A stretch of DNA of 64,000 nt, from assembly GCA_964604515.1 (NCBI GenBank), contig CAZRZA010000002.1:1607-65606 (forward strand). Reading direction: 5' to 3'. Under the pieces are notes generated by a model that was not told the DNA's origin, searched no databases, and saw nothing but the letters and a program-made list of their open reading frames with translations. The stretch is from an uncultured Gammaproteobacteria bacterium (lineage in GTDB: Bacteria; Patescibacteriota; Patescibacteriia; UBA1558; GWA2-36-10). The position numbers and the translations under genes are program-made. This document shows, one piece after another, positions 1-64,000 of the stretch. Position 1 is the first letter of the stretch. Each line of letters begins with the position of its first letter.

Positions 1-69
1 AAATTAAAAAGAAAGCTATAAAATTCTTTAAAACTGCATTAATATTTTTTTTCTTTTCTTTTTTCATAT

Positions 70-1257
70 TTATTCTTTCTTATTAGCATCTTCTTTAGTT
101 TCTTCTGTTTTTTTAACTTCTTTTTCTTCTTTCTTTTCTATTTTTTTCTTTTTAGTCTCTTCTTTTGTTTTGCTTACTTTATACGATAACCCTAAACGAT
201 GGTTCTTAGCCTCTATATTAAGAATAGTAAATTCATATTCCTTACCAGCATTTAATATATTTTCAGGATTATTCACCTTTTTATTACTTAGTTCAGAAAT
301 ATGTACTAAACCATGAATATCTTTATCTAATTCTACAAAAGCTCCAAAAGGATTTACTTTAATAACTTTGCCTTTTACTTTTTGTCCTTTTTTATACTTT
401 TCTTCTACTCCGGCCCAAGGATCAGTTTGTAGTTTTTTAATAGATAATGATATTTTAGTATCATCAATTTCAATAATCTCAGCCTTTACCTCATCGCCAA
501 CTTTTATAATATCACGAGGATCATCAATTCTTTGCCAAGCTAATTCAGAAATATGTACTAAACCTTCTAAGCCATCTCCAAACTCTACAAAAGCTCCAAA
601 CTTAACAACACCAGTTACTTTGCCCTCTACTTTATCTCCGGTTTTATGTTTGGATATATTTTTTCTTTGTTTATCATTCCAGGCTCCTTTTTCAGAAACT
701 ATTAATTTCTCTTCTCTTTCATTAATATCAATAATTTTAGTTTTTAAGATTTGACCAATAAAAGACTTTAAGTGAGAAAGTATTTTTTCTTTATCACCAC
801 CTTCAATACGAGGATAATGCTCAATTGTTAATTGAGAAACTGGTAAAAAACCCAAGACATTACCAACCTTAATCATTAAACCACCTTTATTAGCATCAAT
901 AACCTTACTATCAACAACTGTAGCTTCTTTTTGAAGACTTTCTAAATTATTCCAAGCCTTTTGGTGACCAGCTTCTCGAAGAGATAATTCTAAATAACCA
1001 TTTTCATTATCTAAATCAATAACTGTAGCCGTTGCTTTGTCACCAATCTTTAAAGTTGAACCGTCATCTGATTCATCATATATTTCTTTACCACGAATTA
1101 AACCTGTGGTAATACCATCTAAGTCTAAGTATATTTCATTTTTGGAAACACTTATTATGCTACCCTCTACCAAATCACCAACTTTAGGTATTTTAATAGC
1201 ATTTTCTTTATTTAGTAAATCATCCATAGGATGATTTATTTTTTGTACATCTGACAT
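70..1257 (-). CDS. rpsA: 30S ribosomal protein S1 (short 4xS1-domain form with K/E-rich C-terminal tail)
   Basis: 395-aa ORF with four repeated S1 OB-fold motifs (GxV..G.V....GaFV.l..gi.GLvHiSe) and a lysine/glutamate-rich tail. Confidence 0.8.
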   Translation of the reverse strand: MSDVQKINHPMDDLLNKENAIKIPKVGDLVEGSIISVSKNEIYLDLDGITTGLIRGKEIYDESDDGSTLKIGDKATATVIDLDNENGYLELSLREAGHQKAWNNLESLQKEATVVDSKVIDANKGGLMIKVGNVLGFLPVSQLTIEHYPRIEGGDKEKILSHLKSFIGQILKTKIIDINEREEKLIVSEKGAWNDKQRKNISKHKTGDKVEGKVTGVVKFGAFVEFGDGLEGLVHISELAWQRIDDPRDIIKVGDEVKAEIIEIDDTKISLSIKKLQTDPWAGVEEKYKKGQKVKGKVIKVNPFGAFVELDKDIHGLVHISELSNKKVNNPENILNAGKEYEFTILNIEAKNHRLGLSYKVSKTKEETKKKKIEKKEEKEVKKTEETKEDANKKE

Positions 1258-1511
1258 ATTAATTGTTAAATAATTAACCCATTATTATTAAATAATAGGC
1301 TTCCCTGCACAAGGAAATTTATTAAATAAATGAACTTTTAGTTGACTAAAATTACCACAAAAGAGAGTTTAAGTCAAGGTAGGTTGCTGCAGAGAGAAAA
1401 ACACTGTTTTTATTGGTATTTTTAGCTAAAAAAGAGTTTAAAATACCATTTACTTTTCTATTTTTTTATGCTAATATTATATAATAAAATAAGTAAAGAA
1501 AGAAGAAAAAT

Positions 1512-2117
1512 ATGCTGATTTCATGGCAAGGATTTAATAATTTTAAATTAAAAAATACCAAAAGATCTATTATCTTAAATCCATATAATTTAGATAATAA
1601 AACAAAATTAAGTAAATCAAAAACAGATATTGTTTTATTTTCTAATTCTTTAAAAATAAAAGAAGCTAAAATAGACAAAGAGTCTTTTATTGTCTCTGGT
1701 CCCGGAGAGTATGAAGTAAATGATGTTTTTATATATGGTAGAGAAATAGATAATAATATAATTTATTATCTTCTTTTTGATGATTTAAAAATCGCTTTCT
1801 TAGGAGAACTTGGTCACCAGGAATTAAGTAATGGAGACTTAGAGTTAATAGAGGGAGCTGATATATTAATTATACCAGTAGGAGGAGGAGAATTAACCAC
1901 TAGTAAAGAAGCCGTAAAGATTATTTCCCAAGTAGAGCCAAGAATTGTTATTCCTAGTTGTTATCAAGAAGGTACCTTTAAATTAAAGACAGATAGCCTG
2001 GCTACTTTTGTAAAAGATTTTGGAATTAAAGCAGAAGAAGTAGATAAGCTAAAAATAGCTAAAAAAGACCTTCCTCAAGACGAAGTAAAGTTAATAAATA
2101 TTAAAATAAATAAATGA
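1512..2117 (+). CDS. hypothetical protein, possible MBL-fold metal-dependent hydrolase
   Basis: 201-aa ORF; weak resemblance to beta-lactamase-fold hydrolases (Lactamase_B_3-like); stop overlaps next ORF start (ATGA). Confidence 0.3.
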   Translation: MLISWQGFNNFKLKNTKRSIILNPYNLDNKTKLSKSKTDIVLFSNSLKIKEAKIDKESFIVSGPGEYEVNDVFIYGREIDNNIIYYLLFDDLKIAFLGELGHQELSNGDLELIEGADILIIPVGGGELTTSKEAVKIISQVEPRIVIPSCYQEGTFKLKTDSLATFVKDFGIKAEEVDKLKIAKKDLPQDEVKLINIKINK

Positions 2118-2437
2118 TTTTATATTCTGATAATAAGAATAAATATTTTACTCTTTTTCTTTTAGCATTTATTTCTACCTCTCTTATTATTTGGCAATAT
2201 ATAAAATATAAACCATTTGAATTAAATAATAGTAAAGAGAATAATAATTTTCAAGAAGCTAGTAAAGAAATAGGAGATACATTCTTAAAAATAGGAGACA
2301 GTTGGGATTTAGCTAAAGAAATTAATAATAACTCTCAAGAAGAGTTAGAAAAAGAATTTCAGAGAGAACAATTATTAACAGAAACTAAAAAATATTTAGA
2401 AAATAAAAATAAAACAGAAGAAATTGATATTAATTAA
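2114..2437 (+). CDS. hypothetical small protein with one N-terminal TM helix
   Basis: 107-aa ORF, hydrophobic segment [16 protein letters not shown] then charged tail; overlaps flanking ORFs in operon fashion. Confidence 0.3.
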
Positions 2438-2444
2438 AAAGATA

Positions 2445-4931
2445 ATGCCTAAGAAAAAACAAGAAAATAAAAAAGAAGATATTCTAAAAGATAATAGAGG
2501 TGCGGTAGAACAATTGTCTATTGTTGAAGAAATGCAAAATTCTTACATAGACTATGCTATGTCTGTTATTGTTGCTAGAGCCTTACCAGATGTTAGAGAT
2601 GGCTTAAAGCCGGTACATCGTCGTATTCTTTATGCAATGTGGAGTCTAGGATTAAGGCATGCTGCTAAATTTCGTAAATCAGCAACAGTGGTTGGTGAGG
2701 TACTTGGTAAATACCATCCTCATGGTGATTCGGCTGTTTACGAGTCTATGGTTAGAATGGCGCAAGACTTTTCTATGCGTTATCAATTAGTAAATGGTCA
2801 GGGTAACTTTGGTTCTATTGACGGTGATAATGCAGCTGCTATGAGATACACTGAAGCAAAGTTACGGGGTATAGCTGAAGAATTAATGTTTGATTTAGAA
2901 AAGAATACAGTAGACTTTGTTCCTAATTATGATGGTTCTCAAAAAGAACCAAAAGTAATGCCTGCTAAATTACCTAATTTATTATTAAATGGCACAACAG
3001 GTATTGCGGTTGGTATGGCTACTAATATACCTCCTCATAATTTGGGGGAATTAATAGATGCCATTCTTTTATTAATAGATAATGCAGACTCTACCATTGA
3101 AGGCTTAATGCAATATATTAAGGGTCCTGACTTTCCAACGGGGGGAGTAATTTATAATATAGAAGATATTAAAACAGCTTATGCCACCGGTCGAGGAGGA
3201 ATAGTAATTAGAGGGGAAGCAGAAATATCAGAGTTAAAGTCTAATCAATTTCAAATAATTATTTCTTCTATACCTTTTCAAGTTAATAAAGGTAATCTTT
3301 TAGAAAAAATAGCCTTTTTAGTTAAAGATAAAAAAATAGAAGGTATTAAAGACTTAAGAGATGAATCAGATAAAGATGGTATTCGTATTGTTATTGAATT
3401 AAAGAGAGATGCCTATCCTAAAAAGATTTTAAATAATTTATACAAGAAAACTCAATTACAAGAAAAGTTTCATGTTAATATGCTAGCCCTAATAGATGGC
3501 ATACAACCTAGAGTATTAACCTTAAAAGATGTTTTAGAAGAATATATTAAACATCGTCAAGAAGTCATTGCTCGTCGTACTAAATTTGAATTAGACAAAG
3601 CTAAAGATAGGGCTCATATTTTGGAAGGCCTGAAAAAAGCTCTAGATAAAATAGATGCCATTATAAAAACAATAAAAGCATCTAAAGATAAAGAAGTAGC
3701 CAAAGTTAATTTAATGAAGAAATTTAAATTAACAGAAATACAAGCTATTGCTATTTTAGAAATGAAATTACAAAGTTTAGCTAATTTAGAAAAATTAAAA
3801 TTAGAGAATGAGTTAAAAGAAAAATTAAAGATAATAAAAGAATTGACAGCTATTTTAAAGAGTAAAAATAAAATATTAGATATTATTAAAAAAGAATTAA
3901 AAGAAATTAAAGATAAATACGCTGATCAGAGAAAAACTAAAGTTATTAAATCAGCTATTGATAGAATGAATACTGAAGATTTAATACCTAATGAAGCAGC
4001 TATTATTACCATGACTCATGATGGTTATATAAAGAGATTGTCTCCCGAGAATTTTAAAACTCAAGGGAGAGGTGGCAAGGGAGTGACTGGCTTAACAACT
4101 AAAGAAGAAGATCAGGTAGAGATATTCTTTGCTACTAACACTCATGCTGACTTAATGTTCTTCACGACACAAGGAAGGGTTTTTCAGTTAAAAGCATATG
4201 AAATACCTCAAATGAGTAGATCTGCTAAAGGTCAAAACATAGTTAATTTCCTACAACTTTCTCCAGAAGAAAAAGTATCTTCTGTTTTACAAAGCGAAGA
4301 TTTTGAGATATATAAATATTTTATTATGGTTACTAAAGAGGGAATAATTAAAAAAGTTCCTGTTGAACAATTTAAAAAAGTAAGAAGATCTGGTTTAATA
4401 GCTATTAAATTAAAGAAGGATGATATTTTAGGATGGGTTAAACCAGCTACTGGACAAGATGATATTATTTTAGCTACCGCTAAAGGCCAAGCTATTAGGT
4501 TTAAGGAAAAAGGTGTCAGGGCTATGGGTAGATCAGCTGGCGGCGTTAGAGGTATTAGGCTAAAGAAGGAAGACCAGTTAATAGGAGTAGACTTAATTCC
4601 GGAAGGAAAAATTAACCAAGACGAACAATTATTAGTAGTTACTAATAATGGTTATGGAAAAAGAACAGGTTTAGATGCTTACAAAGTACAAGGAAGAGGT
4701 GGTTCCGGTATTAAAACAGCTCAAGTTACCACTAAAACAGGTAATGTTTCTTCAGCTCGTATAGTTAGTAGTAAAGTAGAAGATGAAGATTTAATTATTA
4801 TTTCTAAAAAAGGACAAGTAATTCGTTTACCAATTAATTCCATAAATATTTTAAGCAGAGCAACACAAGGCATTAGATTAATGAGCTTTAAAAACCCTGA
4901 AGATACTGTTTCTTCAGTAACATTTATTTAA
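2445..4931 (+). CDS. gyrA: DNA gyrase subunit A
   Basis: Canonical GyrA N-terminus ([28 protein letters not shown]), active-site region ([10 protein letters not shown]) and C-terminal beta-pinwheel repeats; likely start at MPKKK. Confidence 0.95.
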
Positions 4932-4941
4932 TAAAAAAAAT

Positions 4942-5955
4942 ATGTCTGAAAGAGTAGTTTCTCCCCCGGAACAAGACAATGATAAGACTTGGGACTTAAC
5001 CTTAAGACCACAAAGTATTAAGGAGTATATGGGTCAAGAACAGGTTAAGGCTAATTTAGATATTGTTTTAAGAGCTGCTAAAGGAAGAAATGAGCCTTTA
5101 GATCATACTATATTTTTTGGACCCCCAGGCTTAGGTAAAACAACCTTAGCTCATATTATAGCTAAAGAAATGGGTGTTGGTATAAAAATTACTTCAGGAC
5201 CAACCATCACCAAAGCTGGAGACTTAGCAGCTATTATTACTAATTTACAAGAGGGAGACATTCTTTTTATTGATGAAATGCATAGATTAAACAAAACTAT
5301 TGAAGAGATATTATACCCGGCTATGGAAGACTTTGCCTTAGATATTATATTAGGAAAGGGTCCTTCAGCTCAAGTATTAAGATTAGACTTGCCTAAATTT
5401 ACTTTAATAGGAGCTACTACTAGATATAATTTAATTTCTTCTCCTCTTAGAGATAGGTTTGGCATTACTTTTCGTTTAGACTTCTATAAAGAAAATGAAT
5501 TAAGAGATATTATAAAAAGATCTTCAGATATTTTAGCTATTAAAACAAATAAAGAAGCCCAAAAAGAAATAGCTATACGTAGTAGAGCTACACCCCGTAT
5601 TGCTAATCGTATTTTGAAAAGAATTAGAGACTATGCTCAAGTTAAAGGAGTAAAAGAAATTAATAAACAGGTAGTACAAGAAGCTTTAGAATTAATGAAT
5701 ATAGACCAATATGGCTTAGATGAGATAGACAGAAAGTTATTAAGAATAATTGCGGATAATTTTAATGGTGGCCCAGTAGGTTTAAATACTTTAGCGGCCA
5801 CTCTCCAAGAAGAAGCAGGTACTATTGAAGAAATATTTGAACCATATTTAATGCAATTAGGATTATTAAATAGAACAGCTAAGGGCAGAATAGCAACAGC
5901 TAAAACATATAAATATTTAGGTTTAGAAATTCCAGAAGATAATAAATTATTATAA
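4942..5955 (+). CDS. ruvB: Holliday junction branch migration ATPase RuvB
   Basis: LRPQSIKEYMGQEQVK, Walker A GPPGLGKTTLA, Walker B DILFIDEMHRL, RuvB C-terminal winged helix. Confidence 0.95.
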   Translation: MSERVVSPPEQDNDKTWDLTLRPQSIKEYMGQEQVKANLDIVLRAAKGRNEPLDHTIFFGPPGLGKTTLAHIIAKEMGVGIKITSGPTITKAGDLAAIITNLQEGDILFIDEMHRLNKTIEEILYPAMEDFALDIILGKGPSAQVLRLDLPKFTLIGATTRYNLISSPLRDRFGITFRLDFYKENELRDIIKRSSDILAIKTNKEAQKEIAIRSRATPRIANRILKRIRDYAQVKGVKEINKQVVQEALELMNIDQYGLDEIDRKLLRIIADNFNGGPVGLNTLAATLQEEAGTIEEIFEPYLMQLGLLNRTAKGRIATAKTYKYLGLEIPEDNKLL

Positions 5956-6014
5956 TACAAATAGATTTATTTAATTATAATTTACTAGAAAAATTAATAG
6001 CTCAGAAATAAATT

Positions 6015-6040
6015 AAAAAACATGACAACTCATGTTTTTT
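6015..6040 (+). terminator. Rho-independent terminator after ruvB
   Basis: Hairpin acatga-caac-tcatgt followed by a T6 run. Confidence 0.6.
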
Positions 6041-6680
6041 AATTTTAAATAAGTAGAAAAGAAGTAAATAAAAAACCCCTATTGTTTTTTTATATTTTTG
6101 ATTATTTTTGATCAAAGATATTAATAGGGGTTTAAAACTTCTGTGTTTTTACTTAACTTTTTCCTGGGCTAAGTATTTTTCTCCTTTAATTATTTGAGCA
6201 GGTAGCTATTGAGGTGTTTCGCATCATCAAGGCTATCCAATACAATCCAATGAAGCGTACCTGCTCAAGTTACAATTACTTTTTGAGTTATAACAAAGTT
6301 TTTTATTTTATTTTTTTAAATAGTACTTTTTTTATTATTATCAACTATTTATATTTATTACTTTTTAGTATTAATCTTTATGAGATTATTTTACTTTTTT
6401 AGTTGAGTAACATTATAAAGTATTATTATTTTAAATGAACTTAATACATAATAAATTATACCACTTTTTTTTATTTTTGCCAATAATAATATAATAAATA
6501 GTATTTTATTAAATAAAAAACCCAGGTAAACCATAATCGTCCATCAACAATCTAAGGAGAAAATAGCTCTTGAACTTAGCTATTTATCTTTTAAAGTAGG
6601 CTTACCTGGGGAGTATTATTATTTAATGTACTTTTCTGACAAACCTATTCTAACATATATAAACAATACTGTCAATACCT

Positions 6681-7742
6681 TTAATTGAAATGAAAATAAA
6701 CAGTATCTCCGTCTTTTATTATATAATCTTTACCTTCCATTTTTATTAATCCTTTTTCTTTAGCATTTAACCAACTTTTAGCTTCTAATAGTTTTTGCCA
6801 ATTAATAACTTCTGCTCTAATAAAACCTTTAGCAAAATCAGTATGAATAACGCCAGCGGCTTGAGGAGCTTTATTTCCTCTCTCTATTGTCCAGGCTTTT
6901 GTTTCTTCTGGGCCAGTAGTAATAAAAGTAATTAAGTTTAATAAGCTATAACTAGTATTTATTAAATTATTTAAACCACTTTTTTTTATTCCTAATTCTT
7001 TTAAATATTCTTTACTATCTTCTTCATTTAAATCTGCTAAATCAGACTCTAATTTAGCACAAATACTTATAGTATTTTCTGGTAAATTAATTTCTTTTCC
7101 TAAATCATCTTCAGAAATATTATAAAGATATATAATTGGTTTAATACTTAAAAGATTTAATTGTTTTAATATTTTAAATTCCTCCTCTAACCATTCGATA
7201 CTATTTAATAATTTATTAGCCTCTAATAGTTCTCTTGCTTTTTCTAATACTCTTTTTTCTTCGTCTAAAGATTTATCATAATTACCTTTCATCTTACTAA
7301 TTATCTTTTCTAAATGTTTAGTAATAGTATCTAAATCAGCTAAGATTAATTCTAAATTAATAACTTCTTTATCATTTTCAGGATTTATTTCTCCTTGAAC
7401 ATGAATAATATCATCATTAATAAAATTACGAATAACCTGTATTAAAGCATCTACTTCCCTAATATGAGAAAGAAATTTATTACCCAAACCTTCTCCTTGA
7501 GAAGCCCCTTTTACTAAACCAGCAATATCTACAAATTCTATAGCAGTTGGTATAACTTTTTCAGAATTAGACATTTTAGCTAATTCTTCTAATCTTTTAT
7601 CAGGAACAGTAACAATACCGACATTAGGGTCAATAGTACAAAAAGGATAGTTCTCTGCGGCTACCTTATTTTTAGTTAAAGCTTGAAATATTGTTGATTT
7701 ACCAACATTAGGTAAACCTATTATTCCTAAAGAAAGTGACAT
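6681..7742 (-). CDS. ychF: ribosome-binding ATPase YchF (Obg-family GTPase)
   Basis: N-terminal G1 motif GLPNVGKST, coiled-coil insertion, C-terminal TGS domain. Confidence 0.9.
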   Translation of the reverse strand: MSLSLGIIGLPNVGKSTIFQALTKNKVAAENYPFCTIDPNVGIVTVPDKRLEELAKMSNSEKVIPTAIEFVDIAGLVKGASQGEGLGNKFLSHIREVDALIQVIRNFINDDIIHVQGEINPENDKEVINLELILADLDTITKHLEKIISKMKGNYDKSLDEEKRVLEKARELLEANKLLNSIEWLEEEFKILKQLNLLSIKPIIYLYNISEDDLGKEINLPENTISICAKLESDLADLNEEDSKEYLKELGIKKSGLNNLINTSYSLLNLITFITTGPEETKAWTIERGNKAPQAAGVIHTDFAKGFIRAEVINWQKLLEAKSWLNAKEKGLIKMEGKDYIIKDGDTVYFHFN

Positions 7743-7796
7743 AGTTTTAATTTATTTAATAGAGCAATTAAATCATAATTTATTATTTTTGTAAAT

Positions 7797-7836
7797 AAAA
7801 ACCCCTTCGTATAAACAGAGGGGTTTTAGGTTTTTT
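7797..7836. terminator. bidirectional hairpin terminator between the small ORF 7826-8086 and ychF
   Basis: aaaacccctt-cgtataaacag-aggggtttt with A/T runs on both sides. Confidence 0.5.
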
Positions 7837-8086
7837 GAAAATGCCTATCACAATATTCAATAAATGAATTATAAGCATTTTGCTTTATTTTGAAAAGAGA
7901 GCCTTGTAGTATTTCTTTATTTTTCTTGTAGAAATAATAAGAAAGGTAATTATTTACAAAAGAAATATATAAATATTTAGATTTTTTTGGTATATATATT
8001 TTATATTTATTCTTTTCAAGTTTTAAAGTAATGCTTTTACCATGATTAACAATTGAATCATAAGTAACTACTGTTCTTTTTTTCAT
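7826..8086 (-). CDS. hypothetical small basic protein
   Basis: 86-aa ORF with no recognisable motifs. Confidence 0.25.
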   Translation of the reverse strand: MKKRTVVTYDSIVNHGKSITLKLEKNKYKIYIPKKSKYLYISFVNNYLSYYFYKKNKEILQGSLFKIKQNAYNSFIEYCDRHFQKT

Positions 8087-8212
8087 TTTACCTCCTTTTT
8101 AATGAACTTATTAAGTTAAAAAATAACTTAATACTTATATTTATAACAGTAAATATTATTTATGTAAAGTTATTTGTTAAATAATATCTTTTACTATATA
8201 ATGTATAAACTT

Positions 8213-10225
8213 ATGAAAGTAGACTTTATTAAAGAATTAAATAAAGAGCAATATAAATTAGTAACAGCTAAGTCTGGGCCGCGTTTAGTTTTAGCAGGGG
8301 CTGGCTCTGGAAAGACCAGAACCTTAATATATAGAATAGCTTATTTAATAGAACAAGGTTTAAATCCTCAGAAAATACTTTTAGTTACTTTTACTAATAA
8401 GGCTGCTCAAGAAATGAAAGAGAGAACTAGGAAGATATTAAATTTAGGCATTAAAGATAAATTACCAATCTGGAGCGGCACTTTTCATTCTTTAGCTAAT
8501 AGACTTTTAAGAATATACGGAAAAGAAATAGGAATAAAGAGTAATTTTAGTATTTTAGATACCCAAGATAGTAAAGCTTTAATAAAAAAGATAGCTAAAA
8601 AATATTTTGCTTCTTTAGATAAAAACAGAAGACCTTCAGCTAATATTATTAAAGAAACAATTTCTTTTGCCACCAACTCTGGTTTTAGTATAGAGGAAAG
8701 CTTAGAAAGAAAATTTGGAGAATGGTTACCATTTTTAGAAATATTTGAAAAAATAAATAAAGAATATATTGAGAAAAAGAAGATAGCAAATTCTTTAGAT
8801 TTTGATGATTTATTATTATCTTGGAAAGAATTAACTATTCATCCTAAAATAGGACCTCTTTTGCAAAAAAAGTGGGAACATATATTAGTAGATGAATATC
8901 AGGATACTAATTATTTACAGGATCAAATAATATATAATCTAGCTTCTATTCATCAGAATATAATCGTTGTTGGTGATGATGCGCAAAGTATTTATTCTTT
9001 TCGGGCAGCTAATATAGATAATATTTTAAATTTCCCTAAAGTATATAATAATTGTCAGATTCATAAATTAGAAGTAAACTATAGATCTACTCCAGAAATA
9101 GTATCTTTAGCTAATTATATTATTAAAGAGAACAAAGAGCGGTTTCCTAAAAACCTAAAAGCAGTTTTAGCTAGTTTCTTAAAACCTAAATTATTAGCTG
9201 CTAAGAATAATATAGAAGAGGCTTTAATGATTGCTGATAATATAGAAGAATTATTAGAAGCGGGCCTAGAATTAAAGGATATTGCTGTTCTGTTTAGAGC
9301 AGCTAATCACTCCCAATCTTTAGAAATGGAATTAAATAAAAGAAATTTAGCCTATGATATGAGAGGGGGTTTAAAGTTCTTTGAAAGAGCTCATATTAAA
9401 GACATTGTTGCTTATTTAAGGGTTTTAACAAATATACACGATGAAGCTTCTTGGTCTCGTATATTACAATTATATGAAGGAATAGGAGAGGTAACTATTA
9501 ATAAAATTTTTCAAGAAATTGTTAATTGTAAAGATATAGAAGATATATTTGATTTAAACATTTCTTTATCTTCTAAGGCTCAAAAAAGTTATTTAGAAGT
9601 AATTAACTTATTTAAGAAGTTAAATAAATTTGATAAAAAAGAATTAGCTAAACTTTTAGATTTTTTAATTAAAGAATATACTCTCTATTTAAACTCTCAG
9701 TATCCAGACTATCAACAAAGAGGACTAGACTTAGATCAATTAACTATCTTTTCAGTTAATTATAAAGACTTAGATCAATTTCTAGCAGAGGTTTCTTTGC
9801 AAGAAAACTTTAATTTAAAAGATAAATTAAATAAAAATAATAATAAAATAATATTGAGCACTATTCATCAAGCAAAAGGATTAGAGTGGCCAGCCGTTTT
9901 TATTATCAATTTAAATAACCAGGCCTTTCCTAATCCGCGAGCTATAGAGTCTGGGGAAGTAGAAGAAGAAAGAAGGTTGTTTTACGTTGCTATTACCAGA
10001 GCTCAAAAGAATTTATGCTTAAGCTATCCTTTGGCTACTATTAGATTTGATGGTTATAAGAATTTACAGCCTTCAGAGTTTGTTTCTAATATAGATAATA
10101 ATTTATTAGAGTATAATTCTTTAGCTAAAGGTACTTACTTTTCAGATGCAGATGATGTACAATATATTATAGATCAAGATAATCAGGATAATGATGACTT
10201 TTTACCAGATATAAGTGATTGGTAA
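8213..10225 (+). CDS. uvrD: UvrD/PcrA-family ATP-dependent DNA helicase
   Basis: Walker A AGAGSGKT, helicase motifs (TFTNKAAQEM, GTFHS, VDEYQDTN, VVGDDAQSIYSFRAA, TIHQAKGLEW, YVAITRA); start probably MKVDF. Confidence 0.85.
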   Translation: MKVDFIKELNKEQYKLVTAKSGPRLVLAGAGSGKTRTLIYRIAYLIEQGLNPQKILLVTFTNKAAQEMKERTRKILNLGIKDKLPIWSGTFHSLANRLLRIYGKEIGIKSNFSILDTQDSKALIKKIAKKYFASLDKNRRPSANIIKETISFATNSGFSIEESLERKFGEWLPFLEIFEKINKEYIEKKKIANSLDFDDLLLSWKELTIHPKIGPLLQKKWEHILVDEYQDTNYLQDQIIYNLASIHQNIIVVGDDAQSIYSFRAANIDNILNFPKVYNNCQIHKLEVNYRSTPEIVSLANYIIKENKERFPKNLKAVLASFLKPKLLAAKNNIEEALMIADNIEELLEAGLELKDIAVLFRAANHSQSLEMELNKRNLAYDMRGGLKFFERAHIKDIVAYLRVLTNIHDEASWSRILQLYEGIGEVTINKIFQEIVNCKDIEDIFDLNISLSSKAQKSYLEVINLFKKLNKFDKKELAKLLDFLIKEYTLYLNSQYPDYQQRGLDLDQLTIFSVNYKDLDQFLAEVSLQENFNLKDKLNKNNNKIILSTIHQAKGLEWPAVFIINLNNQAFPNPRAIESGEVEEERRLFYVAITRAQKNLCLSYPLATIRFDGYKNLQPSEFVSNIDNNLLEYNSLAKGTYFSDADDVQYIIDQDNQDNDDFLPDISDW

Positions 10226-10238
10226 TAATAAAATAAAT

Positions 10239-11021
10239 ATGGAAAAAGATATAATAGTATTAGATTTAGAAACTAAAAAGACTTTTGATGAAGTTGGTGG
10301 TCAAGAGAATAGACATCTTTTGGGGGTGACCGTTGTCGGAGTATATTCATATCAAAGAGATGAATATCGTGCTTTTAGAGAAGAAGAGTTCACAGAACTT
10401 TTAGAATTATTAAAGAACACCAAATTAGTAATAGGCTTTAATAGTATTAGTTTTGATTTTACTGTTCTACAACCTTATTATAAAGAATTTGACTTAAGCA
10501 CTATACCCCATTTAGACATCCTTAAAGAAATATATGATATTTTAGGGTTTAGACTTAAATTAGAATCAGTTGCTCAAACTACCTTAGGTTATGGTAAATC
10601 AGGTAATGGTTTAGATGCTATTATCTATCATCGTAATAATGAATGGGACAAATTAATTAAATATTGTTTAGATGACGTAAAAGTAACTAAAGAATTATAT
10701 GAATATGGTTTGAATCATGGACATATTTGGTATACTAACTCCGGCCAGAAGACAAAGATTAATAGTTCTTGGTCTAATGGTGATCAGAAAATATCTGATA
10801 AAGTAATAGTAGCCTTTAAGAAGGGAGAGCAAATATTAATAGATTATATGGATAGCAGTGGTAATATTACCCAAAGAAAAATAGACATTCAAAGTATTAA
10901 TAGTAATAAAATAAAAGCTTTTTGTCATTTAAGAGATGCTATTAGACTATTTGATTTAGATAGAATAAAGAAAATAGAAACTAGTGGTAAAATGGCTAAT
11001 TGGCAAGACAGTTTATTATAA
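10239..11021 (+). CDS. DEDD-family 3'-5' exonuclease (DnaQ/RNase T-like) fused to C-terminal WYL domain
   Basis: Exo I DLET, Exo II FNSISFDFTVL, Exo III YCLDDV; C-terminus ILIDYMDSSGNITQRKIDIQSI...KAFCHLRDAIRLFDLDRI matches the WYL-domain signature (compare PafC ...WYLVAHCHLRGDVRTFRLDRI); start 13 nt after uvrD stop. Confidence 0.7.
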   Translation: MEKDIIVLDLETKKTFDEVGGQENRHLLGVTVVGVYSYQRDEYRAFREEEFTELLELLKNTKLVIGFNSISFDFTVLQPYYKEFDLSTIPHLDILKEIYDILGFRLKLESVAQTTLGYGKSGNGLDAIIYHRNNEWDKLIKYCLDDVKVTKELYEYGLNHGHIWYTNSGQKTKINSSWSNGDQKISDKVIVAFKKGEQILIDYMDSSGNITQRKIDIQSINSNKIKAFCHLRDAIRLFDLDRIKKIETSGKMANWQDSLL

Positions 11022-11037
11022 GTTATTAAAGATTTAT

Positions 11038-13188
11038 ATGAAGAAAGTAAATATAAAAATATCAGGAATGCATTGTGCTTCTTGTGCTCTTACTATAGAA
11101 AAGAATATTAAAAAAGAAAAAGGTATTAAAGAGGCTAGTGTTAATTATGCTAATAGTAAGGCCTATTTAAAATATGATGAAAATAAAATTAAAGAAAAAG
11201 ATTTAGAAAATATAATTATTAATTCTGGGGACTATAAAATAGTTAAAGGTAATGAAGAAGATTTAATAAAAAAAGCATATTTAAAATTTATTTATTCTTT
11301 GATATTAACTTTACCTTTATTTTTATCAATGTTCTATACTTATCATTTTAATATTAAATATTTTGGTATAGACCTAGAAATTTGGTTAGCTCATCACTTA
11401 GCCTTTCTAATTGTTTTTATTATTGGTAAACAATTTCATAGAGGAATGTTTAGTCAGTTAAAAAGATTTAAAGCTAATATGGATACTCTTATTTCTTTAG
11501 GTACTATCTCTGCTTATCTTTATAGTGTTTATGCTATGATTAATAATCAGGCCGTTTATTACGAAACAGCCGGCACTATTATTACTTTAATATTATTAGG
11601 AAAGTATTTAGAAGAAAAAAGTAAAGGTAAAGCTTCTTTAGCTATAAAGAAATTATTATCTTTAACCGTTAAAAAGGGCAGGGTATTAATTAATAGTAAA
11701 GAAGAAGAAAAGGACATTGAATTAATAAAAGTAGGGGATATACTTTTAATAAAAGTAGGAGAAAAAATACCTTTAGATGGAGAAATAATAGAAGGAGAAA
11801 CAGCTATAGATGAATCCATGTTAACTGGAGAGTCTATACCAGTAGAAAAAAAAGAAGGAGACATAGTATATGGAGCTACCATTAATAATCAAGGTATTAT
11901 TAAAGTAAAAGTTACTAAAATAAATCAAGATACTGCTTTGGCTCAAATTATTAAATTGGTTGAGAATGCTCAAGCCTCTAAAGCACCGATACAAAAATTA
12001 GCAGATAAAGTTTCTGGTATTTTTGTCCCAGTAGTAATAGTTATTTCTATTTTAACTTTTATTATTTGGTTTTTTATATTTAATACTTCTTTAGAGATTA
12101 GTATTATAAACGCAGTCGCTGTTTTGGTAATAGCTTGTCCTTGTGCTTTGGGATTAGCAACCCCTACTGCTATTATGGTTGGTAGTGGCAAAGGATCTTC
12201 TCAGGGTATTTTAATTAAAGATTCTCAAAGCTTAGAAATAGCTCATAAAGTTGATACTATAGTTTTTGATAAAACAGGAACATTAACAGAAGGTAAATTA
12301 AGCGTTACTGATATTAATACAGTTTCTCATGATTTAAACACAAGTCAATTAATGACCCTAGCTTATTCTTTAGAAAATAGTAGTGAACACTCTTTGGCTT
12401 CAGCTTTTATTAAATATGGTCAAGAGAATAAATTAAAATTAAAAGAAGTAAATAAAGTTGAAATTTTAAGAGGCAGAGGATTAAAGGGCAATGTAGATAA
12501 TAAAGAAATATATTTAGGAAATACTAAATTAGTAAAAGAATTAAAAATAGAGCTAAATCCTGTTTATGAAGTAGCTTTTGAACAATATGCTCAAGAGGGA
12601 AAAACCTCTATTTATTTTATTAAAGATAATAAAGTTTCAGGAGTAATAGCTGTGGTTGATATTCTTAGAAAAAATTCTCAGAAATTAATAGAAAGACTTC
12701 CTAGTAATATAGAAACTTATATTTTAAGCGGTGATCATCAGAAAACAGTTCAAGCTATGGCTCAGAAATTAAAAATTAAAAATATTATTGCTGAAGTATT
12801 ACCAGAACAAAAAGTAAAAGAAATAAGTAAATTACAAGAAGAAGGTAAGGTAGTAGCTTTTATCGGAGATGGCATTAATGATGCCCCAGCCCTTATTCAA
12901 GCTAATTTAGGAATAGCTGTTGGCAGTGGAACAGACATAGCCTTAGAATCTGGTAATATTGTTTTAATAGACAGTAATCCTTTAAAAATTATTTCTGCTA
13001 TTAATTTATCTAAAAAAACATTTAAAATAATTAAACAAAACTTATTCTTTGCTTTTTTCTATAATAGTATAGCTATTCCTTTAGCAGCCTTGGGATTATT
13101 AAATCCGATGATAGCTGCTTTAGCTATGAGCTTCTCTTCAGTTTCGGTAATAGTAAATAGTTTAAGGATTAAAACTATTGAATTATAA
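11038..13188 (+). CDS. copA: copper/heavy-metal translocating P-type ATPase
   Basis: N-terminal HMA domain GMHCASC, CPC motif in TM6 (ACPCALGLATP), DKTGTLT phosphorylation site, GDGINDAPAL hinge. Confidence 0.9.
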   Translation: MKKVNIKISGMHCASCALTIEKNIKKEKGIKEASVNYANSKAYLKYDENKIKEKDLENIIINSGDYKIVKGNEEDLIKKAYLKFIYSLILTLPLFLSMFYTYHFNIKYFGIDLEIWLAHHLAFLIVFIIGKQFHRGMFSQLKRFKANMDTLISLGTISAYLYSVYAMINNQAVYYETAGTIITLILLGKYLEEKSKGKASLAIKKLLSLTVKKGRVLINSKEEEKDIELIKVGDILLIKVGEKIPLDGEIIEGETAIDESMLTGESIPVEKKEGDIVYGATINNQGIIKVKVTKINQDTALAQIIKLVENAQASKAPIQKLADKVSGIFVPVVIVISILTFIIWFFIFNTSLEISIINAVAVLVIACPCALGLATPTAIMVGSGKGSSQGILIKDSQSLEIAHKVDTIVFDKTGTLTEGKLSVTDINTVSHDLNTSQLMTLAYSLENSSEHSLASAFIKYGQENKLKLKEVNKVEILRGRGLKGNVDNKEIYLGNTKLVKELKIELNPVYEVAFEQYAQEGKTSIYFIKDNKVSGVIAVVDILRKNSQKLIERLPSNIETYILSGDHQKTVQAMAQKLKIKNIIAEVLPEQKVKEISKLQEEGKVVAFIGDGINDAPALIQANLGIAVGSGTDIALESGNIVLIDSNPLKIISAINLSKKTFKIIKQNLFFAFFYNSIAIPLAALGLLNPMIAALAMSFSSVSVIVNSLRIKTIEL

Positions 13189-13218
13189 GTTGACATAACT
13201 TGTATTATATTCTAAATT

Positions 13219-13247
13219 AAACTACTCTTAAAAAGAGTAGTTTTTTG
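13219..13247 (+). terminator. Rho-independent terminator after copA
   Basis: Perfect hairpin aactactctt-aaaa-agagtagtt followed by T6. Confidence 0.65.
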
Positions 13248-13270
13248 AAATTAAAATAAAGGAGAAGAAA

Positions 13271-14131
13271 ATGATTAAGGTTAAAGATCTTAAAAAAAAG
13301 ATTAAGCAACTTCAGAAAAAGGTTATTTCTTTAGGAAAAAAAGAGAAGAAAGCCAGAGATCGTTGGAACAAGGCACATAATAAATTTATTAAATCTACTG
13401 GAGATTTAGTGACCATTAAAAGACATGGTACTAAAAAGGAAAGTAAATTAAAAGATATTATTTTGTCTTGGCCAGAAAAATCTATTTTTTTAACAAGTAA
13501 GCGTGATCAAATTAGGAATGATATTTCTGATATTAAAAAACAAATTGATAATTTAAAAAATAAATTATCAGAACTCGTTAAAGACATTGAATCACAGAGC
13601 AAAGAAATAGATGAAAAAGTTAATCAAGTTTTTGCGGCTAATAAAATTGTGATTTCAGCCATAGAAGCGAGAGATTCTTTTTTAGAAAACCATGTTTATA
13701 ATAAACTAGTTGATGAAAACGGTAAAATAAAATCTCAGGTAACTCTTTTAAGTTCTGATGGTAAACGTAAAGTAGTTGTTTTAACCAATACTATTGTTAT
13801 CATTAATCCTGATTTAGCAATTTTAGCCCAAAAGAAGATTGAAAATTTCTTTAGTACCTTTAAAGAAAAAATTGAATCTGAAATGGACAGTGAAACAAAA
13901 TTACTTTATAAAATTGTTTCAGAACTACTAATTGAGAAAAAGAGCTTTAAACCAGGTCAGTATTTATATCAGTTTTTAAATATTAATATTGGCCAAGAAA
14001 GTTACCCTGAATTATATGAAGCGCAAACTTTATTAAAACAAAGTTTAGGTTCTAAAAAGTCAGGTACTTATATAAAACTTTATGAAAGATTTGGTATTAA
14101 AAATTCTTTCAAGCCTTTGAGAACAAAGTGA
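13271..14131 (+). CDS. hypothetical coiled-coil protein
   Basis: 286-aa ORF with strong SD (aaggag), K-rich N-terminus and coiled-coil heptads; no confident family assignment. Confidence 0.35.
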   Translation: MIKVKDLKKKIKQLQKKVISLGKKEKKARDRWNKAHNKFIKSTGDLVTIKRHGTKKESKLKDIILSWPEKSIFLTSKRDQIRNDISDIKKQIDNLKNKLSELVKDIESQSKEIDEKVNQVFAANKIVISAIEARDSFLENHVYNKLVDENGKIKSQVTLLSSDGKRKVVVLTNTIVIINPDLAILAQKKIENFFSTFKEKIESEMDSETKLLYKIVSELLIEKKSFKPGQYLYQFLNINIGQESYPELYEAQTLLKQSLGSKKSGTYIKLYERFGIKNSFKPLRTK

Positions 14132-14213
14132 TTAATCAAAAAAGGGATATTCAACTTTTAAGTATAAAGAATCTATTTGATAAAGAACGAAGTAATCAAT
14201 CAAAAAAGGGATA

Positions 14214-15059
14214 TTATTTAATATCCCTTTTTATTTTATATAATTTTAAAGTATTATATAAGAGCATGGCGACGGTCATTGGGCCTACTCCTCCGGGGAC
14301 AGGAGTAATATGGCTTACTTTTTCAAAGACATCAGTATAATCAACATCTCCAACTATATGTTTTTGATCTATTTTATTAGTACCAATATCAATAATAATA
14401 CTATTTTTTTTAACCATTTCTTTTTTAATAAAGAAAGGATTGCCAATAGCAGCTATTAAAATGTCTGCTTCTTTACTTAATTCAGATAGATTAGTAATAC
14501 TAGGTTTTATTATTTTAGTATGTATATTTTTATCCTCTAATAATTTTTTTAAAGGCTTATAAAAAACATCAGATTTAGAAATAATTAAAGCTTCTTTATT
14601 CTTTAAATCTTCTTTAGTAGCTTCTAATAATTTAATAATACCCAAGGGTAAACCAGGAACAAAAGTATTTTTATTATCTAATATTTTTTCAATATTTTTA
14701 GGATGAAAACCATCAGCATCTTTGTTTATATCAATAGCTTCTATTATTTTATCTGTATTTAAGTGTTTTGGTAATGGTAATTGTATTAAGATAGCATCTG
14801 TATGTTTATCTTTATTAAGAAAGTCTATAGTTTCTAAAACATGTTCTTCTGAAACATCTTTAATCATTAAATATTCATGAAACTCTATACCTACTTTCTG
14901 ACAAGCTTTCTTTTTTAAATTAACATATAAATTAGAAGCAGGGTCTTCTCCAATTAAAATAACAGCTAAATTTGGTTCTAAACTTTTTTGTCTTATTTCT
15001 ACACCTATTTCTTTTTGTATATCTTTAGCTATACTTCTGCCGTCTATTATTTCTGCCAT
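14214..15059 (-). CDS. folD: bifunctional methylenetetrahydrofolate dehydrogenase/cyclohydrolase
   Basis: FolD motifs (ILIQLPLP, NPDxDGFH, TPVPGGVGPMTVAMLL). Confidence 0.9.
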   Translation of the reverse strand: MAEIIDGRSIAKDIQKEIGVEIRQKSLEPNLAVILIGEDPASNLYVNLKKKACQKVGIEFHEYLMIKDVSEEHVLETIDFLNKDKHTDAILIQLPLPKHLNTDKIIEAIDINKDADGFHPKNIEKILDNKNTFVPGLPLGIIKLLEATKEDLKNKEALIISKSDVFYKPLKKLLEDKNIHTKIIKPSITNLSELSKEADILIAAIGNPFFIKKEMVKKNSIIIDIGTNKIDQKHIVGDVDYTDVFEKVSHITPVPGGVGPMTVAMLLYNTLKLYKIKRDIK

Positions 15060-15060
15060 A

Positions 15061-16317
15061 TTATAGTTCTTTATATAAAGGAAAATTATCCATTAATTCT
15101 AATGCTTTATTTTTATTATCTTCTGTTGCTTTTTTATTCTTTAGAGTATCAATAATTAAATCAGCTATTATCTCCATTTCTTTTTCTTTTAATCCTCTAG
15201 TCGTTAAAGCAGGCGTACCTAGTCTAATACCAGAAGGATCCATAGGCTTCCTTTTGTCAAAAGGTATCATATTTTTATTAACAAAAATATAGATATTTTC
15301 TAAAAGACTTTCTGCTTCTTGACCGGATAAATCTAAATTGCTCATATCTAATAATAGTAAATGATTATCTGTTCCTCCGGAGATAATTCTTAATCCTGCT
15401 TCCTTAAATCTATTCTCTAGTATCTTAGCATTCTTGATTACTTGTTTTTGATAATCTATAAATTCTGGTTGTAAGGCTTCTTGAAAAGCAACTGCTTTCG
15501 CTGCAATAATATGTTCTAGAGGACCACCTTGCATTCCAGGAAAAACAGCAGAGTCTATTTTCTGAGCTAAACTCTTTTTACCCTCAGGATTTAATCTGTC
15601 TTCTTTCTTTGATAAAATCATTGCTCCTCTAGGACCTCTTAATGTCTTATGAGTAGTAGTGGTTATAATATCTGCCACATCTATTGGACTATTATGGAGC
15701 TTAGCAGCTATTAATCCAGCAATATGAGCCATATCAACCATTAAGTATGCTTGAACTTCATCTGCTATTTTTTTAAATTTAATAAAGTCTATTTCTCTGC
15801 TATAAGCGGAAGCTCCGGCTAATATTATTTTAGGTTTATGAACTAAAGCTTGATTCCTTACTTCATTAAAATCTATTAATTCTGTTTTTTTATCAACTCC
15901 ATAAGAAACAAAGTTGTAAAACTTACCAGAAAAATTAACAGGATGACCATGAGTTAAATGACCACCATGTGCTAAAGAAAAACCTAAGATAGTTTCATGT
16001 AATTCAGCTAAAGCAAAATAGGCTTCCATATTAGCACTAGAACCAGAATGAGGTTGAACATTAACATGTTCTGCTCCAAATAATTCTTTGGCTCTGGCTA
16101 TGGCTAAAGACTCAGCTTGATCTATATATTTATTACCACCATAGTATCTCTTATGAGGATAACCTTCGGCATACTTATTAGTTAAAATACTGCCAGCTGC
16201 TTCTAAAACAGAAGGAGAAACAAAGTTTTCAGAGGCTATCATTTCTGCTCCTATTCTTTGTCTTTTTAATTCTTTCTCAATTATTTCTGAGATTTGTTTA
16301 TCTTTTATATTATTCAT
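15061..16317 (-). CDS. glyA: serine hydroxymethyltransferase
   Basis: SHMT motifs (LIASENF, YYGG, PLP lysine region [13 protein letters not shown]). Confidence 0.95.
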
Positions 16318-16361
16318 AATATATATACTACCATATTTATCTTTTTAGACAATACTATTTA

Positions 16362-16370
16362 TGGTATACT
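16362..16370 (+). promoter_or_regulatory. extended -10 promoter (TGgTATACT)
   Basis: tggtatact upstream of the small membrane-protein ORF; same extended -10 architecture recurs at 16586, 20454 and 21817. Confidence 0.35.
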
Positions 16371-16396
16371 ATATTTATAATAATTTAAGAAAAAAT

Positions 16397-16564
16397 ATGA
16401 AAAATGAAAAAGTAAGAGTAGGGTTATTTTATTTAGCTATGGTTATTGTTATTGGTAGTCATTTATACATGCTAGCCGCTGGTTTACCAGCAGAGCAAAT
16501 GACAGCTCATGCGGTTTTAAATATAGTAGCGGGTATTATATTTGGTGTAGTTTATTATAGATAA
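16397..16564 (+). CDS. small two-TM membrane protein
   Basis: 55-aa ORF MKNEKVRVGLFYLAMVIVIG...IFGVVYYR; start placed after the promoter-like element inside the longer six-frame ORF. Confidence 0.35.
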   Translation: MKNEKVRVGLFYLAMVIVIGSHLYMLAAGLPAEQMTAHAVLNIVAGIIFGVVYYR

Positions 16565-16565
16565 C

Positions 16566-16594
16566 ATTTGTGGGGGGGGGTAAACATGGTATAC
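16566..16594 (+). promoter_or_regulatory. promoter with G8 homopolymer tract in the spacer immediately upstream of an extended -10 (TGgTATACT)
   Basis: ttgtggggggggtaaacatggtatact; G8 at 16572-16579, -10 at 16589-16594. Confidence 0.4.
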
Positions 16595-16623
16595 TATTCT
16601 TATTATAAATTAATTAGAAAATT

Positions 16624-18106
16624 ATGAAAAAATTAATATCTTTTTTTTGTGGTCATAGCATTATGTTCTATATATGCTATACCAAAGGTAAGCAAAGCTT
16701 TTAGTTTTAGAGATTTATTACCTAACTTTTCTGTAAAAACAGAAGCTCAGACTAAGGATGTTGTAGTTTCTAAGGTTGATAAGGTAACCAAAGATTCTGC
16801 GGTCAATGAGTCTAGGAGTTATACAGATTCTAGATTTAATTATTTTGATTCTAGAATTAATACTTTAAATAGTAGTTTTAAGGGACTAGAGAATCAGGTT
16901 AATAATCTAGGAGATATTTCTGATACAGAAAATAATAATACTTTAGATTCTCGTAGTTTAGTAGAAAATCCTATGACTGAGAATTTGGACGGTGGTCAAA
17001 AATGGATAACAAATATTCGTCGTTTACATATAGAAAGTTCAGAGGACTCTAATGTTAATTTTCCAGGTATTCAGGTTTCTATGAATAGTCATAATGATAA
17101 TGCAATAACAGCAGAGACTCATGGTAATAATTCATATGCAGGTTATTTTAACGCTACAGGTAATAATTCATATGCCGGAAACTTTGAGGGCGATGTTAAA
17201 ATAGATGGCGACTTCAATATAAATAGAACATATACAGGATATGAAGGGGATAGCATCTTTAGTGTTTATGATGGTGATATTGTTACTGCTGGTCCAAACG
17301 TTGATATTAATGGAGCAGATTTAACTTTGAATGATGGTAATTTACACTTTAATAATATTGGGTTTCCAGCAATTAGACTAGATGATAATGTGAGCCAATT
17401 TGATATAAGATGGGATGGTAGTTCTTCTTATTATACCTTTAGCAGAGAAGGTTTAGTTATTGCTGATGGTTCATTAGATGTGTATGGTGATATAAGGTCT
17501 AGGCCTGGAAATAAGATTAAGTCTAGTAATTTTTGTGATGGTAGTGGAAATAATTGCTTTAATATTGCGACTAGTACTAGTAATATTGGTACATGGAACT
17601 TGGGCTCTAATTTAAATTTTCATGAAGCTGATTTAGTATTTAGCAGTAATTATGGATCGGGCAGTACGGCCCATATTAAGTTAGAGGATGATGTAGAAAA
17701 TCTTAGAATTGGTTGGTGGGAGTTTAATGATAATAATAATGATTATGCTAGATATAATTTTGGGCAAGATCTTTTCAGGATTTATGAGGGAGATCTTTCA
17801 CTTTATCAAGGTAGTATTGGAATAGGAACAGATAGTCCAAATAGAAATTTACATATTAAAACAAATGAGGGTGATCAATATATGAACGCTGAAATAGATA
17901 TTCAGTCTGGCGATAATAATTACTGGGGAATTTATCAGGATCATAATGATGGTTCTTTAAATTTTTGGCATGAGGACAATAGAGTAATCTTTACTAACGA
18001 AGGCATTGAAACAGATAAAATTGATTTAGGAGAATTATGTTTAGATGATATTTGTGTAGATAGTTGGGGAAAATTAAAGTTAATATTATCAAATATGACC
18101 TATTAA
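16624..18106 (+). CDS. secreted tail-fibre-like repeat protein; N-terminal signal peptide separated by a +1 frameshift in a T8 run
   Basis: ATG 16624 encodes MKKLISFF then T8 (16641-16648); removing one T gives MKKLISFFVVIALCSIYAIPKVSKA (classic signal peptide) in frame with the 485-aa GTG-initiated ORF 16649-18106; body has GNNSYAG repeats and a SIGIGTDSPNRNLHIK motif typical of phage tail-fibre/adhesin proteins. Confidence 0.55.
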
Positions 18107-18126
18107 AATATTTATTTAGCAACAAT

Positions 18127-18156
18127 AAAACAGCTCTTTTTAAAGAGCTGTTTTTA
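18127..18156. terminator. bidirectional terminator between convergent genes
   Basis: aaacagctcttt-tt-aaagagctgttt hairpin with flanking A/T runs. Confidence 0.6.
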
Positions 18157-19755
18157 GTTTAATTCTTTAGTCATATAAGTTTCTTCTATTTTATATCCTA
18201 ATTTTTTATAATATTCTCTAACTCCTATACCAGAAATAACGGCTATTTTATTTAATTTATTTTCTTTGGTTATTTCTTCTGCTTTTTGCATTAATTTTTT
18301 ACCTAAACCAACATGTTGAGTTTTACTAATTTCATCATCTTCTTTAGTATGAACTGGAATCATTTTACCATAAACATGTAATTCTCTGACTAAGGAAGAA
18401 TTAATTAATTCAGGGAATATATTCTTTTTACTATTATCATTAAATCTTAATCTTAAGAAAGCATATACTTTATTATCATATTCATAAGAAAGAAAGTATT
18501 CTAAACCCTGAGAAGCTTCGTATTTTATAATTACTAACTCTACTTTATTAATATCTTTTGTTTTACCCTTTACTTCTCGACACCTTAAACAGTGACAGGT
18601 TTGTTTTCTTTCTGCTAATTTTTTTTGTAAGTATTGTCTTAAATTAGTTACTTTATTACCAGCGATAATACTTTCTTCAGGAATATCTCTAATTAATCTA
18701 TTTATTCTAATATAGGGAGGAGTAATTAACTTAACTTTTAATAATAATTCTAATAATTCTTTTTCTGAATATGGTTTATACTTACCATCTTCATACCATT
18801 TATTTAATTGAGCATATTCATTAACTATACAAGGGTATATTTTTATTTGATCAGGTTGTAAGTCAGGAGTATTAAAAGCATATTTAAACATTTTAAGGTC
18901 TTTGTTTGGAGTAGATCCAGGTAAATCAGGCATATAATGATGATCTACCTTAAAACCGACTTCTTTTAATAATTTAGTAGCTTTAATACTATCTTCTATA
19001 GTATGACCCCTTCTAATTAATTTAAGTATTTTATTATCACTATGTTGTATTCCTAATTGTACTCTGGTACAGCCTAAATTACGAAAGTTTTTAATTTCTT
19101 TGGCATCTATATAATCAGGCCTGGTTTCTAAAGTTAATCCTATGACCTTGTACTTAGTTGTTTCATTTATCTTTTGTTCTTCTTTTAAGCTTAAGGCTTT
19201 TCTCTTTTTAGCATTAATAGTATTAGCAGCATAGAAGAGATCTCTAATAAACTTGTCTTGATAATTTTGAGAATAAAAAGACCAGGTACCTCCTAAGATA
19301 ATTAATTCTAATTTATCTACTTGATGACCATTATTTTCTAAAGCCTTAATTCTCATTACCACCTGTCTAACAGGATCAAAGAGGTTTAATTTAGCTCTCA
19401 TCGCTGCTGGTTCATTAGATAAATAGCTTTTAGGCATATCTGGTTCTGTGGGACAATAAACACAAACATGGGGACAGGATTTTTTTGGTTTAGACAAGAC
19501 AGTAATCACAGAAACACCTGATAATGTTCTAACAGATCTTTTTATTAAGTATTTTTCTAAATTAGAATTCTTCTTTAATTTATTATTTTTTACTAATTGA
19601 CGATAAGTAGAAATAAGTGTAGCTTTAGGAAGAGGTGAAATCTTATTTTTATTAAATAATTTACGAGAAGAAATCATAAAATCTCTTTGACTAGTATATT
19701 CTACTTTAGTCAAAGACTTAACTATATCTTCTATTATATTTTGCTTAATATTCAT
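18154..19755 (-). CDS. elp3: Elp3-family radical SAM tRNA wobble-uridine (cm5U) modification enzyme with C-terminal GNAT domain
   Basis: Radical-SAM cluster motif CPHVCVYCP, Elp3 central domain, C-terminal acetyltransferase motif (HVGLGKKLMQKAEEI); 533 aa like bacterial/archaeal Elp3. Confidence 0.85.
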   Translation of the reverse strand: MNIKQNIIEDIVKSLTKVEYTSQRDFMISSRKLFNKNKISPLPKATLISTYRQLVKNNKLKKNSNLEKYLIKRSVRTLSGVSVITVLSKPKKSCPHVCVYCPTEPDMPKSYLSNEPAAMRAKLNLFDPVRQVVMRIKALENNGHQVDKLELIILGGTWSFYSQNYQDKFIRDLFYAANTINAKKRKALSLKEEQKINETTKYKVIGLTLETRPDYIDAKEIKNFRNLGCTRVQLGIQHSDNKILKLIRRGHTIEDSIKATKLLKEVGFKVDHHYMPDLPGSTPNKDLKMFKYAFNTPDLQPDQIKIYPCIVNEYAQLNKWYEDGKYKPYSEKELLELLLKVKLITPPYIRINRLIRDIPEESIIAGNKVTNLRQYLQKKLAERKQTCHCLRCREVKGKTKDINKVELVIIKYEASQGLEYFLSYEYDNKVYAFLRLRFNDNSKKNIFPELINSSLVRELHVYGKMIPVHTKEDDEISKTQHVGLGKKLMQKAEEITKENKLNKIAVISGIGVREYYKKLGYKIEETYMTKELN

Positions 19756-20419
19756 GTCTATTAAAAAAGAATTAAAAAAAATTTATAATACTATTTCCCA
19801 GGAATTCTCTAGTTCTCGTGCTTTTCCTTGGGAAGAGTTACAACTTTTTATACCATATATCAAAGATAATTTCAAGGTCTTAGACTTAGGCTGTGGTAAC
19901 GGTAGATTAATAAAGATATTAGAAGAAAATGATTGTCAGATAGAATATACAGGACTAGACTTTAGTAATAAGTTAATAGAACAGGCTAGAGAATCTTTTC
20001 CTCAATATACCTTTAAGGTAGAGGATATGAATAATATAGACTATGAAGAAAATAGTTTTGATATGGTTTTTATGATAGCTTCTTTTCATCATTTAGAAAC
20101 TAAAGAAGAGAGATTAGAATTATTAAAGAAAGTAAATAAAATATTAAAACCAGGTGGTTATTTATTCATGACTAATTGGAACTTATTTCAAAAGAAATAT
20201 TTTAAGTTTCTTTTCAAGAATATATTTAAAAAAAAATCTTGGAATGACTTTTTTATTCCTTGGCAAACTTATTCTCAGAAAGGAGAAAGGCTATGGAGAT
20301 TTTATCATAGCTTTACTAAGAGAGAGTTAGAGAATTTATTAAAAAAGGCTAACTTTAAATTAAAACCACAAGGGGTTTATAAGACAGAATTTAATATAAA
20401 TAGTTTTGTTAAAAAGTAG
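19754..20419 (+). CDS. Trm9-like class I SAM-dependent tRNA (mcm5U) methyltransferase
   Basis: Motif I VLDLGCGNG; Trm9 signature FDMVFMIASFHHLETKEERLELLKKVNKILKPGGYLFMTNWNLFQ (compare yeast Trm9 FDFAISIAVVHHWSTRERRVEVIRHVLSKLRQGGQALIYCWALEQ), DFFIPW, RFYH; start codon overlaps elp3 start (CATG). Confidence 0.75.
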   Translation: MSIKKELKKIYNTISQEFSSSRAFPWEELQLFIPYIKDNFKVLDLGCGNGRLIKILEENDCQIEYTGLDFSNKLIEQARESFPQYTFKVEDMNNIDYEENSFDMVFMIASFHHLETKEERLELLKKVNKILKPGGYLFMTNWNLFQKKYFKFLFKNIFKKKSWNDFFIPWQTYSQKGERLWRFYHSFTKRELENLLKKANFKLKPQGVYKTEFNINSFVKK

Positions 20420-20453
20420 CATTGGACGCTGCTTTTTATTTTTCCTTTATATA

Positions 20454-20462
20454 TGGTATAAT
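20454..20462 (+). promoter_or_regulatory. extended -10 promoter (TGgTATAAT) for paralog A
   Basis: tggtataat about 45 nt upstream of ATG 20507. Confidence 0.4.
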
Positions 20463-20506
20463 ATAGCTATATTAAAATATTTCTAATGTCATTATTTCAA
20501 AAAATT

Positions 20507-21733
20507 ATGAAAAAGATTAAAACTAAAGTAGGGGCTAAGATTTCTACAGAAACAAAGCTACTTTTGAGTGTAGTTATGCTTTTATCTTCCATAGGTTTTA
20601 TGGGATTTGCTAATGGTCTAGTAAGGGCACCGGCAAAAGTTATTGAAAAAAGAATTGTAAAATTAGAAAGAATTACAGAAGAAAACAATAAGAAAATAGA
20701 GAAATTGGTGGAAAAGAAGAGAATATTGAAAAATGAGTTTTTTTCTGGAGGAGAACTTGGTAATACTATTGATGATACTGAAGAAGGAAGTGTAAAATTT
20801 TACTCTGTAGGAACCTTAAACTGTTGTACAACATATGGTAGGTATGGCATGGAAGGATTAGAGGGCGGTGGATGTGCTACTGATAATATGCCAGCTTATA
20901 CAAGCTCTGCTAATGAATGTTGCTATGTAAAAGATTTTTATGAGGAAGCTCATTATGCAGGAGATGATATATACGGTTGTTATGACGAAGATCGTGGGTG
21001 TCAAGAAGACGAATGTGGAGTATGTGGTGGTGATGGCAGTTCTTGTATGGAAGAAGGGGAGCTGTTTGCATGTGATAATAATTCTCAGTGTGGATCTGAA
21101 TTTTGTAATGATAATGGATATTGTGAAGAATATGAAGTGTTTTGCCCTAACGGTGATGAATGTAATGGAGGTCAAACATGCGATAGTGAGTGTATTACCA
21201 ATGGTTTCGCGTACCCTTGTTGTGTCCCTACCTTTATTATTGATAATTCCGTAGATTGTGAGGGCACATTTAATGGAGATGTTGTCTTAGACGAATGTGG
21301 GGTATGTGGCGGTGATAATAGTTCTTGCGCAGACTGTTCTGGAACCCCAAATGGTAATGCTATGTTAGATAATTGTAATACTTGCGATGCTAATCCTAAT
21401 AATGACTGTTCTCTAGATTGTAGTGGTGTTTGGGGAGGTAATGCTTATGAGGATTATTGTGGAGTATGTGATTCTGATCCAGATAATAATAATCAATGCT
21501 CTAATTATTGTTCAGGTCATTCAGATTGTAACACTGATCAATATTGCTATAATCATATTTGTGAAACATATAGGCCAGATGGCTGTTCCTGGAACTTTCC
21601 TTGTGATGAGGGGGAGAGTGATTGTAACTTTAACTCTGATTGTGCTGGTAATTTAGTGTGTGGTACAAATAATTGTAGTTATGGCGGTATAAATGGTGTG
21701 CCAGACTTTGCAGACTGTTGTATGCAGCCATAG
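20507..21733 (+). CDS. secreted/membrane-anchored Cys-rich protein, paralog A of shared-leader family; ADAMTS-like CGVCGGD repeats
   Basis: N-terminus MKKIKTKVGAKISTETKLLLSVVMLLSSIGFMGFANG shared with ORFs 22713 and 23100; coiled-coil stalk; about 60 Cys with DECGVCGGDGSSC / DECGVCGGDNSSC / DYCGVCDSDPDNNNQC repeats. Confidence 0.65.
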   Translation: MKKIKTKVGAKISTETKLLLSVVMLLSSIGFMGFANGLVRAPAKVIEKRIVKLERITEENNKKIEKLVEKKRILKNEFFSGGELGNTIDDTEEGSVKFYSVGTLNCCTTYGRYGMEGLEGGGCATDNMPAYTSSANECCYVKDFYEEAHYAGDDIYGCYDEDRGCQEDECGVCGGDGSSCMEEGELFACDNNSQCGSEFCNDNGYCEEYEVFCPNGDECNGGQTCDSECITNGFAYPCCVPTFIIDNSVDCEGTFNGDVVLDECGVCGGDNSSCADCSGTPNGNAMLDNCNTCDANPNNDCSLDCSGVWGGNAYEDYCGVCDSDPDNNNQCSNYCSGHSDCNTDQYCYNHICETYRPDGCSWNFPCDEGESDCNFNSDCAGNLVCGTNNCSYGGINGVPDFADCCMQP

Positions 21734-21754
21734 TAAATACTAATATGAATAAAT

Positions 21755-21789
21755 AAAACACTTAATTATTTACATTAGGTGTTTTTTAC
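21755..21789 (+). terminator. Rho-independent terminator after paralog A
   Basis: aacacttaa-(loop)-ttaggtgtt hairpin followed by T6. Confidence 0.45.
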
Positions 21790-21816
21790 TACATATTTTA
21801 TTATTTTATTATTATA

Positions 21817-21825
21817 TGGTATAAT
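21817..21825 (+). promoter_or_regulatory. extended -10 promoter (TGgTATAAT) for the ClpB-fragment gene
   Basis: tggtataat about 30 nt upstream of ATG 21857. Confidence 0.4.
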
Positions 21826-21856
21826 ATTCTTATAAAGTTTAAACAAAAATAAAATT

Positions 21857-22690
21857 ATGGAATTTTTAAAAGAACCTTTTATACTTATATTTTTATTATT
21901 AATATTTTTTGTCTATTTACTATTAAAGAAGTCAGGTAATAGTAATAAAAGCATTAAAGAATTAAATATTTTTAAGAGCAAAAAGTATTCTTCTAATTTA
22001 GCTATTAGTAAATTTACTATTGATATTACTAAAACAGCTATTGTAGAAGGATTAGCTTCTGCTATTGTAGAAGGAAAGGTGCCTCAAACACTATTAAATA
22101 AAAGAGTATTAAAAATAGATATGTCATCTATATTGGCTGGTACAAAATATAGAGGAGAATTCGAAAATAGATTTAAATCTTTAATAGACAGTATCATTGC
22201 TATGGATAAACAGAATATAGTATTTATTGATGAGATTCATACTATAGTACAAGCGGGTGGTGCAGAAGGGGCTATTGATGCAGATGATATAATAAAACCG
22301 CCTTTAGCGAGAGGAGAATTACAAATGGTTGGTACTACTACCACTAAAGAGTATAAAGAATATATAATGCCGGATACTTCTTTAACTAGAAGATTTGAAC
22401 CATTAAAGATAGCGGAACCAAATAAAGTAGAAACATTAAGAATATTAAAAGGATTAAAGAAAAACTATGAAGAATATCATAATGTAATAATTAATGATGA
22501 TTTATTAAAGAAAATTATTGACTTCTCTTTTAAGACTAAAACTAGGGTTTTTCCAGACAAAGCAATAGATATCTTAGATGAAGTATGTGCTAAAGTTAGA
22601 TTAGATAATATTAAGAGTAATAAAACTATAAAGATTACAGCTAAAGACATAAAAGATATATCTAAATATTTCAAAAAACAAGAAATTTAA
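21857..22690 (+). CDS. membrane-anchored fragment of ClpB/ClpA AAA+ D1 domain with degenerate Walker A
   Basis: N-terminal TM FILIFLLLIFFVYLLL; then KTAIVEGLASAIVEGKVP...ILAGTKYRGEFENRFKSL...VFIDEIHTIVQAGG...LARGELQMVGTTT...RRFEPL...FPDKAIDILDEV collinear with ClpB D1, but P-loop GxxGxGKT is replaced (FTIDITKT) and the N-domain, M-domain and D2 are absent. Confidence 0.55.
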   Translation: MEFLKEPFILIFLLLIFFVYLLLKKSGNSNKSIKELNIFKSKKYSSNLAISKFTIDITKTAIVEGLASAIVEGKVPQTLLNKRVLKIDMSSILAGTKYRGEFENRFKSLIDSIIAMDKQNIVFIDEIHTIVQAGGAEGAIDADDIIKPPLARGELQMVGTTTTKEYKEYIMPDTSLTRRFEPLKIAEPNKVETLRILKGLKKNYEEYHNVIINDDLLKKIIDFSFKTKTRVFPDKAIDILDEVCAKVRLDNIKSNKTIKITAKDIKDISKYFKKQEI

Positions 22691-22712
22691 ATAATTAATA
22701 ATTAAAAAAAAT

Positions 22713-23075
22713 ATGAAAAAATTTAAAACAAAGATTGGAGCTAAAATCTCTACAGAAACTAAGCTATTGTTAAGTACTATGATGGTCTTAGCTGGCATGG
22801 GATTTATTGGCCTTGCTAATGGATTTGTAACACATCAAGCTAAGCCATATAAGGAACAAATAATTAAACATGAAAAACAAATAACAGAGAACGAGAACTT
22901 TGCTGAAGCACTTATAGGTTACATGAAAACACCACCTATTATGCGTGGAGCAAGCGGTTGTGGAAACGCATGTAAGGTAGGAAGCGGTTGTGTTTCTGGT
23001 TGTCCTTGTGCTCCTTACTCTGGTCTTCCTGGATGGGGAACATGTACAGGTAAACCACCAAAAGAAATAGAATAA
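22713..23075 (+). CDS. small secreted Cys/Gly-rich protein, paralog C of shared-leader family
   Basis: MKKFKTKIGAKISTETKLLLSTMMVLAGMGFIGLANG leader; C-terminus GASGCGNACKVGSGCVSGCPCAPYSGLPGWGTCTG. Confidence 0.6.
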   Translation: MKKFKTKIGAKISTETKLLLSTMMVLAGMGFIGLANGFVTHQAKPYKEQIIKHEKQITENENFAEALIGYMKTPPIMRGASGCGNACKVGSGCVSGCPCAPYSGLPGWGTCTGKPPKEIE

Positions 23076-23099
23076 TAGTATAAATAATTTAAAAAAAGT

Positions 23100-24356
23100 A
23101 TGGCAAAAACTAAATCAAAAATCGGGACTAAAATCTCTACAGAAACTAAGTTATTATTAAGTGCAGTAATGCTATTATCAGCCTTAGGTTTTATTAGATT
23201 TGCTAATATGGCGGTAAATATGGGTAATAATATATATAAACCTCAAATAGTGAGATCAAATAATATTACTAAACATAATAATGAAATAGCTCAAAAAGAG
23301 CTAAAGAGAAGAGTGGAAATAACAAAATGTAGAACAGATAAAGAATGTATTAAAGAAGGTAAGATCTGTAAAAAAGAAAGAGGACAAAGATTTGGCTCTT
23401 GTTCTTTACCTGAATTAGTAGAATTACCACCTTCCTTTCCAGAAGATGATTTTGACAACGATACTAATCCCTTAGATCAATTAACTCATTATAATATGGA
23501 TTTTGGACAAGCTCAGCCGGGTGATCCTAATATTGATGACAGATTCTGTGCGCCGTTAACCCAAACCGTAGTAGATGCCTACCTAGATGAAATAGGAAAT
23601 AATCCTGCTACGGTAGCAGATATAATAGCAGGAGGATGTTTAGAGTTAGAAGAAGATATAAACATGGGCATCGGAGCACTTTCTTTTGATGATTATAATT
23701 CTGGTTTAGAATTTAATTGTAATGGTTATGAGATTATAGGAACAGGAGCCTTTGGAATGTTCTTAAACGGAACTGTAACCGCTAATGACTGTGTTATTAG
23801 TGACAGGACGTATAATTCAGATATAACAGGCAGCGGCAGGGGACTTATGTTATATGACACCAGCACCGTAAATAACAGCACAGCTGATAATAATTATTAT
23901 GGATTTGAATTACATGACACCAGCACCGTAAATAACAGCACAGCTATTAACAGCGAGTTCTTTGGATTTAGGTTGTTTAATTTTAGTACCGTAGATAACA
24001 GCACAGCTGATAATAATTATCATGGGTTTGGATTAAATGACACCAGCGTCGTAAATAATAGCACAGCTCATAATAATTCTGAAGGATTTATATTGTCTGA
24101 CAATAGCACCGTAAATAACAGCACAGCATATGACAATGACTTAGGATTAAACAGTGGTCCTTGGGGTGAGCCAGTAAATATTATAGGAGGAAGCTTTTGT
24201 AATAACACAAACAATGATATAGAGAGTGGCAATAATGCAGCTATCTTTACAGGAATAATTCAAGTAACAGATCCTGTTATTAGCATTGGAACCTTTGATC
24301 CTCTTAACTCAGACTTTACCCTAGAAACATGTACTTCGACTACACCAGGTATTTAA
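23100..24356 (+). CDS. secreted beta-helix repeat protein, paralog D of shared-leader family
   Basis: MAKTKSKIGTKISTETKLLLSAVMLLSALGFIRFAN leader; Cys-knot-like CRTDKECIKEGKICKK; 20-aa repeats TSTVNNSTADNNYYGFELHD x5 (parallel beta-helix-like). Confidence 0.65.
   Translation: MAKTKSKIGTKISTETKLLLSAVMLLSALGFIRFANMAVNMGNNIYKPQIVRSNNITKHNNEIAQKELKRRVEITKCRTDKECIKEGKICKKERGQRFGSCSLPELVELPPSFPEDDFDNDTNPLDQLTHYNMDFGQAQPGDPNIDDRFCAPLTQTVVDAYLDEIGNNPATVADIIAGGCLELEEDINMGIGALSFDDYNSGLEFNCNGYEIIGTGAFGMFLNGTVTANDCVISDRTYNSDITGSGRGLMLYDTSTVNNSTADNNYYGFELHDTSTVNNSTAINSEFFGFRLFNFSTVDNSTADNNYHGFGLNDTSVVNNSTAHNNSEGFILSDNSTVNNSTAYDNDLGLNSGPWGEPVNIIGGSFCNNTNNDIESGNNAAIFTGIIQVTDPVISIGTFDPLNSDFTLETCTSTTPGI
23856..24155 (+). 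repeat. five tandem ~60-bp coding repeats (gacaccagcaccgtaaataacagcacagct...)
   Basis: Near-identical 60-nt units at about 23856, 23916, 23976, 24036 and 24096 inside ORF 23100-24356. Confidence 0.7.
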
Positions 24357-24420
24357 TTAATCTTTATTAAATAATTAGAGTGTGATAAAATATACTTAAT
24401 TAACTAATTAAGTATATTTT

Positions 24421-25545
24421 ATGTTCAAAAAGATAGTATTCCTCTTTATTCTCTTATTACCATTAACTGTCTTAGGTGCAGAATATCATAGTAATGGGGA
24501 GATAATAATAACTAAGGATAGCGTTGTAAATACTAATTATTATGGTATAGCTGAGAATATCTCTATTTATGGAGAAGTAAATGGGGATCTCTTTATTATT
24601 GCTGATACCGTTTTAATAGATTCAGATAATATTAATGGAGACCTTTTTATTATTGCTAAAGATATTAATATTAATAGTAAAGTAGACGGTAATATTAGAA
24701 TTATTGGTGATAAATTAAGCATCAGAGGAGAAATAGAAAAGAATACCCTATTTATCGGAGGTGTTTTTAATTTATTAAAAGAAGGCAAATTAAATGGTAG
24801 TCTTACTAACTTCTTAAGTAAATCTTCTTTAGAGGGCGAAGTAAATGGTAAGGTAGATGGCTATTTAGAGTCTTTGATAATTAAAGGAAACATAAACAAT
24901 GATCTGGATATTAATTTCTTAAGAGGTTTTTCTAATAGCTTTGTAATAGGCTCAGAAGCTATTTTAAGTGGTAATATGAAGTATCAGGCCCTAGAAGAGG
25001 TTCAAATAGAAGAAGGAGCTATAATAGGTAATATAGAGTACAGAGAGGATAGTTTTCCTATAAAACCTTTGTTTAGTATAGACAATTTATGGAATTTAGT
25101 AATACAGTTTTTTTCTTTAATGGTTTTGGGTATGATTCTTTTATATCTATTCCCCAACTTATTTAAAGGTATTAATAGAGAATTATTTGAAAAATCTTTC
25201 TTTAATATGATTAAAGGTTTATTATTCTTTATATTAATACCAGTATTTTCTATTCTTTTAATGTTTACTATTATTGGTATTCCTTTAGCTATTATTATTT
25301 TATTATTATATGGAATATTTATTTATTTAAGTAAATTATTTATAGCCTTTAGCTATTATTATTTTATTAAGATAAAATTCTTGAAAGAAAAAAATATTAA
25401 AGATAATAATAAATTAGCCTTAGGAATATTTATATATTTAATAGTATCTTATATTCCTATTATTGGACCATTAATTACTATTTATTTATTTACATTAACT
25501 TGGTCTATGTTCTATAATAAAGTATTAAATAAATTAAAAAAATAA
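24421..25545 (+). CDS. signal-peptide protein with bactofilin/polymer-forming beta-helix-like extracellular domain and C-terminal multi-TM region
   Basis: Signal peptide MFKKIVFLFILLLPLTVLGA; repeated GxIxxxGDLFIIA / NGxL motifs (DUF4097/bactofilin-like); four C-terminal TM helices. Confidence 0.5.
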   Translation: MFKKIVFLFILLLPLTVLGAEYHSNGEIIITKDSVVNTNYYGIAENISIYGEVNGDLFIIADTVLIDSDNINGDLFIIAKDININSKVDGNIRIIGDKLSIRGEIEKNTLFIGGVFNLLKEGKLNGSLTNFLSKSSLEGEVNGKVDGYLESLIIKGNINNDLDINFLRGFSNSFVIGSEAILSGNMKYQALEEVQIEEGAIIGNIEYREDSFPIKPLFSIDNLWNLVIQFFSLMVLGMILLYLFPNLFKGINRELFEKSFFNMIKGLLFFILIPVFSILLMFTIIGIPLAIIILLLYGIFIYLSKLFIAFSYYYFIKIKFLKEKNIKDNNKLALGIFIYLIVSYIPIIGPLITIYLFTLTWSMFYNKVLNKLKK

Positions 25546-25688
25546 AATGGATAATAGATTAATTGACTATTCTTTTTCTGGAAAAACAGCAGAAATAATA
25601 GCTAAACATGGTTGGAAATTTTTAGTAGTATATTTTGTTTACAAAATATTTTCTTCTATGGATATGATAACTATATTAATATAAAAAT

Positions 25689-27047
25689 ATGGATAATAAG
25701 ATATTTAAATCCTATGACATTAGGGGGATTTATAATGAAGAGTTTAAGAAAGATGATATTAAGATAATAGCCCAAGCTTATTTACAAGAAATAGCTAAAA
25801 TAGGAAAAAAAGAAATAAAAGACTTAAAAATAATAATAGCTAGAGATATTAGACATTCTTCTCCTGAAATTACCACTACTTTTATTGAAGAAGTGATTAA
25901 GTATGGAGTAGAAGTAAATGATTTAGGATTAATGCCTATTGATGCTATTTATTATTTAGTTGGTGTAGATAATTATGATGGAGGAATAATGATTACCGCT
26001 TCTCATAATCCTCCTGTTTATGGAGGAATAAAGATGTTAGCTAGAAAGGTAGAGGCTATTAGAGGAACTAGAATAAAAGAAGTAATAGCAGACTTAAAAG
26101 AAATATCATTAATAGAAGGTAGTAAAAAAGAAATAGATGTTTGGGATAACTATGTAGAGCATGTTTTGTCTTTTGTTAACTTAGATAATATAAAACCATT
26201 TAAAATAGTAATAGACTCTGGTAATGCTATGGCGGGGCTAACTATACCTAGGATATTCTCTAAGATACCCCAGATAGAGATAGTAGAATTATTCTTTGAG
26301 CCAGATGGTAATTTTCCTTCTCGAGATCCCAACCCTTTAAATGAAGGTGCTGCTGATAAATTAATAGCTAAAGTAAAAGAAGAACAGGCTGATTTGGGAG
26401 CTATATTTGATGCTGATTCTGATCGAGTATTTTTAATTGATGAAAAAGGTGATTTTATTAAAGGAGATCAAACTTTAATTCTTTTAGCAGAATCTATATT
26501 AAAAGATAATCCGGGAGCAGGTATTGTTTATAATTTAATTTGTTCTAAGTCTGTGCCAGAGATAGTAGAAAAATTGGGTGGTAAAGCTATTCGTAGTGAA
26601 GTTGGTTATGCTAATGTTAAGAAACATATGGAAGAAAATGACTGTTTAATTGGGGGAGAGGTATCGGGACACTTTTCTTTTAAAAAGAACTATTACTCCG
26701 ACTGTGCTTATGCAGCCTTATTAATGATTTTAGAAATACTATCATTAAAAGATAATAAATTATCAGAATTAGTAGCTCAGAATACTATTTATTATAGGGC
26801 TAATGAATTAAATATAACTATAGATAATATACCTTTAGCTTTAGATAAAATAAGAGAAAAGTATAAAGATAATATTAGAGATGAAATAGATGGTCTGACA
26901 GTAGAGTTTTATAATAATAAAGAATTAAATTATTGGTTTAATATTAGAGCTTCTAATACAGAGCCTTTATTAAGAATTACTGTGGAAGCTAAAGATGAAG
27001 AAACAGCAAAAAAATATCAAAAAGAACTTTTAGAATTAATTAAATGA
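25689..27047 (+). CDS. phosphomannomutase/phosphoglucomutase (alpha-D-phosphohexomutase family)
   Basis: FKSYDIRG N-terminus, active-site ITASHNP, Mg-binding FDADSDR, sugar-binding GGEVSGH. Confidence 0.85.
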   Translation: MDNKIFKSYDIRGIYNEEFKKDDIKIIAQAYLQEIAKIGKKEIKDLKIIIARDIRHSSPEITTTFIEEVIKYGVEVNDLGLMPIDAIYYLVGVDNYDGGIMITASHNPPVYGGIKMLARKVEAIRGTRIKEVIADLKEISLIEGSKKEIDVWDNYVEHVLSFVNLDNIKPFKIVIDSGNAMAGLTIPRIFSKIPQIEIVELFFEPDGNFPSRDPNPLNEGAADKLIAKVKEEQADLGAIFDADSDRVFLIDEKGDFIKGDQTLILLAESILKDNPGAGIVYNLICSKSVPEIVEKLGGKAIRSEVGYANVKKHMEENDCLIGGEVSGHFSFKKNYYSDCAYAALLMILEILSLKDNKLSELVAQNTIYYRANELNITIDNIPLALDKIREKYKDNIRDEIDGLTVEFYNNKELNYWFNIRASNTEPLLRITVEAKDEETAKKYQKELLELIK

Positions 27048-27853
27048 TAGGTATTTTTGATTCAGGATTTGGTGGTTTAACTATTTTTAAGGAAATAGAA
27101 AAAGAATTACCTTATTATGATTATATATACTTAGGTGACAATGCTCGGGCTCCTTATGGTAATCATAGTCAAGAAATAATATATGAATACACTAAACAGG
27201 GTTTAGAATACTTATTTAAACAAGGTTGTCATTTGGTTATTTTAGCTTGTCATACTGCTTCAGCAGAAGCTTTGAGTAAAATACAAAAAGAATATTTACC
27301 TCAATATCAACAGAAGAATGTTTTGGGAGTAATTAGACCATTAATAGAGGAGGCTTCAGAGTTAACTAAGAATAAAATTATAGCTGTTATGGGCACAAAG
27401 AGCACGGTATTATCAAATGCTTATCCTAAAGAATTAAAAGAAAAGAATAGCAGTATTAAAACAAAACAAAAAGCTTGCCCCTTATTAGTTCCTTTAATAG
27501 AAGAAAATTGTGAAAAAAGAGTAGAAACTAAAATGATTTTAAAGAAATACATTAAATCTTTAAAATCATATAATCCCGATATAGTTATCTTAGGTTGTAC
27601 TCATTATGGTTTTTTAGGAAAACAAATAGAGAAGTATTTTGGTAAAAATATCAAAGTATTAAACAGTGGTATTATAGTAGCTAAGAAGTTAAGAGAATAT
27701 TTAAGAAAACATAAAGACTTAGTGAAGGAGTCTAAAAATAAAAAAAGAATCTTTTTAACCACAGATAATAATATTATTTTTAATAAAGCAGCTACTAAAT
27801 TCTTAGGAAGAAAAATTAAATCAAAAACAATTAATAAATTATATGAAAAATAA
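27044..27853 (+). CDS. murI: glutamate racemase
   Basis: IFDSGFGGLT, LACHTAS and GCTHY catalytic cysteine motifs; start overlaps upstream stop (ATGA). Confidence 0.85.
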   Translation: MIGIFDSGFGGLTIFKEIEKELPYYDYIYLGDNARAPYGNHSQEIIYEYTKQGLEYLFKQGCHLVILACHTASAEALSKIQKEYLPQYQQKNVLGVIRPLIEEASELTKNKIIAVMGTKSTVLSNAYPKELKEKNSSIKTKQKACPLLVPLIEENCEKRVETKMILKKYIKSLKSYNPDIVILGCTHYGFLGKQIEKYFGKNIKVLNSGIIVAKKLREYLRKHKDLVKESKNKKRIFLTTDNNIIFNKAATKFLGRKIKSKTINKLYEK

Positions 27854-28880
27854 GAAATCAATTGCCTTTTTTGAAGTAGAAGAGTGGGAAAAAAAATATC
27901 TAAAACAGAAATTAAAGGATTTTAAGCTTTATTTTTTTGCTGATATTTTAAAAAAAGAAGATCTTCGAAAAATAAAAAATATAAATATATTATCTCCTTT
28001 TGTTTATTCGGAAATTAATAAAGATATTATTAAATCATTACCTTCCTTAGAGTTAATCACTACCCGTTCTACTGGCTTTGATCATTTAGACTTAAAAGAA
28101 ACTAAGAAAAGAAAGATAAAAGTAACTAATGTACCTTTTTATGGAGAGAATACTGTAGCAGAACATACCTTTGCTTTGATACTATCTTTAACTCGTAAAA
28201 TTCACAAAGCCTATGAAAGGACCTCTCGGGGTAATTTTTCTTTAAATGGCTTAAAGGGCTTTGATTTGAAGGATAAGACTATTGGTATTATCGGGGCAGG
28301 CCATATAGGAAAACATGTAATTAGAATGGCTAAAGGTTTTGAAATGAATATTTTAGTATTTGATCCTAGAAAGGATAATAGATTAGCTAAGAAATTAAAC
28401 TTTAAATATGTTGCTTTTAATAACTTATTAAAAAAATCAGATATAATTTCTTTACATGTGCCATATAATAAAAAGACACATCATTTAATAAATAGAAAAA
28501 ATATTAAATTAATAAAAAATAATTCTATTATAATTAATACAGCTCGCGGAGGATTAATAGATACCACTGCTTTATTGGATGGTTTAAGGAATAATAAATT
28601 ATGGGGCATAGGCTTAGATGTTTTAGAAGAAGAGAAGTTTATTATTAAAGAAGAAAAAGAATTACTATCGCCTCATTTATGTGGCTTAAGTCATAAGAAT
28701 AAAACAGACTGCTTACAAACCATAGTAGAGGGCCATAGTTTACTGGCGTCTGATAAAGTAATAATCACTCCTCACAATGCTTTTAATAGTCAGGAAGCTT
28801 TAGAGAGAATATTAGACACTACTATAGATAATATATTGGAATTTAAAAAAAATAAGAAGTTAAATAATTTAATAAAATGA
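27843..28880 (+). CDS. D-isomer-specific 2-hydroxyacid dehydrogenase (D-lactate dehydrogenase/VanH-like)
   Basis: NAD-binding GIIGAGHIGK, catalytic R/E/H arrangement (NTARGGLID ... ITPHNAF); overlaps murI end. Confidence 0.8.
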   Translation: MKNKKSIAFFEVEEWEKKYLKQKLKDFKLYFFADILKKEDLRKIKNINILSPFVYSEINKDIIKSLPSLELITTRSTGFDHLDLKETKKRKIKVTNVPFYGENTVAEHTFALILSLTRKIHKAYERTSRGNFSLNGLKGFDLKDKTIGIIGAGHIGKHVIRMAKGFEMNILVFDPRKDNRLAKKLNFKYVAFNNLLKKSDIISLHVPYNKKTHHLINRKNIKLIKNNSIIINTARGGLIDTTALLDGLRNNKLWGIGLDVLEEEKFIIKEEKELLSPHLCGLSHKNKTDCLQTIVEGHSLLASDKVIITPHNAFNSQEALERILDTTIDNILEFKKNKKLNNLIK

Positions 28881-28900
28881 CTCCTTTAGGGAGTTATTTT
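28878..28900. terminator. bidirectional hairpin terminator between 2-hydroxyacid DH gene and trpS
   Basis: gactccttt-agggagtt followed by atttt. Confidence 0.45.
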
Positions 28901-28901
28901 A

Positions 28902-29852
28902 TTAAAGGCCAATTATATTTTTAATTTCTGTTAAATTATTACTAGCTATTTTTTGAGCTTTTTTAGCTCCTTTTTTATTTATTCTATTTATTTTATTATA
29001 ATGTTTTTTATAATAACTGATATTTTTTTGAATAGGTTTGAGGAAGTTAATTAAAGATGTGGTTAATTCTTGTTTTAATTCAGAATTCATTAAACTATTA
29101 TTTTTTAAATCTTTTTTAAATTTATTTAATTTATCTTTATTACCAAAGTATTCATATAATTCTATTAAATTATTTACACCGTCTTTATCAGTAATAGACT
29201 TTCTAATCTTTCTAGCTATAGTTTCAGCATTATCTCTAATTGCTATATAGCTAGACTCTCCCAATGATTTAGACATTTTTTTTTGGGGATTATTTAAAGA
29301 CATTATTCTTGGTGTTGGAGAAAGAAGAGGTTTTATTTCTTTAAAATATTTAAAATAATTATTATTAAATTTTCTAGCTATTATTCTACTTAACTCTAAG
29401 TGCTGTAATTGATCTTCTCCAACAGGAACATACTCTCCTTTATATAATAATATATCAGCAGCCTGTAATAGTGGGTATGTTAAAAGGCCGGTATTAATAC
29501 TTTTTTCTTTTTTCTTTATATCTTTGTATTGGGTCATTCTTTCTAGTTCAGAAACAGGTATTAAACAATTAAAAATCCAAGAAAGATCAGTATGACCAAC
29601 TATATCAGACTGTTTAAAAAAAGTAGACTTCTTAGGATTTATTCCCAAAGACATTAAATCAATTGCTAAATCTTTTATTTGCTCTTGGAGGTCTTTTTTA
29701 TTTTTTTCAGTAGTTAAAGCATGATAATCAGCTAAAAAGAAGAAGCAATCATATTTATCTTGTAATTCTATCCAATTTTTAATACTTCCTAAATAATTTC
29801 CTAAATGTATTTTGCCTGTAGGCTTTATTCCTGAAACTAATATTTTTTTCAT
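28902..29852 (-). CDS. trpS: tryptophan--tRNA ligase
   Basis: HIGH-type motif KPTGKIHLGNY, KMSKS motif, class I Rossmann fold length. Confidence 0.9.
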   Translation of the reverse strand: MKKILVSGIKPTGKIHLGNYLGSIKNWIELQDKYDCFFFLADYHALTTEKNKKDLQEQIKDLAIDLMSLGINPKKSTFFKQSDIVGHTDLSWIFNCLIPVSELERMTQYKDIKKKEKSINTGLLTYPLLQAADILLYKGEYVPVGEDQLQHLELSRIIARKFNNNYFKYFKEIKPLLSPTPRIMSLNNPQKKMSKSLGESSYIAIRDNAETIARKIRKSITDKDGVNNLIELYEYFGNKDKLNKFKKDLKNNSLMNSELKQELTTSLINFLKPIQKNISYYKKHYNKINRINKKGAKKAQKIASNNLTEIKNIIGL

Positions 29853-29900
29853 ATATTTATTTATAATATCTTTATTATATCAAATAGGATGTTTTAAATC

Positions 29901-29937
29901 AAAGAAAAACCCAATTAAATTTAATTTAATTGGGTTT
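29901..29937 (-). terminator. Rho-independent terminator after small zinc-finger ORF (minus strand)
   Basis: aaacccaattaaa-tttaa-tttaattgggttt hairpin followed on the minus strand by tttttcttt. Confidence 0.5.
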
Positions 29938-29954
29938 ATAATTATAAAGAAGGT

Positions 29955-30182
29955 TTATTTGATGCTCACCTTACAGCCTGTACCACCGCAGCTATTACAA
30001 GGGTGAGTTATTGGTATAGTTTTTTCTCCAAAACATGTTCGGCATGTTTTAGTGCCACCAAAATATCTAATTTCTATACCATCACCATTACACTTTACAC
30101 ATAGTATAGACTCTGTCACTCCTTTACCATTGCCATCACAGTTAATACATTTTTCCTTTATTATTTCATATGCTTCAGCCAT
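29955..30182 (-). CDS. stand-alone DnaJ-type zinc-finger (4x CxxCxGxG) mini-protein
   Basis: 75 aa with CINCDGNG, CVKCNGDG, CRTCFGEK, CNSCGGTG. Confidence 0.5.
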   Translation of the reverse strand: MAEAYEIIKEKCINCDGNGKGVTESILCVKCNGDGIEIRYFGGTKTCRTCFGEKTIPITHPCNSCGGTGCKVSIK

Positions 30183-30203
30183 GCATTTCTCCTTTTGTTT
30201 ATT

Positions 30204-30431
30204 TTAAAATATTATTCCATCAACCTTTCCAGTACTATTACATCTATCACAGCCATTTTCTATTAATAGTTCTTTATGCCCATCACACTTAGTACATATT
30301 GTTATAATTTTTCTATATACACTAAAATTACCAGTACCATTACATTTTGGACACATTTTATAGTACTTATCTTTAGCACCAGTACCATTACAAAGTATAC
30401 AGTGTTTTTTTATTTTTCTGTATTTTACCAT
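30204..30431 (-). CDS. stand-alone DnaJ-type zinc-finger mini-protein (tandem paralog)
   Basis: 75 aa with CILCNGTG, CPKCNGTG, CTKCDGHK, CDRCNSTG. Confidence 0.5.
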   Translation of the reverse strand: MVKYRKIKKHCILCNGTGAKDKYYKMCPKCNGTGNFSVYRKIITICTKCDGHKELLIENGCDRCNSTGKVDGIIF

Positions 30432-30564
30432 TTACCTTCCTTTTTATTTAATGAACAATTACAATGAATTATTAGAATACTATAATATACTATATTTGTC
30501 AATGGGTGTTAATTGTTTAATTAAAAAAACTATTAAATAGTTACTTAACAGTTTTTTTATAGCT

Positions 30565-32421
30565 TTATACTTCTATAATAACCGGTAAGACCATAGGTCT
30601 TCTTTTTGTTTTACTAAAGATAAATTGTCCCAAGTTATTTCGTATTTTATCTTTTATATAGGTTTCATTAGCTTGAGTCTTTGTTTTATTATGTTCATTA
30701 ACAATAACCTTTACTTTAGACCTTATAGTCTCTACTAAAGCTCTGTTCTCTCTCATATATATAAACCCTCTAGAGATGATATCGGGAGAAGATATTAAGT
30801 TACCAGTTTTACCAGAAACAGTAGCAATAATAACAACCATACCATCAGCGGCCATTAATTCTCTATCTCTTAATACTATGTGAGAAACATCTCCTACTCC
30901 TAGGCCATCTACAAAAACATAGTCTGAATTTATTTTTTCATTTAATAATTTACCTTGTTTATTTTTATTAAATTCAATTACTTGACCATTATCTGCTATT
31001 AAAATGTTATTTTCTTTTAAACCAGCTTTTTGAGCTACTTTACCATGAATTTTTAGAAAAGAATGATTACCATAAACAGGAATATGATATTTTGGTTTAA
31101 CCATTTTTATCATATCATAAAGATCTTCTTGTTTAGCATGACCACCAGCATGAATGTCCATCATTTTATAATGAACAACTTCAGCTCCTTTACGGTAAAG
31201 GGTGTCTTTTAATCTTTGCACAGACCTTTCATTGCCAGGAATAACAGAAGAAGAGAAGACAACTGTGTCACCTTTTTCTATTTTTATATTTCTATGTTCA
31301 TTGGTGGCCACTCTCATTAGAACAGCATTATCTTCTCCTTGAGCACCAGTACAGATAATAATAATCTTATTATCAGGATAGGACTTCATGTCTTTTAAAG
31401 GAATTATTGTTCCTTTTTTAACTTTCATATAACCAAGTTGTTGAGCTAGTTCAACGTTTCTTTTCATACTAAATCCCTCAACAACTATTTTTTTATTTAG
31501 TTTTTCAGCAGACCAAATAATTTGCTGTATTCTACCTAAAAGAGAAGCAAATGTCCCTAAAATGATACGAGCAGGAGCTTTATCTAAAACCTCATCAATA
31601 TTTGTTTGAATACTACCTTCTGTTAACTGATGTCCTTCTTGAGTAGCATTAGTGCTATCAGCCATTAAAGCTAGAACATTTTGATTTCCCAAAGCTTTTA
31701 TCTTAGCTATTTCTGTAGGGGCATCACCAGAGGCTAAGGGGTCTAGCTTAAAGTCTCCAGTATGTATTATTTTTCCTAAAGGAGACTCTATAATAACTCC
31801 AACGGAACCGGGTATATTATGACTAACACCAAAAAATTTAATTTTAAAGTCACCTAATCTTAAAATAGTCTCTGTTGTAATAGACCTAAGTTTTAGGGGG
31901 GTAACCTGTTTAAAGTCTTCTTGTCTTTTAGCTATAATGCCTAGTGTTAAAGGAGTGCCAAATAATTGAGGATTACCCAAAGCAGGTATTAAATGAGGAA
32001 TAGCACCAATATGATCATAATGACCATGAGTAATAATAACTCCTCTAATAAATTTTTCTTTACCTTTTAAATATTCTATATTAGGAATTATATAATCAAT
32101 TCCAGGCATATCTTCTTCTGGCCATTGTAGGCCCATATCAACTATAATAATATCTTTAATATCTCGGCCATTAGACGTATATTCAAAAATAGTCATATTA
32201 CGACCAACTTCTTCATTGCCACCGACTGGAATAACTCTTAATTTAGCCCCTGCAGCAGCTTTAGTATTAGAAGTGTTTTTATAGTGTACTTTCTTCTTTT
32301 GTTTATTATCTACTTTATTATATTTCTTAAATACTTTCTTTTTTTTCTGTTTATAGTTTTTCTTCTTTTTACTATCAGTAACAGATAAAAGACTATCAGT
32401 AGAATCTTTCTTTATATTCAT
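30565..32421 (-). CDS. rnj: ribonuclease J (beta-CASP metallo-beta-lactamase RNase)
   Basis: MBL motif ITHGHYDHIG, beta-CASP domain, C-terminal RNase J domain; K-rich N-terminal extension. Confidence 0.85.
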   Translation of the reverse strand: MNIKKDSTDSLLSVTDSKKKKNYKQKKKKVFKKYNKVDNKQKKKVHYKNTSNTKAAAGAKLRVIPVGGNEEVGRNMTIFEYTSNGRDIKDIIIVDMGLQWPEEDMPGIDYIIPNIEYLKGKEKFIRGVIITHGHYDHIGAIPHLIPALGNPQLFGTPLTLGIIAKRQEDFKQVTPLKLRSITTETILRLGDFKIKFFGVSHNIPGSVGVIIESPLGKIIHTGDFKLDPLASGDAPTEIAKIKALGNQNVLALMADSTNATQEGHQLTEGSIQTNIDEVLDKAPARIILGTFASLLGRIQQIIWSAEKLNKKIVVEGFSMKRNVELAQQLGYMKVKKGTIIPLKDMKSYPDNKIIIICTGAQGEDNAVLMRVATNEHRNIKIEKGDTVVFSSSVIPGNERSVQRLKDTLYRKGAEVVHYKMMDIHAGGHAKQEDLYDMIKMVKPKYHIPVYGNHSFLKIHGKVAQKAGLKENNILIADNGQVIEFNKNKQGKLLNEKINSDYVFVDGLGVGDVSHIVLRDRELMAADGMVVIIATVSGKTGNLISSPDIISRGFIYMRENRALVETIRSKVKVIVNEHNKTKTQANETYIKDKIRNNLGQFIFSKTKRRPMVLPVIIEV

Positions 32422-32441
32422 TTTTTATTTATTAATTATAA

Positions 32442-34061
32442 TTATTTGCTTTTCTTTATAGTTCTTTTTGTTTTTATATACCAATAATTTATACTATTAA
32501 AACGATCGGCTGGTAAATTAATGAATTGTAATTCATTTAAACCTTTTATTTTTTTAGCTAAAGGATAAATATAGGTAGGATTATATAAGAAGGAAGCAAA
32601 GTGTAATTCTAATAACTTTTCTTGAAACTTAATCATTGCTTCTTCTTTAGCTATATCACTATCAGCTATTCGAGCTTCTTCTAAATATTTATCTATGTCT
32701 TTATTAGCTAAAATACTTAAATTAAGTCCTGGATATTGATTTTGACTAGAATGCCAGAAAGGATATGGCCCAGAATTAATATTTATTACCTCACCATATA
32801 AAAAGGTTTGATAGTTTCTTTCTTCAATAGTTTTTTTAATATTACTTTTAGAAATTATTTCTAATTCTGTTTTAATACCAATTGCTTCCCAGTTTTCTTT
32901 AATAATATTAAGAGATTTTACATTTTCTATTTGATCAACTGTACTTAATTTAATAGTTAGTATCTCCGGCTCTTCATCATCTTCTGTTCCTTTTTTAACC
33001 CTAAATATTCCTTCTTCAGGAAGTATATAATTTAACTCTTCTAATATTTCTTGAGCTTTAGTTATATTATATTCTTCATTTTTTAACTCTTCACTATAAC
33101 CAATTAAACCAGGTAATATAGGAGTATGAATTATTTGTCCATCACCATTAATGCCCTCACTAAGAACTCTTTCTTTATCAATGCTTAAATCCAAAACTCT
33201 TCTAAATTCTACTTCTTTTAATAATTCATTATTATTTGGGTTGAAGAATATGCTAGTATATTGAGGAAAATGTAAATTATGTAAAGTTACTTTTTTGTTT
33301 TTAAGATTCTTATTTTCTTTAGGTAAGTATATTAAACCTTCTATATTATTATTTTCTAAAGCTTCAACTCCTGTTTGAAAATCAGGATAAAATTTAAAGC
33401 TTAATTCTTCTATATAAGCAGATTTATCATAATAATTATTGAAAGGTTTTAAAGAGTATTGTTTTATATTACCTTGGGCATCTCTAAGAAGAGTATTGAA
33501 TATATAAGAACCAGAGCCAACAGGCTTTATGTTTAATTCTGCTAAAGAAGCTCCAAAGGCCGGAATACTATACCAAAGATGTTTAGGTATTATACCTATG
33601 GTTAAGATAGACAAGAAAGGTGAAAAGGGTTTTTCTAAAGTAAACTGTACAGTTCTGTCATTAATCTTATTAACCTCTATACCATTGAAACTATTTTTTA
33701 AAGGACTTTTGTATTCTATGTTTTTAATACTCTCTATAGTAAAGACTATATCTTCAGCTGTTAGAGGCTCATTATCATGCCAAGTAATATTATCTTTTAA
33801 TTCAAAAGTGTATACTTTTCTTTCAGCGTCTATAGTGTAACCACTTGCTAGGTCTGGTACTATTTGTCCATTTTCGTCATATTTAACTAAACCAGAATAA
33901 ATTAATTTAACCAAATCTCTATCAACATCATTATTTGCTAAAATAGGATTTATTAATCTTGGAGCGCCAATTAATCCCTCAGTATATGAACCACCAAAAG
34001 CAGGTATAATTATAGAATTTTTTAACCAAGATCTAGATAATAATACTGTTGTTGATGTCAT
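32442..34061 (-). CDS. ABC transporter oligopeptide/nickel substrate-binding protein (SBP family 5); N-terminal signal peptide apparently split off by a frameshift
   Basis: Family-5 SBP architecture; annotated start lacks a signal peptide. Upstream ATG at 34153-34155 (minus) plus a -1 shift in an A7 run (plus T7 34098-34104) would give MIKFQLEAIKAITKVFNKKEKLYLFIALIILMTSTTVLLS... Confidence 0.75.
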   Translation of the reverse strand: MTSTTVLLSRSWLKNSIIIPAFGGSYTEGLIGAPRLINPILANNDVDRDLVKLIYSGLVKYDENGQIVPDLASGYTIDAERKVYTFELKDNITWHDNEPLTAEDIVFTIESIKNIEYKSPLKNSFNGIEVNKINDRTVQFTLEKPFSPFLSILTIGIIPKHLWYSIPAFGASLAELNIKPVGSGSYIFNTLLRDAQGNIKQYSLKPFNNYYDKSAYIEELSFKFYPDFQTGVEALENNNIEGLIYLPKENKNLKNKKVTLHNLHFPQYTSIFFNPNNNELLKEVEFRRVLDLSIDKERVLSEGINGDGQIIHTPILPGLIGYSEELKNEEYNITKAQEILEELNYILPEEGIFRVKKGTEDDEEPEILTIKLSTVDQIENVKSLNIIKENWEAIGIKTELEIISKSNIKKTIEERNYQTFLYGEVININSGPYPFWHSSQNQYPGLNLSILANKDIDKYLEEARIADSDIAKEEAMIKFQEKLLELHFASFLYNPTYIYPLAKKIKGLNELQFINLPADRFNSINYWYIKTKRTIKKSK

Positions 34062-34351
34062 TAATATTATTAAAGCTATGAAGAGATATAGTTTTTCTTT
34101 TTTTATTAAAAACTTTGGTAATTGCTTTAATTGCTTCCAAGTTGGAACTTTATCATTACTTAGTTTAAACAGTAACTTTTTATTAGGGTCTTTTTCTGTA
34201 TAAACCTTATTAAATATAATTTTTAAGTATTTCTTTATCTTAGGATAAATAATATTAAAAATATTATTAGATTTTTGACCAATAAAAAATAAGAAATTTT
34301 TAATTTTTGAGTAATTAATCTTTATATTTTTGTTTTTAAACGTATAAATGT

Positions 34352-34570
34352 TTAATTAATAAATAGACTAGCTAAAGCAGTAGCTAGGAATATAAAACTA
34401 AGGATAATAGTAAGGCGGAAAATTGTTTTTTCAGCACCTCTTTTAGTACGATAAACAGTACTATCTCCTCCAAAAGTAGACCCTAAACCAGAGCCTTTTT
34501 GTTGTAGTAATATAATTATTATTAAAAATATTGATACAATAATTTGTACTATATATAATGTATTTTGCAT
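34352..34570 (-). CDS. secG: preprotein translocase subunit SecG
   Basis: 72 aa, two TM helices flanking the G-rich loop LQQKGSGLGSTFGG. Confidence 0.75.
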   Translation of the reverse strand: MQNTLYIVQIIVSIFLIIIILLQQKGSGLGSTFGGDSTVYRTKRGAEKTIFRLTIILSFIFLATALASLFIN

Positions 34571-34695
34571 AAAAAAGTTTACTCAATAGATATAGACTAA
34601 CAGAAAATTATTATTTTGTCAATACGCTTGACTAATACTACAGAAGGAGTAAGCTTGTATTTCATCTATTTAGTTCATTACAAAAGGAGAAAAAT

Positions 34696-34899
34696 ATGGA
34701 ACATTCTAAAAATAAATGGACCTGCCCTCACTGTGATCATAATGACAAACAGGAAGTGGTTGGTGTTAAAGAAACAGATTCAAGTCTAGCAGTATATAAA
34801 TGTAGTTCTTGTCAGGGGTTATTTACTATAGCTAGTGGTTGTGGATCATATACATCAGAAATACCATACAGAGGTCAGATTAAGAAAGAGGTTGGTTAA
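34696..34899 (+). CDS. small zinc-ribbon protein
   Basis: 67 aa with CPHC...CSSC pairs; SD aaaggag upstream. Confidence 0.4.
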   Translation: MEHSKNKWTCPHCDHNDKQEVVGVKETDSSLAVYKCSSCQGLFTIASGCGSYTSEIPYRGQIKKEVG

Positions 34900-34903
34900 A
34901 AAT

Positions 34904-34937
34904 AAAAGAGCTATTAAAAATAATAGCTCTTTTTTCT
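34904..34937 (+). terminator. Rho-independent terminator
   Basis: aaagagctatt-aaaaat-aatagctcttt followed by tttt. Confidence 0.6.
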
Positions 34938-35004
34938 TGAGGATTTAATTCTTGACTTAGTATTTTTTCTATGTTACTATTTCGAGGATTATTATATATA
35001 GTAT

Positions 35005-37836
35005 ATGAAAAAAGAAATAAGCATTAAAGGTGCTAGAGTACACAATTTAAAGAATATAGATATAAATATACCTCGTGATAAATTTGTGGTTATTACAGGT
35101 CTTTCTGGTTCTGGTAAATCTTCTTTAGCTTTTGACACTATTTATGCTGAAGGCCAAAGACGTTATGTAGAGTCATTATCTAGCTATGCTAGACAATTTT
35201 TGGATGTAATGAATAAACCGGATATAGATAAAATAGATGGTTTATCACCAGCCATATCTATAGATCAAAAATCTTCTTCTCGTAATCCCAGGTCTACGGT
35301 AGGTACTATTACAGAAATATATGATCATTTAAGGTTATTATTTGCTCGAATAGGAATACCTCATTGTTTGGAATGCTCTGAAAGGTTAATTAAACAAAAT
35401 GTCAAAGATATTACAGATAAAGTGTGGTCTTTGCCTTTAGATACAGACTTAATGATTCTTTCTCCTATTGTTAGAAATAAAAAAGGTGAACATCGTAAAT
35501 CTTTAGAAAGAATAGAGGGTGCTGGCTATAAAAGATTAAGATTAGACGGAGAAATTATTAACATTAAGAAGGCTAAAAATGTTGTTTTAGATAAGAATAA
35601 AAAACATAATATAGAAATAGTTATTGATCATATAAATAATGATAAAGAAAAGAAAACTAAAGAAAGACTAAGTAGTGCCTTAGTTAATGGTTTAGACCTA
35701 GGCAATGGTTTTATTATTATTAATTTAACCAAGGATAATAAAGATTTAAATTTTAGCGAATATTATTCTTGTCCTAAGCATAGTGAGATTAATTTATTAG
35801 AATTAGAGCCCAGAAACTTTTCTTTTAATAGTCCTCAGGGAGCTTGTCATGCTTGTTCTGGCTTAGGTACAAATTTAATTGTTGATGGTGATTTAGTAAT
35901 TCCTAATAAAAGACTATCCTTGGCAGAAGGAGCAATACGTCCTTGGTCCCGAACAGCGTCTAATCAGTCTTGGTATACAGCTATTATAGAAGCAGTTGCT
36001 AAGAAGTATAAGTTTTCTACTAGAGATCCTATTACAAAGTTAAAAGAAAAACATTTAAATATAATATTAAATGGTACTGGTGAAGAAGCATATAAGTTAA
36101 ACTTAAGTAATAATTATAAAAATACTTTTGAAGGAGTAATAGCCAATCTAAAAAGAAGACATACAGAAACAGATTCTGATTATATTCGTAGTGAAATAGA
36201 AAGATATATGAGGGTATATACCTGTCCTTCTTGTCAGGGCAAGAGATTGAATGAAGAGGCTTTAGCTGTTACATTTTTAGATAAAAATATTTCTTATATT
36301 TCTTTATTAAGCATTAAAGAGCTAACTCATTTCTTTAAAGATTTGAACAAAAGATTAAATAAAGAAGAAAACATAATAGCCGATCCTATTATCAAGGCTA
36401 TTAAAGAAAGACTTAAGTTTTTAAATAATGTTGGTTTAGATTATTTGTCTTTAAATCGTTCGGCTAATACTTTGTCAGGTGGTGAAGCACAAAGAATTCG
36501 TTTAGCTACTCAAATAGGAACTTCTTTAACGGGGGTATTATATATTTTAGATGAACCCTCTATTGGTTTACATCAAAGAGATAATAAAAAATTAATAATA
36601 GCTTTAAAAAAATTAAGAGACTCTGGTAATTCAGTAATAGTAGTAGAGCATGATGAGGAAACAATATTAGCAGCTGATTATGTTATTGACATAGGTCCTG
36701 GAGCAGGCAAAAAAGGAGGAGAAATAATCTTTGCGGGTTTAGCTAAAGATATTATCAAAGACAATAAGTCTTTAACTGGACAATACTTAAAAGGAAAAAA
36801 AAGTATCCCTATTACTAAGAAAAAAAGGAAAGGAAATAGTAAATATATAGACATTAAAGGAGCCTCTGAATTTAATTTGAAGAATATAGGTATTAAGATA
36901 CCTTTGGGCAAATTTATTAGTATTACAGGAGTATCTGGTTCTGGTAAATCTACTTTAGTTACCGAAATATTAGCTAAAGCTTTATCGCAACATTTTTATA
37001 AAACAAAGGCTAAGCCGGGCCAGTATAAAGAAATTAAAGGTTTAGAAAATATAGATAAAGTAATAAATATAGACCAATCTCCAATTGGCAGAACTCCTAG
37101 ATCTAATCCAGCAACCTATACAGGCGTCTTTACTTATATTAGGGATTTATTTGCAGAACAAAAAGAAGCTAAATTAAGAGGATATAAAGCTGGTCGCTTT
37201 TCTTTTAATGTTAGAGGAGGAAGATGTGAAGTTTGTCAGGGAGATGGTTCTGTAAAAATTGAAATGAATTTTTTAGCAAATGTTTATATAGAATGTAAAG
37301 AATGTCATGGTAAAAGATATAATACTGAAGCCTTAGAAATACATTATAATCAAAAAGATATTTCAGAAATATTAGAAATGACAGCTGAAGAAGCAGCTAA
37401 TTTCTTTATTGATATTTCTAATATCTATAATAAATTAAAAGTCTTAGTAGATGTTGGTTTGGGATACATTAGGCTAGGACAACCAGCTAATACTTTATCA
37501 GGTGGGGAAGCCCAAAGAATTAAATTAGCAACAGAATTATCTCGTAGATCTTCTGGACAGACATTATATATTTTAGATGAACCAACTACGGGTTTACACT
37601 TTGATGATATTAAAAGATTATTAGAAATATTACATCGTTTAACAGACAAGGGTAATACAGTTATAGTGGTAGAACATAATTTAGATGTTATTAAATCTTC
37701 TGATCATCTTATTGACTTGGGGCCAGAAGGAGGAGACAAAGGTGGCTATATAGTAGCAGAAGGCAAGCCAGAGGAAGTAGCCAAAATTAAAAAGAGTTAT
37801 ACGGGACAATATTTAGCTAAAGTATTTAAAAAATAA
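35005..37836 (+). CDS. uvrA: excinuclease ABC subunit A
   Basis: Two ABC modules ([12 protein letters not shown] and [11 protein letters not shown] Walker A), ABC signatures LSGGEAQR x2, zinc fingers CPxC...CxxC. Confidence 0.97.
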
Positions 37837-37846
37837 TAGTATTGTT

Positions 37847-38794
37847 ATGAATAATTTAGAAAAATCAATTTTAAAGACAATAGTTTTTGCTGATATTTTT
37901 AATTATCCCCTAACAATAACAGAAGTATATAAATGGTTATATAAACCAACTAAAATAAAAGGTAAATACCCTTCTTTATTTTTAATAAGAAAAACTTTAA
38001 AAGAATCTAAGATTATTTCAGAAAAACTTTCTCAAAGAGAAGGTTTTTATTATTTAAAAGGACGAAGAAATATTATTTATCTTCGTAAACAAAATAATAA
38101 TTTAGCTGAAAGTAAATTTTCGAGAATAGTTTCTTTAATTAAAATATATAGATTTATTCCTTTTGTGAGAATGATAGCAATTTGTAATTCTTTAGCTATT
38201 TCTAATGCTAATGAAAATAGTGATATAGACTTATTTATTATAACTAAAAAAAATAAAATTTGGTTAGCTAGATTTTTTACAGTTATTTTGGTTAAGTTTT
38301 TTGATTTACGTCCTCGTGAAGATAAGTCTAAAGATACTTTTTGTTTAAGCTTCTTTATTGATGAAGACTATTTAAATATTAAGAATATTATGATTAATCA
38401 TCATGATATTTATTTGCCTCATTGGATACAACAATTAATGCCTATTTACAATCCAGATTATTTATATGAAAAGTTTATGAAAGCTAATAATTGGTACAAA
38501 GAATATTTACCAAATGGTTATAATAATGAATTTGTTCATGAGGTTAAAGAAACTTATTTTTCTCGATTTTATAATATTATTATCAATGCTCTTTTTTCAA
38601 TACCCTTTATATCATATTATATACATGGTTTATTAAGAAAAATTCAGATTTTAATTATTGGGCATAATTTAAAAGCTTTAGTAAATTTAAATACTAAAGT
38701 AATTGTTAATAATCAGATGTTAAAGTTTCATGATAATGATAGAAGAGAAATGTTTTTTAAACAATGGAAAGAGAAATTAAATAATTTATTATGA
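37847..38794 (+). CDS. hypothetical protein, possible nucleotidyltransferase-fold
   Basis: 315 aa; SNANENSDIDLFII resembles the pol-beta-type NTase hG[GS]...DxD motif; 4-nt overlap with next ORF. Confidence 0.3.
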   Translation: MNNLEKSILKTIVFADIFNYPLTITEVYKWLYKPTKIKGKYPSLFLIRKTLKESKIISEKLSQREGFYYLKGRRNIIYLRKQNNNLAESKFSRIVSLIKIYRFIPFVRMIAICNSLAISNANENSDIDLFIITKKNKIWLARFFTVILVKFFDLRPREDKSKDTFCLSFFIDEDYLNIKNIMINHHDIYLPHWIQQLMPIYNPDYLYEKFMKANNWYKEYLPNGYNNEFVHEVKETYFSRFYNIIINALFSIPFISYYIHGLLRKIQILIIGHNLKALVNLNTKVIVNNQMLKFHDNDRREMFFKQWKEKLNNLL

Positions 38795-40059
38795 AGAATA
38801 GATATTATTTAATTTATATTAATTTATTATCTTTATTTATTATTTTATTTCCTTGGCAAATAAGATATATATTTTTTGATTATAAAATAAATGAACAAAT
38901 TTGGGAATATGGTCGTCTAAGTATTTACTTAAGCATGATTCTTCTTTTTTTAGCTACTATCTTTTATTTATTTAATAATAGTCATAAATTAAAAAGATTT
39001 TTTGCTATAAAAACTTGGTCTAGAAAATCTAAAGCCTTAGCTTTGTTTTTAATTTATTTATTTCTTGTTTCTTTATTCTCTGCTTCTAGTATTATTTCTT
39101 TATATTATTATCTTTTATTACTTTTAGCTACCATATTTGTTTGGCTTTTAAAAGATTTTCCTAGGGATAAATTTTTTAATTTATTTTTATTTAATGGCCT
39201 AATACAAGGTTTATTATCTTTTTATCAATCTTTTTCTCAAAAGGTAATAGCTAATAAATACCTGGGTATAGCTGAGCAGATTCCAGAAAGATTAGGAGCC
39301 TCTGTTTTAGAAATAGATGGTTATCGTCTTTTACGGTCTTATGGATCATTGTCACACCCTAATATTTTAGGAGGTTTTCTTTTCTTTACTATAATAATAG
39401 GTATTTATTTATGGTTACAATTTTATAGAAAAAAAAGGAATGATTTATTTTACTTTATTTTTATCATAGCTAGCATTGTAATAGCTAGCCTAGGATTATT
39501 ATTAACTTTTTCTCGAGCTAGTTTTTTAGCTTTAATTGTTTCTTTAATAATTCTAATTATATTTTCTTTATTTAAGAAAGATTATTTATCTTTATTCATA
39601 ATTTCTAAATATTTTATAATATTATTATTATCTTTTTTTGTTATAAATCTATGGTGGCCTCAAGCTTGGGCATCTCGTTTTGATTTTAATAATAGATTAG
39701 AAATTAACTCCCTAGAAGAAAGAGCAGGGGGTTTTAAACAAGTTGATTTTAATAATAATAAACAACTATTTTTAGGGCAGGGCCTAGGAATGAATACCTA
39801 CCTTAATTATTCTACTGATTTAGAGGTATATGATATCCAACCTATTCATAATATATTTCTTTTAATATTATCTGAAATAGGTATAATAGGAGTATTATTA
39901 TTTATTAATTTAATAGAAAAAAAGAAGTATAATATATTATCTTTAGGGGTATTGATAGGTTTTATTGTCCTAGGATCATTTGATCATTATCTTTGGACTT
40001 CTTGGACAGGCTTATTACTTTTTTCTCTATTATTTTATAATAATAGAGAAAAACCTTGA
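38791..40059 (+). CDS. polytopic membrane protein, O-antigen ligase/Wzy-like
   Basis: 422 aa, about 10 TM helices, one larger loop; composition typical of Wzy_C/O-antigen ligase family. Confidence 0.4.
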   Translation: MKNRYYLIYINLLSLFIILFPWQIRYIFFDYKINEQIWEYGRLSIYLSMILLFLATIFYLFNNSHKLKRFFAIKTWSRKSKALALFLIYLFLVSLFSASSIISLYYYLLLLLATIFVWLLKDFPRDKFFNLFLFNGLIQGLLSFYQSFSQKVIANKYLGIAEQIPERLGASVLEIDGYRLLRSYGSLSHPNILGGFLFFTIIIGIYLWLQFYRKKRNDLFYFIFIIASIVIASLGLLLTFSRASFLALIVSLIILIIFSLFKKDYLSLFIISKYFIILLLSFFVINLWWPQAWASRFDFNNRLEINSLEERAGGFKQVDFNNNKQLFLGQGLGMNTYLNYSTDLEVYDIQPIHNIFLLILSEIGIIGVLLFINLIEKKKYNILSLGVLIGFIVLGSFDHYLWTSWTGLLLFSLLFYNNREKP

Positions 40060-40068
40060 CAAAATAGT

Positions 40069-40100
40069 ATTAGCACTCTAAAATATAGAGTGCTAATTTT
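40069..40100 (+). terminator. Rho-independent terminator
   Basis: ttagcactcta-aaatat-agagtgctaa followed by tttt. Confidence 0.6.
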
Positions 40101-40123
40101 AATTATTAATTAAATAAAATAAT

Positions 40124-42047
<1,924 letters not shown>

Positions 42048-42051
42048 AATA

Positions 42052-42082
42052 TAACACCTCTCTTTTGAGAGGTGTTTTTTTA
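42052..42082 (+). terminator. Rho-independent terminator after groEL
   Basis: aacacctctc-tttt-gagaggtgtt followed by T7. Confidence 0.7.
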
Positions 42083-42109
42083 TTAGTGTTTTTTTGTTAT
42101 AATATAAGT

Positions 42110-42607
42110 ATGGTCAAAGAAGAAGCAAAATTAGATATAGAATATAAAGAAACTACTGAAGCTTGGGTTAAGGAAGTGGATCAAGACAAAGAAGATTTAG
42201 AAAAGTTTCAAGAAGAAAAAACAGAAGAAGCTAAAAAGATTTCTTGGATTTTATTAGTATTTATTTTATTTATAATTTCTATTTTAGGAGAAATTATAGT
42301 TTATAGCATTGGGGACTATTTTTTTATTAAGGAAATTAATATAAATATATTAATTTGGTTATGGAGAGTTATTTTGATTAATTTTTATTTATACATCTCC
42401 TATTTTAGAATACACTTACCTTTGGAAAGAATATTTATCATAGCTATTATATCTTTAGTAGCTTCTATTATAGCTTCTATTATTTTTAAAATATTATTTA
42501 TTAATGATGCCTGGGTTTACTTAAATTTATTAGTAGAACCTATTTGGATTATATTATTAATTGCTTTATTTGGTAGTTTATATATTAAATATATTTTTAA
42601 AAATTAA
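42110..42607 (+). CDS. hypothetical membrane protein
   Basis: Acidic N-terminal segment then 3-4 TM helices. Confidence 0.3.
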   Translation: MVKEEAKLDIEYKETTEAWVKEVDQDKEDLEKFQEEKTEEAKKISWILLVFILFIISILGEIIVYSIGDYFFIKEININILIWLWRVILINFYLYISYFRIHLPLERIFIIAIISLVASIIASIIFKILFINDAWVYLNLLVEPIWIILLIALFGSLYIKYIFKN

Positions 42608-42611
42608 ATTT

Positions 42612-42923
42612 ATGATAGAAAAAGATCAAAAGGATATAAATAGAAATAGACATATAGCTGCTGCTAGTTATATTTGGGTATTATGCTTAATACCCCTTTT
42701 ATTTAAAAGAGAATCTAAATTTGCTCAGTTTCACGCTAAACAAGGATTATTATTATTTATTATAGAAATATTTGGTTTTATTCTATTCCTTATCCCTATT
42801 ATCGGTCAAATATTATTCTTCATGGTAATACTATACTCTATTATTGGTGTTAAAAAAGCTTTAGATGGTAAATACTGGTCTATGCCACTTTTAAATAAAG
42901 TAGTAAATAAAATAAATATTTAG
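42612..42923 (+). CDS. small membrane protein (DUF4870-like)
   Basis: ASYIWVLCLIPLLFKRESKFAQFHAKQGLLLF pattern typical of DUF4870 family. Confidence 0.4.
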   Translation: MIEKDQKDINRNRHIAAASYIWVLCLIPLLFKRESKFAQFHAKQGLLLFIIEIFGFILFLIPIIGQILFFMVILYSIIGVKKALDGKYWSMPLLNKVVNKINI

Positions 42924-42924
42924 A

Positions 42925-44376
42925 ATGAATATTAAGAAAACAAAAATAGTTTGTACTATTGGACCATCTTCTAATAGTAAAATAATATTAAAGAAATTAA
43001 TAGGCTCTGGAATGAATGTTGCTAGGCTTAATTTTTCTCATGGAGATTATCCTTCTCACAAAAAACTAATTAATAATATCAGAAGTGTTGCTAAAGAATT
43101 AAATAAGAATATAGCTATTATTCAAGATTTACAGGGACCTCGTATTAGGGTAGCTAAAATATCTGAGCAAGGCTTAGATTTAAGAAAAGATGAAGAAATT
43201 ATTATTATCGCTAAACAAGATGCTAAAGATATTAATATTAAAGGCTTAGAACAGAGAGTGATACCCTTAGATTATAAATATATAGCAGAAGATGTAAAGA
43301 AAAATGACTATATTCTAATAAGTGATGGTTTAATTAGAATTAAAGTAATCAGAATAGCTAAAAACTTAGTACATGGTAAAGTTATAAAAGGAGGAACAAT
43401 ATTTTCTCATAAAGGAATTAATATACCGGGTGTTAAGATAAAAGAAGAGGTAATTACTAAAAAGGATAAAAAAGATTTAGCTTTTGGTATTCAGAATAAA
43501 GTAGATTTTGTTGCTATTTCTTTTGTAGAAAATTATCAAGATATAATAAAATTAAAAAAATTAATAAAAAGGAATAAACCTCAAAATGATATTAAAGTAA
43601 TAGCTAAGGTAGAAAGAATGTCTGCCTTTTTGAACAGAAAGAATATTATAGAAGAAACAGATGCTATTATGATAGCTAGAGGAGATTTAGGAATAGAAAT
43701 ACCAGATGCTAAAGTACCAATGGTACAAAAAGAGTTAATAGCTAATTGTTTAGACTTTGGTAAGCCAGTTATAGTAGCTACACAAATGTTAGATTCTATG
43801 ATTAATTGCCCTAAGCCAACTAGGGCAGAAGTTTCTGATGTAGCCAATGCTGTTTTAGATGGTACTGATGCTGTGATGCTTTCTGGAGAAACTGCTTTTG
43901 GTAAGTATCCTGTAGAAACAGTTACTATGATGGCTAGCATTATTTTAGAAACAGAAAACTCTCCTTTTAATCCCTTACGTGCCGGAGGAGCCACTAAAGA
44001 TATTCATAATAAAGACTTAATATATGCTATTTCTGATTCTGTTTTTGATTTAGCTCAAGAATCTCAAGCTAAGTACATAATAGCTGCTACTCAATCTGGG
44101 TTTACAGCTAGAATGATTGCTAGATATAGACCTGGCGTCCCTATTATGGTTATGGCTACCAAAAAACAAGTAGCAAGACATTTAGCATTAACCTGGGGAG
44201 TATATACTCATATTATAAAGAATTGTAAAAACTTTGATGATTTATTAGATTTTTCTGTCATTAAATTAAAAGAAAGTAAATTAATTAAAAAGGGGGATAA
44301 AGTAATATTTGTTGCTGGACAACCAATAATGCGCACTCAAAATATGAATTTAGTTAAGTTGCATATAGTAGAATAA
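42925..44376 (+). CDS. pyk: pyruvate kinase
   Basis: TKIVCTIGPSS N-terminus, K+/Mg2+ site residues, IMIARGDLGIEIP, MLSGETA. Confidence 0.9.
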   Translation: MNIKKTKIVCTIGPSSNSKIILKKLIGSGMNVARLNFSHGDYPSHKKLINNIRSVAKELNKNIAIIQDLQGPRIRVAKISEQGLDLRKDEEIIIIAKQDAKDINIKGLEQRVIPLDYKYIAEDVKKNDYILISDGLIRIKVIRIAKNLVHGKVIKGGTIFSHKGINIPGVKIKEEVITKKDKKDLAFGIQNKVDFVAISFVENYQDIIKLKKLIKRNKPQNDIKVIAKVERMSAFLNRKNIIEETDAIMIARGDLGIEIPDAKVPMVQKELIANCLDFGKPVIVATQMLDSMINCPKPTRAEVSDVANAVLDGTDAVMLSGETAFGKYPVETVTMMASIILETENSPFNPLRAGGATKDIHNKDLIYAISDSVFDLAQESQAKYIIAATQSGFTARMIARYRPGVPIMVMATKKQVARHLALTWGVYTHIIKNCKNFDDLLDFSVIKLKESKLIKKGDKVIFVAGQPIMRTQNMNLVKLHIVE

Positions 44377-44468
44377 TTGCTTTTCTAATTAAGCTATGAT
44401 ATAAATAATAATACCTATTAAAAAAATAGGATCAGTTCATTCAAACAAAATACAGGAGTAAAATAAAC

Positions 44469-44852
44469 ATGGAAAATAGCAATAGATACACAGATAGTTA
44501 TGTTCAGGGCCTAAGAAAGGAATATCATGTTCCTAAAAACTTAGAGCTTAATTATAATAGAATAACTAGACTACACATAAAATCAGTAGTTAAGAGTATT
44601 TTATTGAAAGACGATATTAAGATATTATCAGAACCAATTGATAGTGATTTAGAAATATGGAAAGTTTTAATAAGAAAAGACTTTTTACCATCTTTCGAAA
44701 TTGCAGACTGTAATTGTAAGATAATTGAACATGATCTAACCTTTGAATTTAGAGGAAACTTAGAATGTATTCTTGATGTGATTTCTTTGATATCAGAAAC
44801 AAAAGAAGGATTAACACTTAGTACGCCCAAGAAGGAGCTTGCTATAGTATAA
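44469..44852 (+). CDS. hypothetical protein
   Basis: 127-aa ORF, no recognisable motif. Confidence 0.25.
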   Translation: MENSNRYTDSYVQGLRKEYHVPKNLELNYNRITRLHIKSVVKSILLKDDIKILSEPIDSDLEIWKVLIRKDFLPSFEIADCNCKIIEHDLTFEFRGNLECILDVISLISETKEGLTLSTPKKELAIV

Positions 44853-44876
44853 CTCTTCCTCTGCCATTGTTTCTGT

Positions 44877-44912
44877 TAAAGCCCCATTGATTAAAATTAA
44901 TGGGGCTTTTTG
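44877..44912 (+). terminator. Rho-independent terminator
   Basis: aaagccccattgatt-aaa-attaatggggcttt followed by ttt. Confidence 0.6.
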
Positions 44913-44951
44913 TTGATTTTTTATCATTATTATCATATACTACTTGAATTA

Positions 44952-45042
44952 GGAGAGGTGGCTGAGTGGTCGAAGGCGCCTGCTTGGAAAGCAAGTGAAT
45001 GATTATATTGTTCCGCAGGTTCGAATCCTGTCCTCTCCGCCA
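44952..45042 (+). tRNA. tRNA-Ser (type II, long variable arm; anticodon probably GGA)
   Basis: GGAGAGG acceptor stem, GTGGCTGAGTGGTCGAAGGC D-arm, TTCGAATCC T-loop, CCTCTCC-G-CCA 3' end, ~19-nt variable arm; one mismatch in the anticodon stem. Confidence 0.8.
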
Positions 45043-45499
45043 TTTAAATAATAACTTTAAAGCTATTATTTATTTTATTTATTTATGTTATTATATACAT
45101 ATATAATATAAATTAATTATTATATTTAAGAGTAAAAATATACTCCGAATGAGATTCGATTTACTAAGCTTTACTAAGATTTTCTTATGAAACTTTACTT
45201 ATTTTTTCTAATTTTTCAAGTTATAATTTCTTTAAAAATAATATTAGAATCACATAATCGTACTTTATGCAATAGTTAACTTGAAATAATTATATATTAT
45301 TGTAACTTTACAAGTAGTTATCGTGTCACTTTTGTAACTTTTTAACAAAATACAAGGCGCACGAAGATCTATTGATTTATAAATAAAAAAAGTGTAGAAT
45401 ATCCTTACCGGGCTTAACGGACTGGGGTTTCAGCCCGATGTAGCCAGCCATTTTACAAAACACTTTTATTTATTAATGTATATTTGCTAGGATAAAGAT

Positions 45500-46231
45500 A
45501 TGAACAAAAGACAAAAAGACTTTTTAATTAAATTAAAAAGAAAAAAATATAGAGAAGAACATCAGAAGTTTACTATTGAAAACTTTAAGATTATTTTAGA
45601 AGAGTATAGTAATAACTTATTAGACTCTATTTATGTTACAGAAAAATTCTATAAAGAGAATGAAGATCAAATGGTTTTTAAGAATACAGATATAATTTCA
45701 GAAAAAGACTTAAAAAAAGTTTCTAATAAAGTAAATCCTCCTGGTATTATTGCTCTTTTTAATATACCACAAGAAAAGAATTTTCATTTTAAGAAAAGAT
45801 TAGTATTGCTATTAGATGATATTCAAGACCCTGGTAATTTAGGCACTATAATTAGAACAGCAGATTGGTTTGGTTTTACAGAAATATTTTGTAGTGAAAA
45901 TTGTGTAGAATTATATAATCCGAAAGTAATTTCTTCTAGTATGGGGTCTATTTTTAATTTAAATATACATAATAATGTTAATTTAAAAGATTTAATAAAA
46001 GACTTAAAGAAAGAAAGATATAGAATAGTAGTAACTGATTTAAATGGTCAGAGTATTAAATTTAATAAAAAAAATAATATTGCTTTGGTAATAGGTAGTG
46101 AGGCCAAGGGAGTTAGTAATAGGATAAAAGGCTTGGCTGATTTAAATTATAAAATAAAGAAATCAGGAAAAGCTGAGTCATTAAACGTAGCTATTGCTAC
46201 TGGTATTATAATGAATGAAATAAAATTTTAA
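45500..46231 (+). CDS. TrmH/SpoU-family RNA 2'-O-methyltransferase
   Basis: SPOUT motifs LLDDIQDPGNLGTIIRTADWFG and LVIGSEAKGV, C-terminal knot region. Confidence 0.75.
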   Translation: MNKRQKDFLIKLKRKKYREEHQKFTIENFKIILEEYSNNLLDSIYVTEKFYKENEDQMVFKNTDIISEKDLKKVSNKVNPPGIIALFNIPQEKNFHFKKRLVLLLDDIQDPGNLGTIIRTADWFGFTEIFCSENCVELYNPKVISSSMGSIFNLNIHNNVNLKDLIKDLKKERYRIVVTDLNGQSIKFNKKNNIALVIGSEAKGVSNRIKGLADLNYKIKKSGKAESLNVAIATGIIMNEIKF

Positions 46232-46234
46232 ATA

Positions 46235-46393
46235 TGAATAAAGAAAAAGAAGTTTTAGATAATATTTATCAGGAATATCAAGAAAAAATAAAAGAAATAA
46301 AGAAAAAACAAATAGAAATAAAGAAAAGAATTAGACAAAGAAAAAATAAAAATAAAATAAGTATTCTTAGGAAATTGATAAATAAGCTTTAAG
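46235..46393 (+). CDS. possible small Lys-rich ORF (52 aa), not in six-frame table
   Basis: ATG 46235, MNKEKEVLDNIYQEYQEKIKEIKKKQIEIKKRIRQRKNKNKISILRKLINKL; no independent support. Confidence 0.2.
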
Positions 46394-46395
46394 CT

Positions 46396-47451
46396 ATGAA
46401 AAATTTAGAAAAAAATAATTTTTTAGAAAAAGAAACAAACTCTTTAGAAAAGAAAAACGAATACCAAGAAGAGGTTACAAAGATATTAGCAGAAGTAGAT
46501 AGTGATCTTAATAATATAGAAGAAATAAATAAAGAGATAAGAGAAGATGATGGTGCTAATATTGAAGATAAAGAAGAGTCTTTAAAGTTAGAAAAAGAAA
46601 GCAAGGTTATTAAAGATAATTTAATAAATAGATTAAAGAGTAAGTTTAAATATTATGCTAAAGTAGGAGCTATAGTATTGGGAGTCGGGGGACCAATTAT
46701 AGGTGAGGCTTCTGCTCAAGTTAATAGTAGCTTTGATAGTAGTAATAAGACAGAGCAGGTAGTTAAAGAAAAAGAGATAATAGAAATATCTCAAGAAGAA
46801 ATAGATGATTTTATATCTAGAATAGAAATAGACTGGGCAGAAAAAAAACCTAATAAAGAGGTCATTGGTATCATTAATGAATTAATAGAAGAGTATTTTA
46901 AAGAATATGCAGATAAAGGCATGGTTTCAAATGATTTGAGCATAAAGATTGCTTTAGCATATGAAGGTTGTACAAATATAGCTACTTATGATACAGAATT
47001 TAATGATATTTACATTCCTCCTGATTTGGTTGATTTATTATCAGAAGCAGAGGCTAGGGCTATTTTTATGCATGAATTTGAACATTTTTACGATGATGGT
47101 AGTGATTACTTAAAAGATGTTCCTTATATTGATTTTGTTGTTAGCGCTGATGAAATGAGTGGCTACAGAACTCAGGTTAAATATATAGAAGATCATAAAG
47201 AAGATTTTTCTTCAGAAGAAGATTATGATATTGCTCTTAGTTATGCAAATATAAAATACAAACAACATAAAAGTGAGGTGGGGGGAATGTTAGAAGCCCT
47301 TGAAGAAGGGCAACACCTTGATGAAGATATAGTTAAAGAAATTAAAAAGAAAGCCATTGGTAGTATTATAAAAGAATATAAAGAATATGCAGCAAAATAT
47401 CCTCAAGGATCAGAGTTAAATAAAATATTAGAGAGTCGCAGAAGTAAATAA
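46396..47451 (+). CDS. single-pass membrane protein with HExxH motif (putative zinc metallopeptidase-like)
   Basis: Acidic coiled-coil N-terminus, TM AKVGAIVLGVGGPIIG, then FMHEFEHFYDDGSD. Confidence 0.4.
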   Translation: MKNLEKNNFLEKETNSLEKKNEYQEEVTKILAEVDSDLNNIEEINKEIREDDGANIEDKEESLKLEKESKVIKDNLINRLKSKFKYYAKVGAIVLGVGGPIIGEASAQVNSSFDSSNKTEQVVKEKEIIEISQEEIDDFISRIEIDWAEKKPNKEVIGIINELIEEYFKEYADKGMVSNDLSIKIALAYEGCTNIATYDTEFNDIYIPPDLVDLLSEAEARAIFMHEFEHFYDDGSDYLKDVPYIDFVVSADEMSGYRTQVKYIEDHKEDFSSEEDYDIALSYANIKYKQHKSEVGGMLEALEEGQHLDEDIVKEIKKKAIGSIIKEYKEYAAKYPQGSELNKILESRRSK

Positions 47452-47457
47452 ATAGAA

Positions 47458-49245
47458 ATGAGTCACATAGAAGAGATAAAGAATAGTTTAGACATAACAG
47501 AAGTTATATCTAATTATATTGATATACAACAAGTAGGCGGTAATTTTAAAGCTCGTTGTCCTTTTCATAATGAAAAAACAGCCTCTTTTATGGTTTCTAA
47601 AGAAAAACAAATTTATCACTGTTTTGGTTGTGATAAAGGAGGGGATATAATATCTTTCATTCAAGAATATGAAGGTCTTAATTTTAATGAAGCTTTAAAG
47701 ATATTAGCAGATAAGGCAGGCATTAGCTTGCCAGAATATAAAGGGCAAAAGAAAGAAGATTATAGTAGGGTATATGAAATAAATAAACTAGCCACAGAAT
47801 TCTATAAGAATAAATTAAAAGAAAATAATGAAGTAGTTAAAAAGGTTAAAGAGTATTTAAATAATCGTAAAATAAAAGAAGAAAGTATAAGTAAATGGGA
47901 ATTAGGATTAGCAGGAGAATCTTGGGATAGCTTATATAATTATTTAAAGAACAAGGAGTATAAAGAGGAGGAAATATTAAAAGCAGGGTTAATATTAAAG
48001 AAAAGAGATGGTCAGGGATATATAGATCGTTTTAGAAAGAGATTAATGTTTCCCATTAAAGATGCTCAAGGAAGAACCGTAGGATTTACTTCTCGTACTT
48101 TAGCTAAAATAGCATATAATGAAGAAACATTTGGTGGTAAGTATATTAATAGTCCGCAAACAGTTATTTATGACAAAAGTAAAATATTATATGGCTGGTC
48201 CTTGGCTAAAGATATCATTAGACAGAAGAAGTATATAATTATAGTAGAAGGTAATATGGATGCTATTGCTATTTCTCAAACGAAGGCTAATAATGTGGTA
48301 GCTGTTTCCGGAACAGCTTTAACAAAAGAACAAATTAAATTAATAAAAAGATATACAAACAATGTTATCTTTGCTTTTGATGGTGACAATGCAGGATCTC
48401 GAGCGGTGTTTAGGGGTATTAGTTTGGGTTGGGAAGAAGAAATGAATTTAAAGATATTAATATTACCAAACGGTAAAGATCCGGCAGATATTATTAAAGA
48501 AAATGAAGATAATTGGTATAATTTATTAAAAAATTCTTTACCAGTTATGGATTATTATTTACAAAGAATATTAGCAGGAATAGACATAAATAGGGCAGAT
48601 CATAAGAAGATAGCGGTAGAAAAACTTTTGCCTATAATTAAATTTTTAAAAAGTAATATAGAGCAAATACATTATTTAAAGATATTAGCAGATAAACTAA
48701 ACATTCCTCTTCATATTTTAGAAAAAGACTTAGAAGGAACTAAGTCATTTTTAGATGATAAGCAAAATAATAACTCTATATATAATGAGCAAAGAAAAGA
48801 AATTGTTAGATCTTTGATAGAGAAAATATTAAGTATGGCTTTTTTTAAAAAAGAGTTATTAGAAAAATTAATAGATGATATTGATTTAGAAATGATGATT
48901 GAACCATGGAAAACCCTTTACGAAAAGATAATTATCTACTATACTAAACATCAGAATTTAGATAATTTTATTGACCAAGCAGATTTAAATGAAGCAGAAA
49001 GAAAAGCTTGGATAGAATTATCATTATTAGGAGAAAAAGATAATTTAGATACAGATAATAAAGACTTATACTATAATTGGGAATTATTAATAAATAAATT
49101 AAAAAAAGATTATTATAATAAAGAAAGAGATATGTTAATTCAGGAATTAAAACAAGCTGAAATATCTAAGGACAAAGAATTAGAGGACAAAGTAGTTCAT
49201 AAAATAAATTTAATTAATAGTAAAATACAAAAAATACAAAATTAA
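47458..49245 (+). CDS. dnaG: DNA primase
   Basis: Zinc-binding domain [11 protein letters not shown]...[16 protein letters not shown] region ([17 protein letters not shown]). Confidence 0.9.
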
Positions 49246-49246
49246 T

Positions 49247-50524
49247 ATGGCCAAGATAAAAGCCAAAAAAAAGAAAGTTATTAAAAAAAGTACTTCTCAA
49301 AAAAGAAGTATTACTAAGCCAAAAAAAGTGGTTAAAAAGAAAACTGTTAAAAGTAATAAAAAGACAGTTAGTGCTAAAAAAAGTACAATAAAAAAAGTGA
49401 AGAAAAGTATTAAGAATAAAATAAAAGCTCCTAAGAAAAAATTAAACAAAGAATTAGCTCTTACTTTAATTAAAAAAGGAAGATCTCGTTCTTTTATTAC
49501 TATGGATCAGGTTTTAAGAATATTTACTGATTTAGAAGATTATGTTTCTGATTTTGAGGTATTTTTAGATGATTTATATGAGAATGGAATTCAATTAATA
49601 GAAATAGAAGGCGGTATTTTAGACTTACAAGATAATGCAGAAGAAATATTATCTTCTTCTGGGGTTTTAGGCAACTTAGAGAGGGGTGACTTAACAGATA
49701 TTGCTGCTGATTCTATTCAAATGTATTTAAGGGAAATAGGTAAAGTACCATTATTAACAGGAGAAGAAGAAGTGGCTTTAGCTAAAAGAAAAGAGAAGAA
49801 TGATATTAATGCTAAAAAACAATTAATAAAAGCTAATTTAAGGTTAGTGGTGAGCATAGCTAAAAGATTTACAGGAAGATCATTGAGTCTTTTAGATTTA
49901 ATTCAAGAAGGTAATATTGGTTTATTTAGAGCAGTAGAAAAATTTGATTATCGTAAAGGGTATAAGTTCTCTACTTATGCTACTTGGTGGATTAGACAGG
50001 CCATTACTAGAGCCTTGGCTGATCAATCTAGAACCATTAGAATACCTGTTCATATGGTAGAAACTATTAATAGATTTAATCAAATAGAAAGAAGGTTGGT
50101 GCAAGAGCTAGGTAGAGATCCTTTGCCAGAAGAAATAGCAGCTGAAATGGGAGAAGATGTAGAGAAAGTAAAACATATAAAAAAGATTTCTCAAGAAACA
50201 GTTTCTTTAGAAGCTTCTGTTGGTGATGACGACGATGATAGTAGTTTAGGAGATTTTATCGAAGATGATAAAACAATTACTCCAGACAGAGTAGCTGCTT
50301 TAAGGTTATTAAGTGATCATGTTAAAAAAATAATTGGAGACTTAACACCTCGTGAACAAAAAATATTAGAAATGCGTTTTGGTTTAACAGATGGAGTAGC
50401 TCATACCTTAGAAGAAGTAGGACAAGAATTTGGTGTAACCAGAGAACGTATTAGACAAATAGAAGCTAAGGCTTTAGAAAGAATAAAGAAGCATGAAGAT
50501 ATGCGTAAATTACAAGATTATTAA
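49247..50524 (+). CDS. rpoD: RNA polymerase sigma-70 factor RpoD with Lys-rich N-terminal extension
   Basis: Regions 1.2-4.2 conserved ([60 protein letters not shown]); the first ~70 aa are K-rich (AKKV/KKK repeats). Confidence 0.95.
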
Positions 50525-50527
50525 ATT

Positions 50528-50989
50528 ATGTTTTTAACAGCTCATACCTCAGTTGCTTTGTTAATAAGTACTAAAATAATTAATCCTTTTTTAGGTTTTA
50601 TTTTAGGTTTTATTTCTCATTTCTTAGTAGATATTATTCCCCATGGAGATGAGGAATTAGATCAGAAAATTATCCATTTAAATAGGAAAGATAAATTTAT
50701 TTTTTTAAGTTTAATTGGTTTTTTTGATTTACTTTTTTCTTTATTATTAGTTTATTTGTTTATTAAATATTCAAGTATAAATAATAATATAATTTGGTTT
50801 ACAGTAATAGGGTCTTGGTTACCAGATATGTTTTGGTTAAGTATAGATTTTTTTAAGGTAAAATTTTTAGGATTTTTTATTAAATTTCATACTTATATGC
50901 ATACTTTAATTGATTATAAGTATCCAATAATATATGGAATACCAGTACAAATTATTTTTGTGTTATTTATATCTTACTTTACATATTAA
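50528..50989 (+). CDS. hypothetical membrane protein
   Basis: 153 aa, 4 predicted TM helices, conserved-looking HGDEELD loop. Confidence 0.3.
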   Translation: MFLTAHTSVALLISTKIINPFLGFILGFISHFLVDIIPHGDEELDQKIIHLNRKDKFIFLSLIGFFDLLFSLLLVYLFIKYSSINNNIIWFTVIGSWLPDMFWLSIDFFKVKFLGFFIKFHTYMHTLIDYKYPIIYGIPVQIIFVLFISYFTY

Positions 50990-50990
50990 A

Positions 50991-51022
50991 TAAAGAAACC
51001 CCTTTTAGGGGTTTCTTTATTT
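50991..51022. terminator. bidirectional terminator between convergent membrane-protein gene and typA
   Basis: aaagaaacccc-tttta-ggggtttcttt hairpin. Confidence 0.6.
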
Positions 51023-52792
51023 AGATCTTTTTCTTTCATTTTCTTTCAAAAACTGCTTCCTTAACCTTATGTTTTCGGGGGTTATTTCTAAGTACTCATC
51101 TTCGGAAATAATTTCTAAGCCTTTTTCAATATTTAAAATATTAGGAGGAGCTAAGCTAATAGCTTCATCAGCTCCAGAGCTTCTCATATTACTTAATTGT
51201 TTACCTTTAGTTGGATTAACAACCATATCTAATCCTTTAGCAGTATTACCAATTACCATTCCTTCATAAACTTCCATACCAGGACCTATGTATAGGCTAC
51301 CACGGTCTTGTAAATTAAAGAGAGAGAATCCCAAGGCTTTTCCTGTAGCCATAGAAATCATAGAACCAACATTACGTTTTTTAATATTACCAGTATAAGG
51401 ACGATAGCCGATAGATCTAGAGCATAGTATTCCTTCGCCACGAGTATCAACTGTAAATTCTCCACGGTATCCTAATAATCCTCTGGTTGGTATTTCGAAT
51501 ATTAATTGCATTTGGTTGTTTTCATTTTTTATACCAGTATTTATACCTTTTCTTTTTCCCATCTTTTCTAAGACAATACCAGAGCTAGACTCAGGAACAT
51601 CTATGGTTACTTCTTCAAATGGTTCTGTTTTTTGACCATCTTTTTCTTCTATTATTACTTGGGGTTGAGATACTTGTAATTCAAAACCCTCTCTTCTCAT
51701 TTGCTCTATTAAGATAGCAGCATGTAACTCACCTCTACTATATACTTTAAAGATATCTCCAGAAAAACTTATTTTTAAACCAACATTTATTTCTAATTCT
51801 TTTTCTAACCTTTCTTTAATTTGTTTACTAGTTACATATTTTCCCTCACGACCAGCAAAAGGAGAATTATTTACTAAAAAATCCAAAGAAATAGTTGGCT
51901 CATCTACAATAATAGCTGGCAATGGTTTTTGTTCTTCGGAAAGACATATTGTTTCTCCAATATCAATATCTGAAAAACCAGCTACCATAACAATATCTCC
52001 GGCTTTAGCTTCAGTCACTTCTTTTCTATTTAGACCATGAAAGGTAAATATTTTAGTAACTTTACCTTTTTTATTTTCACCATTTAATTTCTTAAGAATT
52101 AAATTATTTTTATTATTTAAGCTACCTTCATATATTCTACCAATCGCTAAACGACCCAAGAAGTCATCATAGGCTAAGTTAAAAGCTTGAAATCGCAAAG
52201 GACTTTCTAAGTCTTTTTTGGCTTCAGGAACTTTTTCCAGAATAACATCTAAGAGGGGTATAATATTATCTGATTCATCTGTTAAGTATTTCTTGGCAAT
52301 ACCATTTTTCCCAATAGTATAAACAGTAGTAAAATCTAATTGTTCATTAGTGGCTCCTAATTCAATAAATAAATCAAAAACTTGTTCATGGGCTAGATTA
52401 GGGTTAGCTGCTGGCTTATCAATTTTATTAATAACTACTATTGGTTTTAAGCCTAGCTCTAAAGACTTTTTTAAAACAAATCTTGTTTGAGGCATAGGGC
52501 CCTCTTGAGCATCAACAATTAATAAAACACTGTCAATTGATTTTAATACTCTTTCTACTTCTGAGCCAAAGTCAGCATGCCCAGGAGTATCAATAATATT
52601 AATTTTAGTATCCTTATAGAAAACAGAAGCATTTTTTGAATAAATAGTAATACCACGCTCTTTTTCTAAAGCGTTGGAATCCATACTAATACTATCATCT
52701 GCTATGGAATCTGTTTGTTTTAATATTGCATCAGTTAAAGCTGTTTTACCATGATCAACGTGAGCAATGATTGCTATATTTCTAATTTTCAT
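51017..52792 (-). CDS. typA: translational GTPase TypA/BipA
   Basis: IRNIAIIAHVDHGKTAL, DTPGHADF, NKIDK and the BipA-specific C-terminal domain; start at MKIRN. Confidence 0.93.
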   Translation of the reverse strand: MKIRNIAIIAHVDHGKTALTDAILKQTDSIADDSISMDSNALEKERGITIYSKNASVFYKDTKINIIDTPGHADFGSEVERVLKSIDSVLLIVDAQEGPMPQTRFVLKKSLELGLKPIVVINKIDKPAANPNLAHEQVFDLFIELGATNEQLDFTTVYTIGKNGIAKKYLTDESDNIIPLLDVILEKVPEAKKDLESPLRFQAFNLAYDDFLGRLAIGRIYEGSLNNKNNLILKKLNGENKKGKVTKIFTFHGLNRKEVTEAKAGDIVMVAGFSDIDIGETICLSEEQKPLPAIIVDEPTISLDFLVNNSPFAGREGKYVTSKQIKERLEKELEINVGLKISFSGDIFKVYSRGELHAAILIEQMRREGFELQVSQPQVIIEEKDGQKTEPFEEVTIDVPESSSGIVLEKMGKRKGINTGIKNENNQMQLIFEIPTRGLLGYRGEFTVDTRGEGILCSRSIGYRPYTGNIKKRNVGSMISMATGKALGFSLFNLQDRGSLYIGPGMEVYEGMVIGNTAKGLDMVVNPTKGKQLSNMRSSGADEAISLAPPNILNIEKGLEIISEDEYLEITPENIRLRKQFLKENERKRSK

Positions 52793-52834
52793 AAGTTTAG
52801 ATACTAACAGAAATATAGTAATATAGCAAGGCAT

Positions 52835-53410
52835 TTAGTCTGTAGAACCAAGTTTAAAAACTTTATTTAACCAAATCTTTTTCTTTTCTTTATCTGCTTT
52901 AAAGACTGGACCTATTTTAGTTATTTTAATAGGCTTAAAACCAGAGTATTTTAAAATACTATTTTTTATTATTTTTATTCCTGGATTACCAAATAATAGT
53001 TGACTTAAAAAGGGAGAGGCATCCATAGTTATTATTATACGAGCGCTTTTATTTTTTAATAAACCAACAGGCTTTCCTTTAATATATTTTACAGCAAAAC
53101 CAGTGGTTAAGGCCCTGTCTATAAAACCTTTTAAAAGAGCAGGCATAAAACCCCACCAAAGAGGATAAATAAACACTATATGATTCGCCCACTCTATATC
53201 TTTTCTAGCTTTAATTAAGTCTATTTCTAATTTTTGTTGACCTTTTTTTTCTTTTCTAAAATTAGAATCAAATTTTAAATTAGCTACTTCTATTAATTTA
53301 GTTTTTGCAGACGAAAATTTAGCTCCAGAAAGGTATGAATTAGCCAAAGCAGAACAAAAACTATTTGTTCTAGGATGTCCCAAGATAATTAATACTTTTT
53401 TCATATTCAT
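52835..53410 (-). CDS. flavodoxin-fold NAD(P)H dehydrogenase (quinone)/FMN reductase-like protein
   Basis: MKKVLIILGHPRTNSF...HIVFIYPLWWGFMPALLKGFIDR typical of Flavodoxin_2 (MdaB/KefF-like) family. Confidence 0.65.
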   Translation of the reverse strand: MNMKKVLIILGHPRTNSFCSALANSYLSGAKFSSAKTKLIEVANLKFDSNFRKEKKGQQKLEIDLIKARKDIEWANHIVFIYPLWWGFMPALLKGFIDRALTTGFAVKYIKGKPVGLLKNKSARIIITMDASPFLSQLLFGNPGIKIIKNSILKYSGFKPIKITKIGPVFKADKEKKKIWLNKVFKLGSTD

Positions 53411-53420
53411 ATTATAGCAT

Positions 53421-53451
53421 TAAATAAAAGAACCACCTAAGGTGGTTCTTT
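53421..53451 (-). terminator. Rho-independent terminator (minus strand) after the RGG/zinc-ribbon gene
   Basis: aaagaaccacc-ttag-gtggttcttt followed on the minus strand by ttttattt. Confidence 0.55.
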
Positions 53452-53459
53452 ATATGAAT

Positions 53460-53960
53460 TTATTTTTTCTTCTTTACTACCTTTTTCTTTACTACTTTCT
53501 TAGCAGGAGCTTTCTTCTTTACTACCTTTTTCTTTACTACTTTCTTAGCAGGAGCTTTCTTCTCTTTTGTGGTTATTTTTTTAGCAGGAGTTTTTTCTCC
53601 TAAAACCTTGATAAGTTCATCGAGTTTATAATTTAAGGCTTTAATACCCTTTAATATTTCTTCATGACTTTGACCTGATCTATTATCATCCCTATTCTCA
53701 AAACGAGGCTTTCTGTCTCTTCCTCCACCAAATTTATTTTGTCTAGAACTACCACCTTGTTTTTCAAAACAACTACTACAGTAAATAGGTTTATTACCGG
53801 TAGGTTTAAATGGAACCTCACAAGAGGATTGGCAAGCATCACAAATAGCACTATGCATGCTAGGTCTTTGGCTACCACCAAAATTACGTCTAGAATTTCT
53901 ATTATTAAAACCTCCATCTCTTCTTCCTCTATCTCTATTGTCTCTATTAAAGTTTCTCAT
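53460..53960 (-). CDS. RGG-rich / CxxC...CxxC zinc-ribbon / Lys-rich-tail protein (nucleic-acid-binding-like)
   Basis: N-terminal RDNRDRGRRDGGFNNRNSRRNFGG, zinc ribbon CDACQSSCEVPFKPTGNKPIYCSSCF, C-terminal KKAPAKKVVKKKVVK x2. Confidence 0.5.
   Translation of the reverse strand: MRNFNRDNRDRGRRDGGFNNRNSRRNFGGSQRPSMHSAICDACQSSCEVPFKPTGNKPIYCSSCFEKQGGSSRQNKFGGGRDRKPRFENRDDNRSGQSHEEILKGIKALNYKLDELIKVLGEKTPAKKITTKEKKAPAKKVVKKKVVKKKAPAKKVVKKKVVKKKK
53473..53562. repeat. perfect 45-bp tandem duplication inside the Lys-rich tail coding region
   Basis: tttactacctttttctttactactttcttagcaggagctttcttc repeated twice head-to-tail (15 codons each). Confidence 0.7.
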
Positions 53961-54039
53961 ATTTTATGTTAATTATTATTAATATATCCTAGTATATTTT
54001 AGCTATTTTATCAATAGTTAGTATAGTTTAATAGCTTTA

Positions 54040-54071
54040 CAAATAAAAATCACCTTAAAAGGTGTTTTTTT
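54040..54071. terminator. terminator hairpin ending the minus-strand tRNA operon (also T7 run on plus strand)
   Basis: caccttaaaaggtg hairpin; on the minus strand followed by atttttattt. Confidence 0.5.
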
Positions 54072-54072
54072 G

Positions 54073-54149
54073 TGTGGCTCCGAGGGAGGGATTCGAACCC
54101 ACGGCCAATTGATTAACAGTCAACTGCTCTACCACTGAGCTACCTCGGA
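54073..54149 (-). tRNA. tRNA-Asn (GUU)
   Basis: Reverse complement TCCGAGGTAGCTCAGTGGTAGAGCAGTTGACTGTTAATCAATTGGCCGTGGGTTCGAATCCCTCCCTCGGAGCCA; anticodon loop CTGTTAA; one U-U mismatch in T-stem. Confidence 0.75.
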
Positions 54150-54150
54150 T

Positions 54151-54227
54151 TGGTAGCGGGGGTCGGACTTGAACCGACGACCTCCAGGTTATGGGCCTGG
54201 CGAGCTGCCAACTGCTCTACCCCGCGT
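54151..54227 (-). tRNA. initiator tRNA-fMet (CAU)
   Basis: Reverse complement CGCGGGGTAGAGCAGTTGGCAGCTCGCCAGGCCCATAACCTGGAGGTCGTCGGTTCAAGTCCGACCCCCGCTACCA; near-identical acceptor/T-arm to E. coli tRNA-fMet; unpaired 1:72 (C-U). Confidence 0.8.
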
Positions 54228-54277
54228 CATGTGATGATGTCTAGTATATGTTAAAATTATATATTTGACAAGCCTAA

Positions 54278-54354
54278 TGGTAGCAGGGGCGAGAATTGAA
54301 CTCGCGACCTCAGGCTTATGAGTCCTGCGCTCTAACCAACTGAGCTACCCTGCC
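54278..54354 (-). tRNA. elongator tRNA with CAU anticodon (Met or Ile2/lysidine)
   Basis: Reverse complement GGCAGGGTAGCTCAGTTGGTTAGAGCGCAGGACTCATAAGCCTGAGGTCGCGAGTTCAATTCTCGCCCCTGCTACCA; G1-U72 paired so not an initiator. Confidence 0.75.
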
Positions 54355-54362
54355 AAATGCAT

Positions 54363-54449
54363 TGGTACCGAAGGAGGGAGTCGAACCCACACCCTCTTGC
54401 GAGGACTGGATTTTGAATCCAGCGCGTCTACCAATTTCGCCACTTCGGC
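54363..54449 (-). tRNA. tRNA-Leu (CAA)
   Basis: Reverse complement GCCGAAGTGGCGAAATTGGTAGACGCGCTGGATTCAAAATCCAGTCCTCGCAAGAGGGTGTGGGTTCGACTCCCTCCTTCGGTACCA; long variable arm; 5' half identical to E. coli tRNA-Leu(CAA). Confidence 0.85.
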
Positions 54450-54465
54450 ATACCAGACAAAGACT

Positions 54466-54494
54466 ATTTTACAATATAATAGCAATATAGTCAA
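54466..54494 (-). promoter_or_regulatory. sigma-70 promoter for the tRNA operon (minus strand): TTGACT-17-TAAAAT
   Basis: Minus-strand ttgactatattgctattatattgtaaaat; -10 ends about 16 nt upstream of the tRNA-Leu 5' end. Confidence 0.55.
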
Positions 54495-54503
54495 TATTAT
54501 TAA

Positions 54504-54531
54504 TTGACAAATGTATATAGCGGTGTATAAT
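54504..54531 (+). promoter_or_regulatory. perfect consensus sigma-70 promoter TTGACA-17-TATAAT
   Basis: ttgacaaatgtatatagcggtgtataat, about 40 nt upstream of the SD/ATG of ORF 54573. Confidence 0.6.
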
Positions 54532-54572
54532 AATTTATTAGTTTTTGTACATTAAAAAAAGGAGAAGAGAAA

Positions 54573-54809
54573 ATGGAAAAAGAAAGAAACCCAGGAACCT
54601 TTGGTAATCGTTGTAGGCGTTGCGGTAGTTTTTTAGATGAAGGCGGTGTTTGTCAATGCTATGATCATGAAGAGGGTTGTCCTTTAATGCCAGATAGTGC
54701 ATTTTACAGAAAAATAAATTCAAGAGTAATAAAAAGAATTTGCTCTATTTGTAATGGTAAGCCATGCATTTGCAGTGTTTTAAAAGGAACTGGAATTTCA
54801 TTAAGCTAA
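54573..54809 (+). CDS. small Cys-rich protein (10 Cys in 78 aa)
   Basis: Strong SD aaaggagaagag 7 nt before ATG; CRRCGS...CQCYDHEEGCP...CSICNGKPCICS. Confidence 0.45.
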   Translation: MEKERNPGTFGNRCRRCGSFLDEGGVCQCYDHEEGCPLMPDSAFYRKINSRVIKRICSICNGKPCICSVLKGTGISLS

Positions 54810-54813
54810 ATAA

Positions 54814-54845
54814 TAAAGGTCTTTATAATAATAGAGGCCTTTTTA
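54814..54845 (+). terminator. Rho-independent terminator
   Basis: aaaggtcttt-ataataat-agaggccttt followed by tt. Confidence 0.5.
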
Positions 54846-54909
54846 ATTTTAAAACTTTATTTATTTAGATATTTTTGTTATTATTATAATAGTTTAAATA
54901 ATAAAAAAT

Positions 54910-55983
54910 ATGAATATTTTAGAAACATTTTCTCAGTTTAATTTAGGTTCTAATACAGGCTTAGATTATTTTTATGCTTTTTTAATTTTTTTAGCTAGTT
55001 TAATGGTTTTAAAGATTTTTCAAATCATAATATTAAATAGATTGTCTAAGCTAGCTCAGAAAACTAAAACAGATTTAGATGATGCTTTAATAGGTACCTT
55101 TAGAGATATTAGGCCTCCTTTTTATTTTTTAATATCTTTATATTTAAGTGTTAAAAGCTTAATACTTCCTCTTTTACTTTTAAAGATATTAAAAGTATTG
55201 CTTATTGTAGTTGTTGTCTATGAAGTAATTAGAGCCATAGAAAAGGTTTTAGATTATTTAATTAATTTATACTTTTCTAAAAAAGACAATAAAGACATTT
55301 CAATACATAGTAAAGCGATGATTAAAACTCTCCAAGGCATTATCAAGGCTTTTCTTTGGTTAATTGGTATAATTTTAATTTTATCTAATTTAGGTATTAA
55401 TATTACATCTTTAGTAGCTAGCTTAGGTATTGGTGGTATCGCTATTGCCTTAGCATTAAAGAATATTATTAGTGATATTCTTTCTTCTTTCTCTATTTAT
55501 ATAGACAAACCATTTGAAGTAGGTGATTTTATTGCTTTAGGGACAGATAAAGGAACTGTAGAAAAGATAGGATTAAAGAGTACTAGAATAAAAACACCTC
55601 AGGGTGAAGAGTTGGTAATACCTAATCAAGAATTAACTTCTGTTAGGGTTCAGAACTTTAGAAAAATGAAAGAGAGAAGAGCTTCTTTTAATTTAGGTGT
55701 TGTTTATGGTACTTCACAAATGAAATTAAAATCTATACCAAGAATTATTAAAGAAATAATAAAGAAAGAGAAATTAGCTAAATTTGATCGTTGTTATTTT
55801 ACTACCTTTGGAGACTTCTCTCTAATATATGAAGTTGTTTTTTATATTAATAGTAGGGAGTATGTAGATTTTTTAAAAACTAAACATAAAATTAATTTAG
55901 AAATATATAAACAATTTGAAAAAGAAGGGATAGAATTTGCTTATCCAACGCAAACATTAGTAGTTGATAAAGTAAATGACTAA
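54910..55983 (+). CDS. mscS: small-conductance mechanosensitive channel (MscS family)
   Basis: Three N-terminal TM helices, pore helix ASLGIGGIAIALALKNIISDILSS, beta-domain FEVGDFIALGTDKGTVEKIGLKSTRIKTPQGE. Confidence 0.85.
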   Translation: MNILETFSQFNLGSNTGLDYFYAFLIFLASLMVLKIFQIIILNRLSKLAQKTKTDLDDALIGTFRDIRPPFYFLISLYLSVKSLILPLLLLKILKVLLIVVVVYEVIRAIEKVLDYLINLYFSKKDNKDISIHSKAMIKTLQGIIKAFLWLIGIILILSNLGINITSLVASLGIGGIAIALALKNIISDILSSFSIYIDKPFEVGDFIALGTDKGTVEKIGLKSTRIKTPQGEELVIPNQELTSVRVQNFRKMKERRASFNLGVVYGTSQMKLKSIPRIIKEIIKKEKLAKFDRCYFTTFGDFSLIYEVVFYINSREYVDFLKTKHKINLEIYKQFEKEGIEFAYPTQTLVVDKVND

Positions 55984-56746
55984 AATTTTATCTTTAAATG
56001 TAAATGGAATAAGAGCTGCAGAGAGAAAAGGTTTTTTGTCTTGGTTAAATGAAGAATCCCCAGATATTATTTGCTTACAAGAAACTAAAGTTCATGATCC
56101 AGAAATATTAAGCGAAGAACTATTACAGCCAAATGGTTATAATGCTTTTTGGTCTTGTGCTACAGAGAGAAAAGGGTATAGTGGGGTGGTTATATATTCT
56201 AAGAAAAAACCCTTAAGCATTAAAACTAGTTTTGGTAATAGTATACTTTCTAAAGAAGGAAGAATGATTTTAGCAGAATATGATAAATACTACTTAATTA
56301 ACTTATATTTTCCTAATGGAGGCATGAGTCAAGCTCGAGCAGATTATAAATTAGAATTTTACAGACTATTCCTTAATTATATAAAAAAATTAGACAAGAA
56401 AAAACCTATTATCTTTTGTGGTGATATTAATACTGCTCATCAAGAAATAGACTTAGCAAGACCAAAAGAAAATAGCAAACATACAGGATTCTTACCCATA
56501 GAAAGAGAGTGGTTGTCTAAGTGGATAGCTACTGGATTTTTAGATACTTTTCGTATCTTACATCCTCAGGATAAAGAGGAATATTCTTGGTGGGATATGA
56601 AGACCAGAGCTCGAGAAAGAAATATTGGTTGGCGTATTGATTATTTTTTTATTAGCAAAAGATTAGAAAAGAACTTAAAAGAAGCTTTTATAATGCAAGA
56701 TGTAATAGGCTCTGATCATTGTCCAGTAGGCATAATATTAAAATAA
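55976..56746 (+). CDS. xth: exodeoxyribonuclease III (AP endonuclease)
   Basis: LSLNVNGIRAA, CLQETK, GDINTAHQEIDL, SDHCPV. Confidence 0.9.
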   Translation: MTKILSLNVNGIRAAERKGFLSWLNEESPDIICLQETKVHDPEILSEELLQPNGYNAFWSCATERKGYSGVVIYSKKKPLSIKTSFGNSILSKEGRMILAEYDKYYLINLYFPNGGMSQARADYKLEFYRLFLNYIKKLDKKKPIIFCGDINTAHQEIDLARPKENSKHTGFLPIEREWLSKWIATGFLDTFRILHPQDKEEYSWWDMKTRARERNIGWRIDYFFISKRLEKNLKEAFIMQDVIGSDHCPVGIILK

Positions 56747-56749
56747 TTT

Positions 56750-57949
56750 ATGAAAAAATACCTATTAATTATATTATCAATAGTAATAATTAGTATTCCT
56801 ATATATTTAAAGCCCTGGGCATCAGAAGAGAAAGAAGTAGATGTAATGGCTGAAGCATTAGATAGAGAAATTATTTTAGAAATTAAAGCAGGGGACACCT
56901 TCTCTTCTTTAACAGCTCAAGCTGGTTTGAGTCATGAATTAATGTCAGAATTATTATTAGCTAGTACAGATATTTATAATTTAGCTACTATTAGGGTTGG
57001 CAAAGAAATAATATTTATTTTTGATGCTTTTAATGAAGAATTTAAAAAATTAATTTATCCTATTGATACAGAAGAAGAATTGTATATTTATAAGGATAAA
57101 TTAGGCGAATATTTAGCAGAAAGAGAAGAGATAGAATATGAAATTAGATTAAAAACTGTAGAGGGTAGTATAGAAACCTCTTTATATGAATCAGCTTTAG
57201 AACAGGAAGTAGATATTAGAGCTATTATTGCTTTAGCAGATGTTTTTGCTTGGACCATTGACTTTGGCATGGGCATTAGAAAGGGTGATACTTATAAATT
57301 TATTTTTGAAGAAAGATATAGAGAAGGAGAGTATATAATGCCTGGCAAAATAATAGCTGCTCGTTTTTTAAATGATAATAAATTAATAGAAGGATACTAT
57401 TTTCAGGAAGGATTAGATGACAATGATAAATTAATAGAAGGCTATTATGATCCCGAAGGAGCTTCTTTACAAAAAATATTCTTAAAGAATCCAGTTAATT
57501 TTAAATACATTAGCTCAGGATACACTACTGGCCGAAGATATATATCTGCCTTTAATGTTAGCACTGGACATAGAGCAATAGATTACGCTGCTAATTATGG
57601 CACACCAATTAGAGCGGTTGGAAACGGCACCATTACTTCAGCTGGGTGGAATACCCAGGGCTATGGTAATTTAATAAGTATTAGGCATAATAGTGTTTAT
57701 AGTACAAATTATGCTCATTTAAGCAAGGTTTATGTTAATTATGGTCAAAGTATTGAGCAGGGACAGATAATTGGCACTGTTGGCTCAACAGGCTTTTCTA
57801 CTGGCCCTCATTTACACTTTGAAATGGTAAAGAATGGTACTAAAATTAATCCTAGTACTGTAGACTTACCATCTGACAAATCAATTTCTGAAGAAAAGAT
57901 GATAGAATTTAAAAAAGTAATTAAGAAATGGGAAAAAGAATTGGAATAA
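56750..57949 (+). CDS. M23 family metallopeptidase (peptidoglycan endopeptidase) with N-terminal TM and LysM/OapA-like region
   Basis: HRAIDYAANYGTPIRAVGNGTI...GYGNLISIRH...GSTGFSTGPHLHFEM. Confidence 0.85.
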   Translation: MKKYLLIILSIVIISIPIYLKPWASEEKEVDVMAEALDREIILEIKAGDTFSSLTAQAGLSHELMSELLLASTDIYNLATIRVGKEIIFIFDAFNEEFKKLIYPIDTEEELYIYKDKLGEYLAEREEIEYEIRLKTVEGSIETSLYESALEQEVDIRAIIALADVFAWTIDFGMGIRKGDTYKFIFEERYREGEYIMPGKIIAARFLNDNKLIEGYYFQEGLDDNDKLIEGYYDPEGASLQKIFLKNPVNFKYISSGYTTGRRYISAFNVSTGHRAIDYAANYGTPIRAVGNGTITSAGWNTQGYGNLISIRHNSVYSTNYAHLSKVYVNYGQSIEQGQIIGTVGSTGFSTGPHLHFEMVKNGTKINPSTVDLPSDKSISEEKMIEFKKVIKKWEKELE

Positions 57950-57950
57950 T

Positions 57951-58223
57951 ATGAAATATAGAATAAAACCTTTTCCTAAAAAAAGAGAATTGAGGTTTAA
58001 AAAAGAGAAAGAAATTAAAAAGAATGAATCGCATTTTAATTTTAGACGCCAACAATATACCCTATCATATCGTTTAAGGGGTTTGGCGTTTGGTTTAATT
58101 ATAGCTGGTATTTGGTATTATTTTTTCTTAGAACATTGGTCTTCTTATATTTTAATTATTCCTCCTATTTTTGGATATTTCCTAGGCTATTTAACGGGTA
58201 ATTTTTTATATACTAAAAAATAA
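57951..58223 (+). CDS. small membrane protein
   Basis: 90 aa, basic N-terminus and two TM helices. Confidence 0.3.
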   Translation: MKYRIKPFPKKRELRFKKEKEIKKNESHFNFRRQQYTLSYRLRGLAFGLIIAGIWYYFFLEHWSSYILIIPPIFGYFLGYLTGNFLYTKK

Positions 58224-58267
58224 TAAACTTCTTGTTTATCTTTCTTTTATTATGTATAATAGAATAG

Positions 58268-59032
58268 ATGTCTAGAATAATTTCTATAGTTAATCAAAAG
58301 GGTGGCGTAGGTAAAACTACTACTACTATAAATTTAGCGTCTTGGCTAGCAGAATTAGGCAAGCGTATTTTAATTATTGACATAGATCCTCAAGGCAACG
58401 CTTCTTCTGGACTAGGCATTGATCATCATAATCTTCAGAGGGGATTATATGAGGTATTATTAGATGATAATATAAGGATTAGAGAAGTAATTAAAGCTTA
58501 TAAACCTAATTTCCATATTTTACCAGCAACTGCTGATTTAGCAGGAGCTAGTATAGAATTAGTAGAAAAAGAAAATAGAGAATTTAGATTAAAAGAAGAA
58601 TTAAATCAAATAGATAATCTTTATGATTTTATTTTAATAGATAATCCTCCTTCCTTAGGACTGTTAACTATCAATGGTTTAACAGCTGCACAAGAGGTAT
58701 TGATACCTGTGCAATGCGAGTATTATGCTTTAGAAGGGTTATCACAGTTATTAAGTACAATTAATTTAATAAAAGAACATTTACACCCGGATTTAAAAAT
58801 ATTAGGAGCTATTATGACTATGTATGATAATCGTAATAAGTTATCTGCCGCAGTATTTCAAGAGCTATACCAACATTTTCCTCATAAAGTTTTTCGAACA
58901 GTAATACCTCGTAATGTCACTTTAGCAGAAGCTCCTTCTCATGGTTTGCCGGTTAAAGATTATGATGCTAATTCTGCAGGAGCTAGGGCTTATCGTCGCT
59001 TAGCACAAGAAATTATTTTAGAAAACAATTAA
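58268..59032 (+). CDS. parA: chromosome partitioning ATPase ParA/Soj
   Basis: Deviant Walker A KGGVGKTTTTINLA, DIDPQGNAS, IDNPPSL. Confidence 0.9.
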   Translation: MSRIISIVNQKGGVGKTTTTINLASWLAELGKRILIIDIDPQGNASSGLGIDHHNLQRGLYEVLLDDNIRIREVIKAYKPNFHILPATADLAGASIELVEKENREFRLKEELNQIDNLYDFILIDNPPSLGLLTINGLTAAQEVLIPVQCEYYALEGLSQLLSTINLIKEHLHPDLKILGAIMTMYDNRNKLSAAVFQELYQHFPHKVFRTVIPRNVTLAEAPSHGLPVKDYDANSAGARAYRRLAQEIILENN

Positions 59033-59043
59033 AATAAAAATAT

Positions 59044-59895
59044 ATGTCAACTTTAGGAAAAGGTTTAGGGTCTCTAATACCTAATAAAGTAAATAAAGAA
59101 GAAAAAAAAATAAACAATGATTTAGATTCAGAGCACAGAATTGTTTATTTACCTTTAGAAGAAATAGATATTAACCCTTATCAACCTCGTTCTCATTTTG
59201 ATAAAGAAAAATTAGATGAATTAGCAGAGTCGATTAAGAAACATGGTATATTACAACCAATAGTAGTTTCTAAGGTTAATAATAATTATGAATTAATAGC
59301 GGGAGAAAGAAGATTAAGAGCAGCTAAACTTTTAAACTTAGAAGAAGTTCCAGTAATAGTTAGAGAGGTGTCAGATAGGGATAAATTAGAATTATCTATT
59401 ATTGAAAATATTCAAAGACAGAATTTAAATCCAGTTGAAGAAGGAAAAAGCTATCAAAGATTAATGGAAGAATTTGGTTTAACTCAAGAAGAAATAGCTA
59501 AACAAGTTGGTCGAGGAATATCTATTGTTTCTAGTAGTGTTCGTATTTTAAAATTACCAATTATTATTCAAGAGGCTTTATCTGCCAGACAATTGTCTCT
59601 TTCTCATGCTAAAATTATTTTAACTTATCCTAATAAGTTAGAACAAATCAAAATATTTAAAAAAATACTTAAAAATGATTTAAGTATTAGGCAATTAAAG
59701 AATATTTCTGGTAAAGAAATAGAAAAGATAAATGAAAAGAAAGCAAAAGACCCTATCATTACTTCTTGGGAAGATAAATTAACCAAAGCTTTAGGTTCTA
59801 AGGTTAAAATAAATAAAAAAAGAGAAAGAGGAGATATTAAAATTTCTTTTTTCTCTAATGAAGAATTAAAAAATATCTTAGATAAATTAGAATAA
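59044..59895 (+). CDS. parB: chromosome partitioning protein ParB/Spo0J
   Basis: ParB box GERRLRAAKL, HTH region LTQEEIAKQVGRGISIVSSSVRIL. Confidence 0.9.
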   Translation: MSTLGKGLGSLIPNKVNKEEKKINNDLDSEHRIVYLPLEEIDINPYQPRSHFDKEKLDELAESIKKHGILQPIVVSKVNNNYELIAGERRLRAAKLLNLEEVPVIVREVSDRDKLELSIIENIQRQNLNPVEEGKSYQRLMEEFGLTQEEIAKQVGRGISIVSSSVRILKLPIIIQEALSARQLSLSHAKIILTYPNKLEQIKIFKKILKNDLSIRQLKNISGKEIEKINEKKAKDPIITSWEDKLTKALGSKVKINKKRERGDIKISFFSNEELKNILDKLE

Positions 59896-61338
59896 TCACC
59901 CTTCTTTCTTTAATTTAGCTAATTGACTTTTAATTTTGTCTTTAGCCATATGAGTGACAACCATATTTAACCAATCAGGATTTGGTTTTCTTCTATTTTT
60001 ATTTTTTAATATTTCTACAACATCTCCAGATCTCAAGGGAGTATTTAAAGAAGCTATTTGGTCATTTATTTTGGAACCAATACATTGATTACCGATATCA
60101 GTGTGAATATGATAAGCAAAGTCTAAGGGGCTAGCATTTTCTGGCAATTCAATAACATCTCCTTCGGGAGTAAAAACAAATATTTTATCTTTAAATAAAT
60201 CATTTTTAATATGCTTTAAGAACTCTTTATTATCAGTAATACTTCTTTGGATGTCTAAAAGATGTTTTATCCAAAGTGAAACTCTTTTTTGATCACCGAG
60301 AGTTTTTATTTCTTTATATCTGGTATGAGCTGCTATACCATATTCTGCTTCTTCATTCATTTCTTCTGTTCTTATTTGAAACTCTGCTATTTTACCAAAT
60401 TCTGTAAAAACAGAAGTATGCAAAGATTGATAACCATTAGGTTTTGGTTGAGCAATATAATCTTTAACCCTACCTTTTAAGGGTGTCCATTTTTTATGAA
60501 TAATACCTAAAACACTATAACAGTCTGGTATATCTTTAACTACTATTCTTAAGGCTATTAAATCATATACTTTATTAATATCTTTTCCTTTTCTAATTAG
60601 TTTTTGGTAAATGCTATATACTGTTTTTATTCTACCTATTAATTTAAAATCATTTATATTATTTTTAACCAAATCCTTTTGAATAATTTTCTTTATTTTT
60701 TCAATATACTTTATTTCACTTTTTAATCTATTCTGTATTAAATTATTAACCCATTTATATTCTTGAGGGTAAACATAAGGAAAAGAAAGGTCTTCTAATT
60801 TAGTTTTCATATCAAACATTCCCAATCTATTAGCAATAGGGGCTAATATTTCTAAAGTTTCCCTGGCTATTCTTTCTCTTTTATCTTCTCTTACTCCTTC
60901 TAAGGTTTCCATATTATGAAGACGGTCTGCTAATTTTATAATTATTACCCTTAAGTCTTTAGACATAGCTAAAAACATTTTTCTTAAACTTTCAGCATAT
61001 CTCTCAAAGCCTCTATACTTTAAAGCAGATAATTTAGTAACCCCTCTTACTAAATAATATATTTCTTTACCAAAATTATTCTTAATATCTTCTAAAGTAA
61101 AATCAGTATCCTCTGGCACATCATGTAATAAGCCAGCAGCAATAGAAGGGATATCCATTTTCATGCTAGCTAAGTTATAAGCAGTAGCTAAAGCATGATA
61201 AATATAATCTTCACCAGTTCTTCTTTTTTGTCCTTTATGGGCTTCAGAGGCAAAATGAAAAGCCTTGATAATAAGACGAGTATCTTTTTCAGGATAATTA
61301 GTAATTAATATTTTATTTAAATCTTCAAATGTAATCAT
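59896..61338 (-). CDS. short RelA/SpoT-homolog (HD hydrolase + (p)ppGpp synthetase + TGS; no ACT/C-terminal regulatory domain)
   Basis: HD motif AGLLHDVPED, synthetase motifs RIKTVYSIYQKL / DLIALRIVV / GYQSLHTSV, TGS-like VFTPEGDVIELP; 480 aa. Confidence 0.85.
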   Translation of the reverse strand: MITFEDLNKILITNYPEKDTRLIIKAFHFASEAHKGQKRRTGEDYIYHALATAYNLASMKMDIPSIAAGLLHDVPEDTDFTLEDIKNNFGKEIYYLVRGVTKLSALKYRGFERYAESLRKMFLAMSKDLRVIIIKLADRLHNMETLEGVREDKRERIARETLEILAPIANRLGMFDMKTKLEDLSFPYVYPQEYKWVNNLIQNRLKSEIKYIEKIKKIIQKDLVKNNINDFKLIGRIKTVYSIYQKLIRKGKDINKVYDLIALRIVVKDIPDCYSVLGIIHKKWTPLKGRVKDYIAQPKPNGYQSLHTSVFTEFGKIAEFQIRTEEMNEEAEYGIAAHTRYKEIKTLGDQKRVSLWIKHLLDIQRSITDNKEFLKHIKNDLFKDKIFVFTPEGDVIELPENASPLDFAYHIHTDIGNQCIGSKINDQIASLNTPLRSGDVVEILKNKNRRKPNPDWLNMVVTHMAKDKIKSQLAKLKKEG

Positions 61339-61410
61339 ATCTTTATATTAGTTTTATTTAAAAAGAAAATCAAGTCTTTTTAACTTGATTTCTTATTTTA
61401 ATCACTTTTT

Positions 61411-63597
61411 TTATTTAACAAAGTTACAACTTTCACATTTTATCTTATCTTGAGCAGCATGTAATAATAATTGTTTACATTCTGGACAGAGATCTCCAGT
61501 AGGTTTGGACCAAACAGCATGCTCACAGTCAGGGTAGGCATCACAAGCATAAAATGTTTTTCCAGCCCTAGTTCTTTTTTCAACAATATCACCTTTTTTA
61601 CACTGAGGACACTTTACTCCTAGGCTTTTACTTATATTTTGAGTTGTTTTACAATCTGGGTAATTAGAACAAGCTAGGAATTTTCCAAAACGACCTTGTT
61701 TCATAATCATAGCAGAGGAACATTTAGGACATTTTTCATCAATTTCTTCTGGTTCTTCTATTTTACCATCATCACCTAATGGTTTAGTATTTTTACAATC
61801 TGGATAATTAGAACAAGCTAGGAATTTTCCAAAACGACCTAATTTGATTATCATGCCACTTTGACATTTATCACAGATTTCGTCTGTTTTTTCTTCTGTG
61901 ATTTCTTTTTTGTCTAATTCTTTTTCTTTCATTTTTATATTTTTAATAAATGGTTTATAAAAGTTATTTAAAAGAGGTTGCCATTTTTCTTCACCAATAG
62001 CTACTTTATCTAAATCACCTTCTAATTTAGCTGTAAAGTTATAATCAACTATGTCCTTAAAATGTTCTTTTAATAAATTATTAACTATTTCTCCTATTTC
62101 TGTAGGGGCTAATCTTTTTTCTTCTTTCTCAACATATTTTCTAGCTATAATTGTTGCTATAGTAGGAGCATAAGTAGAAGGACGACCTATTTCTAGTTCT
62201 TCCATAGCCTTTACTAAACCAGCCTCTGAATATCTAGCCGGAGGAGCAGTGAAGTGTTGTAAGGCTTCTAAATTCTTTAATTTTAATTTATCATTTTCTT
62301 TTAATTCCGGCAAGACATTATCTTCTTTTTTAGAGTGGTAAATAGCTTGCCAACCTAAGAAGACCATTACTGATCCACTGGCTCTAAGAGTCCAAATAGT
62401 ATCTTTAGCCTCTATATCAACGGTTGTTGCTTCAGTTATGCTCTGAGTCATTTGAGAGGCCACAGCTCTTTGCCAAATTAGAGTATATACTTTCAATTGT
62501 TTAGGATCTAAATATTGAGCAAGACTTTCTGGATCATTCTGAGCTTCTGTTGGTCTAATAGCTTCATGAGCCTCTTGAGCTGTTTTACTTTTTTTCTTAA
62601 ATACTCTTCCTTTTTCTATGTATTCATTACCAAGTTTCTTTTCTATATAATTAGTAGCTTCATTAACAAAAGTGTCAGAGAGACTATAGGAGTCTGTTCT
62701 CATATAAGTTATTAAACCAGTATTACCTTTTTTTCCAATATTAAGACCTTCATATAATTGTTGAGCCAACATCATTGTTTGTTTAGCAGAATAGCCAAAC
62801 CTTCTATTAGCATCTTGTTGAAGGGTAGAGGTAATAAAAGGAGGTAAAGGAGATTTCTTTTGTTCGCGGGCTGTAATTTTATTAACAATTAAATCTGTTT
62901 CTTTAATTTCTTTAGTAGCTTTATTTGCTTCTTTGTCTTGCAAGTCAAATTTAGCTATTTTCTTATTATTTTTAGAATGTAAATGAACTTTAAATTCCTC
63001 TCCCTTTTTAGCTAATCCCTCTACAGTCCAATATTCTTCTGGATTAAACTTTCTAATTTCTTTTTCTCTTTCGACAATTAAACGAACGGCGACAGACTGT
63101 ACTCGCCCCGCTGATAAACCTCTGGCTACTTTTTTCCATAATAAGGGAGATAATTTATAGCCCACTAAACGATCTAAGGCTCTTCTAGCTTGTTGAGCAT
63201 CTACTAAGTCTATATTTAATTCTCGGGGATTATTAATAGCTTCTAAAATAGCCTTTTTAGTAATTTCATGAAAAACAATTCTCTTAGATTTTTTATCGGA
63301 AGCATTTAATAATATTTTTAAATGCCAAGAAATAGCCTCTCCTTCTCTGTCTTCATCAGTAGCAAAATAAATTGTTTCTGCTTTCTTAGCTAATTCCTTT
63401 AATTTCTTAACTACTTTAGCAGCTTTAACTGGTACTTCATAACTTAATTCATAATTATTATCAACATCAATGCCTAATTTACTTTTTGGTAAATCTCTAA
63501 TATGACCAAAAGAAGACTCTACTTTATAGTCTTTTCCTAAAAATCCTTTAATTGTTTTGGCTTTAGTAGGTGATTCTACTATTACTAAATTTTTCAT
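61411..63597 (-). CDS. topA: DNA topoisomerase I with C-terminal zinc ribbons
   Basis: TOPRIM N-terminus LVIVESPTKAKTI, active-site region GLITYMRTDS, three CxxC...C zinc ribbons including duplicated GRFGKFLACSNYPDCK. Confidence 0.95.
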   Translation of the reverse strand: MKNLVIVESPTKAKTIKGFLGKDYKVESSFGHIRDLPKSKLGIDVDNNYELSYEVPVKAAKVVKKLKELAKKAETIYFATDEDREGEAISWHLKILLNASDKKSKRIVFHEITKKAILEAINNPRELNIDLVDAQQARRALDRLVGYKLSPLLWKKVARGLSAGRVQSVAVRLIVEREKEIRKFNPEEYWTVEGLAKKGEEFKVHLHSKNNKKIAKFDLQDKEANKATKEIKETDLIVNKITAREQKKSPLPPFITSTLQQDANRRFGYSAKQTMMLAQQLYEGLNIGKKGNTGLITYMRTDSYSLSDTFVNEATNYIEKKLGNEYIEKGRVFKKKSKTAQEAHEAIRPTEAQNDPESLAQYLDPKQLKVYTLIWQRAVASQMTQSITEATTVDIEAKDTIWTLRASGSVMVFLGWQAIYHSKKEDNVLPELKENDKLKLKNLEALQHFTAPPARYSEAGLVKAMEELEIGRPSTYAPTIATIIARKYVEKEEKRLAPTEIGEIVNNLLKEHFKDIVDYNFTAKLEGDLDKVAIGEEKWQPLLNNFYKPFIKNIKMKEKELDKKEITEEKTDEICDKCQSGMIIKLGRFGKFLACSNYPDCKNTKPLGDDGKIEEPEEIDEKCPKCSSAMIMKQGRFGKFLACSNYPDCKTTQNISKSLGVKCPQCKKGDIVEKRTRAGKTFYACDAYPDCEHAVWSKPTGDLCPECKQLLLHAAQDKIKCESCNFVK

Positions 63598-63644
63598 AAT
63601 TTACTTTTAAACGATTTTGACTATACAAGATACTAGTTGATTTG

Positions 63645-64000
63645 TCAATTCTTACTTTTTTAATATTATTTTCTGAGCACCTTCTTTTATTAAGCTATTA
63701 GGGCCTTTACTTAATTCCCTTTTAGTTGTATCTTCCAAAGCATAAACTTCTCTGCCCTCTTCTAAGGCTACTTGAGCAGTAATTAATGTTCCAGATTTTA
63801 ATGTTCCAGAAATAACTATTATTATTTCTGAGAGACCAGCTAATATTCTATTTCTTTGGGGGAAGGTATATTTGCTAGGTTTAGTATTTTGACTATATTC
63901 AGAAAGTAATAGACCGTTATTATTAATAATATCTTGGGCTAATTTTATATTTACTTTAGGGTATATTTGATCTAATCCAGAGCCAAGAACAGCGATAGTA
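63645..64000 (-). CDS. dprA: DNA processing protein DprA/Smf (C-terminal part; truncated at window edge)
   Basis: Minus-strand translation ...IAVLGSGLDQIYP...FPQRNRILAGLSEIIIVISGTLKSGTLITAQVALEEGREVYAL... matches the DprA Rossmann-like domain; stop at 63645-63647. Confidence 0.75.

Follow-up and report, generated by a model that had tools for sequence, protein, structure and literature searches.

A conserved N-terminal membrane tag and a linked short AAA+ gene suggest a tag-and-motor pair for surface proteins in Patescibacteria

Introduction

In the LPXTG/sortase, PEP-CTERM/exosortase, GlyGly-CTERM/rhombosortase, YSIRK and KxYKxGKxW/accessory-Sec (SecA2) systems, a terminal signature motif is combined with a hydrophobic helix and a basic cluster. 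The N-terminal tag described here has the same three parts and, like those sorting signals, is borne by several paralogues with unrelated passengers, at least one gene adjoining that of the presumed handling protein. The likeness to KxYKxGKxW/SecA2 extends to the N-terminal position of the signal and to a partner that is an ATPase. These systems, however, rely on a transpeptidase, a protease or SecA, whereas the candidate partner of the tag is an AAA+ unfoldase module of the Clp type; in addition, the order of basic tail, motif and helix is the mirror of that in C-terminal sorting signals. Neither YSIRK, KxYKxGKxW nor any other NCBIfam or Pfam model matches the tag, and we found no database family or paper describing the tag/AAA+ pair.

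Bacterial FtsH and eukaryotic Msp1/ATAD1 (for Msp1, PMC12793716), membrane-anchored machines that draw proteins out of membranes, share with the AAA+ protein of this locus an N-terminal transmembrane (TM) anchor, a single hexamer-forming ring at the cytoplasmic face, a conserved pore-loop tyrosine and potential substrates that are single-pass proteins with a short cytoplasmic tail. The AAA+ module here nevertheless belongs to the ClpC/ClpB D1 lineage (45–52% identity to ClpC D1) and not to the classical FtsH/Msp1 clade; it lacks a protease domain, has dedicated tagged neighbours in place of a general clientele, and its role in extraction is putative. With the class I Clp/Hsp100 proteins ClpC, ClpB, ClpA and ClpV it shares the large and small subdomains of D1 (NBD1), Walker A and B, the KYRGEFE loop and the arginine finger. 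It differs from them in having a TM helix and linker where they have an N-domain, in lacking the M-domain, D2 ring and ClpP-binding loop, and in length (about 300–320 aa against 730–870 aa), and at 332 bits, where ClpB would require 1232, it falls well short of the equivalog thresholds. A further comparison is with class III prepilin and archaeal DUF361/UPF0333 signals, which likewise place a hydrophilic leader before a long N-terminal helix; pilus genes sometimes lie near the tag.

Results

The window, by which we mean the whole 64-kb stretch of DNA analysed, from a tiny bacterium of episymbiotic type, was searched in six frames with GAKISTETKLLLS, allowing mismatches. Three sites were found, all in open reading frames on the plus strand: gene A (20507–21733, 408 aa), gene B (22713–23075, 120 aa) and gene C (23100–24356, 418 aa). 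For gene A the likeliest start is the ATG at 20507, which gives the 408-aa form found in databases, although translation could instead begin at an in-frame ATG at 20486. The shared tag has three parts. A 17-residue Lys/Thr-rich tail ends in [IV]-S-x-[E/K]-T-K-x-L-L (ISTETKLLL in A, B and C), a single hydrophobic helix of about 19 residues, in which small residues are conserved (G..FA), follows, and a short charged helical stalk completes the module; in gene A these are codons 1–17 (20507–20557), codons 18–36 (20558–20614) and a stalk reaching to about 20760, all on the plus strand. With a net charge of +4 to +5 the tail should lie in the cytoplasm, and an N-in signal-anchor is the best reading of the predicted topology, although the tag is possibly a long Sec-type signal peptide cleaved after the G-F-A motif. 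Under either topology the Cys-rich, Gly/Cys-rich and repeat ectodomains are predicted to end up outside the cell.

Alignment of the three proteins left 25 of the 71 N-terminal columns invariant, including K11–S21 (KISTETKLLLS), whilst all-versus-all BLASTP detected no likeness beyond about residue 70, after which the C-termini are unrelated. At the nucleotide level the module is a three-copy direct repeat of about 151 nt (20474–20624, 22680–22830 and 23067–23217, plus strand, within 2.7 kb), with 70–72% identity as given by the repeat search (70–78% overall) and longest exact matches between copies of 11, 11 and 23 nt. Most of the differences between copies are synonymous (pS 0.44–0.61 against pN 0.14–0.18; dS 0.66–1.27, dN 0.16–0.21), and thus it is the amino-acid sequence that has been conserved, well beyond chance. 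On these substitution patterns A, B and C are best described as old paralogues under purifying selection over their first 70 or so residues only; recent duplication was ruled out by the module dS. The preliminary description of this locus, which proposed a paralogous leader/TM/stalk module on unrelated ectodomains in an organism of CPR type, is upheld on both counts, the related contigs being Patescibacteria/Parcubacteria metagenome-assembled genomes.

Its outline of the three C-termini also holds. The ectodomain of gene A has 44 cysteines and three CGVCGGD/CGVCDSD motifs, and its residues 250–283 match residues 17–50 of ADAMTS5 (34 aa, E = 7.8e-4); searches against Pfam, NCBIfam and PADLOC placed gene A in no family. 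A strain variant (P0130) has one additional 28-aa Cys-rich repeat, and three syntenic relatives (L006, L025 and the P0039 locus) have no gene A. Gene B is the tag with a short Gly/Cys-rich tail containing six cysteines. Gene C continues from tag and stalk into a small Cys-containing region and an Asn-rich domain of 60-nt (20-aa) tandem repeats, a putative beta-solenoid: the AF2 model gives beta hairpins at low confidence (pLDDT 44), and only the helix at residues 14–71 is moderately confident. A full-length homologue of gene C is P0005 of locus L011 (26% identity over 400 aa, E = 7e-15).

Between A and B lies a dedicated-looking partner gene that had been overlooked (21857–22690, plus strand, 277 aa; Pfam AAA and AAA_lid_9). 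Its product begins with a TM helix followed by a Lys-rich linker, carries a KYRGEFE pore loop, a Walker B motif (DEIH) and an RRF arginine finger, and matches positions 205–400 of the NCBIfam ClpB model (E = 2e-71); an intact 319-aa orthologue matches positions 151–404 (E = 6e-99). The AF2 model (pLDDT 81.7) has ClpC D1 and ClpB NBD1 as its top Foldseek matches in the PDB (TMq 0.70–0.78). Of the best 120 homologues, all of them about 285–345 aa long or shorter fragments, 112 have the N-terminal TM helix; the family conserves Walker A, the KYRGEFE loop and the RRF finger. The short architecture thus comprises a TM helix, a disordered linker and a D1 module and omits the N-domain, the M-domain, D2 and any protease; by sequence and model the protein is identified as a membrane-anchored, single-ring ATPase of the ClpC/ClpB-D1 type. 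Comparison with L002 and L004 revealed a 126-nt in-frame deletion in the window's copy (junction at about 22029–22034), because of which it lacks Walker A. To judge from this deletion, the motor is probably dead in this genome variant, though A, B and C are intact.

A promoter-like extended −10 box, TATATGGTATAATAT, stands 43 nt upstream of gene A (20450–20464), and a second copy precedes the AAA+ gene by 30 nt (21813–21827), both on the plus strand. These are the only two exact occurrences of the 15-mer in the window, and the box may act as a promoter. Upstream of the first copy, a terminator-like hairpin (20410–20438) closes a methyltransferase gene. The short gaps of 22 nt between the AAA+ gene and B and 24 nt between B and C suggest that AAA+-B-C is probably one operon.

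When 1.84 billion representatives were searched exhaustively by HMMER with a profile of A/B/C, the sole hits other than A, B and C themselves were P0004 and P0005, which adjoin short TM-AAA+ genes, at 19 nt and 1.9 kb respectively. Across loci the tag takes the form KTK..[IV][SA]x[KE][TV]KxLL plus helix, either alone (57–66 aa) or fused to varied ectodomains including Peptidase_C1, FG-GAP, PT-HINT, CarboxypepD_reg, He_PIG and CARDB, domains typical of secreted or surface proteins. In leave-one-locus-out HMM searches, held-out AAA+-adjacent genes scored 16–42 bits in seven loci (the window, L006, L011, L012, L021, L023 and L025), against a maximum of 5–8.6 bits for about 4,000 ORFs of control loci, most of them from other phyla. 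None of the 12 tag HMM hits is more than 1.9 kb from the AAA+ gene, and nine are within 410 nt, the span searched being about 6–10 kb to either side of each AAA+ gene. Four further loci (L024, L028, L107 and L108) scored 4.7–7.8 bits, at or near background, and their tags were recognised mainly by eye; flanking genes in L014 and L105 are tag-like by eye only, and no convincing tag was seen beside the AAA+ gene in L013, L026 or L106. The tag/AAA+ loci occupy at least four genomic contexts: MTase-AAA+-GlmM, PheT..GyrB, sigma-factor/CorA and a PilB-PilC-pilin operon.

The slot directly 3′ of the AAA+ gene, filled here by gene B, holds tag-only proteins of 57–66 aa in relatives. P0126–P0129 and a 66-aa ORF of L025 lie 7–34 nt downstream of the AAA+ gene, and in the P0039 locus a 62-aa gene occupies the slot of gene B. 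For P0126–P0129, found with a broad tag profile, the longest carrying contig is in all four cases as long as that of a short TM-AAA+ protein; the adjacency of P0126, P0127 and P0128 was seen directly in L021, L023 and L025.

Discussion

The N-terminal tag of A, B and C appears to be the form taken at this locus by a tag that is spread across Patescibacteria. It had been suggested that the module might be a novel secretion or anchoring signal, a pilin-like assembly module or a recombination cassette, and the evidence favours the first; nor is the tag limited to these three genes, as it is found in other genomes. The linkage of tags and AAA+ genes across Patescibacteria suggests an undescribed tag-and-motor pair that handles surface proteins. 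We give roughly even chances to a functional coupling of the N-in signal-anchor tag to the AAA+ motor, which we infer from gene linkage. In such a pair, the AAA+ hexamer would be held below the membrane with its substrate-entry face toward the bilayer, and its pore-loop tyrosines could take hold of the conserved tail in the cytoplasm, which would serve as a handle. The motor might then extract or turn over the tagged surface proteins, in the manner of FtsH and Msp1, or alternatively aid their assembly or release. The small tag-only proteins, and gene B here, may be a core partner or adaptor of the AAA+ protein. Counting against this scheme, the window's own AAA+ copy has lost Walker A, and a D1-only ring without a partner protease leaves the extracted protein with no obvious fate.

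A simpler explanation, which we regard as rather unlikely though the strongest of the alternatives, is that the module is an ordinary Sec signal-anchor or signal-peptide family, simply the common 5′ end of a surface-protein family that is expanding locally, and that the AAA+ protein is a housekeeping or general membrane quality-control ATPase with no particular tie to the tag. The tag does have the parts of a class I signal, namely a hydrophobic core behind a positive n-region, with small residues at −3/−1, where most members have G-F-A, A-F-A or S-F-A. The adjacency is also partly a matter of synteny, since a single context is common to the window, L006, L025 and the P0039 locus, and the tagged genes of the window have persisted beside an AAA+ gene without Walker A. 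However, tag and AAA+ gene stay together in four or more unrelated contexts, even where identity between the AAA+ orthologues falls to 48–50%, and across lineages the pre-helix [IV][SA]x[KE][TV]KxLL is far better conserved than is usual for ordinary signal peptides. The signature is absent from other secreted proteins of the same loci, and the tag HMM does not pick up their ordinary signal peptides or lipoprotein signals. The tag-only proteins 3′ of the AAA+ gene, moreover, have no passenger to secrete.

It is quite improbable that the tag is a divergent class III signal (prepilin-like or archaeal DUF361/UPF0333-like) cleaved by a PilD/EppA-type peptidase, with A, B and C as modular pilins or pilus-associated subunits and the AAA+ protein as a type IV filament accessory. 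P0126 is named ‘UPF0333 family’ by JGI, and the tag's Q-x-I-S-x-E-x-K-x-L resembles the archaeal signal motif QXSXEXXXL (PMC2910488) with one residue extra. The short TM-AAA+ gene is the last of the PilB-PilC-pilin operon in L023, adjoins ORFs that read as PilN/PilO-like in L026, and has canonical pilin genes beside it in L013 and L024; pilin genes occur in 3 of the 12 loci with a short AAA+ gene, compared with 2 of 83 controls. The signal itself speaks against this reading, however. The prepilin Gly-1 is ‘absolutely critical’ (PMC4471445), yet it is present in only 4 of 14 aligned tags; the glutamate is found in 5 of the 14, with Lys/Arg there in 8, and an invariant lysine (two lysines) and other charges fall inside the would-be hydrophobic mature N-terminus. 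The Pfam N_methyl and Class_IIIsignal models and the NCBIfam pilin models give no hit even at E ≤ 10, whilst genuine pilins of the same loci carry canonical G-F-[TS]-L-x-E. No PilD or type IV pilus genes were found within the window.

Shuffling of ectodomains by exchange between the modules of about 150 nt, giving antigenic or adhesin variation, is highly improbable. Three direct repeats do lie close together on one strand, relatives differ in the set of tagged genes at the locus, and strains differ in the number of repeats in gene A. But given their low identity, exact matches of at most 23 nt and high dS, the copies have drifted too far apart to recombine efficiently by homology or to have been converted recently, the variation in gene A is an internal repeat indel only, and the arrangement of B and C is the same, with no swapping seen, in five independent metagenome contigs at 99.9–100% identity.

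If the tag and the AAA+ protein do act as a pair, a possible purpose would be, for example, the regulation of host-attachment proteins.

The tagged genes and their shared module

Genes A, B and C encode surface proteins that begin with a common N-terminal tag of about 70 residues, in which a tail is followed by a hydrophobic helix and a stalk. All three lie on the plus strand: gene A at 20507-21733, for which an alternative in-frame ATG at 20486 is possible, although MKKIKTK is the start both of the paralogues and of P0003, the database form; gene B at 22713-23075 (120 aa); and gene C at 23100-24356 (418 aa). The preliminary description of three reading frames with a shared N-terminal module and unrelated C-termini is borne out by the ORF calls, by alignment and by BLASTP. 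An ungapped alignment covers the first 71 residues and has 25 invariant columns, KISTETKLLLS among them, and in all-vs-all BLASTP the similarity between A, B and C stops at about residue 70. At the DNA level the module appears in a repeat search of the window as a 151-nt direct repeat in three copies of 70-72% identity. A six-frame fuzzy search for GAKISTETKLLLS found just three sites in the 64 kb, the starts of A, B and C, and other genomes also carry the tag.

Beyond the tag, the gene A ectodomain holds 44 cysteines and three CGVCGGD-type motifs; in a search of PDB sequences its sole match was to ADAMTS5, over a 34-residue stretch (residues 250-283, E = 7.8e-4). Gene B ends in a Gly/Cys-rich tail. 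Gene C ends in Asn-rich repeats of 20 aa (repeat family D2), for which the label ‘beta-helix’ is a guess from the repeats; the same PDB search returned no match to gene C, and its single-sequence AF2 model (pLDDT 44) is unfit for a fold search.

A membrane-anchored, D1-only Clp ATPase between A and B

Between A and B lies an ORF overlooked in the preliminary description (21857-22690), which encodes a short AAA+ ATPase with an N-terminal hydrophobic helix, a ClpB/ClpA/ClpV-like AAA core and an AAA_lid_9 domain (Pfam, NCBIfam). The window copy carries a 126-nt in-frame deletion, with its junction at about 22029-22034 between short TAAAA repeats, which removes 42 residues including Walker A by comparison with the 99.9%-identical metagenome contigs L002 and L004. 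As read from its sequence, the window motor is thus probably dead. Contigs L002, L003 and L004 align to the window only from 22030, which suggests that natural populations contain both alleles and that assemblies break near that point as a result.

The intact orthologue P0006 (319 aa) is representative of a family of about 300-320 aa. Its best 120 database relatives are all of 203-345 aa, 112 of them have an N-terminal transmembrane helix, and all but one have Walker A and the KYRG[ED]FE motif; those that are named come from Patescibacteria, Parcubacteria and Komeilibacteria MAGs, usually under the label ‘Clp protease ATP-binding subunit’. An alignment of 12 sequences has invariant G..GKT, KYRGEFE, DE.H and RR motifs, and the AF2 model built on it (pLDDT 81.7) has a helix at 2-23, a disordered linker at 25-45 and an AAA core. 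Among PDB structures, ClpC D1 and ClpB NBD1 match that core best (Foldseek TMq 0.70-0.78, 45-52% identity, E down to 5e-28). The family thus has the features of Clp/Hsp100 D1 (NBD1), namely Walker A and B, the pore-loop tyrosine within KYRGEFE and the arginine finger, the window copy with its missing Walker A excepted. Full membership of ClpB, ClpA, ClpC or ClpV, with two rings (D1 and D2) and an N-domain, is ruled out: P0006 matches the ClpB model over positions 151-404 only (E = 6e-99), scoring 332 bits against an equivalog cut-off of 1232. The protein, hereafter short TM-AAA+, is a D1-only Clp module in which a membrane anchor takes the place of the N-domain. PADLOC models gave only weak generic AAA matches, with no assignment to a defence system.

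The tag and the ATPase are linked across genomes

A profile of A, B and C run exhaustively with HMMER over 1.84 billion representative proteins returned five matches only, A, B and C themselves and the proteins P0004 and P0005; a word-indexed homologue search with the same profile had given B alone. The gene for P0004 lies 19 nt downstream of a short TM-AAA+ gene in L006, a locus syntenic with the window, and that for P0005 lies near a short TM-AAA+ gene in a PheT..GyrB context (L011). On the other side of the L011 ATPase gene, immediately upstream, lies another tagged gene (3111-4229), whose product ends in PT-HINT; PT-HINT, the pretoxin Hint domain, is an element of polymorphic toxin systems.

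Further loci were gathered starting from homologues of the ATPase, and the N-termini encoded by the flanking genes were inspected. The flanks are varied: three genes with ..KITNQTKTLL.., ..ISIRTKTLL.. and ..PIKTKILL.. in L012; a tag-only protein of 57 aa and a 1047-aa Peptidase_C1/FG-GAP protein in L021; a tag-only protein of 62 aa in L023; proteins of 553 and 757 aa in L024; a 66-aa ORF in L025; a gene cut by the contig end in L028; a 563-aa He_PIG protein in L105; two Peptidase_C1 proteins in L107; proteins of 799 and 1596 aa in L108; a 336-aa protein in L014; and a 62-aa gene in the locus of P0039. The window, L006, L025 and the P0039 locus represent one shared syntenic context. Together the tags give the consensus KTK..(Q)x[IV][SA]x[K/E][TV]KxLL, behind which comes a hydrophobic stretch of about 20 residues containing G..FA, and the lysine before the helix (K17) is invariant in an alignment of 14 tags.

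The association was quantified with a tag HMM built leaving out one locus at a time, with which all 5,261 ORFs from 99 sources were scored. Held-out genes adjacent to the ATPase scored 16-42 bits in seven loci (the window, L006, L011, L012, L021, L023 and L025), against a control maximum of 5-8.6 bits over about 4,000 ORFs, the control loci being mostly from other phyla. Scores in L024, L108, L028 and L107 were 4.7-7.8 bits, at or near background, and no above-background match was found in L014, L105, L013, L026 or L106. All 12 validated matches lie within 1.9 kb of a short TM-AAA+ gene, nine of them within 410 nt, in a sample that covers only about 6-10 kb to either side of each such gene. 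The negative controls were full-length ClpB/ClpC loci from a metagenome scan that used generic Clp patterns taken from the ATPase alignment (AGTKYRGE, FPDKAID); among the matches listed from that scan most were of this kind, and the short type was represented by L025, L026 and L028 only.

A broader profile of 14 tags, run against 5.8 billion proteins, matched only four small tag-only partners of 57-66 aa (P0126-P0129), whose longest carrying contigs (953,322, 1,035,872, 3,371 and 162,571 nt) equal in length those of short TM-AAA+ proteins. The tag is too short and too diverged for database-wide detection.

Two observations lie at the margin of this survey. Genes upstream of the ATPase in L014 (3958-4968), L024 (5722-7995) and L105 (6307-7998) form a subfamily that starts MK/QxVKTQ/K.. 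and shares repeat ectodomains; the L014 and L024 proteins match one another at E = 9e-32, and their N-termini are tag-like by eye, though not recovered by the tag HMM. In L106, a 40-aa ORF on the minus strand (3737-3859; MQSVQIDVATKVSLAEK..) contains a tag-like VATK string and falls short of significance with the HMM (5.8 bits); it lies just upstream of a gene for a 1228-aa FG-GAP protein, adjoins a VirD4/TraG-like coupling-protein gene and is 4 kb from the ATPase gene.

The tag as a probable signal-anchor

The tag has an n-region of net charge +4 to +5, a hydrophobic run of 15-26 residues and then a charged helical stalk, and is most likely an N-in signal-anchor. An alternative is an ordinary Sec signal peptide. 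The small-residue rule for positions -3 and -1 fits most members (G-F-A, G-L-A, A-F-A, S-F-A), and a Sec-type cut following G-F-A, A-F-A or S-F-A could occur in most of them; gene C has R-F-A, with arginine at -3. An uncleaved anchor is favoured because the AF2 model of gene C has one continuous helix (14-71) running through this site, at moderate confidence for the first 30-40 residues only, because a stalk follows, and because tag-only small proteins exist. The tag HMM gave no score to the conventional signal peptides and lipoprotein signals encoded in these loci.

The resemblance to class III (prepilin) signals pointed out in the preliminary description did not hold up. In such signals the leader ends in a glycine at -1 that is critical for cleavage by prepilin peptidase, and about 21 hydrophobic residues follow, broken only by a glutamate at +5 (PMC4471445). 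Glycine is present in four of the 14 aligned tags (A, B, C and P0005), the others having K, V, T, I, N or R; the residues after G9, A-K-I-S-T-E-T-K, include two lysines and place the glutamate at +6; and across the 14 tags the glutamate column holds E in five, K or R in eight and Q in one. The invariant lysine and other charged residues lie inside what would be the mature N-terminus. Even with the threshold relaxed to E <= 10, neither N_methyl (PF07963) nor Class_IIIsignal (PF04021) matched A, B or C, the N-termini of these three proteins or the small partners, whilst a real pilin in L024 does match N_methyl. Canonical G-F-[TS]-L-x-E pilins share loci with the ATPase genes in L013, L023 and L024, and these organisms therefore use the canonical prepilin signal for their pilins. 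The suggested hunt for prepilin peptidase (PilD/TadV) genes found none within the 64-kb window, nor any traffic ATPase or platform protein; relatives encode PilB and PilC (L023).

In L023 (1098-9137) the short TM-AAA+ gene is the next-to-last of a PilB-PilC-pilin-like string, in L026 (3773-5704) it adjoins ORFs that are PilN/PilO-like by eye, and canonical pilin genes lie beside it in L013 (1538-2068) and L024 (5120-5557). The tag and ATPase may work with type IV pili, although the tag itself is not a prepilin signal.

The archaeal DUF361/UPF0333 signal has the motif QXSXEXXXL with glutamine at +1 (PMC2910488), whereas in the tags that contain glutamine the string is Q-x-[IV]-[SA]-x-[EK]-x-K-x-L, which is longer by one residue and in which lysine mostly replaces glutamate; the motif is out of register, the sole link being the JGI name ‘UPF0333’ for P0126, and we reject it. 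Among models of sorting-type signals, YSIRK (PF04650/TIGR01168) and KxYKxGKxW (TIGR03715), like all other Pfam and NCBIfam families (E <= 0.1) and the PADLOC models, gave no match to the tagged proteins, and these signals resemble the tag in logic only.

Age of the module and organisation of the cluster

A further suggestion was that the module is a cassette for the recombinational swapping of C-terminal domains. Over codons 1-36, dS between copies is 0.66-1.27 and dN 0.16-0.21 (Nei-Gojobori), and the longest exact nucleotide matches are 11, 11 and 23 nt, so the copies are too diverged for homologous exchange, and we reject gene conversion or cassette recombination. Strain comparison revealed no swapping either: the arrangement of B and C is unchanged in five metagenome contigs from other samples (99.9-100% identity), and the only strain difference seen in gene A is in the variant P0130 from another assembly, which is identical save for one extra 28-aa Cys-rich repeat (GVWGGNATLDNCNTCDAYPGNDCSQDCN, window 21400-21420), a case of repeat copy-number variation in the ectodomain. 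Since dN is far below dS, the modules of A, B and C are old paralogues kept by purifying selection on the protein. The high dS and the end of similarity near residue 70 rule out recent whole-gene duplication.

The syntenic order is methyltransferase, ATPase, small protein and GlmM in the P0039 locus, and methyltransferase, ATPase and P0004 in L006. Gene order in these relatives shows gene A to be an insertion upstream of the ATPase gene in the window lineage, with gene B occupying the slot of the small partner. Gaps of 22 nt (ATPase to B) and 24 nt (B to C) suggest that the ATPase gene, B and C form one operon. A 15-nt box of extended -10 type, TATATGGTATAATAT, has only two copies in the 64 kb, before A (20450-20464) and before the ATPase gene (21813-21827), which hints either at co-regulation of the two or at a promoter duplicated along with the tag.

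Directly 3′ of C (24421-25545) is a gene whose 374-aa product combines a signal peptide and bactofilin-like beta-helix repeats with a C-terminal region that crosses the membrane several times (DUF8173); the gene also follows the tagged genes in L006 and lies outside the cluster in other lineages. On the other side, a 485-aa Asn/Gly-rich ORF (16649-18106), whose GTG start is uncertain and which matched no family, lies between the SHMT and Elp3-like genes; L006 has no counterpart, and the ORF looks like another lineage-specific insertion, probably encoding a surface protein. The Elp3-like gene (18154-19755, minus strand), beside the methyltransferase gene in a neighbourhood kept in L006, L025 and the P0039 locus, encodes a protein that joins radical SAM to GNAT, a combination more familiar in archaea and eukaryotes.

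Discussion

Gene linkage points to a functional coupling between the tag and the ATPase. In Clp ATPases the substrate enters on the N-domain face of D1, and in short TM-AAA+ it is this face that would be tethered to the membrane. Most simply, the ring would take hold of the conserved cytoplasmic tail and pull on it, in the way that FtsH and Msp1 act on membrane proteins, with turnover, release, assembly or force transmission as candidate outcomes. Like these dislocases, short TM-AAA+ has an N-terminal membrane anchor and a single ring, and extraction by it is putative; FtsH has an M41 protease domain, whereas short TM-AAA+ has none. That the coupling should be essential sits awkwardly with tagged genes that persist beside a probably dead motor lacking Walker A, yet intact alleles are found in nearly identical populations.

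In kind, the pair resembles the dedicated sorting or anchoring signals that are co-encoded with a cognate machine, and the pairing of a sorting-type tag with a membrane-anchored, dislocase-like AAA+ motor is new. The literature searched yielded no account of either the tag or a D1-only Clp ATPase with a transmembrane anchor in CPR, and a family for either was found in none of Pfam, NCBIfam and PADLOC. The CPR ‘Pam pilus’ of a 2026 preprint is unrelated: its pili form by donor-strand exchange, carry signal peptides of the ordinary kind and involve no ATPase (10.64898/2026.03.03.709456). We put forward only tentatively, as something that is possible but that we would not presume, that short TM-AAA+, its tag-only partner and the tagged surface proteins make up a distinct protein-handling system that is found only in Patescibacteria and has so far escaped notice. 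In such a system, a cytoplasmic AAA+ motor with a grip on the conserved N-terminal tail would insert, assemble, retract or strip surface adhesins, proteases and toxin-like proteins, and may act with type IV pili in the attachment of episymbionts to host cells and their detachment from them.

The Patescibacteria make up a large share of bacterial diversity and live attached to other cells, and their surface biology is mostly unannotated. A recognisable N-terminal tag would flag surface and secreted proteins that now have no family assignment, among them proteases, lectin-like and repeat proteins, Cys-rich proteins and HINT-containing proteins. With a cognate Clp-type motor anchored in the membrane, ATP hydrolysis in the cytoplasm would be coupled in a new way to what becomes of surface proteins in a cell with a single membrane, and a widespread ‘ClpC-like’ gene, which databases wrongly list as a Clp protease subunit, would gain a role that can be tested. 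Should the association with type IV pilus operons prove real, it would bear directly on how episymbionts attach to their hosts.
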